From: Escherichia coli 042
Lineage (GTDB): Bacteria > Pseudomonadota > Gammaproteobacteria > Enterobacterales > Enterobacteriaceae
Length of the DNA stretch: 64,000 nucleotides
NCBI RefSeq assembly: GCF_000027125.1
Contig: NC_017626.1
Direction: 5' to 3' (one strand)
The notes below the pieces were generated by a model. It was given only the letters and a program-made list of their open reading frames with translations. It had not been told where the DNA came from and searched no databases. The position numbers were made by a program, and so were the translations under genes. Positions 1 to 64,000 of this stretch are shown piece after piece; position 1 is the first letter of the stretch; every line of letters begins with the position of its first letter.

Positions 1-99
1 AACAGACGGCAGAACATAATTTGTCGTGAGTGCCGCCAGAGCGAAGTTATGCAGCGTGTGCTGGCGTTCTATCGGGGAAACTTTCAGGAGGTGATGGAG

Positions 100-395
100 T
101 GAGGGTCAGAGTTTATATTGCCGGTCCAATGACGGGATATGAAAATTTCAACCGTGAGGCGTTTCACAAGGCGGAAGAGGAACTGAAACGGGAAGGGCAT
201 ACCGTCTTAAACCCGGCAGTACTTCCGGACGGGCTGACACAGCCGCACTACATGGATATTTGCATGGCAATGATTCGTTGTGTGGATGCGATTTACATGC
301 TGAATGGCTGGCAGCGGTCAGCGGGCGCTAAGGCAGAGCTGGCACTGGCGGAGAAACTGGGGCATGCAGTGATTTATCAGGAGGTGGCTCAATGA
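100..395 (+). CDS. Phage nin-region protein, possibly DUF4406/nucleoside 2-deoxyribosyltransferase-like
   Basis: ORF 30..395; likely GTG start at 100 after GGAGG at 88-92; motif VYIAGPMTGY recalled from DUF4406-type phage proteins. Confidence 0.45.
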
Positions 396-853
396 GAGAG
401 GTTAACTATGAGGCGCTTCGTGAGGCAGCACAAAACTATCAGTCGACGCTGGCGTGGTATCAGGCTATCCCGGACAGCCCAAATGCTGAACGGGATTGTG
501 ATGCGGCTCTTGCTGCGTTTAAGCGTCACATCCGTCATCGGGAAGCGGATATTATCGCTGATTTGCTGGATGGACTGGAAGAAGCAAAATCACAACTCAA
601 AGAGCAGCGTGAGTATTACGAAGGCGTTATCTCTGATGGGAGCAAGCGTATTGCTGAACTGGAAGCGCGGGAAGTTCAATTACCGACTCGCTACGACCTT
701 CGATATGGACACCCGATAAATGCAGATGAGCGACATGTCATGATACCTAAAGAAAATGGCAGTTGGCTTTACCTGATTGACTTAGAACACGCATTACGCG
801 TCGCTGGCATTCGCATCAAAGGAGAGGAGCATGGAAATAAAACCAGAGGATGA
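392..853 (+). CDS. Hypothetical phage protein
   Basis: 153-aa ORF, start overlaps upstream stop (ATGA), typical nin-region packing. Confidence 0.45.
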   Translation: MREVNYEALREAAQNYQSTLAWYQAIPDSPNAERDCDAALAAFKRHIRHREADIIADLLDGLEEAKSQLKEQREYYEGVISDGSKRIAELEAREVQLPTRYDLRYGHPINADERHVMIPKENGSWLYLIDLEHALRVAGIRIKGEEHGNKTRG

Positions 854-1187
854 GTTAAGCAATATCGTTTTATTTCCGGTAAAAGAGGATGACCCTCGTA
901 ATCAGGTTAATTTTCTTTATGAGCCATCGGAAAGACCATATTGTCATCACGCCTCTGTTCGGGTTGACGAAAAAGAGCGTCAGGTCCGCTGTAAAATCTG
1001 CGGTGCAGTTGTGGAGCCGTTTGACTGGATGCTCTCTGTGGCGAAAAGAGAAACCAGACTGGCAGATGATGTAAGGCTATTGCGCCAGGAGGAACAGGAA
1101 AGGCGGAAAAATATAGAAAAGTTAATTCAGATTGAGCGTAACGCGAAAGCGCGGATATGCAGGGCGACAAAATCCAGAACTGAATAA
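831..1187 (+). CDS. Hypothetical phage protein with CxxC pair
   Basis: 118-aa ORF; CHH...CKIC cysteine cluster suggests a zinc ribbon. Confidence 0.4.
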   Translation: MEIKPEDELSNIVLFPVKEDDPRNQVNFLYEPSERPYCHHASVRVDEKERQVRCKICGAVVEPFDWMLSVAKRETRLADDVRLLRQEEQERRKNIEKLIQIERNAKARICRATKSRTE

Positions 1188-1282
1188 TTAAATTTAGCAC
1201 TGTAAATAAAATCAAATCCTTAACCGGAGGGATTTCTGCACCCTCAGAACATCAGGAGGCCGTCCGAAAGGGCGGTAGTGAA

Positions 1283-1465
1283 ATGCGAAAATTCAAAATA
1301 ATTATTGAAACGGGAATAGCCGGTGGAGATTTCGAGGATGAATTCGAAGTGGATGATGATGCAACACCAGATGAAATACAGGATGAAGCTAAAGATATTT
1401 TCTTTAACTACTGCAATTACTCATACCACGAAATAAAAGACGAAGAGGAAGAACAAAATGGCTGA
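1283..1465 (+). CDS. Hypothetical small acidic protein
   Basis: 60-aa ORF, RBS-like GGAGG upstream. Confidence 0.3.
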   Translation: MRKFKIIIETGIAGGDFEDEFEVDDDATPDEIQDEAKDIFFNYCNYSYHEIKDEEEEQNG

Positions 1466-1634
1466 TTTTGGTTCAACTAAATATAACGCCAGTTTTGAAG
1501 AATGGCATGAACTGTTAATGGATTATGCAGAGTTACGCGGTGGAAGTGCCGCTGATGCTGAAGCATGGCGTGATGATTATGAAGCAGGGAAAACACCGGT
1601 CGAAGCATATTGTGATGAGTGGGGCGATGAATGA
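1458..1634 (+). CDS. Hypothetical small acidic protein
   Basis: 58-aa ORF (below the track's 60-aa cutoff) found by eye; start overlaps upstream stop and its stop overlaps next start (ATGA). Confidence 0.35.
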   Translation: MADFGSTKYNASFEEWHELLMDYAELRGGSAADAEAWRDDYEAGKTPVEAYCDEWGDE

Positions 1635-1990
1635 GCGAGATTAATTATCAGGAAGGGCATGAAAAGGTAGGGCAGGCAAAACCAGTGGCATGGCGATATC
1701 GCTACGTGAAAAAAGGCGTTACAGACTTTCAGGGGAAGCAGTGGGTTGGTGACTGGAAATATGTCCCGACAAAAGAGGATTGTAACGACAGACCAAACTA
1801 TGAAATTCAGGCGTTATTCACGGCCCCGCCAGCTTCGGTGACATCAGAAGGACTGGTTAAAGCTGTGCGCTTTTATGAACAGGTACGGCGTGAGGATCCG
1901 CCAGTTGAAACCGGAGCATGGAAAGACGCTATTGACTGGGTACTCAAGGAGGCCTGCCTGGTTGTAAACACGGGCATCAAAGGAGGCTGA
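1631..1990 (+). CDS. Hypothetical phage protein
   Basis: 119-aa ORF in overlapping gene chain. Confidence 0.45.
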   Translation: MSEINYQEGHEKVGQAKPVAWRYRYVKKGVTDFQGKQWVGDWKYVPTKEDCNDRPNYEIQALFTAPPASVTSEGLVKAVRFYEQVRREDPPVETGAWKDAIDWVLKEACLVVNTGIKGG

Positions 1991-2206
1991 ATGGGTATTG
2001 CCGCAAGTTATACCATGCATCTCTATTGTGATTGCCGCCAGTGTACGGATGGCAAATATCAGTCGCCAGATTTTGGTGAGTATATCGGTACGTCATGGGC
2101 TGGCTGTGCAAAAGAGGCACGTAAAGATGGGTGGCGAATAAGTGCCGACAAAACGCGTGCTTTTGCGCCAGGGCATAAAATTTTGAGGAGCAACAAAGGA
2201 GAGTGA
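1991..2206 (+). CDS. Hypothetical Cys-rich phage protein
   Basis: 71-aa ORF with CDCRQC motif. Confidence 0.4.
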   Translation: MGIAASYTMHLYCDCRQCTDGKYQSPDFGEYIGTSWAGCAKEARKDGWRISADKTRAFAPGHKILRSNKGE

Positions 2207-2207
2207 T

Positions 2208-2426
2208 GTGCCTACATTATTCAGAAAAGAATATCCGCGAAAAAGTAGAGCGACAGAATTTTTGTTTCTCATTCTGTTTATCGTGTTGATGATACCGATA
2301 TCCCCGTTAATTCTGGTATGGGGAATCGGAAAAATAATTGAGCCAGTTATTGAATTGTATAACGACGTGGTATGGGCTCCGTTCAACACACTGCACAATA
2401 AAATTAATCCGTATAAGGAAAACTGA
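2208..2426 (+). CDS. Small membrane protein
   Basis: 72-aa ORF with long hydrophobic segment FLFLILFIVLMIPISPLILVWGIG. Confidence 0.4.
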   Translation: MPTLFRKEYPRKSRATEFLFLILFIVLMIPISPLILVWGIGKIIEPVIELYNDVVWAPFNTLHNKINPYKEN

Positions 2427-2427
2427 T

Positions 2428-2691
2428 ATGGCAACTTTGACAAAAAAAGAACAGGCATGGTTGAACGAATTACAGGACGTTCTTGATCGCTGTCCATCAC
2501 CGAAAAAAATTGGTTTTTACACCATTGGCGATAAAAGCATTTACCTGTATGACCTGCGCCGCATGGATGAAATCATGGAGGCTCTTGATAATCGTTCGTC
2601 AATGGATTGGTGTGTTGCTGTCCATGATATGAATGCAGGGTTTGATGAAAAGATTTTGTTCCCCTCATCAGTTGAAAGCACTGCGGGTTAA
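2428..2691 (+). CDS. Hypothetical phage protein
   Basis: ATG at 2428 inside ORF 2338..2691, immediately after upstream stop. Confidence 0.4.
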   Translation: MATLTKKEQAWLNELQDVLDRCPSPKKIGFYTIGDKSIYLYDLRRMDEIMEALDNRSSMDWCVAVHDMNAGFDEKILFPSSVESTAG

Positions 2692-2701
2692 GGAGTAACA
2701 C

Positions 2702-2869
2702 ATGACCACTATTACCAAAGAACGTATTGAATTGTTCATTAAAAACCCGCTTGAAAACGGGCTTACCCGTGGTGAACAAATGGAACTGGCACGGATTGCG
2801 CTGGCATCGCTGGAAGCAGAGCCGGTTGTGTTCTGGTTTGAAAAATATCAAGAAGGGGCTACGGCATGA
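2702..2869 (+). CDS. Hypothetical phage protein, paralogous N-terminus to next gene
   Basis: 55-aa ORF by eye; shares MTT.T.E and IAL.SL.AEP motifs with ORF 2866..3210. Confidence 0.35.
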
Positions 2870-3210
2870 CGACTTTTACCAGAGAGCAGTTAATAGCTCA
2901 CGCAGAGGAGACTATTGAAGCACAGAGACTGTGCATACCGGGCACAATCGACCATGACATCATCCGCACATATAAGATGGATATTGCTGTTCTGGAAATC
3001 GCACTGGTATCGCTGGCAGCAGAGCCAGCCGGTAAATTGCATGAATACAAACCAGTGGGATATCAGCGTCTGGTCGATGAGTTAACCATGCTGGTAAAGC
3101 AGTTAACCTGGCAACTGAGGAAAGCGAAGCCAGACTGCAAATTACCGGATAAGGCGATGAGTTATCTGGAGCGGAACGGACTGATAAGCGTGGAGGATAT
3201 TTTACGATGA
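2866..3210 (+). CDS. Hypothetical phage protein
   Basis: 114-aa ORF, start overlaps upstream stop. Confidence 0.45.
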
Positions 3211-3501
3211 CCTGGCCTGAAGCATTAACAACGGTAGGAATTGCGATGGCGGTGGCGCTGGTGGTGTATTCGATTTGCCGCTGGGGATAAAAACGGTTTG
3301 CGGGAAAAGGAGAGTTAAGTAGAATTGCAGCGGGTGCTTGAGGCTATCTGTCTCAGGCATGAACACCAAAAGGCAGATAGAGAAAAGCCCCAGTTAACAT
3401 TACGCGTCCGGCAAGACGCTTAACATTAATCTGAGGCCATATCTATGCTCTACACACGTAGGTTAGCCTCTTACGTGCCGAAAGGCAAGGAGAAGCAGGC
3501 T

Positions 3502-3657
3502 ATGAAGCAGCAAAAGGCGATGCTAATCGCCCTGATCGTCATCTGTTTAACCGTCATTGTGACGGCACTGGTAACGAGGAAAGACCTCTGCGAGGTACGA
3601 ATCCGAACCGGCCAGACGGAGGTCGCTGTCTTCACAGCTTACGAACCTGAGGAGTAA
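3502..3657 (+). CDS. hokD: Hok/Gef-family type I toxin (HokD/RelF-like)
   Basis: 51-aa product MKQQKAMLIALIVICLTVIVTALVTRKDLCEVRIRTGQTEVAVFTAYEPEE matches my recollection of the Hok family (TM helix, conserved Cys, C-terminal AYE); in-frame upstream extension from 3445; hairpins downstream. Confidence 0.8.
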   Translation: MKQQKAMLIALIVICLTVIVTALVTRKDLCEVRIRTGQTEVAVFTAYEPEE

Positions 3658-3727
3658 GAGACCCGGCGGGGGAGTAATCTCCCGCCACCTCTGATGTGCC
3701 AGGCATCCTCAACGCACCCGCACTTAA

Positions 3728-3746
3728 CCCGCTTCGGCGGGTTTTT
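3728..3746 (+). terminator. Rho-independent terminator hairpin (copy 1 of a 20-bp repeat)
   Basis: cccgcttcggcggg followed by T-run; identical sequence recurs at 5563-5582. Confidence 0.6.
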
Positions 3747-3822
3747 GCATTAGTCTGGTTGACAAAAATAGAAAAATGCGAAAATATGTGGTTTACGAAT
3801 TCTAAAAAAAGCGAAACTTGAA

Positions 3823-4473
3823 ATGAATGAAAATCAGTTAGCTCCTTGTTGGGAATTTCAACCTTATCTTGCTGAAAACTATGTTCGCCACTTGTTGGCG
3901 GAGATCGCTAACGTACTTGAGCAGCTGTACTATCATAAGCACGCATTAGACAGCAACTGGTCTGAAGGTGTAAGGGCTTATGATTGGGTCAGAAATCATC
4001 TTATTCAAAATGAAGATGCAATTCCTGGCCTTGAGATGATTTCCAAGGGGTTGGACTATGTAGTTGCTTTAAATAAAGTTCCGCTACAATTTACCAAAGA
4101 TTGCATTAATAACCCCAAAAAGAAACATCGTCTGCGTCGAAATAAAGTAGAGTATGAGCAGCTCTCATTGTTTGGTGATGTTGAGGCTGAGCAAGATATT
4201 ACATGGCGAGTCATAGCTGAGCCTTTTTTATCCGAAGAGGGCGATGGTGAATTAGAGTCCACACTGCCTCGTTGGGAGGTAGCTCTTGTTGGATTTAATA
4301 CTTATGGTGCTCAGATTAGTATAGTTTCTCATCAATCTACAGCATCGATGCCGCTTATGCCTCTTGATTATAACACACTCCCTGACGAAGCGGAGATTAA
4401 TAAGGTGCCTCTTCGTCGGCGTACGAAGGATAAAGATTTGGATGTGAGCAGTGATGGAACATCAGGTGAATAA
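3823..4473 (+). CDS. Unknown 216-aa protein, upstream partner of HTH-peptidase (candidate toxin/effector)
   Basis: AT-rich ORF after TTGACA-containing promoter-like region; overlaps downstream gene by 23 nt; no family recognised by eye. Confidence 0.6.
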   Translation: MNENQLAPCWEFQPYLAENYVRHLLAEIANVLEQLYYHKHALDSNWSEGVRAYDWVRNHLIQNEDAIPGLEMISKGLDYVVALNKVPLQFTKDCINNPKKKHRLRRNKVEYEQLSLFGDVEAEQDITWRVIAEPFLSEEGDGELESTLPRWEVALVGFNTYGAQISIVSHQSTASMPLMPLDYNTLPDEAEINKVPLRRRTKDKDLDVSSDGTSGE

Positions 4474-5557
4474 CTTCACTGAGTATCGGGGTGATAAGCT
4501 CAAACTAGCGAGAATGGCTGTTGGGCTTTCTTGTGAAGAGTTAGCCGAAAAAATTGGCAAGACAAAGCAATTCGTTAGCAAACTGGAGAAGGGGTGCAGG
4601 CCATCGGAGCAATGTCTTGAGTTAATATCTTCAGCGCTTATGATTAAGTCCAGTTTTCTTTTTACTGAACGAAAATACGCTCTGGAAAGTGATGTCTGCC
4701 ATTTTCGGAGTAAGAAGTCCAGGACTCAAACGCTGACTAATAGTGTATTGGCCAGGGCTGAGATTCTTAATATTATAATTTCTGCTGTTGAAGGTGAAAT
4801 CGAATTTCCTGACGTTAACATACCGGAGCACCCAGGGGCTGAATTACTTACTCCGAATGATATTGAGCGAGTGGCAGAAGATTGTCGCCGTGCCTGGAAT
4901 TTAGGTCTTGGCCCTATATCATCAATGGTTAAATTGGCGGAGAGTTTAGGGGTAATCGTTGCGCATGTTACGGGAGTCGATGATCGTGTTGATGCTTTTA
5001 CTGTTCACAATAACAGGCCTGTTATCATCAGGAACAATGTTAAAAAAAGCATATGTAGATTTCGCTCTGATTTAGGTCATGAATTAGGGCATTTAGTAAT
5101 GCATGAGGGCATAACGACAGGTGATAAACTTACGGAATCACAAGCCGATCACTTTTCGAGCGCCTTATTAGTTCCCAGGTTATCTTTCATTAAAGAATTT
5201 CCACGAATACGAGGTAAGCAATTCGACTGGAATGCTCTGGTTGAATTTAAACTTAGATGGAAAATCAGCCTTAAAATGTGTATTTATCGAGCCAGCGCAT
5301 TAGGCTTATTGACCCAGGAACAGGCAAGAACTGGCTATATGCATCTTAATTCCAGAGGGTATACGAGAGTTGAACCTGGTGATGAACTTTTGCGCCCTGA
5401 AGAACCCGGCATGCTGGCCGAGGCGATTGAAATGCTGGATGATGCAACCTGGCTAAGAATTCTTATGAAAACTGGCTTGAGCCAAGATTTAATTCGTGAG
5501 TTGTTCTCCATCAACAGACCTATTACAAATCCAAGAAATATTTTCCAGATTGTTTGA
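4451..5557 (+). CDS. XRE-family HTH fused to ImmA/IrrE-type (HEXXH) zinc metallopeptidase
   Basis: N-terminal HTH (LARMAVGLSCEELAEKIGKTKQFVSKLEKG); C-terminal HELGHLVMHE motif typical of ImmA/IrrE (COG2856/M78-like) peptidases. Confidence 0.7.
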   Translation: MMEHQVNNFTEYRGDKLKLARMAVGLSCEELAEKIGKTKQFVSKLEKGCRPSEQCLELISSALMIKSSFLFTERKYALESDVCHFRSKKSRTQTLTNSVLARAEILNIIISAVEGEIEFPDVNIPEHPGAELLTPNDIERVAEDCRRAWNLGLGPISSMVKLAESLGVIVAHVTGVDDRVDAFTVHNNRPVIIRNNVKKSICRFRSDLGHELGHLVMHEGITTGDKLTESQADHFSSALLVPRLSFIKEFPRIRGKQFDWNALVEFKLRWKISLKMCIYRASALGLLTQEQARTGYMHLNSRGYTRVEPGDELLRPEEPGMLAEAIEMLDDATWLRILMKTGLSQDLIRELFSINRPITNPRNIFQIV

Positions 5558-5562
5558 GTATA

Positions 5563-5582
5563 CCCGCTTCGGCGGGTTTTTT
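5563..5582 (+). terminator. Rho-independent terminator hairpin (copy 2)
   Basis: cccgcttcggcggg plus T-run directly after the 4451..5557 stop. Confidence 0.6.
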
Positions 5583-5714
5583 GTTTTTATTTTCAACGTG
5601 TTTGAAGTTTTGGACGGTGCCAGAATAGAATCAAAAATACTTAAGTAGCGCGCAGGGAGAAGAGGGATGGACCCCGAACAGGGGGAGTGCTATTTATCTG
5701 GAAGGATTCTGTTG

Positions 5715-5888
5715 ATGAAAATCGAAGAATTACGTGAAATTTTTAGTGAAGATGGCCTCTATGCTGTGCGCGTTGAGAATGGGGGTATTACCTACACAGC
5801 GTTAATTCCTGATGATCATGTAGTGTTATCTGTTGAGGCATTCATTGAATACTTGGAAAGACTCGGTTTCAAGGTAGTTCGGGAATAA
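5715..5888 (+). CDS. Hypothetical small protein
   Basis: ATG at 5715 within ORF 5667..5888 (MKIEELREIF...); AT-rich upstream region. Confidence 0.35.
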   Translation: MKIEELREIFSEDGLYAVRVENGGITYTALIPDDHVVLSVEAFIEYLERLGFKVVRE

Positions 5889-5935
5889 GTTATAATACGT
5901 GAGCCAGCCTGAACAACTGGCAACCTGCAGCGCCA

Positions 5936-6220
5936 TTGGAGATGACAATGGCGCATAATTTCAAATTTCGCAATTCTGATTCTGCCTTTGCCAGCAGGCA
6001 CGGGTGGCGTTCTCACGCATTCAAATATGACTGGTATCAGCACGATCCCTGTACTGAAGAACAGGCCGAATGGCTGATTCATAACTACCGCAGACGTGGA
6101 TATGAGTTTAGGAAAGCCCTCACCCTCGATTATCGTCACTGGATAATCTACGTCAGACTCCCTTATTCCGAACGCCCACCGCGTCCGTCCCGCACATTCC
6201 AGCAACGCATCTGGAGGTAA
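5936..6220 (+). CDS. Hypothetical phage protein (rem-like position)
   Basis: 94-aa ORF directly upstream of the DUF968 gene, same position as rem in Qin. Confidence 0.4.
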   Translation: MEMTMAHNFKFRNSDSAFASRHGWRSHAFKYDWYQHDPCTEEQAEWLIHNYRRRGYEFRKALTLDYRHWIIYVRLPYSERPPRPSRTFQQRIWR

Positions 6221-6221
6221 C

Positions 6222-7268
6222 GTGCGGGTATTACTTCGACCTGTTCTGGTACCGGAACTCGGGCTGGTGATCGTTAAGCCGGGCCGTGAATCCATGCCGG
6301 TATTCCACAATACCCGGGTACTGGTGGAGCCGGAACCGAAAAGCATGCGTAATCTGCCGTCCGGGGTCGTTCCTGCCGTTCGCCAGCCGCTGGCGGAGGA
6401 TAAATCATTACTGCCATTTTTCAGCGACGAACGAGTGATTCGTGCTGCTGGTGGCGCTGGCGCATTGTCTGATTGGTTACTGCGCCATGTTAAATCCTGC
6501 CAGTGGCCACACGGCGATTATCACCACAGTGAAACCGTCATTCACCGTTATGGTACCGGCGCAATGGTGTTGTGCTGGCACTGCGACAACCAGCTGCGCG
6601 ACCAGACCTCCGAATCACTCGGGCAACTTGCTCACCAAAACCTGTCTGCATGGATGATTGACGTCATACGCCATGCAATGAATGGCTCGCAGGAACGGGA
6701 ATTATCGCTGGCTGAATTATCCTGGTGGGCGGTCCGCAATCAGGTGGCGGACGCGCTACCGGAAGCGGTATTACGTCGTTCGCTGGGGTTGCGTGCGGAA
6801 AAAATCCGCTCAATGTACCGTGAAAGCGACATCGTACCGGGAGAGCAGACCGCCACCAGCATACTGAAGCAGCGCACAAAAAATCTTGCGCCGCTGCCTC
6901 ACGCCCACCAGCAAAACCCGCCACAGGAAGAGACGGTGGTCAGCATTGCCGTTGATCCTGAGTCTCCGGAATCTTTCATGAAACGACCTAAACGTCGCCG
7001 CTGGGTTAACGAGAAATACACACGCTGGGTGAAGACACAGCCGTGTGCGTGTTGTGGTAAGCCAGCCGACGATCCCCATCACCTGATTGGTCATGGTCAG
7101 GGCGGAATGGGGACAAAATCTCACGATATTTTCACGCTACCGCTGTGTCGGGAGCATCACAACGAGCTTCATGCGGATCCGCTGGCGTTCGAAGAAAAGC
7201 ATGGTTCTCAGGTTGATTTAATTTTTCGTTTTCTTGATCACGCCTTTGCAACTGGCGTGCTTGGGTAA
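6222..7268 (+). CDS. DUF968-family phage protein (YdfU-like)
   Basis: 348 aa; C-terminal Cys/His cluster CACCGK...HHLIGHGQGG...CREHHNELH recalled from YdfU-like prophage proteins; sits upstream of rusA/Q. Confidence 0.6.
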   Translation: MRVLLRPVLVPELGLVIVKPGRESMPVFHNTRVLVEPEPKSMRNLPSGVVPAVRQPLAEDKSLLPFFSDERVIRAAGGAGALSDWLLRHVKSCQWPHGDYHHSETVIHRYGTGAMVLCWHCDNQLRDQTSESLGQLAHQNLSAWMIDVIRHAMNGSQERELSLAELSWWAVRNQVADALPEAVLRRSLGLRAEKIRSMYRESDIVPGEQTATSILKQRTKNLAPLPHAHQQNPPQEETVVSIAVDPESPESFMKRPKRRRWVNEKYTRWVKTQPCACCGKPADDPHHLIGHGQGGMGTKSHDIFTLPLCREHHNELHADPLAFEEKHGSQVDLIFRFLDHAFATGVLG

Positions 7269-7280
7269 AAGAGGTGACTG

Positions 7281-7655
7281 ATGCTCATAGATTTGGTTTT
7301 ACCTTACCCGCCGACGGTGAACACTTACTGGCGACGCCGTGGCAGCACATATTTTATCTCGGAGGAGGGAAAGCGTTATCGCCGGGCTGTGGCGCTTATT
7401 GTTCGCCAGCAGCGGCTGAAATTAAGCCTGTCCGGAAGGCTGGCGATAAAGGTGATTGCAGAGCCACCGGATAAGCGTCGTCGCGACCTGGACAATATCC
7501 TGAAAGCACCGCTGGATGCGCTGACGCATGCGGGAGTGTTAATGGACGATGAGCAGTTTGATGAAATCAATATCGTTCGTGGTCAGCCAGTATCTGGTGG
7601 ACGTCTGGGGGTGAAGATTTACCCCATAATGCTTGAAGGGCAGGTCAAAAAATGA
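7281..7655 (+). CDS. rusA: Holliday junction resolvase RusA
   Basis: 124 aa; RRRDLDNILKAPLDAL matches the conserved RusA DxDN catalytic region. Confidence 0.85.
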   Translation: MLIDLVLPYPPTVNTYWRRRGSTYFISEEGKRYRRAVALIVRQQRLKLSLSGRLAIKVIAEPPDKRRRDLDNILKAPLDALTHAGVLMDDEQFDEINIVRGQPVSGGRLGVKIYPIMLEGQVKK

Positions 7656-8473
7656 AACTGGAAGATTTACCGAAATACTACTCCCCAAAATCCCCCGGCC
7701 TGACTGATGCATCGGCCTCAACGTCGAAAGATGCGCTGAGTATCACTGATGTGATGGCCGCGCAGGGCATGACACAGAATCGGGCTGAGATGGGGTTTTC
7801 TGCGTTCCTTGGGAAAATGGGCATTAGTATGAATGACAGAGAGCGGGCAACAGAATTGCTGACAGAATATGCACTCAGGCGGTGTGATCGCGTGGCGGCG
7901 TTAAGAAAACTCCCGGCAGAAATAAAACCGGCAGTGATGCGTATTATGGCTTCGTATGCGTTTGAAGATTATGCCCGTAGCGCGGCGAGCAAAAAACAGT
8001 GCTCCTGCTGTCACGGAAAAAAATTTATTGAAAGCGAGGTTTTTACAAACAAGATCCAGTATCCGGATGGTAAGCCGCCGGTATGGGCAAAGTGTACGAA
8101 AGGTGTGTATCCGTCTTACTGGGAAGAATGGAAAAAAGTCAGGGAGGTGGTAAAAGTTGCCTGTCCGGAGTGTGGCGGAAAGGGTGAGGTTTCCACCGCC
8201 TGTAAGGATTGCCGTGGGCGTGGTGTCGCCATTCATCGTGAAGAGTCGGTAAAACGTGGTATGCCTGTTATCAGAGACTGCCAGCGTTGTGGTGGTCGTG
8301 GCTGTGAAAGACTACCATCAACGGAGGCATTTAATGCCATATGCAAAGTGACGAGTGCTATCACGCTTGATACGTGGAAAAAATCAGTGAAACGCTTTTA
8401 CGATACGTTGGTGGTTCGGTTTGACATTGAAGAGGCATGGGCGGAGCGGCAGTTAAAGAGGGTAACGCGATAG
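7652..8473 (+). CDS. Late-gene antiterminator Q-like protein (QuuQ-type) with zinc fingers
   Basis: 273 aa with repeated CxxCxGxG motifs; follows rusA and precedes a terminator and the late region. Confidence 0.6.
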   Translation: MKLEDLPKYYSPKSPGLTDASASTSKDALSITDVMAAQGMTQNRAEMGFSAFLGKMGISMNDRERATELLTEYALRRCDRVAALRKLPAEIKPAVMRIMASYAFEDYARSAASKKQCSCCHGKKFIESEVFTNKIQYPDGKPPVWAKCTKGVYPSYWEEWKKVREVVKVACPECGGKGEVSTACKDCRGRGVAIHREESVKRGMPVIRDCQRCGGRGCERLPSTEAFNAICKVTSAITLDTWKKSVKRFYDTLVVRFDIEEAWAERQLKRVTR

Positions 8474-8555
8474 TGTTGTTGATTTTTCCCGAATCTGTGG
8501 TAAATTTGCTCTAACGATGGGCGTTTTATGCCTGACGTTAGAAGATTTTTTACAC

Positions 8556-8577
8556 CCCGCCGCCTGGCGGGTTTTTT
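8556..8577 (+). terminator. Rho-independent terminator, probably tR' of the late promoter region
   Basis: cccgcc gcct ggcggg hairpin followed by TTTTTT just downstream of Q. Confidence 0.5.
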
Positions 8578-8699
8578 ATGACTGAAATCGCGTCAGTACA
8601 GTAAACGCGCTGGTGGCGGTGAATACCTGTCTTTCAGCTTGCTGGCTTTTTCGACAAGAGTTATTGGTGTGTCACGTTAACCGGGAAAGGGAAAAAGAC

Positions 8700-8897
8700 A
8701 TGCTAAAACAGCAGGATATGACAGAAACCGCCAGAGTAGTGTTTAATGAATTAAGCGTTACCGAACCGGCGACAGTCGGGGAGATAGCGCAGAATACTTA
8801 CCTTTCACGCGAACGCTGCCAGTTAATACTGACCCAGCTGGTTATGGCGGGTCTGGCAGACTATCAGTTCGGTTGTTACAGACGCCTTCCGCAGTGA
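8700..8897 (+). CDS. Hypothetical small protein, possibly winged-helix
   Basis: ATG at 8700 within ORF 8613..8897. Confidence 0.35.
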   Translation: MLKQQDMTETARVVFNELSVTEPATVGEIAQNTYLSRERCQLILTQLVMAGLADYQFGCYRRLPQ

Positions 8898-9047
8898 AGG
8901 CTTTTTTATTTGTGGTAAATGGGCGGCTGGTGGGTGTTAGGGGCACCCACCAGCCATCTGCTCATGCGTTGGGTTCACAAGCAAACCTCAGGCCCACTGC
9001 TTTGCGCAAAAGCAGAATGAGCCTATCAGAGACAGGCTTAATGATCC

Positions 9048-10097
9048 ATGCTTAATACTGTAAAAATATCCAGTTGTGAGTTAATCAACGCCGACTGCCT
9101 GGAATTTATCCGGTCGTTACCCGAAAATTCTGTTGACCTGATAGTCACGGACCCGCCGTACTTTAAAGTGAAGCCTGAAGGCTGGGATAACCAGTGGAAG
9201 GGCGACGATGATTACCTGAAGTGGCTGGACCAGTGTCTGGCGCAGTTCTGGCGGGTGCTGAAACCTGCCGGAAGTCTTTACCTGTTCTGTGGTCATCGCC
9301 TGGCATCTGATATCGAAATCATGATGCGTGAACGCTTCAGTGTGCTGAACCATATTATCTGGGCGAAGCCGTCCGGACGCTGGAACGGATGCAACAAGGA
9401 AAGCCTGCGGGCGTATTTCCCCGCCACAGAGCGCATTCTGTTCGCGGAACATTATCAGGGGCCGTATCGTCCGAAAGATGCCGGGTATGCGGCGAAGGGC
9501 AGTGCACTGAAACAGCATGTGATGGCCCCGCTGATTTCTTACTTTCGTGATGCGCGCGCGGCCCTGGGGATAACGGCAAAACAGATTGCAGATGCCACAG
9601 GAAAGAAAAACATGGTGTCGCACTGGTTCAGTGCCAGTCAGTGGCAGCTACCGAACGAAAGCGATTATCTGAAATTACAGTCGCTGTTTGCCCGGGTGGC
9701 AGAAGAGAAACATCAGCGCGGTGAACTGGAAAAGCCCCACCACCAGCTGGTGGATACGTATACGTCACTGAACCGGCAGTATGTGGAGCTGCAGAGTGAA
9801 TATAAGCATCTGCGGCGGTATTTTGGTGTGACGGCGCAGGTGCCGTACACGGATGTGTGGACACATAAACCGGTGCAGTTCTATCCCGGGAAACATCCGT
9901 GCGAAAAACCGGCAGAAATGCTGCAGCAGATAATCAGCGCAAGCAGTCGTCCGGGTGACCTGGTTGCAGATTTTTTTATGGGCTCAGGTTCAACGGTAAA
10001 AGCGGCACTGGCGCTCGGGCGTCGTGCGATTGGCGTTGAACTGGAGACCGGACGTTTTGAGCAGACAGTCAGGGAAGTTCAGGATTTAATCGTTTGA
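9048..10097 (+). CDS. DNA N6-adenine/N4-cytosine methyltransferase (beta-class), no partner nuclease seen
   Basis: IVTDPPYF (motif IV) near the N-terminus and FMGSGST (motif I) near the C-terminus. Confidence 0.8.
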   Translation: MLNTVKISSCELINADCLEFIRSLPENSVDLIVTDPPYFKVKPEGWDNQWKGDDDYLKWLDQCLAQFWRVLKPAGSLYLFCGHRLASDIEIMMRERFSVLNHIIWAKPSGRWNGCNKESLRAYFPATERILFAEHYQGPYRPKDAGYAAKGSALKQHVMAPLISYFRDARAALGITAKQIADATGKKNMVSHWFSASQWQLPNESDYLKLQSLFARVAEEKHQRGELEKPHHQLVDTYTSLNRQYVELQSEYKHLRRYFGVTAQVPYTDVWTHKPVQFYPGKHPCEKPAEMLQQIISASSRPGDLVADFFMGSGSTVKAALALGRRAIGVELETGRFEQTVREVQDLIV

Positions 10098-10146
10098 AAC
10101 GGATGAGATTGCAGAATTAATTACGCACCATTATTATTCTGCTCCC

Positions 10147-10222
10147 GGCCCTTTAGCTCAGTGGTGAGAGCGAGCGACTCATAATCGCCAGGTCGCTGGT
10201 TCAAATCCAGCAAGGGCCACCA
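10147..10222 (+). tRNA. ileZ: tRNA with CAT anticodon, Ile2 (lysidine)-type or Met
   Basis: 76-nt cloverleaf: acceptor ggccctt/aagggcc, T-arm gctgg-ttcaaat-ccagc, anticodon loop ctCATaa, 3' CCA; close to recalled E. coli tRNA-Ile2. Confidence 0.85.
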
Positions 10223-10229
10223 TCACATA

Positions 10230-10306
10230 CCGCCATTAGCTCATCAGGAAAGAGCGCCAGCCTTCGAAGCTGGTTGCGCGGAGTTCGGGTCCCCGAAGGC
10301 GGTCCA
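10230..10306 (+). tRNA. tRNA-Arg (anticodon TCG as read)
   Basis: 77-nt cloverleaf: anticodon stem ccagc/gctgg with loop ctTCGaa, 3' CCA; one mismatch each in acceptor and T stems. Confidence 0.6.
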
Positions 10307-10319
10307 TTATCTGTATCCT

Positions 10320-10396
10320 GCGTTGTTAGCTCAGCCGGACAGAGCAATTGCCTTCTAAGCAATCGGTCACTGGTTCGAATCCAGTACAACGCGCCA
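10320..10396 (+). tRNA. tRNA-Arg (anticodon TCT)
   Basis: 77-nt cloverleaf: acceptor gcgttgt/acaacgc, T-arm actgg-ttcgaat-ccagt, anticodon loop ctTCTaa, 3' CCA. Confidence 0.85.
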
Positions 10397-10440
10397 CACT
10401 TATTTTCCCTGGCTCGCTTTTGCGGGCTTTTTTTTAAATG

Positions 10441-10656
10441 TCTCACAATTCAGGCGGTTGACTGTTGTCTGGTTTGCGGGGAGTTTGTTAAAAGAAACTG
10501 GCATGGTGAATCCCCCTGTGCGGAGGGGCAATCAGCGAGTAGGTATATGGGATAATCGCGGATTCAGGTGCTGGTACTGAATTCACCGGGAGGCACCCGG
10601 CACCATGCAATGGCACATAGCGCCACTCTCCAGCCCCTCTCCGGAGGGGCTTTTCT
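10441..10656 (+). repeat. Structured repeat unit 1 (sRNA-like: promoter-like box, hairpins, terminator)
   Basis: Shares with unit 2 the blocks tcacaattcag, ttgac, ttgttaaaa, gcatggtgaatccccctg.gcggagggg, gtataat/ggataat, caccgggaggcacccggcaccatg and terminator gcccctctccggaggggc+T-run. Confidence 0.55.
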
Positions 10657-10908
10657 GTGCCGGATACATCACAGTTTCTGGAACCTTAGGTACTACAGTA
10701 TCAGTCAGGGTGCTATATTTTCAGATGTGATGAAAGCCTGTCAGCAGGCAGGGCGTATCGGAAATGACCCAGTAGAGAAAACGTTGACTCAGATACCGGT
10801 GCTGAGTTACCGGGAAACCGGCATCACATGACCGCTATCCTTCCAGGCCCATCCGCTCCGGTGGGCCTTTTTACTGCAGAAAACAGGTTCCCCGTTAAAT
10901 GCTATGTT

Positions 10909-11141
10909 GCTCACAATTCAGTAAGTTGACAGTTGCCTGTCAGACTGGGCATTTGTTAAAAAAATTTCGCATGGTGAATCCCCCTGAGCGGAGGGGCGAC
11001 TGGTGACGGTATAATCTCTGATTATCAAAACGAGAATGACGCGGGTTTAGTGGCACCGGACTGAACTCACCGGGAGGCACCCGGCACCATGTGCATGATG
11101 ATACAGATACGCGGCTTTAGCCCCTCTCCGGAGGGGCTTTC
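10909..11141 (+). repeat. Structured repeat unit 2 (sRNA-like)
   Basis: Second diverged copy of the same ~220-bp unit, with a perfect TATAAT at 11010-11015. Confidence 0.55.
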
Positions 11142-11371
11142 TTATGGACAAAAAAAGCCCGCGCTGGGAGACGCGGGCGGCAAGGAATAAACAATAAAAC
11201 GTGAAGTAATATTTCAGCTGGCGAATAATACCCCATAGTAATCACTCTGCGCAACTGCGCGGTCTTTTTCGAATTGCGGGCTGTAGTCTCCCTTCTGCCA
11301 TTGTCCTGTAACTTCCGGACTTCAGCCTGCTCCTTATCTGACTCACAACATTATCCCGCCCGGGAGGATTC

Positions 11372-13225
11372 ATGGCATTTAAACACTATGACGTGGTCAG
11401 GGCGGCATCGCCGTCAGACCTTGCGAAACGACTGACACAAAAACTGAAGGAGGGCTGGCAGCCGTTTGGTAGTCCGGTGGCCATAACCCCTTATACCCTG
11501 ATGCAGGCGATTGCAGCAGAAGGTGATGTGGTCGTCAGTGGTGCAACTGAGCCGGAGTGGTACTACGTCATCGTACTGGCCGGGCAATCCAATGCCATGG
11601 CTTACGGTGAAGGGCTTCCGCTTCCGGATTCATACGATGCGCCCCATCCGCGCATTAAGCAACTGGCCCGTCGTAACACAGTGACTCCCGGTGGTGAAGT
11701 ATGCGTATTTAACGACATCATTCCTGCTGACCATTGTCTGCATGATGTTCAGGATATGAGTACGATTAACCATCCCCGGGCTGACCTGAGCAAAGGGCAG
11801 TACGGCTGTGTCGGACAGGGCTTACATATTGCCAAAAAACTGCTTCCGTATATCCCTAATAATGCGGGGATCCTGCTGGTACCATGCTGTCGTGGTGGTT
11901 CGGCATTCACCCAGGGCACGGAGGGGACATTCAGCGAGTCCACGGGAGCCAGTCAGGATTCGGCTCGCTGGGGAGTGGGTAAGCCGTTATATCAGGATCT
12001 GCTTTTCCGCACGAAGGCAGCATTGCAGAAAAACCCGAAAAACGTTTTGCTGGCGATATGCTGGATGCAGGGGGAATTCGATATGACGAATGCCAGTTAC
12101 GCCCAGCAGCCAGCAGCATTTCTTGCAATGGTACAGCAGTTCCGTGCTGACCTTGCCGGGCTGGCAGCGCAGTGTCACGGTGGAAGTCCGGCATCAGTCC
12201 CCTGGATTTGTGGCGACACGACATACGCGTGGAAACAAGAACACGGTACGCAATATGAAGTGGTATATGGTGCATATAAAGGTAAAGAATCCCAGCAGAT
12301 TTATTTTGTTCCCTTTATGACCGATGGTAGCGGAGTTAATACACCGACAAACAACCCGTCAGAAGATCCTGATATTGCCGGGTCTGGTTATTACGGTTCG
12401 GCATCCCGAACGAACAAAAACTGGGTATCATCAAATCGCCCGACGCATTTCAGCTCATGGGCGCGTCGTGGCATTATTCCCGATCGTATGGCAACTGCTA
12501 TTCTGAACGTAGCCGGTCGCACCTTAGCCTTCATTAGTGGTAAGGCACCGGAAATCAAACCCTCGCCCGGCGGCGACACGCCATTGGGGCCGTCTGAAGA
12601 TGCATCCATACGCACAATCTCCCTGTTGCCGACAGCCGGAGACGCTGCTGCGCAGGGCTGGAGCATTAAGAATGGCGGAATTCAGTTGTCAGATGGTGTA
12701 TTTAAGATCACCAAGCAGAGCAATAAAGCCTGGTCCCTGACGCGCCCGGTGGATGACGCAGTCTCCCTGCTGACACGGGGTGGCAGACTGAGCTGTAAGT
12801 TTCGACTGTCAGGCGCACTGACCAACAATCAGTTCGGTCTGGGAATTTATCTGTATACCGATGTAGCGTTACCTGACGTCGTGGCGATGACCGGGACTGG
12901 TAACCCGTTCCTGATGTCGTTCTTCACCCAGACCACAGACGGCAAACTGAATCTGATGCATCACAAGAAAGCAGGAAACACAAAGTTGGGCGAGTTCGGG
13001 AATTACAGTAACGACTGGCAGACGCTGGAGCTGGTGTTCACCGCCGGCAGTGCCACGGTTACTCCGAAACTGAATGGAGTGGCTGGCCCGGCATTCCAGG
13101 TCATAAAAGACAGTCTGACACTGGGGCTGAATGCGCTGACGCTGACGGATATTACCAAAAATGCAGCGTATGGCGTTGAGATAGAAAGTCTGGTGCTGGA
13201 GATAAATGCACCGGCATCATCATAA
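11372..13225 (+). CDS. Phage NanS-p-like sialate O-acetylesterase (DUF1737 + SGNH hydrolase)
   Basis: 617 aa; N-terminal MAFKHYDVV... and GQSNAMAYGEG esterase motif; occupies the post-tRNA position before the lysis genes. Confidence 0.75.
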   Translation: MAFKHYDVVRAASPSDLAKRLTQKLKEGWQPFGSPVAITPYTLMQAIAAEGDVVVSGATEPEWYYVIVLAGQSNAMAYGEGLPLPDSYDAPHPRIKQLARRNTVTPGGEVCVFNDIIPADHCLHDVQDMSTINHPRADLSKGQYGCVGQGLHIAKKLLPYIPNNAGILLVPCCRGGSAFTQGTEGTFSESTGASQDSARWGVGKPLYQDLLFRTKAALQKNPKNVLLAICWMQGEFDMTNASYAQQPAAFLAMVQQFRADLAGLAAQCHGGSPASVPWICGDTTYAWKQEHGTQYEVVYGAYKGKESQQIYFVPFMTDGSGVNTPTNNPSEDPDIAGSGYYGSASRTNKNWVSSNRPTHFSSWARRGIIPDRMATAILNVAGRTLAFISGKAPEIKPSPGGDTPLGPSEDASIRTISLLPTAGDAAAQGWSIKNGGIQLSDGVFKITKQSNKAWSLTRPVDDAVSLLTRGGRLSCKFRLSGALTNNQFGLGIYLYTDVALPDVVAMTGTGNPFLMSFFTQTTDGKLNLMHHKKAGNTKLGEFGNYSNDWQTLELVFTAGSATVTPKLNGVAGPAFQVIKDSLTLGLNALTLTDITKNAAYGVEIESLVLEINAPASS

Positions 13226-13375
13226 AAAGTGAGCCAGCCAAATGGAAGGTATCGTTAAACTCACCGGTAGTGTCAGTGGGTCGTCTGAGATGCCTGCATG
13301 AGTTATCAGAGCCATCAGTACTTAACTGGTGGCTTTTTTTATTGTTGTCAGCTTCCGGATAACGGGAGACGGGGT

Positions 13376-13591
13376 ATGTACCAGATGGAAAAAATCACAA
13401 CAGGTGTGTCATACACCACGTCAGCGGTGGGAACGGGCTACTGGTTCCTGCAGTTGCTGGACAGGGTTTCCCCGTCTCAGTGGGCGGCAATAGGCGTGCT
13501 GGGGAGTCTGCTGTTTGGGCTGCTGACATATCTGACTAACCTGTATTTCAAAATCAGAGAGGACCGTCGTAAGGCTGCACGGGGAGAGTAA
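13376..13591 (+). CDS. Holin, S21-type pinholin with dual start
   Basis: 71 aa [10 protein letters not shown]...[24 protein letters not shown]...[13 protein letters not shown] matches recalled phage 21 S; two in-frame Met (M1, M4) as in antiholin/holin pairs. Confidence 0.85.
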
Positions 13592-13595
13592 TTCA

Positions 13596-13911
13596 ATGAC
13601 TCAAAACTATGAACTGATTGTGAAAGGGATCCGCAATTTTGAGAATAAAGTTACGGTAACTTTAGCGTTACGGGACAAAAAAACGCTTTGACGGTGAAAT
13701 TTTTGACCTGGACATCTCGCTGGACCGTGTTGAAGGTGCCGCGCTGGAGTTTTATGAGGCAGCAGCCAGAAGGAGCATCAGACAGGTCTTCCTGGATGTT
13801 GCTGCCGGGTTATGTGAAGGGGACGAGCTGTTGCCAGAAACGCGCCCCTGTTCAGAGGCGCGGTATACCATAAAAATTAACAGTTCTGATAACTCGATTA
13901 CGGGTTGTTAG
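13596..13911 (+). pseudogene. ydfR-like small gene split by a frameshift at an A7 run
   Basis: ATG 13596 reads 31 codons to TGA at 13689-13691; the +1 frame continues open from 13684 to TAG 13909-13911 with no start codon; junction is the A7 tract 13677-13683. Confidence 0.5.
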
Positions 13912-13966
13912 CTTTTTGCAGTTGGCTTTCCAGTATCTTTCATTGGTAGCATCCTGATAAATATCC

Positions 13967-14500
13967 ATGAGCGCAAAAATCAAATACGGCCTGTCAGCTG
14001 CTGTTCTGGCGCTGATTGCTGCAGGCGCGTCTGCTCCTCAGATACTTGACCAGTTTCTGGACGAAAAAGAGGGTAACCACACAACGGCATACCGCGATGG
14101 TTCCGGCATCTGGACCATCTGTCGGGGGGCCACGATGGTGGATGGAAAACCCGTTTTTCCCGGTATGAAACTGTCGAAGGAAAAATGCGACCAGGTCAAC
14201 GCCATTGAGCGTGATAAGGCGCTGGCATGGGTGGAGAAAAACATCAAAGTGCCATTGAGCGAACCCCAGAAAGCGGGGATCGCGTCATTCTGTCCGTACA
14301 ACATTGGTCCCGGTAAGTGTTTCCCGTCGACGTTTTATAAACGAATTAATGCAGGTGATCGCAGGGGAGCGTGTGAGGCGATTCGCTGGTGGATTAAGGA
14401 CGGTGGCAGAGACTGCCGTATTCGTTCAAACAACTGCTACGGTCAGGTATCCCGTCGTGACCAGGAGAGCGCGCTGGCGTGCTGGGGTATCGACAGATAA
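13967..14500 (+). CDS. SAR endolysin (phage lysozyme, R21-like)
   Basis: 177 aa; N-terminal signal-anchor LSAAVLALIAAGASAP followed by lysozyme fold, T4-lysozyme-like (GH24) family as recalled for R21. Confidence 0.85.
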   Translation: MSAKIKYGLSAAVLALIAAGASAPQILDQFLDEKEGNHTTAYRDGSGIWTICRGATMVDGKPVFPGMKLSKEKCDQVNAIERDKALAWVEKNIKVPLSEPQKAGIASFCPYNIGPGKCFPSTFYKRINAGDRRGACEAIRWWIKDGGRDCRIRSNNCYGQVSRRDQESALACWGIDR

Positions 14501-14659
14501 GCAGAATATTTTGCTGAAAAATAAGGCATGGCCACGCGGGCGGATAACATGAAATCCTGCGAAGTGGCGAAACGTAAGTGAATAAAAGTAAAAACCCCGT
14601 TTGTTGGCACCAAGCGGGGTTTTGTGTTTCCTGACTCCGGAAAAGTCAAAGGAGAAAGT

Positions 14660-14797
14660 GTGTTTGATTTTAGCAAACTGATTCGGGAGATTCGAGTGAT
14701 GGCTGAAAAATTATCCACCTGGAAGTTCATTCTTATCTGGCTGGTGTTTGTGATTATGGCCTCCGGTTATTTCATCGGTCAGATACGCTGGTGGTGA
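14660..14797 (+). CDS. Possible small membrane protein between R and Rz
   Basis: GTG 14660 (or ATG 14699) after GGAG; hydrophobic [20 protein letters not shown]; stop overlaps Rz start. Confidence 0.25.
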
Positions 14798-14798
14798 A

Positions 14799-15263
14799 AT
14801 GAACCGCGTACTGTGCGTGGTCATCATTGCCCTGCTGGTGGCCTGTGGTGCGCTTAGTCTGGGGCTGAATCATTACCGTGATAACGCCATTACCTACAAA
14901 GCCCAGCGCGACAAAAATGTCAGAGAACTGAAGCTGGCGAACGCGGCAATTACTGACATGCAGATGCGTCAGCGTGATGTTGCTGCGCTCGATGCAAAAT
15001 ACACGAAGGAGTTAGCTGATGCGAAAGCTGAAAATGATGCTCTGCGTGATGATGTTGCCGCTGGTCGTCGTCGGTTGCACATCAAAGCAGTCTGTCAGTC
15101 AGTGCGTGAAGCCACCACCGCCTCCGGCGTGGATAATGCAGCCTCCCCCCGACTGGCAGACACCGCTGAACGGGATTATTTCACCCTCAGAGCGCGACTG
15201 ATAATAATGCAAAAACAACTTGAAGGGGCACAGCTATACATTCGAGAGCAATGCCTCAGATAA
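14799..15263 (+). CDS. Rz: Rz i-spanin
   Basis: 154 aa, near-identical over most of its length to recalled lambda Rz ([17 protein letters not shown]...). Confidence 0.9.
15019..15201 (+). CDS. Rz1: Rz1 o-spanin lipoprotein, embedded in Rz in +1 frame
   Basis: 60 aa with lipobox VVGC and proline-rich [20 protein letters not shown] as in lambda Rz1. Confidence 0.85.
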
Positions 15264-15570
15264 AAACCGGCCAAGGATAATCCGCTGAAGATTCGCCGGT
15301 GGCTAAAGTGTGCCAAGAGTTCAATTTACGCAATTACTCCTGTCGATGCTATGCACCGTCTTTGTGAAGTCAATGGATACCTGATTTATTTCTGTGCGCT
15401 GTATCGTCGCTGTACTCTTGCATTAATTATGACTGTAGCCTGACGGGGAACTCCTTCTGCACAAGTGTGGGGGAATAATCAAAAACGATGCACACCGGGG
15501 TTACCGGGTACACATATTTCATCATGCCAGCGAGTCCGGTTCTGGTACGGAAGAAACCGGACGTTATGAT

Positions 15571-15996
15571 TTAGTGCGGAAATATTTGTGTAGTGTTCTG
15601 AATGTTCTCAGTAAAGAGTAATGAATTATCAAAGGTATAGTAATATCTTTTGTTTTCGTGGATATTTGTAATCCATCTGAAAACCCCTGCTGTAGCAAGA
15701 TTTTTCCTGTATTCGTAAAATGATAACTCTCCTGATTTGAATCCTTTTAAGGTGGCTTCTATAAGGCATTTATTTTTTGAAAATCTTACATTTACAACCT
15801 TACCCTGTCCTTTTATTAAAACCGTATTATCGTTTTCAAGAACAAGATGAATATTCTCTGTGGCTAAATAGTAAATGTAATGTGAGACATTGTGACGTTT
15901 TAGTTCAGAATAAAACCAGTGATAGTTTAAATTATTTCGCACTTTATCGAATATTTGTTTAAAAATGGCAACCTGAGCCATTGTAGTACCTTCCAT
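15571..15996 (-). CDS. Hypothetical cargo protein, possibly DUF1398/YbcV-like
   Basis: 141-aa AT-rich ORF on the minus strand between Rz and cos, the position of bor in lambda. Confidence 0.45.
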
Positions 15997-16038
15997 GTGA
16001 TATGAGGGGGCGTAGTCTGCACGATTATCTAAATTGCT

Positions 16039-16272
16039 TCAATCTGGTCTGACCTGTTTTCTGAGCAATTCAGTAATGTCACTCTTTTCTTTGTTTGCTT
16101 CAGGCGAAACTCTTTTTTCTGAGCACAGTCTCCGGCGGCAGGCTTCAATGACCCAGGCTGAGAAATTCCCGGACCCTTTTTGAACAAGAGCGATGTTAAT
16201 TTGTTCAATCATTTGGTTAGGAAAGCGGATGTTGCGGGTTGTTGTTCTGCGGGTTCTGTTCTTCGTTGACAT
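16039..16272 (-). CDS. Ribbon-helix-helix (Arc/MetJ-like) DNA-binding protein
   Basis: 77 aa; basic N-terminus then NIRFPNQMIEQINIALVQKG...FSAWVIEACRRRL resembles the RHH beta-strand plus two helices. Confidence 0.5.
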   Translation of the reverse strand: MSTKNRTRRTTTRNIRFPNQMIEQINIALVQKGSGNFSAWVIEACRRRLCSEKRVSPEANKEKSDITELLRKQVRPD

Positions 16273-16471
16273 GAGGTTGCCCTGTATTCAGTGTCGCTGA
16301 TTTGTATTGTCTGAAGTTGTTTTTACGTTAGGTTGATGCAGATCAATTAATACGATACCTGCGTCATAATTGATTATTTGACGTGGTTTGATGGCCTCCA
16401 CGCACGTTGTGATATGTAGATGATAATCATTATCGCTTTACGGGTCCTTTCCGGTGATCCGACAGGTTACG

Positions 16472-16483
16472 GGGCGGCGACCT
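16472..16483 (+). other. cos: cos site (cosN 12-nt cohesive end) with cosB downstream
   Basis: cgggtcctttccggtgatccgacaggttacg / gggcggcgacct cgcgg...tatttatgaaaatttt matches the lambda genome ends as I recall them. Confidence 0.8.
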
Positions 16484-16659
16484 CGCGGTTTTTCACTATT
16501 TATGAAAATTTTTCAGGGAAAATCGTGTCGGTACTTCTCGAATATAACTTTTTGTTTTTTTTAATATTACATCCGTAAAGGTCCGACATGAAAGTGTCCG
16601 AAAATGACTTTTTCTGGCGTTTTCATGTCGGGCCTTGTATTTGATAATGGGTTGTTTTC

Positions 16660-17208
16660 ATGAAGGTTAATAAAAAGAGGCTTGCCGAAATTTTCAACGT
16701 GGACCCGCGGACGATTGAACGCTGGCAGTCTCAGGGACTCCCTTGCGCCTCCAAAGGTAGTAAGGGCATTGAATCTGTATTTGATACTGCCATGGCAATT
16801 CAGTGGTATGCGCAGAGGGAAACTGATATCGAAAACGAAAAGCTCCGCAAAGAACTGGACGATTTGCGTGCGGCAGCGGAGTCAGATTTACAACCCGGCA
16901 CCATTGACTATGAACGCTACCGGCTCACAAAAGCGCAGGCAGATGCGCAGGAACTGAAAAATGCCCGTGAAGACGGAGTAGTGCTGGAAACTGAACTGTT
17001 TACCTTCATTCTGCAACGTGTGGCACAGGAGATTTCGGGGATACTTGTGCGTGTGCCGTTGACATTACAGCGTAAATATTCGGACATTTCACCATCACAC
17101 CTTGATGTGGTGAAAACTGAAATCGCGAAAGCCTCCAATGTTGCAGCTAAGGCCGGTGAAAACGTGGGCGGGTGGATCGATGATTTCAGACGCGCAGAAG
17201 GCAGCTAA
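16660..17208 (+). CDS. nu1: Terminase small subunit Nu1
   Basis: 182 aa [12 protein letters not shown]...IENEKL, lambda Nu1-like N-terminal HTH. Confidence 0.9.
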
Positions 17209-19108
17209 TGCAGCCGGTGCGATAGCTACAGGGCTTTTATCTCTCATTATTCCTGTTCCACTGACGACAGTTCAGTGGGCCAATAAACATTATTACCTTC
17301 CTAAAGAGTCGTCTTATACCCCCGGGCGGTGGGAAACACTGCCGTTTCAGGTTGGCATCATGAACTGTATGGGCAACGATCTGATTCGCACGGTTAACCT
17401 GATTAAATCTGCCCGTGTTGGTTATACAAAGATGTTGCTGGGAGTGGAGGCTTATTTTATTGAGCATAAATCACGCAACAGCCTTCTTTTTCAGCCCACG
17501 GACTCAGCTGCTGAAGATTTTATGAAATCTCATGTTGAGCCAACGATAAGGGATGTTCCTGCATTGCTGGAGCTGGCTCCATGGTTCGGAAGAAAACACC
17601 GCGATAATACGCTCACCCTGAAGCGTTTTTCCTCCGGTGTGGGGTTCTGGTGTCTGGGTGGTGCGGCAGCAAAAAACTACCGTGAAAAATCCGTGGATGT
17701 GGTCTGTTATGACGAGCTTTCCTCGTTCGAACCGGATGTTGAAAAAGAGGGTTCGCCAACCCTGCTGGGGGATAAACGTATTGAGGGCTCTGTATGGCCA
17801 AAATCCATTCGCGGCTCGACGCCTAAAATCAAAGGCTCCTGCCAGATCGAAAAAGCCGCTAACGAGTCGGCACACTTCATGCGTTTTTATGTGCCCTGTC
17901 CGCACTGTGGGGAGGAGCAGTATCTGAAATTTGGCGATGATGCCTCGCCTTTCGGTCTTAAGTGGGAGAAGAATAAACCAGAAAGTGTTTTCTACCTTTG
18001 TGAGCATCATGGCTGTGTGATCCATCAGTCTGAGCTTGACCAGAGTAACGGGCGGTGGATCTGTGAAAACACGGGCATGTGGACCCGTGACGGCCTGATG
18101 TTTTTCAGCGCCCGGGGTGATGAAATTCCGCCGCCGCGTTCCATCACTTTCCATATCTGGACGGCGTACAGTCCGTTCACCACCTGGGTACAGATTGTCT
18201 ATGACTGGCTGGATGCACTGAAAGATCCCAACGGCCTGAAAACCTTTGTGAACACCACGCTGGGCGAGACCTGGGAAGAGGCCGTGGGCGAAAAACTCGA
18301 TCACCAGGTACTGATGGATAAGGTTGTGCGTTACACGGCGGCGGTGCCTGCCCGGGTGGTTTATCTGACGGCGGGCATTGACTCGCAGCGAAACCGTTTC
18401 GAGATGTATGTCTGGGGATGGGCTCCGGGAGAGGAAGCCTTTCTGGTGGATAAAATCATCATTATGGGGCGTCCCGATGAGGAAGAGACGCTGTTACGTT
18501 TGGATGCGGCGATCAACAAAAAATACCGCCATGCAGACGGAACCGAAATGACTATTTCCCGTGTCTGCTGGGACATCGGGGGGATCGATGGCGAAATCGT
18601 TTATCAGAGGTCAAAAAAACACGGTGTTTTCCGGGTGCTGCCGGTAAAAGGCGCATCTGTCTATGGCAAGCCGGTGATCACCATGCCAAAAACCCGCAAT
18701 CAGCGGGGCGTGTATCTGTGTGAAGTGGGGACGGACACCGCAAAAGAAATTCTCTATGCCCGTATGAAAGCCGATCCCACGCCTGTGGATGAAGCCACGT
18801 CGTATGCCATCCGTTTTCCTGATGATCCGGAGATTTTTTCGCAGACAGAGGCGCAGCAACTGGTCGCGGAAGAGCTTGTGGAGAAGTGGGAAAAAGGAAA
18901 GATGCGTCTGCTGTGGGATAACAAAAAGCGGCGTAACGAAGCGCTGGACTGCCTGGTGTATGCCTACGCGGCATTACGTGTGTCCGTGCAACGCTGGCAG
19001 CTTGATCTGGCTGTACTGGCAAAATCCCGGGAAGAAGAGACGACCCGGCCAACCCTTAAAGAACTGGCAGCGAAGCTGTCCGGAGGAGTGAATGGTTACA
19101 GTCGCTGA
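17180..19108 (+). CDS. A: Terminase large subunit A
   Basis: Long stretches identical to recalled lambda gpA ([11 protein letters not shown]..., [25 protein letters not shown]); ATG 17180 overlaps the Nu1 end. Confidence 0.9.
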
Positions 19109-19298
19109 ACTGCAGGCGCTGCGTCAGGCGCGCCTTGATTTATTAACCGGTAAACGGGTGGTGTCTGTCCAGAAAGATGGTCGCAGAATTGAATATACGG
19201 CGGCTTCTCTGGATGAGCTTAACCGGGCGATCAATGATGCGGAGTCGGTACTGGGGACAACCCGGCGTCGCCGTCGTCCGCTGGGAGTGAGGTTATGA
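19092..19298 (+). CDS. W: Head-tail joining protein W
   Basis: 68 aa, lambda W size and position. Confidence 0.85.
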   Translation: MVTVAELQALRQARLDLLTGKRVVSVQKDGRRIEYTAASLDELNRAINDAESVLGTTRRRRRPLGVRL

Positions 19299-20887
19299 AA
19301 CGAACGCCTGTCCTGATTGATGTGAACGGCGTTCCGCTTCGTGATAGTCTCAGCTACAACGGGGGCGGTGCAGGATTTGGCGGGCAAATGGCTGAGTGGT
19401 TGCCACCGGCGCAGAGTGCCGATGCGGCCCTGCTGCCCGCGTTGCGTCTGGGGAATGCCCGGGCAGATGATCTGGTGCGCAATAACGGAATAGCGGCTAA
19501 TGCGGTGGCTCTGCATAAGGATCACATTGTCGGGCATATGTTTCTGATCAGCTACCGTCCGAACTGGCGCTGGCTGGGGATGCGGGAGACCGCAGCAAAA
19601 AGCTTTGTCGATGAGGTGGAGGCGGCCTGGTCGGAATACGCCGAAGGGATGTTTGGCGAGATCGACGTGGAAGGAAAACGCACCTTCACGGAATTTATCC
19701 GTGAAGGTGTGGGCGTTCATGCGTTTAACGGCGAAATCTTTGTGCAGCCGGTCTGGGATACGGAAACCACGCAGTTATTCCGTACGCGTTTTAAAGCCGT
19801 GAGTCCGAAACGGGTGGACACGCCTGGACACGGTATGGGGAACCGTTTTCTGCGGGCCGGTGTGGAGGTCGATCGATATGGCCGTGCCGTCGCGTACCAT
19901 ATCTGTGAGGATGATTTTCCGTTCTCTGGTAGTGGACGATGGGAACGGATCCCGCGTGAACTTCCCACCGGGCGTCCGGCCATGCTGCATATTTTCGAGC
20001 CGGTGGAGGACGGGCAGACCCGTGGGGCTAATCAGTTTTACAGCGTCATGGAACGGCTGAAGATGCTCGATTCCCTGCAGGCAACACAGCTTCAGTCGGC
20101 CATAGTGAAGGCGATGTATGCAGCGACGATTGAAAGTGAACTTGATACCGAAAAGGCCTTTGAATATATCGCCGGCGCGCCACAGGAGCAGAAGGATAAT
20201 CCGCTTATTAATATTCTGGAGAAGTTCTCCAGCTGGTATGACACGAATAACGTGACACTGGGCGGTGTCAAAATTCCGCACCTTTTCCCTGGTGATGATC
20301 TGAAACTACAGACTGCGCAGGATTCAGACAATGGATTTTCTGCGCTTGAACAGGCGCTGCTGCGGTATATCGCCGCCGGTCTTGGCGTTTCCTACGAACA
20401 GTTGTCCCGTGATTACTCGAAGGTCAGTTACTCAAGTGCCCGCGCCTCCGCCAATGAGTCGTGGCGCTATTTTATGGGGCGGCGAAAATTTATTGCGGCC
20501 CGGCTGGCCACGCAGATGTTTTCCTGCTGGCTGGAAGAGGCACTTCTTCGGGGGATTATTCGTCCGCCACGGGCACGTTTTGATTTTTATCAGGCGCGAT
20601 CAGCCTGGTCACGGGCAGAGTGGATTGGTGCCGGAAGAATGGCCATTGACGGGCTCAAGGAAGTCCAGGAATCAGTGATGCGCATTGAGGCCGGACTGAG
20701 CACGTATGAGAAAGAGCTGGCGCTGATGGGCGAGGATTATCAGGACATTTTCCGCCAGCAGGTCAGGGAATCTGCTGAGCGGCAAAAAGCCGGACTCTCA
20801 CGTCCGGTGTGGATAGCGCAGGCGTATCAGCAGCAGATAGCGGAGAGTCGCAGGCCGGAAGAGGAGACAACACCACGTGAGACGTAA
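19295..20887 (+). CDS. B: Portal protein B
   Basis: 530 aa, lambda gpB size and position. Confidence 0.9.
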   Translation: MKRTPVLIDVNGVPLRDSLSYNGGGAGFGGQMAEWLPPAQSADAALLPALRLGNARADDLVRNNGIAANAVALHKDHIVGHMFLISYRPNWRWLGMRETAAKSFVDEVEAAWSEYAEGMFGEIDVEGKRTFTEFIREGVGVHAFNGEIFVQPVWDTETTQLFRTRFKAVSPKRVDTPGHGMGNRFLRAGVEVDRYGRAVAYHICEDDFPFSGSGRWERIPRELPTGRPAMLHIFEPVEDGQTRGANQFYSVMERLKMLDSLQATQLQSAIVKAMYAATIESELDTEKAFEYIAGAPQEQKDNPLINILEKFSSWYDTNNVTLGGVKIPHLFPGDDLKLQTAQDSDNGFSALEQALLRYIAAGLGVSYEQLSRDYSKVSYSSARASANESWRYFMGRRKFIAARLATQMFSCWLEEALLRGIIRPPRARFDFYQARSAWSRAEWIGAGRMAIDGLKEVQESVMRIEAGLSTYEKELALMGEDYQDIFRQQVRESAERQKAGLSRPVWIAQAYQQQIAESRRPEEETTPRET

Positions 20888-22382
20888 TCTTTCACACATT
20901 ATTGCCGCAGCATTCAATGAACCGCTGCTTCTGGAGCCCGCCTATGCGCGGGTTTTCTTTTGCGCGCTCGGGCGCGAGATGGGGGCAGCAAGTCTTTCGG
21001 TACCACAACAGCAGGTACAGCTTGATGCTCCCGGAATGCTGGCTGAAACGGACGAGTATATGGCCGGAGGTAAACGACCGGCCCGTGTTTACCGGGTGGT
21101 GAACGGTATTGCTGTACTGCCGGTGACCGGCACGCTGGTGCACCGGCTGGGTGGTATGCGGCCATTTTCCGGAATGACAGGCTATGACGGCATTGTCGCC
21201 TGTCTTCAGCAGGCAATGGCGGATAGCCAGGTGCGGGGCGTACTGCTGGACATTGACAGTCCGGGCGGGCAGGCCGCCGGCGCGTTTGACTGCGCTGACA
21301 TGATTTACCGCCTCCGTCAGCAGAAGCCGGTCTGGGCACTGTGCAATGACACGGCCTGTTCTGCAGCCATGCTGCTGGCGTCTGCCTGCTCCCGACGGCT
21401 GGTTACCCAGACATCCCGTATCGGCTCCATTGGCGTGATGATGAGCCATGTCAGCTATGCCGGTCATCTGGCGCAGGCCGGTGTGGATATCACGCTGATT
21501 TACTCAGGGGCGCACAAGGTGGATGGCAATCAGTTTGAAGCGTTGCCGGCAGAGGTTCGCCAGGACATGCAGCAGCGGATTGATGCGGCGCGCCGGATGT
21601 TTGCCGAAAAAGTGGCGATGTTTACCGGTCTGTCTGTTGATGCAGTCACGGGAACAGAGGCCGCCGTTTTTGAAGGTCAGTCCGGCATTGAGGCCGGGCT
21701 GGCGGATGAATTAATCAATGCGTCGGATGCCATCAGTGTGATGGCCACGGCGCTGAACAGTAATGTCAGAGGAGGCACTATGCCGCAATTAACTGCAACG
21801 GAAGCCGCCGTGCAGGAGAACCAGCGAGTGATGGGGATCCTGACATGCCAGGAAGCGAAAGGACGTGAACAGCTTGCCACGATGCTGGCAGGGCAACAGG
21901 GCATGAGCGTTGAACAGGCCCGGGCGATTCTGGCCGCGGCGGCACCGCAGCAGCCGGTGGCATCCGCGCAGAGTGAAGCCGATCGCATTATGGCGTGTGA
22001 AGAAGCGAACGGTCGTGAACAACTGGCGGCAACGCTGGCGGCGATGCCGGAGATGACGGTGGAAAAAGCCCGCCCGATCCTGGCGGCTGCACCACTGGCG
22101 GATGCCGGGCCCTCACTTCGTGATCAGATCATGGCCCTGGATGAGGCAAAAGGGGCAGAAGCGCAGGCTGAAAAACTGGCGGCCTGCCCGGGAATGACCG
22201 TGGAGAACGCCCGGGCTGTGCTGGCTGCGGGATCAGGTAAGGCCGAACCGGTCTCTGCATCCACAACCGCCCTGTTTGAACATTTCATGGCGAATCATTC
22301 ACCGGCAGCGGTGCGGGGTGGCGTGTCACAGACGTCAGCAGACGGTGATGCGGACGTGAAAATGCTCATGGCCATGCCATGA
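20877..22382 (+). CDS. C: Head protease/scaffold C (S49 peptidase; Nu3-like C-terminus with triplicated module)
   Basis: N-terminus FNEPLLLEPAYARVFFCAL as in lambda C; three tandem ~42-aa repeats near the C-terminus. Confidence 0.85.
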   Translation: MRRNLSHIIAAAFNEPLLLEPAYARVFFCALGREMGAASLSVPQQQVQLDAPGMLAETDEYMAGGKRPARVYRVVNGIAVLPVTGTLVHRLGGMRPFSGMTGYDGIVACLQQAMADSQVRGVLLDIDSPGGQAAGAFDCADMIYRLRQQKPVWALCNDTACSAAMLLASACSRRLVTQTSRIGSIGVMMSHVSYAGHLAQAGVDITLIYSGAHKVDGNQFEALPAEVRQDMQQRIDAARRMFAEKVAMFTGLSVDAVTGTEAAVFEGQSGIEAGLADELINASDAISVMATALNSNVRGGTMPQLTATEAAVQENQRVMGILTCQEAKGREQLATMLAGQQGMSVEQARAILAAAAPQQPVASAQSEADRIMACEEANGREQLAATLAAMPEMTVEKARPILAAAPLADAGPSLRDQIMALDEAKGAEAQAEKLAACPGMTVENARAVLAAGSGKAEPVSASTTALFEHFMANHSPAAVRGGVSQTSADGDADVKMLMAMP

Positions 22383-22418
22383 AGTCAGTGCTGACCATCA
22401 ATATGAGGTTTTAACAAA

Positions 22419-22766
22419 ATGGTGACGAAAACCATCACTGAACAGCGTGCGGAAGTACGTATTTTTGCCGGTAATGATCCGGCTCATACCGCCACAGGCA
22501 GCAGCGGGATTTCTTCTGCAACACCGGCTCTGACGCCCCTGATGCTGGATGAAGCCACCGGGAAACTGGTGGTCTGGGATGGACAGAAAGCCGGTAGTGC
22601 GGTTGGCATACTGGTACTGCCGCTTGAAGGCACAGAGACGGTGCTGACCTATTACAAGTCGGGGACCTTTGCGACGGAGGCAATCCGCTGGCCTGACAGT
22701 GTGGATGAACACAAAAAGGCAAATGCCTTTGCCGGCACAGCCCTGAGTCACGCGGCTCTGCCGTAA
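22419..22766 (+). CDS. D: Head decoration protein D
   Basis: 115 aa; DPAHTAT...TPLMLD...WDG...YKSGTF motifs as in lambda gpD. Confidence 0.9.
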   Translation: MVTKTITEQRAEVRIFAGNDPAHTATGSSGISSATPALTPLMLDEATGKLVVWDGQKAGSAVGILVLPLEGTETVLTYYKSGTFATEAIRWPDSVDEHKKANAFAGTALSHAALP

Positions 22767-22823
22767 CACGTTATCAGGCCACCATGGTGGCCTGACTGAT
22801 TTCTGAATGAAAGGAACTGATTT

Positions 22824-23852
22824 ATGGGATTGTTTACGACCCGCCAGTTACTCGGTTATACCGAACAAAAAGTTAAATTCCGTGCGCTATTTCTGGAGCT
22901 GTTTTTCCGCCGTACGGTGAATTTCCACACCGAAGAGGTGATGCTGGACAAAATTACCGGAAAAACGCCGGTGGCGGCCTATGTCTCCCCGATCGTTGAA
23001 GGAAAAGTGCTGCGCCATCGTGGTGGTGAAACCCGCGTGTTGCGTCCGGGCTACGTCAAGCCGAAACACGAATTTAATTACCAGCAGGCGGTTGAGCGCC
23101 TTCCCGGTGAAGATCCGGCTCAGCTGAACGACCCGGCCTACCGTCGTCTGCGTATCATTACCGATAACCTCAAACAGGAAGAGCACGCTATTGTCCAGGT
23201 GGAAGAAATGCAGGCGGTGAATGCCGTGCTGTATGGCAAATACACCATGGAAGGGGAACAGTTTGACACGGTCGAGGTGGATTTCGGACGCTCTGAAGGA
23301 AATAACATTGAGCAGGCCGACGGTAAAAAATGGTCTGAGCAGGACCGTGATACGTTTGATCCGACGCATGATATTGACCTTTACTGCGATCAGGCCAGCG
23401 GTCTTGTGAATATTGCCATTATGGACGGTACGGTCTGGCGTCTGCTGAATGGCTTTAAGCTGTTCCGCGAAAAACTGGATACCCGTCGCGGCTCAAATTC
23501 ACAACTCGAAACGGCAGTGAAAGACCTGGGGGCGGTGGTGTCTTTCAAAGGGTATTACGGTGATCTGGCCATTGTGGTGGCGAAAACGTCTTATGTGGCA
23601 GACGACGGTACCGAAAAACGTTATCTGCCGGAGGGCACACTGGTCCTGGGGAATACGGCAGCAGAGGGCATTCGTTGCTATGGTGCCATTCAGGATGCGC
23701 AGGCGTTGTCCGAAGGTGTGGTGGCCTCTTCCCGTTATCCGAAACACTGGCTGACTGTGGGCGATCCGGCCCGTGAATTCACCATGACGCAGTCCGCACC
23801 GCTGATGGTGCTGCCGGATCCGGATGAGTTTGTGGTGGTGCAGGTGAAATAA
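22824..23852 (+). CDS. E: Major capsid protein E
   Basis: 342 aa, lambda gpE size and position. Confidence 0.9.
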   Translation: MGLFTTRQLLGYTEQKVKFRALFLELFFRRTVNFHTEEVMLDKITGKTPVAAYVSPIVEGKVLRHRGGETRVLRPGYVKPKHEFNYQQAVERLPGEDPAQLNDPAYRRLRIITDNLKQEEHAIVQVEEMQAVNAVLYGKYTMEGEQFDTVEVDFGRSEGNNIEQADGKKWSEQDRDTFDPTHDIDLYCDQASGLVNIAIMDGTVWRLLNGFKLFREKLDTRRGSNSQLETAVKDLGAVVSFKGYYGDLAIVVAKTSYVADDGTEKRYLPEGTLVLGNTAAEGIRCYGAIQDAQALSEGVVASSRYPKHWLTVGDPAREFTMTQSAPLMVLPDPDEFVVVQVK

Positions 23853-23894
23853 TCCGTGAGCGGGGGCGAAATGCCCCCGTGTCTTTTTTCACAG

Positions 23895-24287
23895 GAGGCT
23901 GAGATGGCAACAAAAGAAGAAAATCTGAATCGTCTTCGTCAACTGGCTGGCCTGCTGGGGCGCGAGGCGGATATGTCGGGGAGTGCTGCGGATATTGCTC
24001 AACGTGTGTCTGAGTGGGAAGAGGAGCTTGCTGTTTCCCCGGAGGGCATTATGCACTCTGATGAGAGCGGGGCTGATCAAAATCACACAGACGATGGTGA
24101 GCAGTTGAACAACACGGATGCTCCGGATGATGTTAAAGCCGTCCGGGTACGGAAGTGCCTGCAAGTAATGGGGTATTGCCCGGAGACAGGTCGTCCCGTT
24201 GAGCTGGCGTTACGGGGTATGCGTGTTCTGGTGCCATCATCACTGGCAACGGCCATGATACAGCACGGAACGGCTGAATATGCGTGA
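23895..24287 (+). CDS. FI: DNA packaging protein FI
   Basis: ATG 23895 within ORF 23856..24287; ~130 aa as lambda FI. Confidence 0.7.
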   Translation, partial: EAEMATKEENLNRLRQLAGLLGREADMSGSAADIAQRVSEWEEELAVSPEGIMHSDESGADQNHTDDGEQLNNTDAPDDVKAVRVRKCLQVMGYCPETGRPVELALRGMRVLVPSSLATAMIQHGTAEYA

Positions 24288-24633
24288 TTTTCAGAATGCC
24301 TTTGATGCTGCCCTTGCCGGGGTGGACAGTACGATCGTTGAAGTGATGGGGATCCGTGCGCAGTTCACCTCCGGAGCACAACGTGGCGGCGAAGTTCAGG
24401 GGGTTTTTGACGATCCGGAGTCGCTGGGTTTTGCCGGTGGCGGGGTCCGTATTGAAGGAAGCAGCCCGTCATTATTTGTGCGGACGGATACGGTGCGTGC
24501 CGTGCGGCGTGGTGACACGCTGACCATTAACGGCGAGATGTTCTGGGTGGATCGTGTTTCTCCGGATGACGGGGGAAGCTGTTATCTCTGGCTCAACCGT
24601 GGGCAACCACCCGCTGTTAACCGGCGACGATAA
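24280..24633 (+). CDS. FII: Head-tail connector FII
   Basis: 117 aa, lambda FII size and position. Confidence 0.85.
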   Translation: MRDFQNAFDAALAGVDSTIVEVMGIRAQFTSGAQRGGEVQGVFDDPESLGFAGGGVRIEGSSPSLFVRTDTVRAVRRGDTLTINGEMFWVDRVSPDDGGSCYLWLNRGQPPAVNRRR

Positions 24634-24648
24634 ACGCAGGGTGAAATT

Positions 24649-25224
24649 ATGGCGATAAAAGGGCTTGATCAGGCGATTGATAATCTGAGCCGGGTTCGTA
24701 AAAACGCCATTCCGGCTGCTTCTGCAATGACCATTAACCGCGTGGCCACAACGGCGATTAATCAGTCTTCGTCACAGGTTGCCCGGGAAACCAGGGTGAG
24801 ACGGAAACTGGTAAAGGAACGGTCCAGACTGAAACGGGCGACGGTCAGAAATCCGAATGCCAGAATTATCGTTAACCGCGGTGATCTCCCTGTGATTAAG
24901 CTGGGGATCAGAATGCTGGGGCGTCGTCCGAACAGCATACTCAAAGCCGGTCAGCATCGTTATCAGCGGGCATTTATCCAGCGATTAAATAATGGGCGCT
25001 GGCATGTTATGCAACGTCTTCCCCAGGCCAGATATGAGGAGGGCAATGACGACAAGGGAAGGAAAAAGCGTAATCGCCTTCCCATTCAGGTGGTGAAAAT
25101 CCCGATGGCGGCCCCACTGAAACAGGCATTTGATGAGAATGTTGACCGTATCCGGCGTGAACGCCTGCCCGGAGAACTGGCATCCGCGCTGAAACAACAA
25201 CTGAGGATTGCGATAAAACGATGA
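24649..25224 (+). CDS. Z: Tail completion protein Z
   Basis: 191 aa, lambda Z size and position. Confidence 0.85.
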   Translation: MAIKGLDQAIDNLSRVRKNAIPAASAMTINRVATTAINQSSSQVARETRVRRKLVKERSRLKRATVRNPNARIIVNRGDLPVIKLGIRMLGRRPNSILKAGQHRYQRAFIQRLNNGRWHVMQRLPQARYEEGNDDKGRKKRNRLPIQVVKIPMAAPLKQAFDENVDRIRRERLPGELASALKQQLRIAIKR

Positions 25225-25616
25225 AACACACTGATATCCGTGCTGCAGTGCTGGATGTACTCGAGCAGCATGAACACGGGGCGACGCTGTTTGATGGTCG
25301 CCCCGTTGTTTTTGACGAAGAGGATTTTCCTGCGATCGCGGTTTATCTGACGGATGCAGAGTATACCGGTGAAGAGCTGGATGCAGATACCTGGCGGGCC
25401 ACACTGCATATTGAGGTGTTTTTACCGGCACAGGTACCGGATTCAGAGCTTGATCAGTGGATGGAAAGCCGGATTTATCCGGCGATGACTGCGATCCCGG
25501 CACTGGCAGGACTGATTACCACGATGGTTACGCAGGGCTATGAGTATCGTCGTGATGACGATATGGCGTTATGGAGCTCTGCGGATCTGACTTATTCCAT
25601 TACATACGAGATGTGA
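25221..25616 (+). CDS. U: Tail terminator U
   Basis: 131 aa, lambda U size and position. Confidence 0.85.
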
Positions 25617-25623
25617 GGACGAT

Positions 25624-26376
25624 ATGGCAACACCAAATCCCCTGGAGCCAGTAAAAGGTGCCGGTACCACTCTGTGGGTTTACAACGGCAAGGGTGATGC
25701 TTATGCAAACCCGTTGTCAGACGCTGACTGGCAGCGACTGGCTAAGGTGAAGGATCTGACGCCGGGCGAGATGACGGCAGAATCCTACGATGATAACTAC
25801 CTGGATGATGAAGACGCAGACTGGACCGCGACCGGGCAGGGGCAGAAATCTGCAGGTGATACCAGTTTTACGCTGGCCTGGAAACCGGGAGAGGAAGGTC
25901 AGAAAGGGCTTATAGGCTGGTTTGAAAGCGGCGATGTCCGGGCCTATAAAATCCGTTTTCCGAATGGCACGGTGGATGTGTTTCGTGGCTGGGTCAGCAG
26001 TATCGGTAAGGCCGTGACGGCGAAAGAAGTGATCACCCGCACGGTGAAAGTCACTAACGTGGGTAAACCTTCTGTAGCGGAAGAACGCAGCAAAATTACG
26101 CCGGTCAGTGCGATTAAGGTGACGCCGACATCCGGTACGGTGGCAAAAGGGAAAACAACCACCCTGACGGTTTCTTTTGAGCCGGAAAGTGCAACCGACA
26201 AGACGTTCAGAGCGGTTTCCGCCGATCCGTCGAAAGCCACCATTAGTGTGAAAGATATGACAATTACGGTAAACGGCATGGCGACAGGTAAGGTGCAGAT
26301 CCCTGTGGTGAGCGGAAATGGTCAGTTCGCCGCAGTGGCTGAAGTCACCGTTACTGAAGCGGGCGCTGCAGGGTAA
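25624..26376 (+). CDS. V: Major tail tube protein V (with C-terminal Ig-like domain)
   Basis: 250 aa, lambda V size and position. Confidence 0.9.
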
Positions 26377-26389
26377 ACGGAGGTAATAC

Positions 26390-26821
26390 ATGTTTCTGAA
26401 AACAGAACAATTTGAATATAACGGTGTGTCTGTCACGCTTTCCGAATTGTCTGCGCTGCAGCGTATCGAGCATCTTGCCCTCCTGAAACGGCGTGCAGAA
26501 CAGGCAGAATCCAGCGGCAACCTGCAGGTAAGCGTGGAAGATCTCGTCAGAACCGGCGCGTTTCTGGTGGCGATGTCCCTGTGGCATAACCATCCGCAGA
26601 AAACGGGGTCACCGTCAATGAATGAGGCCGTGATGAAGATAGAGCAGGAAGTGCTCACCACCTGGCCTGCCGATGCCATTGCCCGGGCGGAAGACGTGGT
26701 GTTGTGCCTGTCCGGGATGATCGAAGCTGTTCGTCCGGATACTGATATTACTGAAGTGGCGAAAAATAACACGCTGACTGATGATGATTTTTCTGCGGGA
26801 AAGTCTTCGACGGCGAGCTGA
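26390..26821 (+). CDS. G: Tail assembly chaperone G
   Basis: 143 aa; ends ...DDFSAGKSSTAS just after the slippery heptamer. Confidence 0.9.
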   Translation: MFLKTEQFEYNGVSVTLSELSALQRIEHLALLKRRAEQAESSGNLQVSVEDLVRTGAFLVAMSLWHNHPQKTGSPSMNEAVMKIEQEVLTTWPADAIARAEDVVLCLSGMIEAVRPDTDITEVAKNNTLTDDDFSAGKSSTAS

Positions 26822-27261
26822 ACTTTGCCCTCAGACTGGCGCGTGAGATGGGGAGACCCGACTGGCGCGCCATGCTTGCCGGGATGACATCCACCGAATA
26901 TGCCGACTGGCACCGTTTTTACCGCACGCATTATTTTCAGGATACCCAGCTGGATATGCATTTTTCCGGGCTGACGTACGCTGTACTCAGCCTGTTTTTT
27001 TGCGATCCGGATATGCATCCCTCTGATTTCAGTCTGCTTGTCCCCCGGCATGAGGAAGAGCAGGTGGAGAGGCCGGATGAGGACAAAATGCTGATGCAGA
27101 AAGCGGCAGGACTTGCCGGAGGCGTCCGGTTCGGTGGGGACGGAGGGCGCGATATTTTATCGTCTGCGGATGTGGCGGATGTCATGGTGGATGATGCCGC
27201 ATTAATGATGGCTTCAGCGGGGATTCCGGGAGGTGTGAGATATGTCCCAGCCGGTTGGTGA
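26390..27261 (+). CDS. T: G-T fusion made by -1 programmed ribosomal frameshift
   Basis: G GGA AAG slippery heptamer at 26797-26803; the -1 frame is open from the slip site to 27261. Confidence 0.8.
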
Positions 27262-29812
27262 TCTTGTTATTGACCTTAGTCTGGATGCTGTCCGTTTCGA
27301 TGAGCAGATGAGCCGGGTAAGGCGTCATTTTTCAGGTCTGGATACCGACGCCAGAAAAACCGCCAGTGCTGTTGAACAGGGCCTGAGCCGCCAGGCGCTG
27401 GTTGCACAAAAAGCCGGGATTTCCGTCGGGCAGTATAAAGCGGCCATGCGAACCCTGCCCGCACAGTTTACGGATATCGCCACGCAGCTTGCCGGTGGTC
27501 AGAATCCCTGGTTGATCCTGCTGCAACAGGGCGGTCAGGTGAAGGACTCCTTCGGCGGGATGATCCCCATGTTCAGGGGGCTTGCCGGTGCGATCACCCT
27601 GCCGATGGTCGGGGTCACCTCGCTGGCGGTGGCGACAGGTGCGCTGGCGTACGCCTGGTACCAGGGCGACGCCACGCTTTCAGAATTTAATAAAACGCTG
27701 GTCCTTTCCGGCAATCAGGCCGGACTGACTGCCGATCGTATGCTGACGCTCTCAAGAGCCGGGCAGGCAGCAGGGCTGACGTTTAACCAGGCGAGAGAGT
27801 CACTGGCAGCCCTGGTGAATGCCGGTGTGCGTGGTGGTGAACAGTTTGATGCCATCAACCAGAGTGTCGCGCGTTTTGCGTCTGCATCCGGAGTGGAGGT
27901 AGATAAAGTCGCTGAAGCCTTCGGGAAGCTGACCACTGACCCGACGTCGGGACTGATGGCGATGGCGCGCCAGTTCCGTAACGTGACGGCAGAGCAGATT
28001 GCGTATGTTGCACAACTGCAGCGTTCCGGAGACGAGGCCGGGGCCTTACAGGCGGCGAACGATATCGCCACGAAAGGCTTTGATGAGCAGACCCGTCGCC
28101 TGAAAGAAAACATGGGAACACTGGAGACCTGGGCGGATAAAACAGGGAAGGCATTCAAATCGATGTGGGATGCCATTCTGGATATCGGTCGTCCGGAATT
28201 CTCAGCGGATATGCTCGCCAGTGCACAGAAGGCATTTGATGAGGCGGATAAAAAATGGCAGTGGTACCAGAGTCGGAGCCAGCGCCGCGGTAAAACCTCC
28301 TCTTTCCGGGCCAACCTTCAGGGCGCATGGGATGACCGGGAAAATGCCCGTCTGGGTCTGGCAGCGGCAACGCTGCAGTCGGATATGGAAAAAGCCGGTG
28401 AACTGGCGGCAAGGGACAGGGCTGAGCGTGAGTCGTCACAGCTGAAGTATACCGGAGAGGCGCAGAAGGCGTATGAGCGCCTGCTGACGCCACTGGAGAA
28501 ATATACCGCCCGGCAGGAAGAGCTGAATAAGGCCCTGAAAGACGGGAAAATCCTGCAGGCGGATTACAACACGCTGATGGCGTCGGCAAAAAAGGATTAT
28601 GAGTCGACGCAGAAAAAGCCGTCCGGTGTGAAGGTGTCTGCCGGTGAGCGCCAGGAAGACCAGGCGCATGCAGCCCTGCTGGCGCTTGAAACTGAGCTCA
28701 GGACGCTGGAGAAGCACAGCGGTGCGAATGAAAAAATCAGCCAGCAGCGCCGTGATTTATGGAAAGCGGAAAATCAGTATGTGGTCCTGAAAGAGGCCGC
28801 CACGAAACGGCAGTTATCTGAGCAGGAAAAATCCCTGCTGGCTCATGAGAAAGAGACGCTGGAGTACAAACGCCAGCTGGCTGAGCTGGGCGACAAGATT
28901 GAACACCAGAAGCGGCTGAATGAGCTGGCACAGCAGGCGGCGCGGTTTGAACAGCAGCAAAGCGCGAAGCAGGCGGCAATCAGCGCAAAAGCCCGCGGCC
29001 TCACCGACCGTCAGGCGCAGCGGGAGTCGGAAGAGCAGCGCCTTCGTGAGGTGTACGGTGATAATCCGGCTGCGCTGGCGAAGGCCACATCGGCACTGAA
29101 GAACACCTGGTCTGCGGAGGAGCAGCTTCGTGGAAGCTGGATGGCCGGGATGAAGTCCGGCTGGGGCGAGTGGGCGGAAAGTGCGACGGACAGTTTTTCG
29201 CAGGTTAAAAACGCGGCCACGCAGACCTTTGATGGTATTGCACAGAATATGGCGGCGATGCTGACCGGCAGTGAACAGAACTGGCGCAGCTTCACCCGTT
29301 CCGTGCTGTCCATGATGACAGAAATTCTGCTTAAGCAGGCAATGGTGGGGATTGTCGGGAGTATCGGCAGCGCTATTGGCGGGGCTGTTGGTGGCGGCGC
29401 ATCCGCGTCAGGCGGTACAGCCATTCAGGCCGCTGCGGCGAAATTCCATTTTGCAACCGGAGGATTTACGGGAACCGGCGGCAAATATGAGCCAGCGGGG
29501 ATTGTTCATCGTGGTGAATTTGTCTTCACGAAGGAGGCAACCAGCCGGATTGGTGTCGGCAACCTGTACCGCCTGATGCGGGGCTATGCGGAAGGTGGTT
29601 ATGTGGGCGGTGCCGGAAGTCCGGCGCAGATGCGGCGGGCTGAAGGCATTAATTTTAATCAGAACAATCACGTGGTGATTCAGAACGACGGTACGAATGG
29701 TCTGCCAGGTCCACAGATGATGAAGGCAGTGTATGACATGGCCCGCAAGGGTGCCCGTGATGAAATTCAGGCACAGATGCGCGATGGTGGTCTGTTCTCC
29801 GGAGGTGGATGA
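27242..29812 (+). CDS. H: Tail tape measure protein H
   Basis: 856 aa, lambda gpH size and position; coiled-coil-rich with Gly-rich C-terminal region. Confidence 0.9.
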   Translation: MSQPVGDLVIDLSLDAVRFDEQMSRVRRHFSGLDTDARKTASAVEQGLSRQALVAQKAGISVGQYKAAMRTLPAQFTDIATQLAGGQNPWLILLQQGGQVKDSFGGMIPMFRGLAGAITLPMVGVTSLAVATGALAYAWYQGDATLSEFNKTLVLSGNQAGLTADRMLTLSRAGQAAGLTFNQARESLAALVNAGVRGGEQFDAINQSVARFASASGVEVDKVAEAFGKLTTDPTSGLMAMARQFRNVTAEQIAYVAQLQRSGDEAGALQAANDIATKGFDEQTRRLKENMGTLETWADKTGKAFKSMWDAILDIGRPEFSADMLASAQKAFDEADKKWQWYQSRSQRRGKTSSFRANLQGAWDDRENARLGLAAATLQSDMEKAGELAARDRAERESSQLKYTGEAQKAYERLLTPLEKYTARQEELNKALKDGKILQADYNTLMASAKKDYESTQKKPSGVKVSAGERQEDQAHAALLALETELRTLEKHSGANEKISQQRRDLWKAENQYVVLKEAATKRQLSEQEKSLLAHEKETLEYKRQLAELGDKIEHQKRLNELAQQAARFEQQQSAKQAAISAKARGLTDRQAQRESEEQRLREVYGDNPAALAKATSALKNTWSAEEQLRGSWMAGMKSGWGEWAESATDSFSQVKNAATQTFDGIAQNMAAMLTGSEQNWRSFTRSVLSMMTEILLKQAMVGIVGSIGSAIGGAVGGGASASGGTAIQAAAAKFHFATGGFTGTGGKYEPAGIVHRGEFVFTKEATSRIGVGNLYRLMRGYAEGGYVGGAGSPAQMRRAEGINFNQNNHVVIQNDGTNGLPGPQMMKAVYDMARKGARDEIQAQMRDGGLFSGGG

Positions 29813-30141
29813 TGAAGACCTTCCGCTGGAAAGTGAAACCCGGTATGGATGTGGCTTCGGCCCCTTCTGTAAGAAAGGTGCGCTTTGGTGATGGCTATTC
29901 TCAGCGAGCGCCTGCCGGGCTGAATGCCAACCTGAAAACGTACAGCGTGACGCTTTCTGTCCCCCGTGAGGAGGCCACGGTACTGGAGTCGTTTCTGGAA
30001 GAGCACGGGGGCTGGAAAGCCTTTCTGTGGACGCCGCCTTATGAGTGGCGGCAGATAAAGGTGACCTGCGCAAAATGGTCGTCGCGGGTCAGTATGCTGC
30101 GTGTTGAGTTCAGCGCAGAGTTTGAACAGGTGGTGAACTGA
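29809..30141 (+). CDS. M: Tail tip protein M
   Basis: 110 aa, lambda M size and position. Confidence 0.9.
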   Translation: MMKTFRWKVKPGMDVASAPSVRKVRFGDGYSQRAPAGLNANLKTYSVTLSVPREEATVLESFLEEHGGWKAFLWTPPYEWRQIKVTCAKWSSRVSMLRVEFSAEFEQVVN

Positions 30142-30839
30142 TGCAGGATATCCGGCAGGAAACACTGAATGAATGCACCCGTGCGGAGCAGTCGGCCAGC
30201 GTGGTGCTCTGGGAAATCGACCTGACAGAGGTCGGTGGAGAACGTTATTTTTTCTGTAATGAGCAGAACGAAAAAGGTGAGCCGGTCACCTGGCAGGGGC
30301 GACAGTATCAGCCGTATCCCATTCAGGGGAGTGGTTTTGAACTGAATGGCAAAGGCACCAGTACGCGCCCCACGCTGACGGTTTCTAACCTGTACGGTAT
30401 GGTCACCGGGATGGCGGAAGATCTGCAGAGTCTGGTCGGCGGAACGGTGGTCCGGCGTAAGATTTACGCCCGTTTTCTGGATGCGGTGAACTTCGTCAAC
30501 GGAAACAGTGACGCCGATCCGGAGCAGGAGGTGATCAGCCGCTGGCGCATCGAGCAGTGCAGCGAACTGAGCGCGGTGAGTGCCTCCTTTGTACTGTCCA
30601 CGCCGACGGAAACGGATGGCGCTGTTTTTCCGGGGCGTATCATGCTGGCCAACACCTGCACCTGGACCTATCGCGGTGATGAGTGCGGTTATCACGGTCC
30701 GGCAGTCGCGGATGAATATGACCAGCCGACGTCCGATATCACGAAGGATAAATGCAGCAAATGCCTGAGCGGCTGTAAGTTTCGCAATAACGTCGGCAAC
30801 TTTGGCGGCTTCCTTTCCATTAACAAACTTTCGCAGTAA
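30141..30839 (+). CDS. L: Tail tip protein L
   Basis: 232 aa, same length as lambda L. Confidence 0.9.
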   Translation: MQDIRQETLNECTRAEQSASVVLWEIDLTEVGGERYFFCNEQNEKGEPVTWQGRQYQPYPIQGSGFELNGKGTSTRPTLTVSNLYGMVTGMAEDLQSLVGGTVVRRKIYARFLDAVNFVNGNSDADPEQEVISRWRIEQCSELSAVSASFVLSTPTETDGAVFPGRIMLANTCTWTYRGDECGYHGPAVADEYDQPTSDITKDKCSKCLSGCKFRNNVGNFGGFLSINKLSQ

Positions 30840-30843
30840 TCCC

Positions 30844-31587
30844 ATGACAGAGACAGAATCAGCGATTCTGGCGCACGCCCGGCGATGTGCGCCAGCGGAG
30901 TCGTGCGGCTTCGTGGTGAGAGCGCCGGAGGGGGAAAGATATTTTCCCGGCGTGAATATTTCCGGTGAGCCGGAGGATTATTTCCGGATGGCTCCGGAGG
31001 ACTGGCTGCAGGCAGAAATGCAGGGTGAGATTGTGGCGCTGGTCCACAGCCACCCCGGTGGTCTGCCCTGGCTGAGTGAGGCTGACCGGCGGCTGCAGGT
31101 GCAGAGTGATTTGCCGTGGTGGCTGGTCTGCCGGGGGGCGATTCATAAGTTCCGCTGTGTGCCGCATCTCACCGGGCGGCGCTTTGAGCACGGGGTGACG
31201 GACTGTTACACGCTGTTCCGGGATGCTTATCATCTGGCGGGGATTGAGATGCCGAATTTTCATCGCGGGGATGACTGGTGGCGTCACGGTCAGAATCTCT
31301 ATCTTGACAATATGGAGGCTACTGGTTTTTACCGTGTCGCACTGACAGAGGCGCAGCCGGGCGATGTGCTGCTGTGCTGTTTTGGTTCATCGGTGCCGAA
31401 TCATGCCGCCATTTACTGTGGTGACGGCGAGCTGCTGCACCATATTCCTGAACAACTGAGCAAACGAGAGAGGTACACCGACAAATGGCAGCGACGCACA
31501 CACTCCCTCTGGCGTCACCGGGCATGGCACGCATCTGCCTTTACGGGGATTTGCAACGATTTGGCCGCCGCATCGACCTTCGTGTGA
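30844..31587 (+). CDS. K: Tail tip assembly protein K (JAB/MPN plus NlpC/P60-like)
   Basis: ATG 30844 just after the L stop; HSHP motif. Confidence 0.8.
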   Translation: MTETESAILAHARRCAPAESCGFVVRAPEGERYFPGVNISGEPEDYFRMAPEDWLQAEMQGEIVALVHSHPGGLPWLSEADRRLQVQSDLPWWLVCRGAIHKFRCVPHLTGRRFEHGVTDCYTLFRDAYHLAGIEMPNFHRGDDWWRHGQNLYLDNMEATGFYRVALTEAQPGDVLLCCFGSSVPNHAAIYCGDGELLHHIPEQLSKRERYTDKWQRRTHSLWRHRAWHASAFTGICNDLAAASTFV

Positions 31588-32126
31588 AAACGGGGGCTGA
31601 AGCCATCCGGGCACTGGCCACACAGCTCCCGGCGTTTCGTCAGAAACTGAGCGATGGCTGGTATCAGGTACGGATTGCCGGGCGGGATGCAGGAGAAACC
31701 GAATTATCATCCCGTCTTAATGAGCCGCTGGCAAATGGTGCCGTGATCCACATCGTACCGCGTCTGGCGGGTGCCAAAAGTGGTGGTGTTTTTCAGGCAG
31801 TGCTGGGTGCGGCGCTGATTGCTACGGCAATCTGGATGCCAGGAATCAGTATCGCTTTCAGTAACATTCTCTTTTCTATGGGGGCAGCGATGACGCTTGG
31901 TGGTGTCGCACAGATGCTGGCCCCTAAACCCAAAACTCCACGTACACAGACAACGGATAACGGCAAACAGAACACCTATTTCTCCTCACTGGATAACATG
32001 GTTGCCCAGGGCAATGTCCTGCCTGTTCTGTACGGTGAAATGCGCGTGGGGTCACGTGTGGCATCTCAGGAGATCAGCACGGCAGATGAAGGGGATGGTG
32101 GTCAGGTTGTGGTAATTGGGCGGTAA
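31485..32126 (+). CDS. I: Tail assembly protein I
   Basis: 213 aa; lambda I-like by position and size; exact start uncertain because it overlaps the K ORF. Confidence 0.75.
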   Translation: MAATHTLPLASPGMARICLYGDLQRFGRRIDLRVKTGAEAIRALATQLPAFRQKLSDGWYQVRIAGRDAGETELSSRLNEPLANGAVIHIVPRLAGAKSGGVFQAVLGAALIATAIWMPGISIAFSNILFSMGAAMTLGGVAQMLAPKPKTPRTQTTDNGKQNTYFSSLDNMVAQGNVLPVLYGEMRVGSRVASQEISTADEGDGGQVVVIGR

Positions 32127-32198
32127 TATTATTTACTCATGTTCTAACTGATTTAATATTTATATCGAACACTGATAATTATTCTATTGGTTAGCTAT

Positions 32199-32537
32199 AT
32201 GAACAAAACGATTTTATTCTGCACGATTATTGCCTTAACAGGATGTAAATCTTTGGATTACGTAAAATCCGGAAAACCTGTAATGGAAGGTAATTCATTA
32301 AAAAATATTGATGAATTGTCAGGCTGCATATCCAGACAATGGGCTGGTAATGGAACACCTATAACATCCCTTCCTATTGAGAATGGGGTAAGCCTTTTAG
32401 TTCCACAGGCTATGGGGGGATATGATGTTGTGCTTGATATCAAAAAAGCAGGAAATGGCAGTAGTTTTACTCTTTATGAACGTGTACCAGCATTAACGCC
32501 AAAAATTTTTGCTGATAGTGTTAATGCATGTAAATAA
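32199..32537 (+). CDS. Lipoprotein cargo gene between I and J
   Basis: MNKTILFCTIIALTGC signal peptide with lipobox; AT-rich; inserted in the I-J gap that is empty in lambda. Confidence 0.6.
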   Translation: MNKTILFCTIIALTGCKSLDYVKSGKPVMEGNSLKNIDELSGCISRQWAGNGTPITSLPIENGVSLLVPQAMGGYDVVLDIKKAGNGSSFTLYERVPALTPKIFADSVNACK

Positions 32538-32603
32538 TAGTTAATCCTGCTGTAACTCATGAGCCGCCTTTTGGGCGGCTTTGTTGTTTATGGAGTGTGA
32601 GGA

Positions 32604-35600
32604 ATGGGTAAAGGAAGCAGTAAGGGGCATACCCCGCGCGAAGCGAAGGACAACCTGAAATCCACGCAATTACTGAGTGTGATCGATGCCATCAGCGAAG
32701 GGCCGATTGAAGGTCCGGTGGATGGATTAAAAAGCGTGCTGCTGAACAGTACACCGGTGCTGGACAGTGAGGGGAATACCAACATCTCCGGTGTCACGGT
32801 GGTGTTCCGGGCAGGTGAGCAGGAGCAGACACCGCCGGAGGGATTTGAATCCTCCGGTTCCGAGACGGTGCTGGGTACGGAAGTGAAATACGACACGCCG
32901 ATCACCCGGACCATCACGTCTGCAAACATCGACCGTCTGCGCTTTACCTTCGGTGTGCAGGCTCTGGTGGAAACCACCTCAAAGGGGGACCGGAATCCGT
33001 CGGAAGTCCGCCTGCTGGTTCAGATACAACGTAACGGTGGCTGGGTGACGGAAAAAGACATCACCATTAAGGGCAAAACCACCTCGCAGTATCTGGCCTC
33101 GGTGGTGGTGGGTAACCTGCCGCCGCGCCCGTTTAATATCCGGATGCGCAGAATGACGCCGGACAGCACCACAGACCAGCTGCAGAACAAAACGCTCTGG
33201 TCGTCATACACCGAAATCATCGATGTGAAACAGTGCTACCCGAACACGGCACTGGTCGGCGTGCAGGTGGATTCGGAGCAGTTCGGCAGCCAGCAGGTGA
33301 GCCGTAATTATCATCTGCGCGGGCGTATTCTGCAGGTGCCGTCGAATTATAACCCGCAGACGCGGCAATACAGCGGTATCTGGGACGGAACGTTTAAACC
33401 GGCATACAGCAACAACATGGCCTGGTGTCTGTGGGATATGCTGACCCATCCGCGCTACGGCATGGGGAAACGTCTTGGTGCGGCGGATGTGGATAAATGG
33501 GCGCTGTATGTCATCGGCCAGAATTGCGACCAGTCGGTGCCGGATGGCTTTGGTGGCACGGAGCCGCGTATTACCTGTAATGCGTACCTGACCACGCAGC
33601 GCAAGGCGTGGGATGTGCTCAGTGATTTCTGCTCGGCGATGCGCTGTATGCCGGTATGGAACGGGCAGACGCTGACGTTTGTGCAGGACCGGCCATCGGA
33701 TAAGGTGTGGACCTATAACCGCAGTAATGTGGTGATGCCGGATGATGGCGCGCCGTTCCGCTACAGCTTCAGCGCCCTGAAAGACCGCCATAATGCCGTT
33801 GAGGTGAACTGGATTGACCCGAACAACGGCTGGGAGACGGCGACAGAGCTTGTGGAGGATACGCAGGCCATTGCCCGTTACGGTCGTAACGTCACGAAGA
33901 TGGATGCTTTTGGCTGTACCAGCCGGGGGCAGGCACACCGCGCCGGGCTGTGGCTGATTAAAACAGAACTGCTGGAAACGCAGACCGTGGACTTCAGCGT
34001 GGGCGCAGAAGGGCTTCGCCATGTGCCGGGCGATGTCATTGAAATCTGTGATGATGACTATGCCGGTATCAGCACCGGCGGGCGCGTGCTGGCGGTAAAC
34101 AGCCAGACCCGGACGCTGACGCTCGACCGTGAAATCACGCTGCCATCCTCCGGCACCACGCTGATAAGCCTGGTTGACGGACAGGGGAATCCGGTCAGCG
34201 TGGAGGTCCAGTCCGTCACCGACGGCGTGAAGGTGAAAGTGAGCCGTGTTCCTGACGGCGTTGCCGAATACAGCGTGTGGGGGCTGAAGCTGCCGACGCT
34301 GCGCCAGCGCCTGTTCCGCTGCGTGAGTATCCGTGAAAACGATGACGGCACGTATGCCATCACCGCCGTGCAGCATGTACCGGAAAAAGAAGCCATCGTG
34401 GATAACGGGGCGCACTTTGACGGCGACCAGAGCGGCACGGTGAATGGTGTCACGCCGCCAGCGGTGCAGCACCTGACTGCCGAAGTCACCGCAGACAGCG
34501 GGGAGTATCAGGTACTGGCCCGCTGGGACACGCCGAAGGTGGTGAAGGGGGTGAGCTTTATGCTTCGCCTGACCGTGGCAGCGGATGACGGCAGTGAGCG
34601 GCTGGTCAGCACGGCCAGGACGACGGAAACCACATACCGCTTCACGCAACTGGCGCTGGGAAACTACAGGCTGACAGTCCGGGCGGCAAATGCCTGGGGG
34701 CAGCAGGGCGATCCGGCATCGGTATCGTTCCGGATTGCCGCACCGGCAGCGCCGTCGCGGATTGAGCTGACGCCGGGCTATTTTCAGATAACCGCCACGC
34801 CGTATCTTGCCGTTTATGATCCGACGGTACAGTTTGAGTTCTGGTTCTCAGAAAAGCGGATTGCGGATATCAGGCAGGTTGAAACCGCAGCCCGCTATCT
34901 TGGCTCGGCGCTGTACTGGATAGCTGCCAGTATCAATATCAAGCCGGGCCATGATTATTATTTTTATATCCGCAGTGTGAATACTGTTGGCAAATCGGCA
35001 TTCGTGGAGGCTGTCGGTCGGGCGAGCGATGATGCGGAAGGTTACCTGGATTTTTTCAAAGGAGAAATCGGGAAAACACATCTGGCCCAGGAGCTGTGGA
35101 CGCAGATTGATAACGGTCAGCTTGCGCCGGACCTGGCTGAAATCAGGACGTCCATTACGAATGTCAGCAATGAAATCACGCAGACCGTCAATAAAAAACT
35201 GGAAAATCAGAGTGCGGCAATCCAGCAGATACAGAAAGTTCAGGTTGATACAAATAATAACCTGAACAGCATGTGGGCCGTGAAACTGCAGCAGATGCAG
35301 GACGGACGCCTTTATATTGCGGGTATCGGTGCCGGTATTGAGAATACGCCAGCAGGAATGCAGAGTCAGGTGCTGCTGGCGGCAGACAGGATTGCGATGA
35401 TTAATCCTGCGAATGGCAACACAAAGCCGATGTTTGTTGGTCAGGGCGATCAGATATTTATGAATGAAGTGTTCCTGAAATATCTGACGGCTCCCACCAT
35501 TACCAGCGGCGGTAATCCTCCGGCATTTTCCCTGACACCGGACGGGCGGCTGACGGCGAAAAATGCCGATATCAGCGGTAACGTGAATGCGAACTCCGGG

Positions 35601-36083
35601 ACGCTCAACAACGTCACGATTAACGAGAACTGTCGGGTTCTGGGAAAATTGTCCGCGAACCAGATTGAAGGCGATCTCGTTAAAACAGTGGGCAAAGCTT
35701 TCCCCCGGGACTCCCGTGCACCGGAGCGGTGGCCATCAGGAACCATTACCGTCAGGGTTTATGACGATCAGCCGTTTGACCGGCAGATTGTTATTCCGGC
35801 GGTGGCATTCAGCGGCGCTAAACATGAGAAAGAGCATACTGATATTTACTCCTCATGCCGTCTGATAGTGCGGAAAAACGGTGCTGAAATTTATAACCGT
35901 ACCGCGCTGGATAATACGCTGATTTACAGTGGTGTTATTGATATGCCTGCCGGTCACGGTCACATGACACTGGAGTTTTCGGTGTCAGCATGGCTGGTAA
36001 ATAACTGGTATCCCACAGCAAGTATCAGCGATTTGCTGGTTGTGGTGATGAAGAAAGCCACTGCAGGCATCACGATTAGCTGA
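32604..36083 (+). CDS. J: Tail tip / host specificity protein J
   Basis: 1159 aa, lambda gpJ size and position. Confidence 0.9.
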
Positions 36084-36150
36084 ATTTTATAACCCAGATA
36101 CGGGCGCCAGAAATGGCGCCTTTTTTATTGCAGAAAAGCGAGAGGTAATT

Positions 36151-36750
36151 ATGCGTAAATTATGTGCTGTTATTTTGTCCGCAGTAGTCTGGCAGGTCGC
36201 CGCTGCTACGCCAGCGAGTGCAGCAGAACATCAGTCCACGCTGAGCGCGGGGTATCTCCATGCCTCGACGAACGTTCCCGGTAGTGATGATCTGAACGGG
36301 ATTAACGTGAAATACCGTTATGAGTTTACGGACGCGCTGGGGCTGATTACGTCCTTCAGTTATGCCAATGCTGAGGATGAGCAAAAAACGCGCTACAGCG
36401 ATACCCGCTGGCATGAAGATTCCGTGCGTAACCGCTGGTTCAGCGTGATGGCGGGGCCGTCTGTACGCGTGAATGAATGGTTCAGCGCGTATGCGATGGT
36501 GGGTGTGGCTTACAGCCGTGTGTCGACTTTCTCCGGGGATTATCTCCGCGTAACTGACAACAAGGGGAAAACGCACGATGTGCTGACCGGAAGTGATGAC
36601 GGTCGCCACAGCAACACGTCTCTGGCGTGGGGGGCTGGCGTGCAGTTTAATCCGACCGAATCCGTGACCATTGACCTTGCTTATGAAGGTTCCGGTAGTG
36701 GCGACTGGCGAACGGATGCATTTATTGTTGGTATCGGATACCGTTTCTGA
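36151..36750 (+). CDS. lom: Lom-like outer membrane protein (Ail/Lom family)
   Basis: 199 aa; signal peptide, beta-barrel with C-terminal ...GIGYRF, directly after J. Confidence 0.85.
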   Translation: MRKLCAVILSAVVWQVAAATPASAAEHQSTLSAGYLHASTNVPGSDDLNGINVKYRYEFTDALGLITSFSYANAEDEQKTRYSDTRWHEDSVRNRWFSVMAGPSVRVNEWFSAYAMVGVAYSRVSTFSGDYLRVTDNKGKTHDVLTGSDDGRHSNTSLAWGAGVQFNPTESVTIDLAYEGSGSGDWRTDAFIVGIGYRF

Positions 36751-36901
36751 CAACAGACGCCGATTTATCTTCTGTAAATATTGTTATGATACGCAGGTTC
36801 ATCCACCTTATGGGGTGAACTGCGTTTGAGGAAACGTAAAGTTACACTGTCCTGAAGCCCGTGGCGTCACTGCTGCGGGCTTTTTTTATTGGTGGAAAAG
36901 T

Positions 36902-39900
36902 ATGACAGTAAAAATTTCTGGCGTGCTTAAAGATGGCACAGGAAAACCAGTACAGAACTGCACCATTGTGCTGAAGGCCAGACGAACCAGCAGCACGGTG
37001 GTGGTGAACACGGTGGCCTCTGAAAATCCGGATGAAGCCGGACGTTACAGCATGGATGTTGAGCATGGTCAGTACAGCGTCACCCTGCTGGTTGAAGGTT
37101 TTCCGCCTTCACATGCCGGGACCATTACCGTCTATGAAGGTTCCAGATCAGGTACGCTGAATGATTTTCTCGGTGCCATGACGGAGGATGATGTCCGACC
37201 GGAGGCACTGCGCCGCTTTGAGCAGATGGTGGAAGAGGTGTCACGTAACGCCTCCGCGGTTGCACAGAATACGGCAGCCGCGAAAAAATCAGCCAGCGAT
37301 GCCAGTGCATCAGCCAGCGAGGCGGCAACTCATGCAACCGATGCTGCAGCCTCAGCACGTGCCGCCAGCACGTCAGCCGGACAGGCCGCGTCGTCGGCTC
37401 AGTCAGCGTCTTCCAGCGCAGGAACGGCATCGACAAAGACCCGTGAAGCAGCAAAAAGTGCTGCTGCTGCAGAGTCATCAAAAAGCGCGGCAGCTACCAG
37501 CGCCAGTGCCGCGAAAACGTCAGAAACGAATGCCGCAGCATCACAAAAATCGGCAGCCACTTCTGCATCCACAGCGACCACGAAGGCGTCAGAAGCTGCC
37601 ACCTCGGCACGGGGTGCGGCGGCCTCAAAAGAGGCAGCGAAATCTTCAGAAACGAATGCATCATCAAGTGCCAGTAGTGCAGCTTCCTCGGCAACGGCGG
37701 CAGGAAATTCCGCGAAGGCGGCAAAAACGTCCGAGACGAACGCTAAGTCTTCTGAAACAGCAGCGGGACAGAGCGCCTCAGCTGCGGCAGGTTCAAAAAC
37801 AGCGGCTGCATTATCTGCCAGTGCCGCGTCAACAAGTGCCGGGCAGGCCTCAGCCAGTGCCACCGCCGCCGGAAAATCGGCAGAAAGCGCCGCATCATCC
37901 GCTTCAACAGCCACAACGAAGGCTGGCAAAGCCACTGAGCAAGCCACTGCAGCAGCGAGGTCTGCTTCTGCAGCAAAAACCTCTGAAACAAATGCAAAGA
38001 CTTCAGCAGACAATGCTGCTTCCTCTAAGGCGGCAGCCGCATCGTCAGCCAGTTCAGCGGCGTCATCGGCATCATCTGCGTCTGCTTCAAAAGATGAGGC
38101 GACCAGACAAGCGTCAGCAGCGAAAGGTAGTGCCACGACAGCAACAACGAAAGCATCAGAGGCGGCAGGCAGTGCGACGGCTGCATCTCAGAGCAAAGTT
38201 GCTGCTGAATCCGCGGCAACGCGCGCCGAGACAGCAGCAAAACGGGCAGAGGATATTGCATCCGCCGTGGCGCTGGAGGATGCGAGCACGACGAAAAAGG
38301 GGATAGTACAGCTCAGCAGTGCAACAAACAGCACCAGTGAAAAGCTGGCGGCAACGCCAAAGGCAGTTAAAACTGTTAAAGATAGTTCAGTTCAAAAAAC
38401 TGGCGACACAATGGGAGGGCAGTTAAAAATCAGCACGATAAATGCTCTTCGAATATTCAACCAAGCCTTTGGCCTTATTTTTAGGCGTTCCGAAGATCAT
38501 CTTCATCTTATTCCGACTAATGAAGGGGAGGGGGAAAATGGAGACATCGGTTCATTAAGACCATTCTCTATAAACTTAAGATCAGGGTTGGTGTCCATCG
38601 GTAATGGACTAAAAGTTGGTGGTAGTGTTACTGGTAATTTGACCGGAAACGCAGATACTGCGACCAAGATCAAGACAGCACGTAAGATTGGGGGCGTGGC
38701 ATTTGATGGATCGGCAGATATCAACTTGCCTGGAGTCAACGCTACCGGTAATCAAAACACTACAGGTAATGCTGCGACCGCCACGAAACTTCAGGCAGCC
38801 AGAACGATTAACGGTGTGTCATTTGATGGTAGTGCAAATATCACATTGACCCCTTCAAATATTGGGGCATTGGCATTAACTGGAGGGACTCTTTCAGGTG
38901 GTTTAACTGCTGCTGGTGAGGTTATTTCAAGGTCAGCAAATGGTCTGCGTATTGCCTATGGCAACTATGGATTCTTTATCCGAAATGATGGATCAAACAC
39001 ATATTTTATGTTGACAGATTCGGGTAACAGTCTTGGTACGCACAATAGCTTAAGGCCGTTTATAATTAGTAACCATACTGGCAATGTTACAATTGCAACT
39101 AAATTAAACGCGAGTGGTGGTATCACTGGATCTTTATCGGGTAATGCAAGCACAGCAACCAAATTGCAAACTGCAAGGACAATTAACGGCGTAAAATTTG
39201 ACGGCTCGGCAAATATTGAAGCGTTTCCGCCAGGTGTTCCGCTGCCGTGGCCATCAGATACACCACCTGCAGGTTATGCAATCATGCAGGGGCAGACGTT
39301 TGATAAGGCAGCATATCCGAAACTGGCTATTGCCTATCCTTCAGGTGTTATTCCAGATATGCGCGGCTGGACAATCAAGGGCAAACCCGCCAGTGGCCGG
39401 GCCGTATTGTCTCAGGAACAGGACGGCATTAAATCGCACACCCACAGCGCCAGCGCATCCAGTACGGATTTGGGGACGAAAAACACATCGTCGTTTGATT
39501 ACGGAACCAAATCCACGAATAACACCGGGGCGCATACCCATAGTATTAGCGGGACTGCAAATAGTGCCGGTGCGCACCAACACAAGAGTTCCGGTGCATT
39601 TGGTGGCACGAACACGAGCATTTTCCCTAATGGTTATACCGCGATTTCAAATCTAAGCGCGGGGATTATGAGCACAACAAGCGGTAGTGGCCTGACTCGT
39701 AATGCAGGGAAGACATCATCAGATGGTGCTCATACCCACTCGCTGTCCGGCACTGCTGCAAGCGCAGGCGCACATGCACATACTGTCGGTATTGGTGCTC
39801 ATACGCACTCCGTTGCGATTGGCTCACATGGACACACCATCACCGTTAACGCTGCTGGTAACGCGGAAAACACCGTCAAAAACATCGCATTTAACTATAT

Positions 39901-39916
39901 TGTGAGGCTTGCATAA
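36902..39916 (+). CDS. stf: Side tail fibre protein with long Ala/Ser/Thr-rich repetitive region
   Basis: 1004 aa; repeated KTSETNA-containing modules at roughly aa 100-470; repeats of '[G/N]GV(S/K)FDGSA' in the C-terminal half. Confidence 0.85.
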
Positions 39917-40500
39917 TGGTATTCAGAATGAGTGAACAACCACGGACCATAACAATTTATAATCTGCTGGCCGGAACTAATGAATTTATTGGTGAAGGTG
40001 ATGCATATATTCCGCCTCATACAGGTCTGCCAGCAAACAGTACCGATATTGCACCGCCAGATATTCCGGCAGGCTTCGTGGCTGTTTTCAACAGTGATGA
40101 GGCATCGTGGCATCTCGTTGAAGATCATCGGGGTAAAACGGTTTATGACGTGGCTTCCGGCGACGCGTTATTTATTTCTGAACTCGGTCCGTTACCGGAA
40201 AATGTTACCTGGTTATCGCCGGAAGGGGAGTTTCAGAAGTGGAACGGCACAGCCTGGGTGAAGGATACGGAAGCAGAAAAACTGTTCCGGATCCGGGAGG
40301 CGGAAGAAACAAAAAACAACCTGATGCAGGTAGCCAGTGAGCATATTGCGCCGCTTCAGGATGCTGCAGATCTGGAAATTGCAACGGAGGAAGAAACCTC
40401 ATTGCTGGAAGCCTGGAAAAAGTATCGGGTGTTGCTGAACCGTGTTGATACATCAACTGCACCTGATATTGAGTGGCCTACGAACCCTGTCAGGGAGTAA
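39916..40500 (+). CDS. tfa: Tail fibre assembly protein
   Basis: 194 aa directly after stf with ATGA overlap. Confidence 0.8.
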
Positions 40501-40554
40501 TCATTGGGATTATGCCGCAGCACGTCTTAAGCAAGAACGTGCTGCGGTTGGATG

Positions 40555-41223
40555 CTATTTTTTCCCTGAAGCGGAAAACATTACTACAGTACCTTGAACC
40601 TTGGTTTTAACATTCTCGAAATGCTCTGAGAGTATATGTGTTAAGCCTTCTTCGGAATCTTTTGTGTTTGAAAAGATGCCTTTCTGATTGTAAATGCGCA
40701 TCAGTTTTTGACCGAAGCTATTGTGCACAACTCCATCGCCAAGAATTGTGGCTCCGTATAGAGTTCCATCGTCAGTTAAGGCCTGCGCCGCATTGCGTAT
40801 TACACAGCTTTTTGTAGATATATTTCCAGGCAGGCAGTGAAGAAGGTAAAACATGGAAATGGAATCAAATTGACCATGTAACGCCGCGGGATAAGGTTCA
40901 AAAACATCATGGCTAATTTTATGTTTAATTTTTGATTCCCCAGCCCTTGTAGATGCCGCGTTCAGGCTAGCTTCGTTCAAATCCATTAAAGATATCAGAC
41001 TACTCTCAGGTACGTGAGTAAGGTAAAACCCAGTTCCAACACCAATATCCAGATGGTTGTTACCTAAATGTTCCAGAAAGTGTGGAAGAAGGTGTTCCTT
41101 TGTAGGACATCCCCATGCAAGCCGATTTGATACTCCCAAAACCCACCAGTCATAAAGCTTTAGGGTAAGTGGTGTGTAAATTTTAGCCCCATCATCTGTG
41201 TTTTTTTTCATTAATTTCACCAT
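40555..41223 (-). CDS. Class I SAM-dependent methyltransferase (cargo gene)
   Basis: 222 aa, AT-rich, opposite strand; HLDIGVGTGF resembles the Rossmann motif I of SAM methyltransferases. Confidence 0.6.
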   Translation of the reverse strand: MVKLMKKNTDDGAKIYTPLTLKLYDWWVLGVSNRLAWGCPTKEHLLPHFLEHLGNNHLDIGVGTGFYLTHVPESSLISLMDLNEASLNAASTRAGESKIKHKISHDVFEPYPAALHGQFDSISMFYLLHCLPGNISTKSCVIRNAAQALTDDGTLYGATILGDGVVHNSFGQKLMRIYNQKGIFSNTKDSEEGLTHILSEHFENVKTKVQGTVVMFSASGKK

Positions 41224-41279
41224 GTTATAGTTTTATTTGTGAATTAAATCAATTATGGCGATGAATTACAAGGGGTTAA

Positions 41280-41549
41280 ATGCTGCCGCAGCATAGCGAT
41301 ATTGAAATAGCCTGGTATGCTTCGATACAGCAGGAGCCGAATGGCTGGAAGACCGTCACCACACAGTTCTACATCCAGGAATTCAGTGAGTATATTGCGC
41401 CACTGCAGGATGCTGTAGATCTGGAAATCGCAACGGAGGAAGAAAGATCGTTGCTGGAGGCATGGAATAAATATCGGGTATTGTTGAATCGTGTTGATAC
41501 ATCAACTGCACCTGATATTGAGTGGCCTGCAAATCCTGTCAGGGAGTAA
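41280..41549 (+). pseudogene. Truncated second copy of tail fibre assembly gene
   Basis: 89-aa ORF whose last ~55 aa nearly duplicate the C-terminus of Tfa 39916..40500. Confidence 0.5.
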
Positions 41550-42322
41550 TCATTGGGATTATGCCGCAGACACGTCGTATGCAGGAACGTGCTGCGGTTA
41601 GTTTGTGAGCTTTCGATAGTGGTTGTTATTTTTGCCCTTATTTGTTCCGGAGGCCATGGTTCAATGGTCCGTCTGCCCCCTGTGGTGATGTCAGCAAAAT
41701 CAGCCACTGCGCGAACCACAATAGCCCGGGAAGATGCTGAAGATCACCAGGTAAAGCTGTCAGCGCAGAAACTGGAAGAACTGCTCGCATCAATGGTTAA
41801 GGATGAGGTTGATCGCAATGATGGGATTTATTGACGTCAGCGAGAGCAGAAGGAAGAACTGAATAACCTGAATGATTTACGCTCAATCAGAGCGATGATG
41901 ATTGGCAGTAATTAGCGGTCAATTTCGGTTTTTTTGGCTGTGCGCTCCCCGCCCAGCATTGCGCGTCAATTAGCCCCAAAAAAACGAAAAAGTTACAATC
42001 AAGTAAAAAATTCCTTCTGCAAAACTAAAAAAGATTTCAATAAAATCAGACAGTTAAAAGCATAAAAAAAGGTACAAAAAAAACATCTCAAAGTCTTGTT
42101 TTTTGCTTCAAATACAATTGGTTATTGTGTTTTTTGAAACCTACCAGTCTGGTACATGGATATCGATACCACCGCCAATTATAAGCTGGGCGGTGCACAG
42201 CAACACGATAGCGTACGCCTCGATCCGTGGGTGTTTATGTTCTCAGCAGGATATCGTTTTTAATTCCGCACAAAAACGACCCCGTAATATACGGGGTCAA
42301 TAAGGACATGGTATAAAGGGTA

Positions 42323-42829
42323 TTATTTCTTCGCTTCTACGCCATCAGTTTCAGAGCGAATTAAAAATTTCTCAGTTGTTTGCGGAATATGCTGAATCAG
42401 CCAGTCGGCCATTTCTTTTTCCTCATTTAAAATCGCTTCGATGGTTGGAATTGAAGCTGTATCACCGGCATTTTTTGCTGCTGCTAATAGTGAGGTGTAA
42501 CAGGCGATTTCAAATTGCTCGAAGACATATCCGCTAATAGAGCCTTTGACTATTTCATCAGAAGGGAATATACCACCGATTGACTGCCCAAGCGCAGCCA
42601 TTTTACTCATGGAATCTTTAATGACTGAACGTGAAATGTCATTACGATCAAGAATAGTTTCCAGTTGAACAATCTGGTTTTTGGTTTCACTAAGATGTTG
42701 TTCAATACGAGCGCGTAGTTCAGGATAATTATCTATACGACTAGCCATGGATTCAAGCATAGATTCGGCTTGCTTTTCCATTGCGTGGGCGTCACGTAAC
42801 CAGTCATGATAATGTTCAATACGATTCAT
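42323..42829 (-). CDS. yciE: YciE (ferritin-like, DUF892)
   Basis: 168 aa; recalled as E. coli YciE by sequence and position next to yciF. Confidence 0.85.
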   Translation of the reverse strand: MNRIEHYHDWLRDAHAMEKQAESMLESMASRIDNYPELRARIEQHLSETKNQIVQLETILDRNDISRSVIKDSMSKMAALGQSIGGIFPSDEIVKGSISGYVFEQFEIACYTSLLAAAKNAGDTASIPTIEAILNEEKEMADWLIQHIPQTTEKFLIRSETDGVEAKK

Positions 42830-42874
42830 GAAAATGTCCTCTTTATAAAATGACTAAAAGTTAAAGTTCATATT

Positions 42875-43375
42875 TCAGGCTTTATTTTCGGCTTTCTTAT
42901 TTACGTTATTAAGTGCCAGATCAGTCAGTTTGATGTCGGTGGCCTTTTCTTCTTCCAGGGTTTCTTTCAGAAGCTTCGCTGCTTTACGATAACCTAATTG
43001 TTCAGCCAGCGTTGCTAAGGTCCCGTAACTGGCGATCTCATAGTGCTCGACCTTCTGTGCAGCGGCAATCAGTGCGGCATCACGCACTTCGTTTTTCTCG
43101 GTGCTTTCGATGACCTCATTAGCTTCATCAATTAGACCTTCCATTGCCACACATTTCATGCGCTTAATTTTCAGGTTCGATTCGGACTCCACAACTTGAT
43201 CAATACGTTCAATCTGTCCATGAGTTTCCTCGAGGTGCGCATGAAAAGCCTGACTTAATTTTTCGTTTGATGTTGCTCTTGCGAGTTTTGCCAGTGCCCG
43301 GGTTAATTGTTTTTCTGCGCTGTAGGTATCTGAAAGCAGGTGAATAAATACATCTTCAATGGTCTTCATATTCAT
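42875..43375 (-). CDS. yciF: YciF (DUF892 stress protein)
   Basis: Start taken at MNMKTIEDVF... inside ORF 42875..43423. Confidence 0.85.
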   Translation of the reverse strand: MNMKTIEDVFIHLLSDTYSAEKQLTRALAKLARATSNEKLSQAFHAHLEETHGQIERIDQVVESESNLKIKRMKCVAMEGLIDEANEVIESTEKNEVRDAALIAAAQKVEHYEIASYGTLATLAEQLGYRKAAKLLKETLEEEKATDIKLTDLALNNVNKKAENKA

Positions 43376-43460
43376 ATTTTTCTCCAGTGAAATCACTGCG
43401 AGCCATACGGCCCGCAGATGCAATTATCTTTATCAGCTGATATTAATAATTAACGGTGAA

Positions 43461-43640
43461 TCAGGATTTGCCTGATTTATTACCACCGCTTTGTTGACCG
43501 CCTTTTTTACCCGCTTCAGATGCGCGTTGCGGATCATTTTTAAAATTACCGCCGCTATGCTGACCGCCTTTACGGCCAGCGTCGGATGCCTTTTCACGGT
43601 CTTCGGCGAAATTTCCTGAACCACCACGATGTTCGGCCAT
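43461..43640 (-). CDS. yciG: YciG (KGG-repeat stress protein)
   Basis: Start taken at MAEHRGGSGNF...; KGG repeats. Confidence 0.8.
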   Translation of the reverse strand: MAEHRGGSGNFAEDREKASDAGRKGGQHSGGNFKNDPQRASEAGKKGGQQSGGNKSGKS

Positions 43641-44020
43641 GTTATTTCTCCCGTTGCGTTGCATTGTTTCATTAATATGAGTGTTGTGTGTCGACACTCA
43701 TTAAAATTAGTCGCTAATGAAAATTAGTCAAATTAAGCGCAACGAGAAGAAAGAGGGAAAATATATTATGAGGAACATTCTGGATATATTAACAATTGCC
43801 TGAGGAATAAGTGACTTAGAGAAAATTATTTATTTTACTGGTGTTATGTTGCGGGATTAATTTGTTTGATTATATTACTGTTGGGCGGAAAAAAGACGTA
43901 AGTTGACGTTCGACAGGGGTAAGCGAAACGGTAAAAAGATAAATAATAAATGAATTTAGGATTTTTCCAGCTTCGTTAAAGAAAGTTAAAATGCCGCCAG
44001 CGGAACTGGCGGCTGTGGGA

Positions 44021-44827
44021 TTAACTGCGCGTCGCCGCTTTCATCGGTTGTACAAAAGCTTTCAGTGCCGCCAGCATTTTCTCTGGCTCATTAATATGTT
44101 GCTCGATGATTTTAACGATGGCCGAACCAGAAATCGCGCCCGCAGCTCCTGCATCAATCGCTGCTTTTACCTGATCCGGGGCGGAAATACCAAAGCCCTG
44201 CAATGGAGGCGCAGCATTGTATTCTTTCAGCTTCGTGACCAGATGATTGAGGGGTAACGCGGCGCGGTTTTCTGCGCCGGTCACGCCCGCACGTGACAAT
44301 AAATAGGTGTATCCACGACCGTAGGAGGCTATCTGGCGCAGCAAATCATCGTCGGCATTCGGCGGGCAAATAAAGATAGGTGCGACATTATGACGCAACG
44401 CGGCCTGGCGGAAGGGAGCGGACTCTTCCACTGGCACATCGGCAACCAGCACCGAATCGACGCCGACTTTCTCGCACTGGGCATAAAACTCATCAATGCC
44501 TTTGTTAAACACCAGGTTGGCATACATCAAAAGGCCGATGGGAATGGTCGGGTGCTTCTGGCGAATCAGTGCCAGCATCTCAAAGCACTGTGCCGGGGTC
44601 ACACCTGCCGCAAAGGCACGCAGTGTGGCGTTTTGAATCGTCGGGCCATCCGCCAGTGGGTCGGAGAAGGGGATACCTAACTCCAGCGCGTCAGCACCGG
44701 CTTCAATTAGCGTGTCGATAATTTTCAGCGACTGCTCAATGCCCGGATCACCGAGCGTGACGAAAGGAACGAATGCGCCTTCTTTGCGCTCCTTCAACTG
44801 GGCAAACAGAGATTCGTAGCGTTCCAT
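44021..44827 (-). CDS. trpA: Tryptophan synthase alpha subunit
   Basis: 268 aa [28 protein letters not shown]..., matches recalled E. coli TrpA. Confidence 0.97.
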
Positions 44828-46020
44828 CAGATTTCCCCTCGAGCTTTCAAAATATCGTGAACGGTGAAGATGTCTTTATCGCCGCGACCGGAAAGGTTAA
44901 CCACCAGTAGCTGCTCTTTTTCCGGGTTTTCGCGCATCATTTTCAGCGCATGGGCCAGGGCGTGGGAGGACTCCAGCGCCGGGATAATCCCTTCGTGCAG
45001 GCAGAGTGTTTTGAAGGCTTCCAGTGCTTCATCATCGGTAATTGACACATAATCAGCGCGCCCAGTGCTGTTGAGATACGCGTGTTGTGGGCCGACAGAC
45101 GGGAAATCCAGTCCGGCAGAAATGGAGTAAGATTCTTCAATCTGCCCGTCTTCGGTTTGCATCATCGGCGCTTTCATACCGAAATAGATGCCCACGCGAC
45201 CATGTTTTAACGGTGCGCCGTGCTCGCCGGTTTCGATACCGTGACCGCCAGGCTCCACACCAATCAGGCCGACGTCGGTTTCGTTGATGAAATCAGCAAA
45301 CATGCCGATGGCATTTGAACCGCCGCCAACACAAGCGATAACCGCATCCGGCAGGCGACCTTCTCTTTCCAGAATCTGTGCTTTGGTTTCTTCGCCAATC
45401 ATCCGCTGGAACTCACGGACAATGGTCGGATAAGGATGTGGGCCAGCTGCGGTGCCCAGCATATAGTGCGCGGTTTCATAACTGCCGGACCAGTCGCGCA
45501 GCGCCTCATTACAGGCATCTTTCAGCGTCGCGGAACCGCTATGCACCGGGATCACTTCCGCGCCCATTAAATGCATACGAAAAACGTTAGGCGACTGGCG
45601 TTCAACGTCTTTGGCACCCATATAAATACGGCATTTCAGGCCGAGCAGGGCGCTGGCAAGGGCCGACGCCACGCCATGCTGACCGGCACCGGTTTCGGCG
45701 ATGATTTCGGTTTTACCCATCCGCTTCGCCAGTAAAGCCTGACCGAGCACCTGGTTAGTTTTATGCGCGCCGCCGTGCAGCAAATCTTCGCGCTTGAGAT
45801 ACAGCGTGGTGTTAGTGCCAGCCGTGATGTTCTGGCATTTGGTGAGTGCGGTTGGACGCCCGGCATAGTTTTTCAGCAGGTCGTTGAACTGGGCCTGAAA
45901 TTCAGGATCTTTTTGCGCGCTGACAAAAGCTTCTTCCAGCTGGCGCAGAGCAGGCATCAGGATTTGTGGCACGTACATGCCGCCAAACTCACCAAAATAG
46001 GGGTTAAGTAATGTTGTCAT
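44827..46020 (-). CDS. trpB: Tryptophan synthase beta subunit
   Basis: 397 aa [21 protein letters not shown]..., overlaps the trpA start. Confidence 0.97.
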
Positions 46021-46031
46021 TGTTCCTTTCC

Positions 46032-47393
46032 TTAATATGCGCGCAGCGTCTGGAAAACCGAGGCCAAAAGACGTGCGTCTTTGATGCCCGGTTGCGACTC
46101 TACAGCAGAATTAAAATCAAGTCCGGCGCAGCCGGTTTGTGCCGCTTCCACGCAGTTATCTGCGCCTAAGCCCCCCGCCAGCAGAACGTTGCCAAGCGAT
46201 TGACCGTTTAACAGTGACCAGTCGAAACGTTGCCCGCTTCCACCCTGGCCGTTGTCTAAAACATATTTATCAACGTGCTGAAGCTCGCGGGCGGGCAGGG
46301 TTTCACCGACGCTTAATGCTTTCCAGATGGCAATGTTTGCGGGCAGCGCGCCACGCAATGTGTCGATATATTGTTGATCTTCATTACCATGCAGTTGCAC
46401 TGCCGCAAGTGATAACACCTTAGCTTTGTCCACCACATCGGCAATATCGTGATTGCGGAACACGCCAACATACTGCAACGGTGCCGCAGCCATCACTTCC
46501 TGCGCCTGTTCAACGTTGACGCAACGCGGTGATGTCGCAACAAAAATCAACCCACCGTAAATCGCGCCCGCGTCATAAGCTGCTTTAGCATCTTGCCCAC
46601 GCGTCAGGCCACATACTTTATTCTCACCCAGCAACACCCGGCGCACGGCGGCGTTCAAATCGTCATGGGCCATCAACGCCGAACCAATCAGAAAACCGTT
46701 AGCGAAGTGGCTTAACTCGCGCACCTGAGCGTAAGTATTGATGCCGGATTCGCTGATTACCGTCACGTTGTGCCCCAGTTTCGGCGCAAGCTCGCGGGTA
46801 CGGTTGAGATCAATCGACAAATCACGCAGATCGCGGTTGTTGATGCCAACGACCTTTGCCCCCAATGCAATGGCACGCTCCAGTTCCTCTTCATTACTGA
46901 CTTCGGTCAGCACACCCATCTCCAGACTGTGGGCGACGGCAGCAAGCTGGCGATATTGTTCGTCATCCAGTACTGAAAGCATTAATAAGCAGGCATCGGC
47001 CTGGTAATAGCGCGCCAGATAGATCTGGTAAGGATCGATAATGAAGTCTTTACATAAAATCGGCTGCGGGGCGATTTGGCTGACGATGGGGAGGAAATCA
47101 AAGCTCCCCTGAAAATATTTCTCATCAGTCAGCACCGAAATTGCCGAAGCGTAATGTTTATAAATGGCGGCAATGCGTGCCGGATCGAAATCATCACGGA
47201 TCACGCCTTTTGACGGCGACGCTTTTTTGCACTCCAGAATAAACGACGTGCGTGCACCCTGAAGTGCATCATAAAAATGTCGCGTGCTCGGCTGAACCTC
47301 ATTCTGAAAACTGGCCAGCGGTTGCTGCTCTTTGCGGGTTTCTACCCAAATCGCCTTGTCTGCGACGATTTTCGCTAAAACGGTTTGCATCAT
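46032..47393 (-). CDS. trpC: Bifunctional indole-3-glycerol-phosphate synthase / phosphoribosylanthranilate isomerase
   Basis: 453 aa [18 protein letters not shown]... Confidence 0.97.
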
Positions 47394-48989
47394 TTACCCT
47401 CGTGCCGCCAGTGCGGTGACTCTGTCGTAAGCGGAACCACTGCGCAGTACCTCAAGAACGGTTTGCGCATTGGCTTGCAGATCTTCATGGCCATGCAGGC
47501 GCATTAACATGGCGACATTCGCCGCGACGGCTGCTTCATGGGCGGCGTCGCCTTTACCTTGTAACAAGCGTGTTAAAATGTCACGGTTTTCTTCCGGTGT
47601 TCCGCCTGCCAGTTGCTCCTGGTGGTAGGGTGTCAGGCCAAAATCTTCTGCAGTTAGCTGATAGCTCTTAATTTCACCGTCATGCAGTTCGGCAACGATT
47701 GTCGGCGCGTGTAATGAAACTTCATCCATCCCGCCGCTGTGCACTACCGCAGCGCGTTGATACCCCAGCACGCGCAAGGTTTCGGCAATCGGCAGCACCA
47801 GTTCCGGACTATAAACACCAATTAGCGCCAGCGGCGGATGCGCCGGGTTAATCAATGGCCCCAGCACATTGAACAGGGTGCGGGTTTTCAGTTGCTGGCG
47901 AACCGGCATCGCGTGGCGGAATCCGGTGTGATATTTCGGCGCAAAGAGGAAACAGACGCCTAACTCATCCAGCGCCTGGCGCGATTTATCGGCGTTCATA
48001 TCAAGATTAATACCGAACGCCGCCAGCAGATCCGACGAGCCGGATTTACTGGAGACGCTACGGTTGCCGTGTTTCGCCACTTTCAGCCCACAGGCCGCGG
48101 CGACAAAAGCACTGGCGGTAGAAATATTGATACTGTTGCTGCCGTCACCACCGGTACCGACGATATCGGCAAACAGATAATCCGGGCGCGGGAACGGCGC
48201 GGCGTTTTCCAGTAGCGCGGTTGCTGCTCCGGCGATTTCGTTTGGGTGCTCGCCGCGAATTTTCATGCTTACCAGAGCCGCCGCGAGCTGTTCTGGCTTC
48301 AGCTCGCCATGCACCACTGCTGAAAACAGCTGGTGGCTTTCTTGCTGGCTAAGCGTCTGCGCCTGATACAGTTTTTCCAGAATCGGTTGCAGCGTGTTAG
48401 TCGGTTCCAGTTTCTGCTGCGCCCAGGCCAATGTTTGTTCCAGCAGGCGAGCGCCCTGGGTAGTAAGAATGGATTCCGGATGGAACTGGAATCCACAAAC
48501 GCGATCTGCATCGTGACGCACTGCCATCACCATGCCATTAAAATGGGCGTTGATGGTTAAACCGGCCGGAATGTTACTGCCAACCAGCGAGTGATAACGC
48601 GCCACTGGCAGCGGGTTTGTTAATCCGGCAAACATCGCCTGACCGTCGTGTTCAATGCTGGAGGCTTTACCGTGAAGAATTTCGCCCGCCTGACCGACAT
48701 ACCCCCCATAAGCTTCGACAATCGCCTGATGACCGAGGCAAATGCCAATAATAGCCAGCTTGCCGCGCAGGCGGGTGAGGAGTTCCGGCATACAACCGGC
48801 TTCGCTTGGCACTCCGGGGCCAGGAGAAAGCATCAGCACCGGATTGCTCATCGTCGCCAGGCGTTCAATTAAAGTCTGCGCCGGAATATGGTTGCGGTAA
48901 ATCACCACGTTATGACCATTGCTGCGCAACTGATCTGCCAGGTTGTAAGTAAAAGAGTCGATATTATCGAGCAGCAGAATGTCAGCCAT
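47394..48989 (-). CDS. trpD: Anthranilate synthase component II / anthranilate phosphoribosyltransferase
   Basis: 531 aa [17 protein letters not shown]... Confidence 0.97.
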
Positions 48990-50551
48990 CAGAAAGTCTC
49001 CTGTGCATGATGCGCGGTGGCAATAGCGCGCAGTACAGCGCGGGCTTTATTACGGGTTTCGTCGGCTTCCGACTGCGGAACAGAATCAAGTACCACGCCA
49101 GCACCGGCTTGCACGGTGGCGATACCGTTTTCCACCAGCGCCGAGCGGATCACAATGCAGGTGTCGAGATCGCCATGCGCGGTGAAATAACCTACCGCGC
49201 CGCCGTAGCTGCCGCGGCGACGACCTTCCGCCTCGGCAATTAACTGCATGGCGCGCACTTTCGGCGCACCGCTTAACGTGCCCATATTCATACAGGCGCG
49301 GTAAGCGTGCAGGGCGTCGAGATCGTGGCGCAGCTCACCGACCACGCGGGAGACCAGGTGCATCACATAAGAATAACGGTCAACTTTGGTGAGATCGGCG
49401 ACGTAGCGACTACCGGGAGTGCAAATACGCGCCAGGTCATTACGGGCGAGATCCACCAGCATCAGATGTTCAGAAAGCTCTTTATGATCGGTACGCATTT
49501 CCAGTTCGATGCGGCTGTCGAGGTCTCTGTCCAGCGAACCATCGGCACGACGACCGCGTGGACGTGTTCCGGCAATCGGGTAGATCTCAATCTGGCGGCT
49601 GGTGGCGTCATACTTGAGCGAGCTCTCCGGCGACGCGCCAAACAGGGTGAAATCATTATCCTGCATAAAAAACATATACGGGCTGGGATTACTCTTTTTC
49701 AGCACGTAATAGGCCGCCAGCGGTGACGGGCAGGGCAGAGAGAAACGGCGAGATGGCACCACCTGGAAAATTTCTCCGGCGCGAATCGCTTTTTGCAACA
49801 AACGCACTACGCCACCGAACTCTTCATCGCTCTGGTTACATTCACAATGCATATGCGGCACGGAAACCACCGGCAGCGGTGGCGCGGTTTCGGTCAGCTG
49901 CTGGCGAAGATCGTTCAGGCGAGCAGTGAGACGTTGTTTTTCTTCTTCATTCGGAGCAAAAAGACTGGCCTGAATGCGGGTGCTTTTTTTCTGATGGTCA
50001 ATCACCATCAGCGTTTCAGCGAGATAAAAACAGAAATCAGGACAGTTATTTTCCGCTGCCAGTTGTGGTAAATCTTCAAATCCCGCCACAAGGTCATAAG
50101 AGAACAGGCCGCCGAAGAACATGGCTTCTCGTTCTTCCTTCGGTACATTCAACAGATTCTGCAATAAGCGGAAAGCGTCAAAAACCGAAAGGGAGCATAA
50201 GCGGGCGTCTTCATCCAGCAGTGGACTGACAGGGGGGAAGCGCAGCACACGGCAGTTTGGTGATTGTTCACTTTCCACACCCGCAGGCAGGGCGTTATCC
50301 AGTAGTGCCAGCAGGGCTTCGCCATTGCCGGAAAGTGCCTGAATTGTGACAGTGTCACCTAATGCTGTAATGCGCAGCGCACTGTCTATCAGCAGCAGAC
50401 TTTTTAAATCATCTTTGCTGTCGATATCTGCGGATTCCAGCAGCAGCGTTGCTGGACGATGCCCACACAACTGGTGAAAAAGCGCAGTCGGGTTGTCGCG
50501 ATAAGCGCCTTCGCAGGTTAGCAGTTCGAGAGTCGGTTTTTGTGTTTGCAT
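48989..50551 (-). CDS. trpE: Anthranilate synthase component I
   Basis: 520 aa [28 protein letters not shown]... Confidence 0.97.
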
Positions 50552-50562
50552 TGTTATTCTCT

Positions 50563-50589
50563 AATTTTGTTCAAAAAAAGCCCGCTCAT
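50563..50589 (-). terminator. trp attenuator terminator
   Basis: agcccgcctaatgagcgggc plus U-run on the minus strand, between trpL and trpE. Confidence 0.85.
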
Positions 50590-50641
50590 TAGGCGGGCTG
50601 GGTATCTGATTGCTTTACGCATGGTGAATACACTGCCCGTT

Positions 50642-50686
50642 TCAGGAAGTGCGCCACCAACCTTTCAGTACGAAAATTGCTTTCAT
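50642..50686 (-). CDS. trpL: trp operon leader peptide
   Basis: Reverse complement reads atgaaagcaattttcgtactgaaaggttggtggcgcacttcctga = [14 protein letters not shown] with tandem Trp codons. Confidence 0.95.
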
Positions 50687-50823
50687 TGTCGATACCCTTT
50701 TTACGTGAACTTGCGTACTAGTTAACTAGTTCGATGATTAATTGTCAACAGCTCATTTCAGAATATTTGCCAGAACCGTTATGATGTCGGCGCAAAAAAC
50801 ATTATCCAGAACGGGAGTGCGCC

Positions 50824-51705
50824 TTGAGCGACACGAATTACGCAGTGATTTACGACCTGCACAGCCATACCACAGCTTCCGATGGCTGCCTGACGCCAGA
50901 AGCATTGGTGCACCGTGCAGTCGAGATGCGCGTCGGCACCCTGGCGATCACCGACCATGACACCACAGCTGCAATCGCGCCAGCAAGAGAGGAAATTTCA
51001 CGTTCGGGACTGGCGCTGAATCTTATACCCGGCGTGGAAATTTCCACGGTCTGGGAAAATCATGAAATTCATATTGTCGGGCTGAATATTGATATTACTC
51101 ATCCGCTAATGTGTGAGTTCCTCGCGCAGCAGACAGAACGGCGCAATCAGCGGGCGCAGCTGATTGCCGAAAGACTTGAAAAAGCGCAGATACCAGGTGC
51201 GCTGGAAGGCGCGCAACGACTGGCGCAGGGCGGTGCGGTGACGCGCGGTCATTTTGCTCGTTTCCTTGTGGAGTGCGGCAAAGCCAGTTCAATGGCGGAT
51301 GTCTTTAAAAAATATCTGGCGCGCGGGAAAACCGGATACGTTCCGCCACAGTGGTGTACAATAGAACAAGCTATTGATGTCATTCATCATTCTGGCGGTA
51401 AGGCGGTGCTAGCTCATCCTGGGCGGTACAATCTTAGTGCTAAATGGCTGAAAAGATTGGTTGCGCATTTTGCTGAACACCACGGCGACGCGATGGAAGT
51501 CGCGCAGTGCCAGCAATCGCCCAATGAACGCACCCAGCTGGCGACACTTGCGCGTCAGCATCATTTATGGGCATCACAAGGATCTGATTTTCATCAGCCG
51601 TGCCCGTGGATTGAACTGGGTCGTAAACTCTGGCTGCCTGCAGGCGTTGAAGGCGTCTGGCAGCTATGGGAACAGCCGCAGAACACCACAGAGAGGGAAT
51701 TATGA
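50824..51705 (+). CDS. trpH: PHP-domain phosphoesterase TrpH/YciV
   Basis: 293 aa; YDLHSHTTASDG PHP motif; non-ATG start. Confidence 0.9.
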   Translation: MSDTNYAVIYDLHSHTTASDGCLTPEALVHRAVEMRVGTLAITDHDTTAAIAPAREEISRSGLALNLIPGVEISTVWENHEIHIVGLNIDITHPLMCEFLAQQTERRNQRAQLIAERLEKAQIPGALEGAQRLAQGGAVTRGHFARFLVECGKASSMADVFKKYLARGKTGYVPPQWCTIEQAIDVIHHSGGKAVLAHPGRYNLSAKWLKRLVAHFAEHHGDAMEVAQCQQSPNERTQLATLARQHHLWASQGSDFHQPCPWIELGRKLWLPAGVEGVWQLWEQPQNTTEREL

Positions 51706-52322
51706 GCCAGTTTTTTTATATTCATCCTGATAACCCGCAGCAACGACTGATCAACCAGGCGGTGGAGATCGTGCGTAAAGGCGGGGTGATTGTTTATCCA
51801 ACTGATTCCGGCTATGCGCTCGGCTGTAAAATTGAAGATAAAAACGCCATGGAGCGTATTTGTCGAATTCGCCAGCTGCCGGACGGTCACAACTTTACCC
51901 TGATGTGTCGCGATCTTTCTGAGCTCTCGACCTATTCATTCGTGGATAACGTTGCGTTTCGTTTGATGAAAAACAACACGCCGGGCAACTATACCTTCAT
52001 CCTGAAGGGGACGAAGGAAGTGCCACGCCGTCTGTTGCAGGAAAAACGCAAAACAATCGGTATGCGTGTGCCTTCTAACCCGATTGCGCAGGCGTTGCTT
52101 GAAGCATTGGGCGAACCGATGCTTTCCACTTCGCTAATGCTGCCAGGCAGCGAATTTACCGAATCCGACCCGGAAGAAATTAAAGACCGTCTGGAAAAAC
52201 AGGTGGATTTGATTATTCACGGCGGCTATCTCGGGCAGAAACCAACAACGGTTATCGATCTTACTGATGATACGCCGGTCGTATTGCGTGAAGGCGTAGG
52301 TGATGTGAAGCCTTTCTTATAA
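51702..52322 (+). CDS. yciO: YciO (Sua5/YrdC-family RNA-binding protein)
   Basis: Start at MSQFFYIHPDNPQQ... inside ORF 51666..52322. Confidence 0.9.
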   Translation: MSQFFYIHPDNPQQRLINQAVEIVRKGGVIVYPTDSGYALGCKIEDKNAMERICRIRQLPDGHNFTLMCRDLSELSTYSFVDNVAFRLMKNNTPGNYTFILKGTKEVPRRLLQEKRKTIGMRVPSNPIAQALLEALGEPMLSTSLMLPGSEFTESDPEEIKDRLEKQVDLIIHGGYLGQKPTTVIDLTDDTPVVLREGVGDVKPFL

Positions 52323-52349
52323 CAAATTGCGTGCCACGGATGGAAGACT

Positions 52350-54251
52350 ATGGCAGGGAAGTTTCGCTGCATTTTGCTGTTGATAGCAGGGCTGTTTGTA
52401 TCATCTCTAAGTTATGCAGAAAACACGGAGATCCCTTCTTATGAAGAAGGGATCTCGCTCTTTGATGTTGAAGCCACTCTGCAACCGGACGGGGTGCTCG
52501 ACATCAAAGAGAACATTCATTTTCAGGCGCGAAATCAGCAGATTAAGCACGGATTTTATCGTGATTTACCACGACTATGGATGCAGCCTAATGGTGACGC
52601 TGCACTGCTGAACTATCATATTGTTGGCGTCACCCGTGATGGTGTTCCTGAACCCTGGCATCTTGACTGGCATATCGGTTTAATGAGTATTGTCGTGGGC
52701 GATAAACAACGTTTCTTGCCTCAAGGTGACTATCATTATCAAATTCATTATCAGGTTAAAAATGCTTTCCTGCGTGAGGGAGATTCTGATCTGTTAATCT
52801 GGAACGTGACCGGTAACAAGTGGCCGTTTGAAATCTATAAGACCCGATTTTCTCTCCAGTTCTCTAATATTGCGGGTAATCCATTTAGCGAAATCGATCT
52901 CTTTACCGGAGAAGAGGGCGACACATATCGAAATGGCCGCATCCTTGAGGACGGAAGAATTGAATCCCGCGATCCGTTTTATCGTGAAGACTTCACGGTC
53001 CTCTACCGCTGGCCTCACGCTTTACTTAGCAATGCCCCGGCTCTACAAACGACGAATATTTTCAGCCATCTTCTTTTACCCTCCACGTCATCGTTGTTAA
53101 TTTGGTTTCCGTGTCTGTTCCTGGTTTGTGGATGGTTATATCTCTGGAAGCGCAGGCCGCAATTTACGCCGGTAGATGTGATTGAAACCGATGTCATTCC
53201 GCCAGATTACACACCCGGCATGTTACGTCTCGATGCGAAGCTGGTTTACGACGATAAAGGTTTTTGTGCCGATATCGTAAATCTGATTGTGAAAGGCAAA
53301 ATTCATCTGGAAGATCAGTATGACAAGAACCAGCAAATCCTGATTCGTGTTAATGAAGGCGCGACCAGAAATAATGCGGTATTACTGCCCGCAGAGCAGT
53401 TATTACTGGAAGCGTTATTTCGTAAAGGCGATAAGGTCGTTCTTACGGGGAGACGCAACAGAGTCTTACGCAGGGCATTTTTACGGATGCAGAAATTTTA
53501 TCTGCCGCGTAAAAAGTCTTCGTTTTACCGATCTGATGCGTTTTTGCAATGGGGCGGAATGGCAATATTGGCGGTCATTCTCTACGGTAACCTGAGTCCC
53601 GTAGGCTGGGCAGGAATGAGTCTGGTAGGCGATATGTGTATTATGATCTGCTGGCTTCTTCCTTTTTTATTTTGTTCCCTTGAGCTTTTATTTGCCCGCG
53701 ATGATGACAAGCCTTGCGTTAATCGTGTAATCATCACTTTGTTTTTACCACTGATTTGTTCAGGCATGGCTATTTACTCTCTCTACATCAATGTCGGAGA
53801 TGTATTCTTTTACTGGTATATGCCAGCGGGTTATTTTAGCGCTGTTGTCCTGACCGGTTATCTCACTGGCATGGGGTATATTTTTCTGCCAAAGTTTACC
53901 CAAACTGGGCAGCAACGTTATGCCCACGGTGAAGCTATCGTTAACTATCTTGCGCGTAAAGAGGCAGCAACACACAGTGGGCGGCGGCGGAAAGGGGAAA
54001 CACGGAAACTGGATTACGCGTTGTTAGGTTGGGCGGTCTCGGCAAACCTTGGCAGAGAATGGGCAGCACGTATCACCCCATCACTCACAGCGGCTGTTCG
54101 CGCCCCGGAAATTGCCCGTAGTGGCGTTTTATTCTCATTACAGACGCACCTGAGTTGCGGGGCCTATACCAGTTTGTTGGGGCGGAGCTATTCCGGTGGT
54201 GGTTCTGGCGCTGGTGGCGGTGCGGGTGGCGGAGGCGGTGGTGGCTGGTAA
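52350..54251 (+). CDS. yciQ: YciQ membrane protein (DUF2207) with poly-Gly C-terminus
   Basis: 633 aa; signal peptide, several TM helices, ends GGGAGGGGGGGW. Confidence 0.9.
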   Translation: MAGKFRCILLLIAGLFVSSLSYAENTEIPSYEEGISLFDVEATLQPDGVLDIKENIHFQARNQQIKHGFYRDLPRLWMQPNGDAALLNYHIVGVTRDGVPEPWHLDWHIGLMSIVVGDKQRFLPQGDYHYQIHYQVKNAFLREGDSDLLIWNVTGNKWPFEIYKTRFSLQFSNIAGNPFSEIDLFTGEEGDTYRNGRILEDGRIESRDPFYREDFTVLYRWPHALLSNAPALQTTNIFSHLLLPSTSSLLIWFPCLFLVCGWLYLWKRRPQFTPVDVIETDVIPPDYTPGMLRLDAKLVYDDKGFCADIVNLIVKGKIHLEDQYDKNQQILIRVNEGATRNNAVLLPAEQLLLEALFRKGDKVVLTGRRNRVLRRAFLRMQKFYLPRKKSSFYRSDAFLQWGGMAILAVILYGNLSPVGWAGMSLVGDMCIMICWLLPFLFCSLELLFARDDDKPCVNRVIITLFLPLICSGMAIYSLYINVGDVFFYWYMPAGYFSAVVLTGYLTGMGYIFLPKFTQTGQQRYAHGEAIVNYLARKEAATHSGRRRKGETRKLDYALLGWAVSANLGREWAARITPSLTAAVRAPEIARSGVLFSLQTHLSCGAYTSLLGRSYSGGGSGAGGGAGGGGGGGW

Positions 54252-54463
54252 TCAAGCTGATGTTAATCGAAACAAGCTTTAACCATAAAGATAGTGTAGT
54301 ATGTTGCGCCTCAAAGCCAGGCCAGTTAAAACGTCGAGTCGTTTACTTAAGGCCTGAAGAGTTCAAACAGACTTTACTATCAGTGAGTCAGATGTAAGTT
54401 CTGACTCACTGTTGCACAAAAGCATATCAGACGCCTGGGAAGGCGACACCAAAAGGAAGCTCT

Positions 54464-55339
54464 ATGAGCGAAAAGCTACAGAAAGTGCTGGCGCGTGCCG
54501 GCCACGGTTCTCGCCGTGAAATCGAATCTATTATTGAAGCCGGTCGTGTGAGTGTTGATGGCAAAATTGCTAAACTCGGCGATCGTGTTGAAATTACCCC
54601 TGGATTGAAAATCCGTATCGATGGTCACCTGATTTCGGTACGTGAGTCCGCTGAACAAATTTGTCGCGTTCTGGCCTATTACAAACCGGAAGGTGAGTTG
54701 TGTACCCGTAACGATCCGGAAGGGCGTCCAACGGTATTTGACCGTCTGCCAAAGCTGCGTGGCGCACGCTGGATTGCCGTAGGTCGCCTGGACGTTAACA
54801 CCTGTGGTCTGCTGCTGTTCACCACCGACGGTGAACTGGCAAACCGTTTAATGCATCCAAGCCGTGAAGTTGAACGTGAATATGCCGTGCGTGTATTTGG
54901 TCAGGTTGACGACGCGAAACTGCGTGATTTGAGTCGTGGCGTGCAGCTGGAAGATGGTCCGGCAGCTTTTAAAACCATCAAGTTCAGCGGCGGCGAAGGG
55001 ATCAACCAGTGGTACAACGTTACTCTGACCGAAGGCCGTAACCGTGAAGTTCGTCGTCTTTGGGAAGCGGTTGGTGTGCAGGTAAGCCGCTTGATCCGTG
55101 TTCGTTACGGTGATATCCCACTGCCAAAAGGTCTGCCACGCGGTGGCTGGACGGAGCTGGACCTCGCCCAGACTAACTATCTGCGCGAACTGGTGGAGCT
55201 ACCGCCAGAAACCAGCTCTAAAGTCGCTGTAGAAAAAGACCGTCGTCGTATGAAGGCGAATCAGATTCGTCGTGCGGTTAAGCGTCACAGTCAGGTGAGC
55301 GGCGGTCGTCGCTCTGGTGGACGTAATAATAACGGTTAA
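54464..55339 (+). CDS. rluB: 23S rRNA pseudouridine synthase B
   Basis: 291 aa; S4 domain then [11 protein letters not shown] catalytic motif and basic tail. Confidence 0.95.
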
Positions 55340-55378
55340 TCAAAGTATGCCGGACGTCATATCCGGCATTTTTACAGA

Positions 55379-55969
55379 TTAGTAATCAATCCCTATCTGC
55401 GCTTTTACACCGGCATCAAACGCATGTTTGACGGGGCGTAATTCACTTACCGTATCCGCCAGTTCAAGAATATCCCGATGACAGCCCCGACCCGTAATAA
55501 TGACAGTTTGCTGATGTGGACGTTCATTTAACGCCTGCACCACTTCTTCCAGTGGCAAATAGTCATACGCCACCATATACGTCAGCTCATCGAGCAAAAC
55601 CATATCCAGTGAAGGATCGGCAAGCATCCGCTTTGCATGTTGCCAGACTTCGCGGCAGGCGGCGGTATCAGACTCGCGGTTTTGTGTATCCCAGGTAAAG
55701 CCCGTTGCCATTACCTGAAATTCAACGCCGTGTGGCTCCAGCAGATTGCGTTCGCCATTAGGCCAGGTGCCTTTAATAAACTGCACGACGCCCACTTTTT
55801 TTCCGTGACCAACTGCGCGTGTTGCCGTACCAAATGCCGCGGTGGTTTTGCCTTTTCCATTGCCGGTAAAGACGATGATAATACCGCGTTCATCCTGGGA
55901 CTGGGCCACACGGGCATCTACTTTTTCTTTCACTCGCTGCTGACGCTGTTGGTAGCGTTCATCACTCAT
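55379..55969 (-). CDS. btuR: Cob(I)alamin adenosyltransferase
   Basis: 196 aa; P-loop GNGKGKTTAA. Confidence 0.95.
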   Translation of the reverse strand: MSDERYQQRQQRVKEKVDARVAQSQDERGIIIVFTGNGKGKTTAAFGTATRAVGHGKKVGVVQFIKGTWPNGERNLLEPHGVEFQVMATGFTWDTQNRESDTAACREVWQHAKRMLADPSLDMVLLDELTYMVAYDYLPLEEVVQALNERPHQQTVIITGRGCHRDILELADTVSELRPVKHAFDAGVKAQIGIDY

Positions 55970-56724
55970 TGGGAAATTCCTGGTTTACGGCCCGGTTGGG
56001 CGTCAAAGGTCATGCCGGTTTTACGGCGGCTGTCATCACCCATCAGCCAGAGGTAGAGCGGCATGATATCAGCGGGTGTTTTAAGTTTCTGTGGATCTTC
56101 GGTCGGGAAGGCGCTGGCACGCATTGCGGTGCGCGTACCGCCTGGGTTAATACAGTTGACGCGCAGGCGCTGCTGATATTCATCGGCCAGTACCTGCATC
56201 ATCCCTTCGGTGGCAAATTTCGACGCTGCATATGCGCCCCAGTTTGCACGCCCCTGACGTCCAACGCTTGATGAAGTAAAGACCAGTGAACCCGCGTCCG
56301 ATTTGAGTAATAAAGGAAGCAGTGCCTGGGTGAGCATAAAGGTGGCATTAACGTTGACCTGCATAACGTCCTGCCAGACCTGCGGATTTTGTTCGCTCAT
56401 TGGGCAAACATCGCCGAGCAATCCGGCATTATGCAAAACACCATCCAGACGCGGATAATTAACGGCAATGCGCTGTGCCAGTTGTTGGCAATCTTCGGAC
56501 GTGCAGGTCAGCAAATCGAGAATAAACCACTGTGGCTGACGCCCTGTTTCTTCGTTGATGTGGCTGGCTACCTGACGTAATTTTTCTTCATTACGGCCCA
56601 ACAGAATCACTGTCGCACCATAGCGTGCATACGTTATCGCGGCTTCACGACCAATACCATCGCTGGCTCCTGTTACCAGGATAATGCGATCATTGAGTAA
56701 ATCTTGTTTTGGCTGGTAATGCAT
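55966..56724 (-). CDS. yciK: Short-chain dehydrogenase/reductase YciK
   Basis: 252 aa; TGASDGIG cofactor motif and YAASK active-site motif. Confidence 0.95.
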   Translation of the reverse strand: MHYQPKQDLLNDRIILVTGASDGIGREAAITYARYGATVILLGRNEEKLRQVASHINEETGRQPQWFILDLLTCTSEDCQQLAQRIAVNYPRLDGVLHNAGLLGDVCPMSEQNPQVWQDVMQVNVNATFMLTQALLPLLLKSDAGSLVFTSSSVGRQGRANWGAYAASKFATEGMMQVLADEYQQRLRVNCINPGGTRTAMRASAFPTEDPQKLKTPADIMPLYLWLMGDDSRRKTGMTFDAQPGRKPGISQ

Positions 56725-56943
56725 GGCTACTCCTCAACGACGTTGTCTGTCGCGCTGCCAGTGTACTTTAAGACTTTGGGGCTTTATGCCTGAAACAGAA
56801 GGGCATTTCAATCAGCCTGGGGCGATAACACCGCAAAATGGATACTTTGTCATACTTTCGCTGCAATAACATCTCTGCGAGACGGCTTAACATGCCTGTT
56901 GTAAACTGTGAGCCAAAGCGTTGTTTAACCAAGGTGGGGACTC

Positions 56944-57993
56944 GTGGAATTGTTGTCTGAATATGGTTTGTTTTTGGCGAAAATCGTTACCGTTGTGCTA
57001 GCGATTGCGGCGATTGCCGCCATTATTGTCAATGTTGCTCAACGTAATAAACGCCAGCGTGGCGAGTTACGGGTCAACAATCTCAGCGAACAGTATAAGG
57101 AGATGAAAGAAGAACTGGCCGCGGCGCTGATGGACACTCATCAGCAAAAACAGTGGCATAAAGCGCAGAAGAAAAAGCACAAGCAAGAAGCGAAAGCAGC
57201 GAAAGCGAAAGCCAAACTGGGCGAGGTGGCAACTGACAGTAAACCTCGCGTCTGGGTGCTGGATTTTAAAGGCAGCATGGACGCCCATGAAGTGAACTCG
57301 CTACGTGAAGAGATAACGGCGATACTCGCAGCATTTAAACCGCAGGATCAGGTTGTGCTACGTCTGGAAAGCCCTGGTGGCATGGTGCATGGTTACGGGC
57401 TGGCGGCTTCGCAGCTGCAGCGTCTGCGTGATAAAAACATTCCTTTAACTGTTACGGTAGACAAAGTTGCTGCCAGTGGCGGTTACATGATGGCCTGTGT
57501 GGCAGACAAAATTGTTTCCGCACCGTTTGCTATTGTGGGTTCCATTGGCGTGGTGGCACAAATGCCCAACTTTAACCGCTTCCTGAAAAGCAAAGATATT
57601 GATATCGAACTGCACACCGCCGGGCAGTATAAGCGCACGCTGACCTTGCTGGGTGAAAACACCGAAGAAGGGCGGGAGAAATTCCGCGAAGAGCTGAACG
57701 AAACGCATCAGTTATTTAAAGATTTTGTGAAGCGTATGCGTCCGTCTCTGGATATTGAACAGGTGGCAACGGGTGAACACTGGTACGGACAACAGGCGGT
57801 AGAGAAAGGCCTGGTTGATGAAATCAACACCAGTGATGAAGTTATTCTTAGCCTGATGGAAGGCCGTGAAGTGGTCAATGTACGCTATATGCAGCGTAAA
57901 CGACTCATTGACCGATTCACCGGCAGCGCGGCAGAGAGCGCCGATCGATTGTTGCTACGCTGGTGGCAGCGGGGGCAAAAGCCATTGATGTAA
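56944..57993 (+). CDS. sohB: S49-family inner-membrane peptidase SohB
   Basis: 349 aa; N-terminal TM helix; S49 fold. Confidence 0.95.
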   Translation: MELLSEYGLFLAKIVTVVLAIAAIAAIIVNVAQRNKRQRGELRVNNLSEQYKEMKEELAAALMDTHQQKQWHKAQKKKHKQEAKAAKAKAKLGEVATDSKPRVWVLDFKGSMDAHEVNSLREEITAILAAFKPQDQVVLRLESPGGMVHGYGLAASQLQRLRDKNIPLTVTVDKVAASGGYMMACVADKIVSAPFAIVGSIGVVAQMPNFNRFLKSKDIDIELHTAGQYKRTLTLLGENTEEGREKFREELNETHQLFKDFVKRMRPSLDIEQVATGEHWYGQQAVEKGLVDEINTSDEVILSLMEGREVVNVRYMQRKRLIDRFTGSAAESADRLLLRWWQRGQKPLM

Positions 57994-58028
57994 AAGACAA
58001 ACGCGAGGGTAAGACCTCGCGTTTTGCT

Positions 58029-58280
58029 TTAATCAACCAGGTGATATTTTTCTGAAAGCACATGGGCCAGGTGTTTGAACATATTAAACACCGCAGTGCT
58101 TTTGGCTGTTGGCAATCCTTGTTCATCTAAAAAGTAGTCGCCGGTAAATACCAGCACGCCATTACGCTGCGTGACGCCGGTGGCTTCAATCCCTGCGAGC
58201 GTATCCTCATGCTCACGAATGATTTTATTGGCCTCTTTCAACAGCGTTTCGCGGTCGATGGGTTGTGTCTCTTTGTTCAT
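58029..58280 (-). CDS. yciN: YciN (DUF2498)
   Basis: 83 aa between sohB and topA. Confidence 0.9.
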
Positions 58281-58659
58281 TATTTACTCCTTAAACAAGG
58301 ACATTAGTCTACGCCAGGCATGGCTTGCAGACAAATATACCACGCTGGTGGCAAGAGCGCCTTACTGGCAACTTTGGATTTTGCATGCTAATAAAGTTGC
58401 GTATCGGATTTTATCAGGTACAGTGTGACGCTTTCGTCAATCTGGCAATAGATTTGCTTGACATTCGACCAAAATTCCGTCGTGCTATAGCGCCTGTAGG
58501 CCAAGACCTGTTAACTCAGTCACCTGAATTTTCGTGAACAGAGTCACGACAAGGGGTTGATATCCGCAGAGAACGAGTCCATATCGGTAACTCGTTGCCA
58601 GTGGAAGGTTTATCAACGTGCGACGCATTCCTGGAAGAATCAAATTAGGTAAGGTGAAT

Positions 58660-61257
58660 ATGGGTAAAGCTCTTGTCATCGTTGAGTCCCCGGCAAAAGC
58701 CAAAACGATCAACAAGTATCTGGGTAGTGACTACGTGGTGAAATCCAGCGTCGGTCACATCCGCGATTTGCCGACCAGTGGCTCAGCTGCCAAAAAGAGT
58801 GCCGACTCTACCTCCACCAAGACGGCTAAAAAGCCTAAAAAGGATGAACGTGGCGCTCTCGTCAACCGTATGGGGGTTGACCCGTGGCACAATTGGGAGG
58901 CGCACTATGAAGTGTTGCCTGGTAAAGAGAAGGTCGTCTCTGAACTGAAACAACTGGCTGAAAAAGCAGACCACATCTATCTCGCAACCGACCTTGACCG
59001 CGAAGGGGAAGCCATTGCATGGCACCTGCGGGAAGTGATTGGTGGTGATGATGCGCGCTATAGCCGAGTGGTGTTTAACGAAATTACTAAAAACGCGATC
59101 CGCCAGGCATTTAACAAACCAGGTGAGCTGAATATTGATCGTGTTAATGCCCAGCAGGCGCGTCGTTTTATGGACCGCGTGGTGGGATATATGGTCTCTC
59201 CACTGCTGTGGAAAAAGATCGCCCGCGGTCTCTCTGCGGGAAGGGTACAGTCCGTTGCTGTTCGTCTGGTGGTGGAGCGTGAGCGTGAAATTAAAGCCTT
59301 CGTCCCGGAAGAATTCTGGGAAGTAGACGCTAATACCACGACGCCTTCTGGCGATGCACTGGCGTTGCAGGTGACTCATCAAAACGACAAACCTTTCCGC
59401 CCGGTTAATAAAGAACAGACTCAGGCGGCACTGAGTTTGCTGGAAAAAGCGCGTTACAGCGTTCTGGAACGCGAAGATAAACCTACCAGCAGCAAGCCTG
59501 GTGCGCCGTTTATCACTTCTACTTTGCAACAGGCAGCCAGCACACGTCTTGGTTTTGGCGTTAAAAAAACCATGATGATGGCGCAGCGTTTGTATGAAGC
59601 AGGCTATATCACTTACATGCGTACCGACTCCACCAACCTGAGTCAGGACGCGGTAAATATGGTTCGCGGTTATATCAGCGATAATTTTGGTAAGAAATAT
59701 CTGCCGGAAAGTCCGAATCAGTACGCCAGCAAAGAAAACTCACAGGAAGCGCACGAAGCGATTCGTCCTTCTGACGTCAATGTAATGGCGGAATCGCTGA
59801 AGGATATGGAAGCAGATGCGCAGAAACTGTACCAGTTAATCTGGCGTCAGTTCGTTGCCTGCCAGATGACCTCAGCGAAATATGACTCCACGACGCTGAC
59901 CGTTGGTGCGGGCGATTTCCGCCTGAAAGCACGCGGTCGTATTTTGCGCTTTGATGGCTGGACGAAAGTGATGCCTGCACTGCGTAAAGGCGATGAAGAT
60001 CGTATCTTACCGGCAGTCGATAAAGGCGATGCTTTGACACTCGTTGAACTGACACCAGCCCAGCACTTTACCAAGCCGCCAGCCCGTTTCAGTGAAGCAT
60101 CGCTGGTTAAAGAGCTGGAAAAACGCGGTATCGGTCGTCCGTCTACCTATGCGTCGATCATTTCGACCATTCAGGATCGTGGCTATGTGCGTGTAGAAAA
60201 CCGTCGTTTCTATGCGGAAAAAATGGGCGAAATCGTCACCGATCGCCTTGAAGAAAATTTCCGTGAGTTAATGAACTACGACTTCACCGCACAGATGGAA
60301 AACAGCCTCGACCAGGTGGCAAATCACGAAGCAGAGTGGAAAGCTGTACTGGATCACTTCTTCTCGGATTTCACCCAGCAGTTAGATAAAGCTGAAAAAG
60401 ATCCGGAAGAGGGTGGTATGCGCCCGAACCAGATGGTTCTGACCAGCATCGACTGCCCGACCTGTGGTCGCAAAATGGGTATTCGCACAGCGAGCACCGG
60501 GGTATTCCTTGGCTGTTCCGGCTACGCTCTGCCACCGAAAGAGCGTTGCAAAACCACCATCAACCTGGTGCCGGAAAACGAAGTGCTGAACGTGCTGGAA
60601 GGTGAAGACGCTGAAACCAACGCGCTGCGCGCAAAACGTCGTTGCCCGAAATGCGGCACGGCGATGGACAGCTATCTCATCGATCCGAAACGTAAGTTGC
60701 ATGTCTGTGGTAATAACCCAACCTGCGACGGTTACGAGATCGAAGAGGGCGAATTCCGCATTAAAGGTTATGACGGCCCGATCGTTGAGTGTGAAAAATG
60801 TGGATCTGAAATGCACCTGAAAATGGGGCGTTTCGGTAAATACATGGCCTGCACTAACGAAGAGTGTAAAAACACGCGTAAGATTTTACGTAACGGCGAA
60901 GTGGCACCACCGAAAGAAGATCCGGTGCCATTACCGGAGCTGCCGTGCGAAAAATCAGATGCTTATTTCGTGCTGCGTGACGGTGCTGCCGGTGTGTTCC
61001 TGGCGGCCAATACCTTCCCGAAATCGCGTGAAACACGTGCGCCACTGGTGGAAGAGCTTTATCGCTTCCGCGACCGTCTGCCGGAAAAACTGCGTTATCT
61101 GGCCGATGCGCCACAGCAGGATCCGGAAGGTAATAAGACCATGGTTCGCTTTAGCCGTAAAACCAAACAGCAATATGTCTCTTCGGAAAAAGACGGAAAG
61201 GCGACTGGCTGGTCAGCATTTTATGTTGATGGCAAATGGGTTGAAGGGAAAAAATAA
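58660..61257 (+). CDS. topA: DNA topoisomerase I
   Basis: Start [21 protein letters not shown] inside ORF 58618..61257; TOPRIM N-terminus, C-terminal zinc ribbons. Confidence 0.97.
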
Positions 61258-61442
61258 CCTTTAATTCTGTCAGGTTTTTATAAACAAAGGGTCGCGAAAG
61301 CGGCCCTTTTTTATTGCATATTATTTTTTCTTCACACCTATACACTAAGGCTATAAATGATATAGTGGTTATAGTTAGCACCTTTTTTATTATTAAATCG
61401 TATTAGTCACCCGCCAGGTGTGACGAAAAAACGATGTTCTGA

Positions 61443-62441
<999 letters not shown>

Positions 62442-62771
62442 TTTCTTGCGTTATTTCCGGCACCTTTTATGTAGAGAAGGTGCCGGAATATATTCTCTTT
62501 TGTTGCTTATTTGTATCCGCTGCACAATATTTTTATCCCTCATATTTATAGGGTAAATTACTTGTAAAGTAGTGTCTAATTACCCGCCTCGCAAACTCCA
62601 GTTTTCAAATATCTATTTCAGGTCAAAAGATTGAATTATTCACTGGAGACGATTCGTAAATTCGCTGGATTTTTGACTAAAGTTTCTTTAGGATTTGTCT
62701 CATCGTATGATTAATTACACCAATCGTTCAACGTCTTGCTGATAAGTGATGGCGATTATATGAGGTTAGCA

Positions 62772-62900
62772 ATGCCTTCTGGAAATCAGGAACCCCGCCG
62801 GGACCCTGAATTAAAACGCAAAGCCTGGCTGGCGGTATTTCTTGGTTCTGCACTTTTCTGGGTGGTTGTCGCACTGCTGATTTGGAAAGTGTGGGGATAA
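62772..62900 (+). CDS. ymiA: Small membrane protein (YmiA-like)
   Basis: 42-aa ORF by eye with one TM helix; position between cysB and acnA. Confidence 0.4.
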   Translation: MPSGNQEPRRDPELKRKAWLAVFLGSALFWVVVALLIWKVWG

Positions 62901-62902
62901 CT

Positions 62903-63070
62903 ATGGTCGGTCAGGAGCAACTGGAGTCGTCACCATTATGTCAGCATAGTGACAATGAACCAGAAACGAAACGGGAATGTTCCGTCGTTATTCCAGACGA
63001 CTGGCAACTAACAACGCAGCAGCAAGCCTTTATAGAACTGTTTGGTGAAGATGATCAGCCGAAACAATAA
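62903..63070 (+). CDS. yciX: Small protein YciX-like
   Basis: ATG 62903 inside ORF 62882..63070. Confidence 0.5.
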   Translation: MVGQEQLESSPLCQHSDNEPETKRECSVVIPDDWQLTTQQQAFIELFGEDDQPKQ

Positions 63071-63442
63071 TTATCATCATTCTTATTACCCATTTTTAAT
63101 CAATTAAAGGGCTTTTAATACACCGCAGCAATAACAGGTTGAGTTATCTCAACACAAAGTAATAACCGTTAAGGGTGTAGCCTATGATCAACACAAATAT
63201 GAAATATTGGTCCTGGATGGGCGCATTTTCTCTGTCGATGCTCTTCTGGGCCGAACTCCTCTGGATCATTACTCACTGATCCCTGACCCCGCTGCGGCGG
63301 GGTTTTCATTTGCTTTGCCACAAGGTTTCTCCTCTTTTATCAATTTGGGTTGTTATCAAATCGTTACGCGATGTTTGTGTTATCTTTAATATTCACCCTG
63401 AAGAGAATCAGGGCTTCGCAACCCTGTCATTAAGGAGGAGCT

Positions 63443-64000
63443 ATGTCGTCAACCCTACGAGAAGCCAGTAAGGACACGTTGCAGGCCAAAGATAAAACTT
63501 ACCACTACTACAGCCTGCCGCTTGCTGCCAAATCACTGGGCGATATCACCCGTCTGCCTAAGTCACTCAAAGTTTTGCTCGAAAACCTGCTGCGCTGGCA
63601 GGATGGTAACTCGGTTACCGAAGAGGATATCCACGCGCTGGTGGGATGGCTGAAAAATGCTCATGCTGTCCGTGAAATTGCCTACCGCCCGGCAAGGGTG
63701 TTGATGCAGGACTTTACCGGCGTACCTGCCGTTGTTGATCTGGCGGCAATGCGCGAAGCGGTTAAACGCCTCGGCGGCGATACTGCAAAGGTTAACCCGC
63801 TCTCACCGGTCGACCTGGTCATTGACCACTCGGTGACCGTCGATCGTTTTGGTGATGATGAGGCATTTGAAGAAAACGTGCGCCTGGAAATGGAGCGCAA
63901 CCACGAACGTTATGTGTTCCTGAAATGGGGAAAGCAGGCGTTCAGTCGTTTTAGCGTCGTGCCGCCAGGCACAGGCATTTGCCATCAGGTTAACCTCGAA
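63443..64000 (+). CDS. acnA: Aconitate hydratase A, N-terminal part (runs off window)
   Basis: MSSTLREASKDTLQAKDKTYHYYSLPLAAKSLGD...; ORF continues past position 64000. Confidence 0.95.
   Translation, partial: MSSTLREASKDTLQAKDKTYHYYSLPLAAKSLGDITRLPKSLKVLLENLLRWQDGNSVTEEDIHALVGWLKNAHAVREIAYRPARVLMQDFTGVPAVVDLAAMREAVKRLGGDTAKVNPLSPVDLVIDHSVTVDRFGDDEAFEENVRLEMERNHERYVFLKWGKQAFSRFSVVPPGTGICHQVNLE

What the first reader, a model, noticed from the sequence alone, without database searches (positions are those of the whole stretch)
41550..42322. Prophage-chromosome junction next to yciE
Phage-like sequence ends shortly after the truncated tfa copy. A ~450-bp AT-rich stretch with no convincing genes precedes yciE. 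The prophage therefore appears to sit on the ompW side of yciE-trp, as inferred from recalled gene order; ompW itself is not in the window. The exact attR core cannot be identified without the left end.
Basis: inference. Interest (0 to 1): 0.3.

Follow-up and report, generated by a model that had tools for sequence, protein, structure and literature searches.

The report
Prophage right end inside ompW
This is the ordinary, already published right-hand junction (attR) of a lambda-like prophage inserted inside the E. coli outer-membrane gene ompW; the displaced last 41 codons of ompW sit next to yciE.

Summary
Phage DNA does not stop after the truncated tfa copy. It runs on through a DUF4376 pseudogene (41,646-41,915) and a non-coding arm to about 42,144. 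Homology with prophage-free K-12 starts at 42,145, inside ompW. So the window does contain ompW sequence: the last 41 codons plus the stop (42,138-42,263), then the ompW/yciE terminator hairpin and yciE.

Window 42,145-42,265 is the 121-bp att published for 'PPompW' prophages (Nakamura 2021). Only the first 28 bp (42,145-42,172) are identical in attB, attL, attR and attP, so the crossover lies there. The truly AT-rich part is 132 bp (42,013-42,144, 26.5% GC). It is conserved among otherwise unrelated ompW phages and begins at a CTGCAAAAC motif that recurs three times beside the integrase gene.

At the unseen left end, related genomes show a phage-supplied substitute ompW 3' end that keeps the gene full length, as e14 does at icd. 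About a quarter to a third of complete E. coli genomes carry such junctions. Verdict: already known, low interest. One side point: the substitute end changes the last inter-strand loop of OmpW, inferred to be surface-exposed, and it comes in at least two alleles.

The parts
41280..41549 (+). Truncated tail-fibre-assembly (tfa) copy, the second copy of the tfa 3' end
   Evidence: Pfam Caudo_TAP, C-terminal part only, E 6e-25. PGAP marks 41,373-41,549 as a partial tfa pseudogene in relatives. 41,373-41,599 is an 89-90% direct repeat of 40,324-40,549.
41646..41915 (+). DUF4376 (tfa-like) pseudogene with an internal stop; still phage DNA
   Evidence: PGAP annotation in PCN033, CB7453 and NCTC86, mapped to window coordinates. 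No Pfam hit for the 93-aa ORF at 41,553-41,831.
41916..42012 (.). Non-coding phage-end DNA specific to this phage lineage
   Evidence: Shared with phage record CP025907.1 but unrelated in other ompW prophages. Its hairpin folds no better than shuffled sequence, z about -0.3 to -0.4.
42013..42144 (.). Conserved attP-derived arm (P arm) of attR; this is the AT-rich stretch
   Evidence: 26.5% GC. Conserved across five other att regions whose upstream DNA is unrelated. Megablast matches of other ompW prophages begin at about 41,998-42,017.
42017..42025 (+). Candidate arm-type integrase-binding site CTGCAAAAC
   Evidence: The 10-mer TCTGCAAAAC occurs exactly once in the 64-kb window, here. It is invariant in all six aligned arms and marks the start of conservation. 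The same motif occurs three times in tandem just after the phage-borne ompW stop, next to int. Binding is inferred, not shown.
42044..42056 (+). IHF-like site AATCAGACAGTTA (one mismatch to WATCAANNNNTTR)
   Evidence: The PPompW and O157 arms read AATCAATCAGTTA at the same place, a perfect match. This is a consensus match only.
42145..42265 (+). 121-bp att homology, the host copy at attR
   Evidence: 120/121 identical to K-12 ompW. 94/121 identical to the phage-borne copy at attL of NCTC86, which is 121/121 identical to the annotated 'duplication due to insertion of PPompW_132418'. The 121-bp attL/R is reported in PMC8112680.
42145..42172 (+). Identity block shared by attB, attL, attR and attP (CAGTSTGGTACATGGATATCGATACCAC); the crossover region
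   Evidence: The 23 nt at 42,150-42,172 are invariant in every sequence compared. Position 42,149 is C or G in both phage and host contexts. There is weak dyad symmetry, TGGTA...TACCA.
42138..42263 (+). Displaced ompW 3' remnant (41 codons plus stop), non-functional
   Evidence: PGAP lists it as 'OmpW family, missing N-terminus' in relatives. An in-frame TGA sits at 42,135-42,137 just upstream. The translation from 42,147 onward, VWYMDIDTTANYKLGGAQQHDSVRLDPWVFMFSAGYRF*, equals the K-12 OmpW C-terminus; the three codons before it (42,138-42,146) are phage-derived.
42277..42299 (.). ompW/yciE intergenic terminator hairpin (host DNA)
   Evidence: 10-bp GC-rich stem with a T-run on the minus strand. 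Folding z about -2.4 on both strands. Identical in K-12.
42323..42829 (-). yciE, the first intact host gene
   Evidence: Pfam DUF892, E 6e-51. Annotated as yciE in all relatives.

Best explanation
The interval holds attR of a lambda-like prophage of the published 'PPompW' kind, integrated inside the 3' part of ompW.

How it works: a lambda-Int-type tyrosine integrase (50% identical to e14 IntE) recombined the phage attP with attB in ompW codons 174-183. The crossover fell within the 28-bp identity block at window 42,145-42,172.

The phage carries, between this block and its int gene, its own substitute copy of the last ~30 ompW codons. At the unseen left end (attL) the gene is therefore rebuilt in frame. 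At attR the original host 3' end is left behind as a dead 126-nt remnant next to yciE.

The 132-bp AT-rich stretch just left of the core is the P arm of attP. It probably carries one arm-type Int site (CTGCAAAAC) and an IHF site, which would be needed with Xis for excision.

Shown: the junction position, the remnant, contiguity of attP in a phage record, the rebuilt ompW in relatives, and the integrase domains. Inferred: the protein binding sites, the exact cleavage points, and that this particular genome has the same attL.
For: - K-12 and BL21 empty sites match only from window 42,145 onward.
- The attB/attL/attR alignment gives the reciprocal pattern expected of site-specific recombination.
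- The inferred attP is contiguous in phage record CP025907.1, at 99.1% identity over 923 nt.
- NCTC86 has both ends around one prophage: an intact 639-nt ompW abutting int/xis at the left, and the same MTase-tfa'-DUF4376'-ompW'-yciE order at the right.
- The published 121-bp att equals window 42,145-42,265.
- The integrase has Arm-DNA-bind_1 and Phage_integrase domains, and the excisionase is lambda-like.
- The integrase is 50% identical to e14 IntE.
- The P arm is conserved among unrelated phages, starting at the CTGCAAAAC motif. The motif recurs three times next to int.
- Junctions of this type occur in 1,283 (attR) and 1,714 (attL) of 5,426 complete genomes.
Against: The left end of this prophage is not in the window, so a rebuilt ompW in this genome is inferred from relatives. 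The prophage that matches the window's first 6 kb in ABU 83972 sits in sfaF/focD instead of ompW, so left-end variation does exist. No binding or excision data exist for this element. The IHF match has one mismatch, and only one arm-type motif is seen in the P arm.
Confidence: 0.93

Rival explanations
1. One reading: the prophage lies in the intergenic space between an intact ompW (outside the window) and yciE, and the AT-rich stretch is host intergenic DNA.
For: Gene order ompW-yciE-yciF-yciG-trp is correct. No full ompW is in the window.
Against: Host homology starts inside ompW at nucleotide ~520 of 639, not after it. The K-12 ompW-yciE spacer is only 59 bp. The AT-rich stretch is contiguous with phage DNA in a phage record and is absent from empty sites.
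Confidence: 0.02
2. Integration simply disrupts ompW, as stated in passing by Bobay et al. 2013. On this view the remnant is one half of an inactivated gene and the lysogen lacks OmpW.
For: PMC3603311 says the gene is disrupted at ompW, in contrast to icd. The attL of this genome is unseen.
Against: In NCTC86, O157:H7, O55:H7, ST131 and others, a full-length ompW is annotated directly beside the integrase, in 10 of 10 sampled lysogens. The rebuilt protein differs from K-12 only at residues 185-194.
Confidence: 0.06
3. The junction is a decay or rearrangement scar (deletion or homologous recombination between prophages), not a site-specific att junction.
For: The right end is littered with tfa and DUF4376 pseudogenes and a repeat-flanked insert. 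Nakamura et al. report inversions between prophages at ompW and ydfJ.
Against: The breakpoint is the same to the base in 1,283 genomes that carry different phages. It also coincides with attP in a phage record.
Confidence: 0.03
4. The AT-rich stretch encodes a small protein or sRNA of its own (for example the 43-aa ORF at 41,934-42,065).
For: An ORF of 43 aa exists.
Against: There is no Rfam match in 41,550-42,322. Promoter-like sites are no more frequent than in shuffled sequence. The ORF spans the lineage-specific segment, which is unrelated in other ompW phages. Folding is no better than shuffles.
Confidence: 0.03

Closest known systems
PPompW prophages of STEC/EPEC (Nakamura et al. 2021, PLoS Pathog, PMC8112680; records LC567818-LC567841)
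   Same: Same integration site in ompW and the same 121-bp att (121/121 for the phage-borne copy in NCTC86 against the annotated PPompW_132418 repeat). The int-side 528 nt are 99.4% identical. The P arm is conserved from the CTGCAAAAC motif to the core.
   Different: The cargo next to attR differs. PPompW_132418 of O145:H28 carries nleG, with other DNA to the left of the arm. This phage carries a tfa duplication, a SAM-methyltransferase and a DUF4376 pseudogene. The P arm is only about 87-89% identical.
e14 (and phage 21) integration into icd of E. coli K-12
   Same: Integration is inside the 3' end of a protein-coding gene. The element supplies a substitute 3' end so that ORF length is kept. 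The integrases are homologous: 50% identity to e14 IntE over the full length. Bobay 2013 describes the icd case this way.
   Different: The target gene and the core sequence differ. Here the substituted segment concentrates its amino-acid changes (7 of 38 codons, or a +5 aa insertion) in one loop between the last two predicted strands, inferred to be surface-exposed. I did not analyse the icd substitution myself.
Bacteriophage lambda attP/attR architecture
   Same: The integrase has an N-terminal arm-binding domain and sits with a lambda-type Xis. The arms are AT-rich. Three tandem arm-type-like motifs lie on the int side and one on the other arm, and there is an IHF-like site.
   Different: The core lies inside a gene. 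About 95 bp of substitute coding sequence separate the core from the int-side arm motifs. No binding data exist. The sequences are unrelated to lambda att.

Membership tests
PPompW-type prophage att site in ompW | Junction falls inside ompW, with the 121-bp att homology present at the prophage end | tested here: met
   Window 42,145-42,265 is 120/121 identical to K-12 ompW and 94/121 to the annotated PPompW repeat. The empty-site match begins at 42,145.
PPompW-type prophage att site in ompW | IntE-like integrase and excisionase adjacent to attL | not testable with these tools
   The left end is not in the window. In NCTC86, whose prophage matches window 1-6,000 at 100%, int and xis abut the rebuilt ompW.
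PPompW-type prophage att site in ompW | attP exists as a contiguous sequence joining the two prophage ends | tested here: met
   The inferred attP (window P arm + core + NCTC86 int side) matches CP025907.1 at 99.1% over 923 nt in one piece. Circular forms of PPompW were detected by PCR in PMC8112680.
Lambda-Int-type (arm-binding tyrosine recombinase) attachment site | Integrase with an arm-binding N-terminal domain and a tyrosine-recombinase catalytic domain | tested here: met
   Pfam Arm-DNA-bind_1 (7e-22) and Phage_integrase (1.3e-16) on the NCTC86 integrase. This is a relative, not the window itself.
Lambda-Int-type (arm-binding tyrosine recombinase) attachment site | Repeated arm-type sites in both arms | tested here: inconclusive
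   CTGCAAAAC occurs once in the P arm (42,017-42,025), where it is invariant in six arms, and three times on the int side.
Lambda-Int-type (arm-binding tyrosine recombinase) attachment site | Core with inverted core-type sites around a short overlap, and IHF sites in the arms | tested here: inconclusive
   Weak dyad TGGTA...TACCA within 42,150-42,172. The IHF consensus at 42,044-42,056 has one mismatch here and is perfect in PPompW arms.
icd-type integration with 3'-end substitution (e14 / phage 21) | The element carries a substitute 3' end that keeps the target ORF intact | tested here: met
   The rebuilt ompW is 212 aa in NCTC86 and ST131 and 217 aa in JE86-ST05. It is annotated as intact ompW in 10 of 10 sampled lysogens. 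This is shown in relatives only.
icd-type integration with 3'-end substitution (e14 / phage 21) | The displaced host 3' end persists as a pseudogene at the other prophage end | tested here: met
   Window 42,138-42,263, with an in-frame stop immediately upstream.

The most novel reading that the evidence does not exclude
The phage-borne ompW 3' cassette acts as a reversible allele swap of the last OmpW loop (L4), inferred to be surface-exposed.

Lysogeny replaces ANYKLGGAQQHDS with AKYKSGVTTVKDS. In another phage lineage the replacement is AKYKSDGRKLAKGSYSDN, which is five residues longer. The flanking beta-strands stay identical, and the original allele is kept silent at attR, so excision would restore it.

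If the loop contributes to recognition by colicin S4 or by OmpW-dependent phages, integration itself would be a lysogenic conversion of a receptor. I found no paper describing this, and one paper states the gene is disrupted.

The pattern could equally be neutral: capture of the 3' end of a foreign ompW, in which loops diverge fastest.
Probability: 0.2. Interest if true: 0.4.

Novelty: already known. Interest (0 to 1): 0.12.

Why it matters
It matters mostly for annotation.
- It fixes the prophage boundary to the base.
- It shows that the small 'OmpW family' pseudogene next to yciE is the scar of integration, not gene decay.
- It shows that ompW stays functional-length in such lysogens, contrary to a passing statement in the literature.

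ompW is one of the busiest prophage sites in E. coli: about 24-32% of complete genomes carry these junctions. It hosts Stx and effector-carrying prophage clusters, so correct att coordinates help prophage typing. The loop substitution is a cheap hypothesis to test for colicin S4 or phage sensitivity.

Tried and rejected
- A single-sequence AlphaFold2 model of the rebuilt OmpW was unusable (mean pLDDT 28.5). The loop assignment therefore rests on the published eight-strand topology and is an inference.
- The T-run/A-run hairpin at 41,915-42,000 was considered as a terminator or a sib-like retroregulator. It folds no better than shuffled sequence, so I dropped it.
- The Rfam scan of 41,200-42,900 found only a sub-threshold IS009 hit over the tfa remnant.
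- The promoter scan found nothing above the shuffle expectation.
- I tried to use the C at 42,149 to place the crossover. C and G each occur on both phage and host sides in other genomes, so it is uninformative.
- I tested whether the window's methyltransferase is the e14 YmfD homologue. There is no similarity.
- BW2952 lacks e14, so MG1655 was used for IntE.
- The solved enterobacterial OmpW 8qxp carries yet another loop sequence, so it is not the source of the phage alleles.
- I ran no further search on the origin of the cassettes.

Full report
**What is in the interval.** Reading 40,800-43,200 and listing ORFs shows three things: the truncated tfa copy at 41,280-41,549, no intact gene between 41,550 and 42,322, and yciE at 42,323-42,829 on the minus strand. 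The bases 42,147-42,263 translate to VWYMDIDTTANYKLGGAQQHDSVRLDPWVFMFSAGYRF*. This is the C-terminus of K-12 OmpW.

**Placing the junction.** A megablast of 41,550-42,900 against 5,426 complete E. coli genomes sorts the hits into classes.
- 598 genomes match the whole query.
- Others match from about 41,998-42,017 onward.
- Prophage-free strains such as K-12 and BL21 match only from 42,145, and the feature annotated there is ompW.

PGAP annotation in PCN033, CB7453 and NCTC86 maps onto the window as follows:
- partial tfa, 41,373-41,549;
- DUF4376 pseudogene with an internal stop, 41,646-41,915;
- 'OmpW family, missing N-terminus' pseudogene, 42,138-42,263;
- yciE, 42,323-42,829.

Mapping the K-12 empty-site locus onto the window shows that everything left of ompW nucleotide ~520 (yciA, yciB, yciC and the ompW 5' part) is absent. 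The prophage left end is therefore outside the window.

**Defining the att site.** The first 6 kb of the window is 100% identical to a prophage in NCTC86 and ABU 83972. In NCTC86 a full-length 639-nt ompW is annotated directly against a phage integrase and excisionase. The right end of the same prophage has the same order as the window: methyltransferase, tfa', DUF4376', ompW', yciE.

Aligning attB (K-12), attL (NCTC86) and attR (window) gives the reciprocal pattern of site-specific recombination.
- attL is host to the left and phage to the right of TGGTACATGGATATCGATACCAC.
- attR is phage to the left and host to the right of the same block.

With five further att regions (one attP and four attR), the identity block is CAGTSTGGTACATGGATATCGATACCAC, window 42,145-42,172. 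An attP built from the window's left arm and the NCTC86 right arm is found as one piece in phage record CP025907.1, at 99.1% identity over 923 nt. This shows that 41,750-42,172 is phage DNA.

Homology between the host and phage copies continues imperfectly to 42,265. It is 94/121 identical, with 11 synonymous and 7 non-synonymous codon differences. The phage copy in NCTC86 is 121/121 identical to the feature 'duplication due to insertion of PPompW_132418' in LC567822. Nakamura et al. 2021 report integration into ompW 'with an attL/R sequence of 121 bp' (PMC8112680). Window 42,145-42,265 is that published att. The crossover must lie in its first 28 bp.

**The AT-rich stretch.** The extreme part is 42,013-42,144, at 26.5% GC. 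In an alignment of six att regions whose upstream DNA is unrelated, conservation begins at CTGCAAAAC (42,017-42,025) and runs to the core.
- The 10-mer TCTGCAAAAC occurs exactly once in the 64-kb window, here.
- The motif recurs three times in tandem just after the phage-borne ompW stop, next to int.
- The integrase has a lambda-type arm-binding domain and a tyrosine-recombinase domain, and its neighbour is a lambda-type excisionase.

I therefore read 42,013-42,144 as the P arm of attP, with one arm-type site and an IHF-like site at 42,044-42,056. That site has one mismatch here and is perfect in PPompW arms. These binding sites are inferences.

The segment 41,916-42,012 is lineage-specific phage DNA without detectable structure. 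The hairpin at 42,277-42,299 is the host ompW/yciE terminator.

**Mechanism and consequences.** The phage carries a substitute ompW 3' end, so attL rebuilds a 212-codon gene. It differs from K-12 OmpW only at residues 185-194. The rebuilt junction is present in 1,714 of 5,426 genomes and is annotated as intact ompW in all ten sampled lysogens. The attR-type junction is present in 1,283 genomes.

The original 3' end stays at attR as a dead remnant, preceded by an in-frame TGA. This is the same strategy described for e14 at icd (PMC3603311), and the integrase is 50% identical to e14 IntE. The same paper says ompW is 'disrupted' by integration. The sequences examined here do not support that.

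**A side observation.** The substituted residues lie between the last two predicted strands of an eight-stranded barrel that has long extracellular loops and short periplasmic turns (PDB 2F1T and 2MHL matched; topology from PMC2993939). They should therefore form the last extracellular loop.
- Empty-site genomes are 96.7-100% identical over the 121 bp.
- Phage cassettes come in at least two forms: AKYKSGVTTVKDS, and a variant five residues longer, AKYKSDGRKLAKGSYSDN.
- OmpW is the primary receptor of colicin S4 (PMC2649078).

Whether the swap changes any phenotype is untested. Loops also diverge fastest between species, so neutral capture of a foreign 3' end explains the pattern equally well.

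**Verdict.** The junction is real and ordinary. It is the attR of a known class of ompW-integrating lambdoid prophage.

Noticed in passing
window 40,324-40,549 and 41,373-41,599, flanking 40,555-41,223 (-): An 89-90% direct repeat of the tfa 3' end brackets a class I SAM-dependent methyltransferase gene on the opposite strand. It looks like a moron inserted by duplication of the tfa end. The gene is not related to e14 YmfD.
   Followed up: partly
window 41,303-41,506 (+): Rfam IS009 (RF02111) matches at 112.5 bits, just under its gathering score of 117. The match lies entirely over the truncated tfa copy, so this 'sRNA' family may simply model a conserved tfa fragment.
   Followed up: no
L003 2,340-2,480 and L012 9,300-9,460 (E. 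coli ABU 83972, NC_017631.1): A prophage 100% identical to window 1-6,000 is inserted inside the F1C/S fimbrial usher gene sfaF/focD instead of ompW. It brings its ompW 3' cassette with it. The junctions share only CGGTC-type microhomology with the att core. This looks like a secondary-site integration that inactivates the usher.
   Followed up: partly
L014 220-873 (E. coli JE86-ST05, NZ_AP022815.1): A second phage-borne ompW 3' allele gives a 217-aa OmpW with a five-residue longer last loop (AKYKSDGRKLAKGSYSDN), next to a related integrase.
   Followed up: partly
L013 220-858 (ST131, NZ_OY019088.1): The host-derived part of ompW in ST131 is itself a divergent allele: the whole protein is 89% identical to K-12, with changes clustered in a few short segments. 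It has C at the position equivalent to window 42,149.
   Followed up: no
PMC3603311 (Bobay et al. 2013), section 'Integration Hotspots': The paper states that prophage integration disrupts ompW, unlike icd. Every attL examined here rebuilds a full-length ompW.
   Followed up: yes
window 36,902-39,916 (+) versus L020 3,993-9,083 (NCTC86): The window has a single 1,004-aa tail-fibre gene with a long Ala/Ser-rich low-complexity region. At the same place NCTC86 has split tail-fibre genes, opposed tfa genes and a recombinase fragment, which suggests an invertible tail-fibre segment.
   Followed up: no
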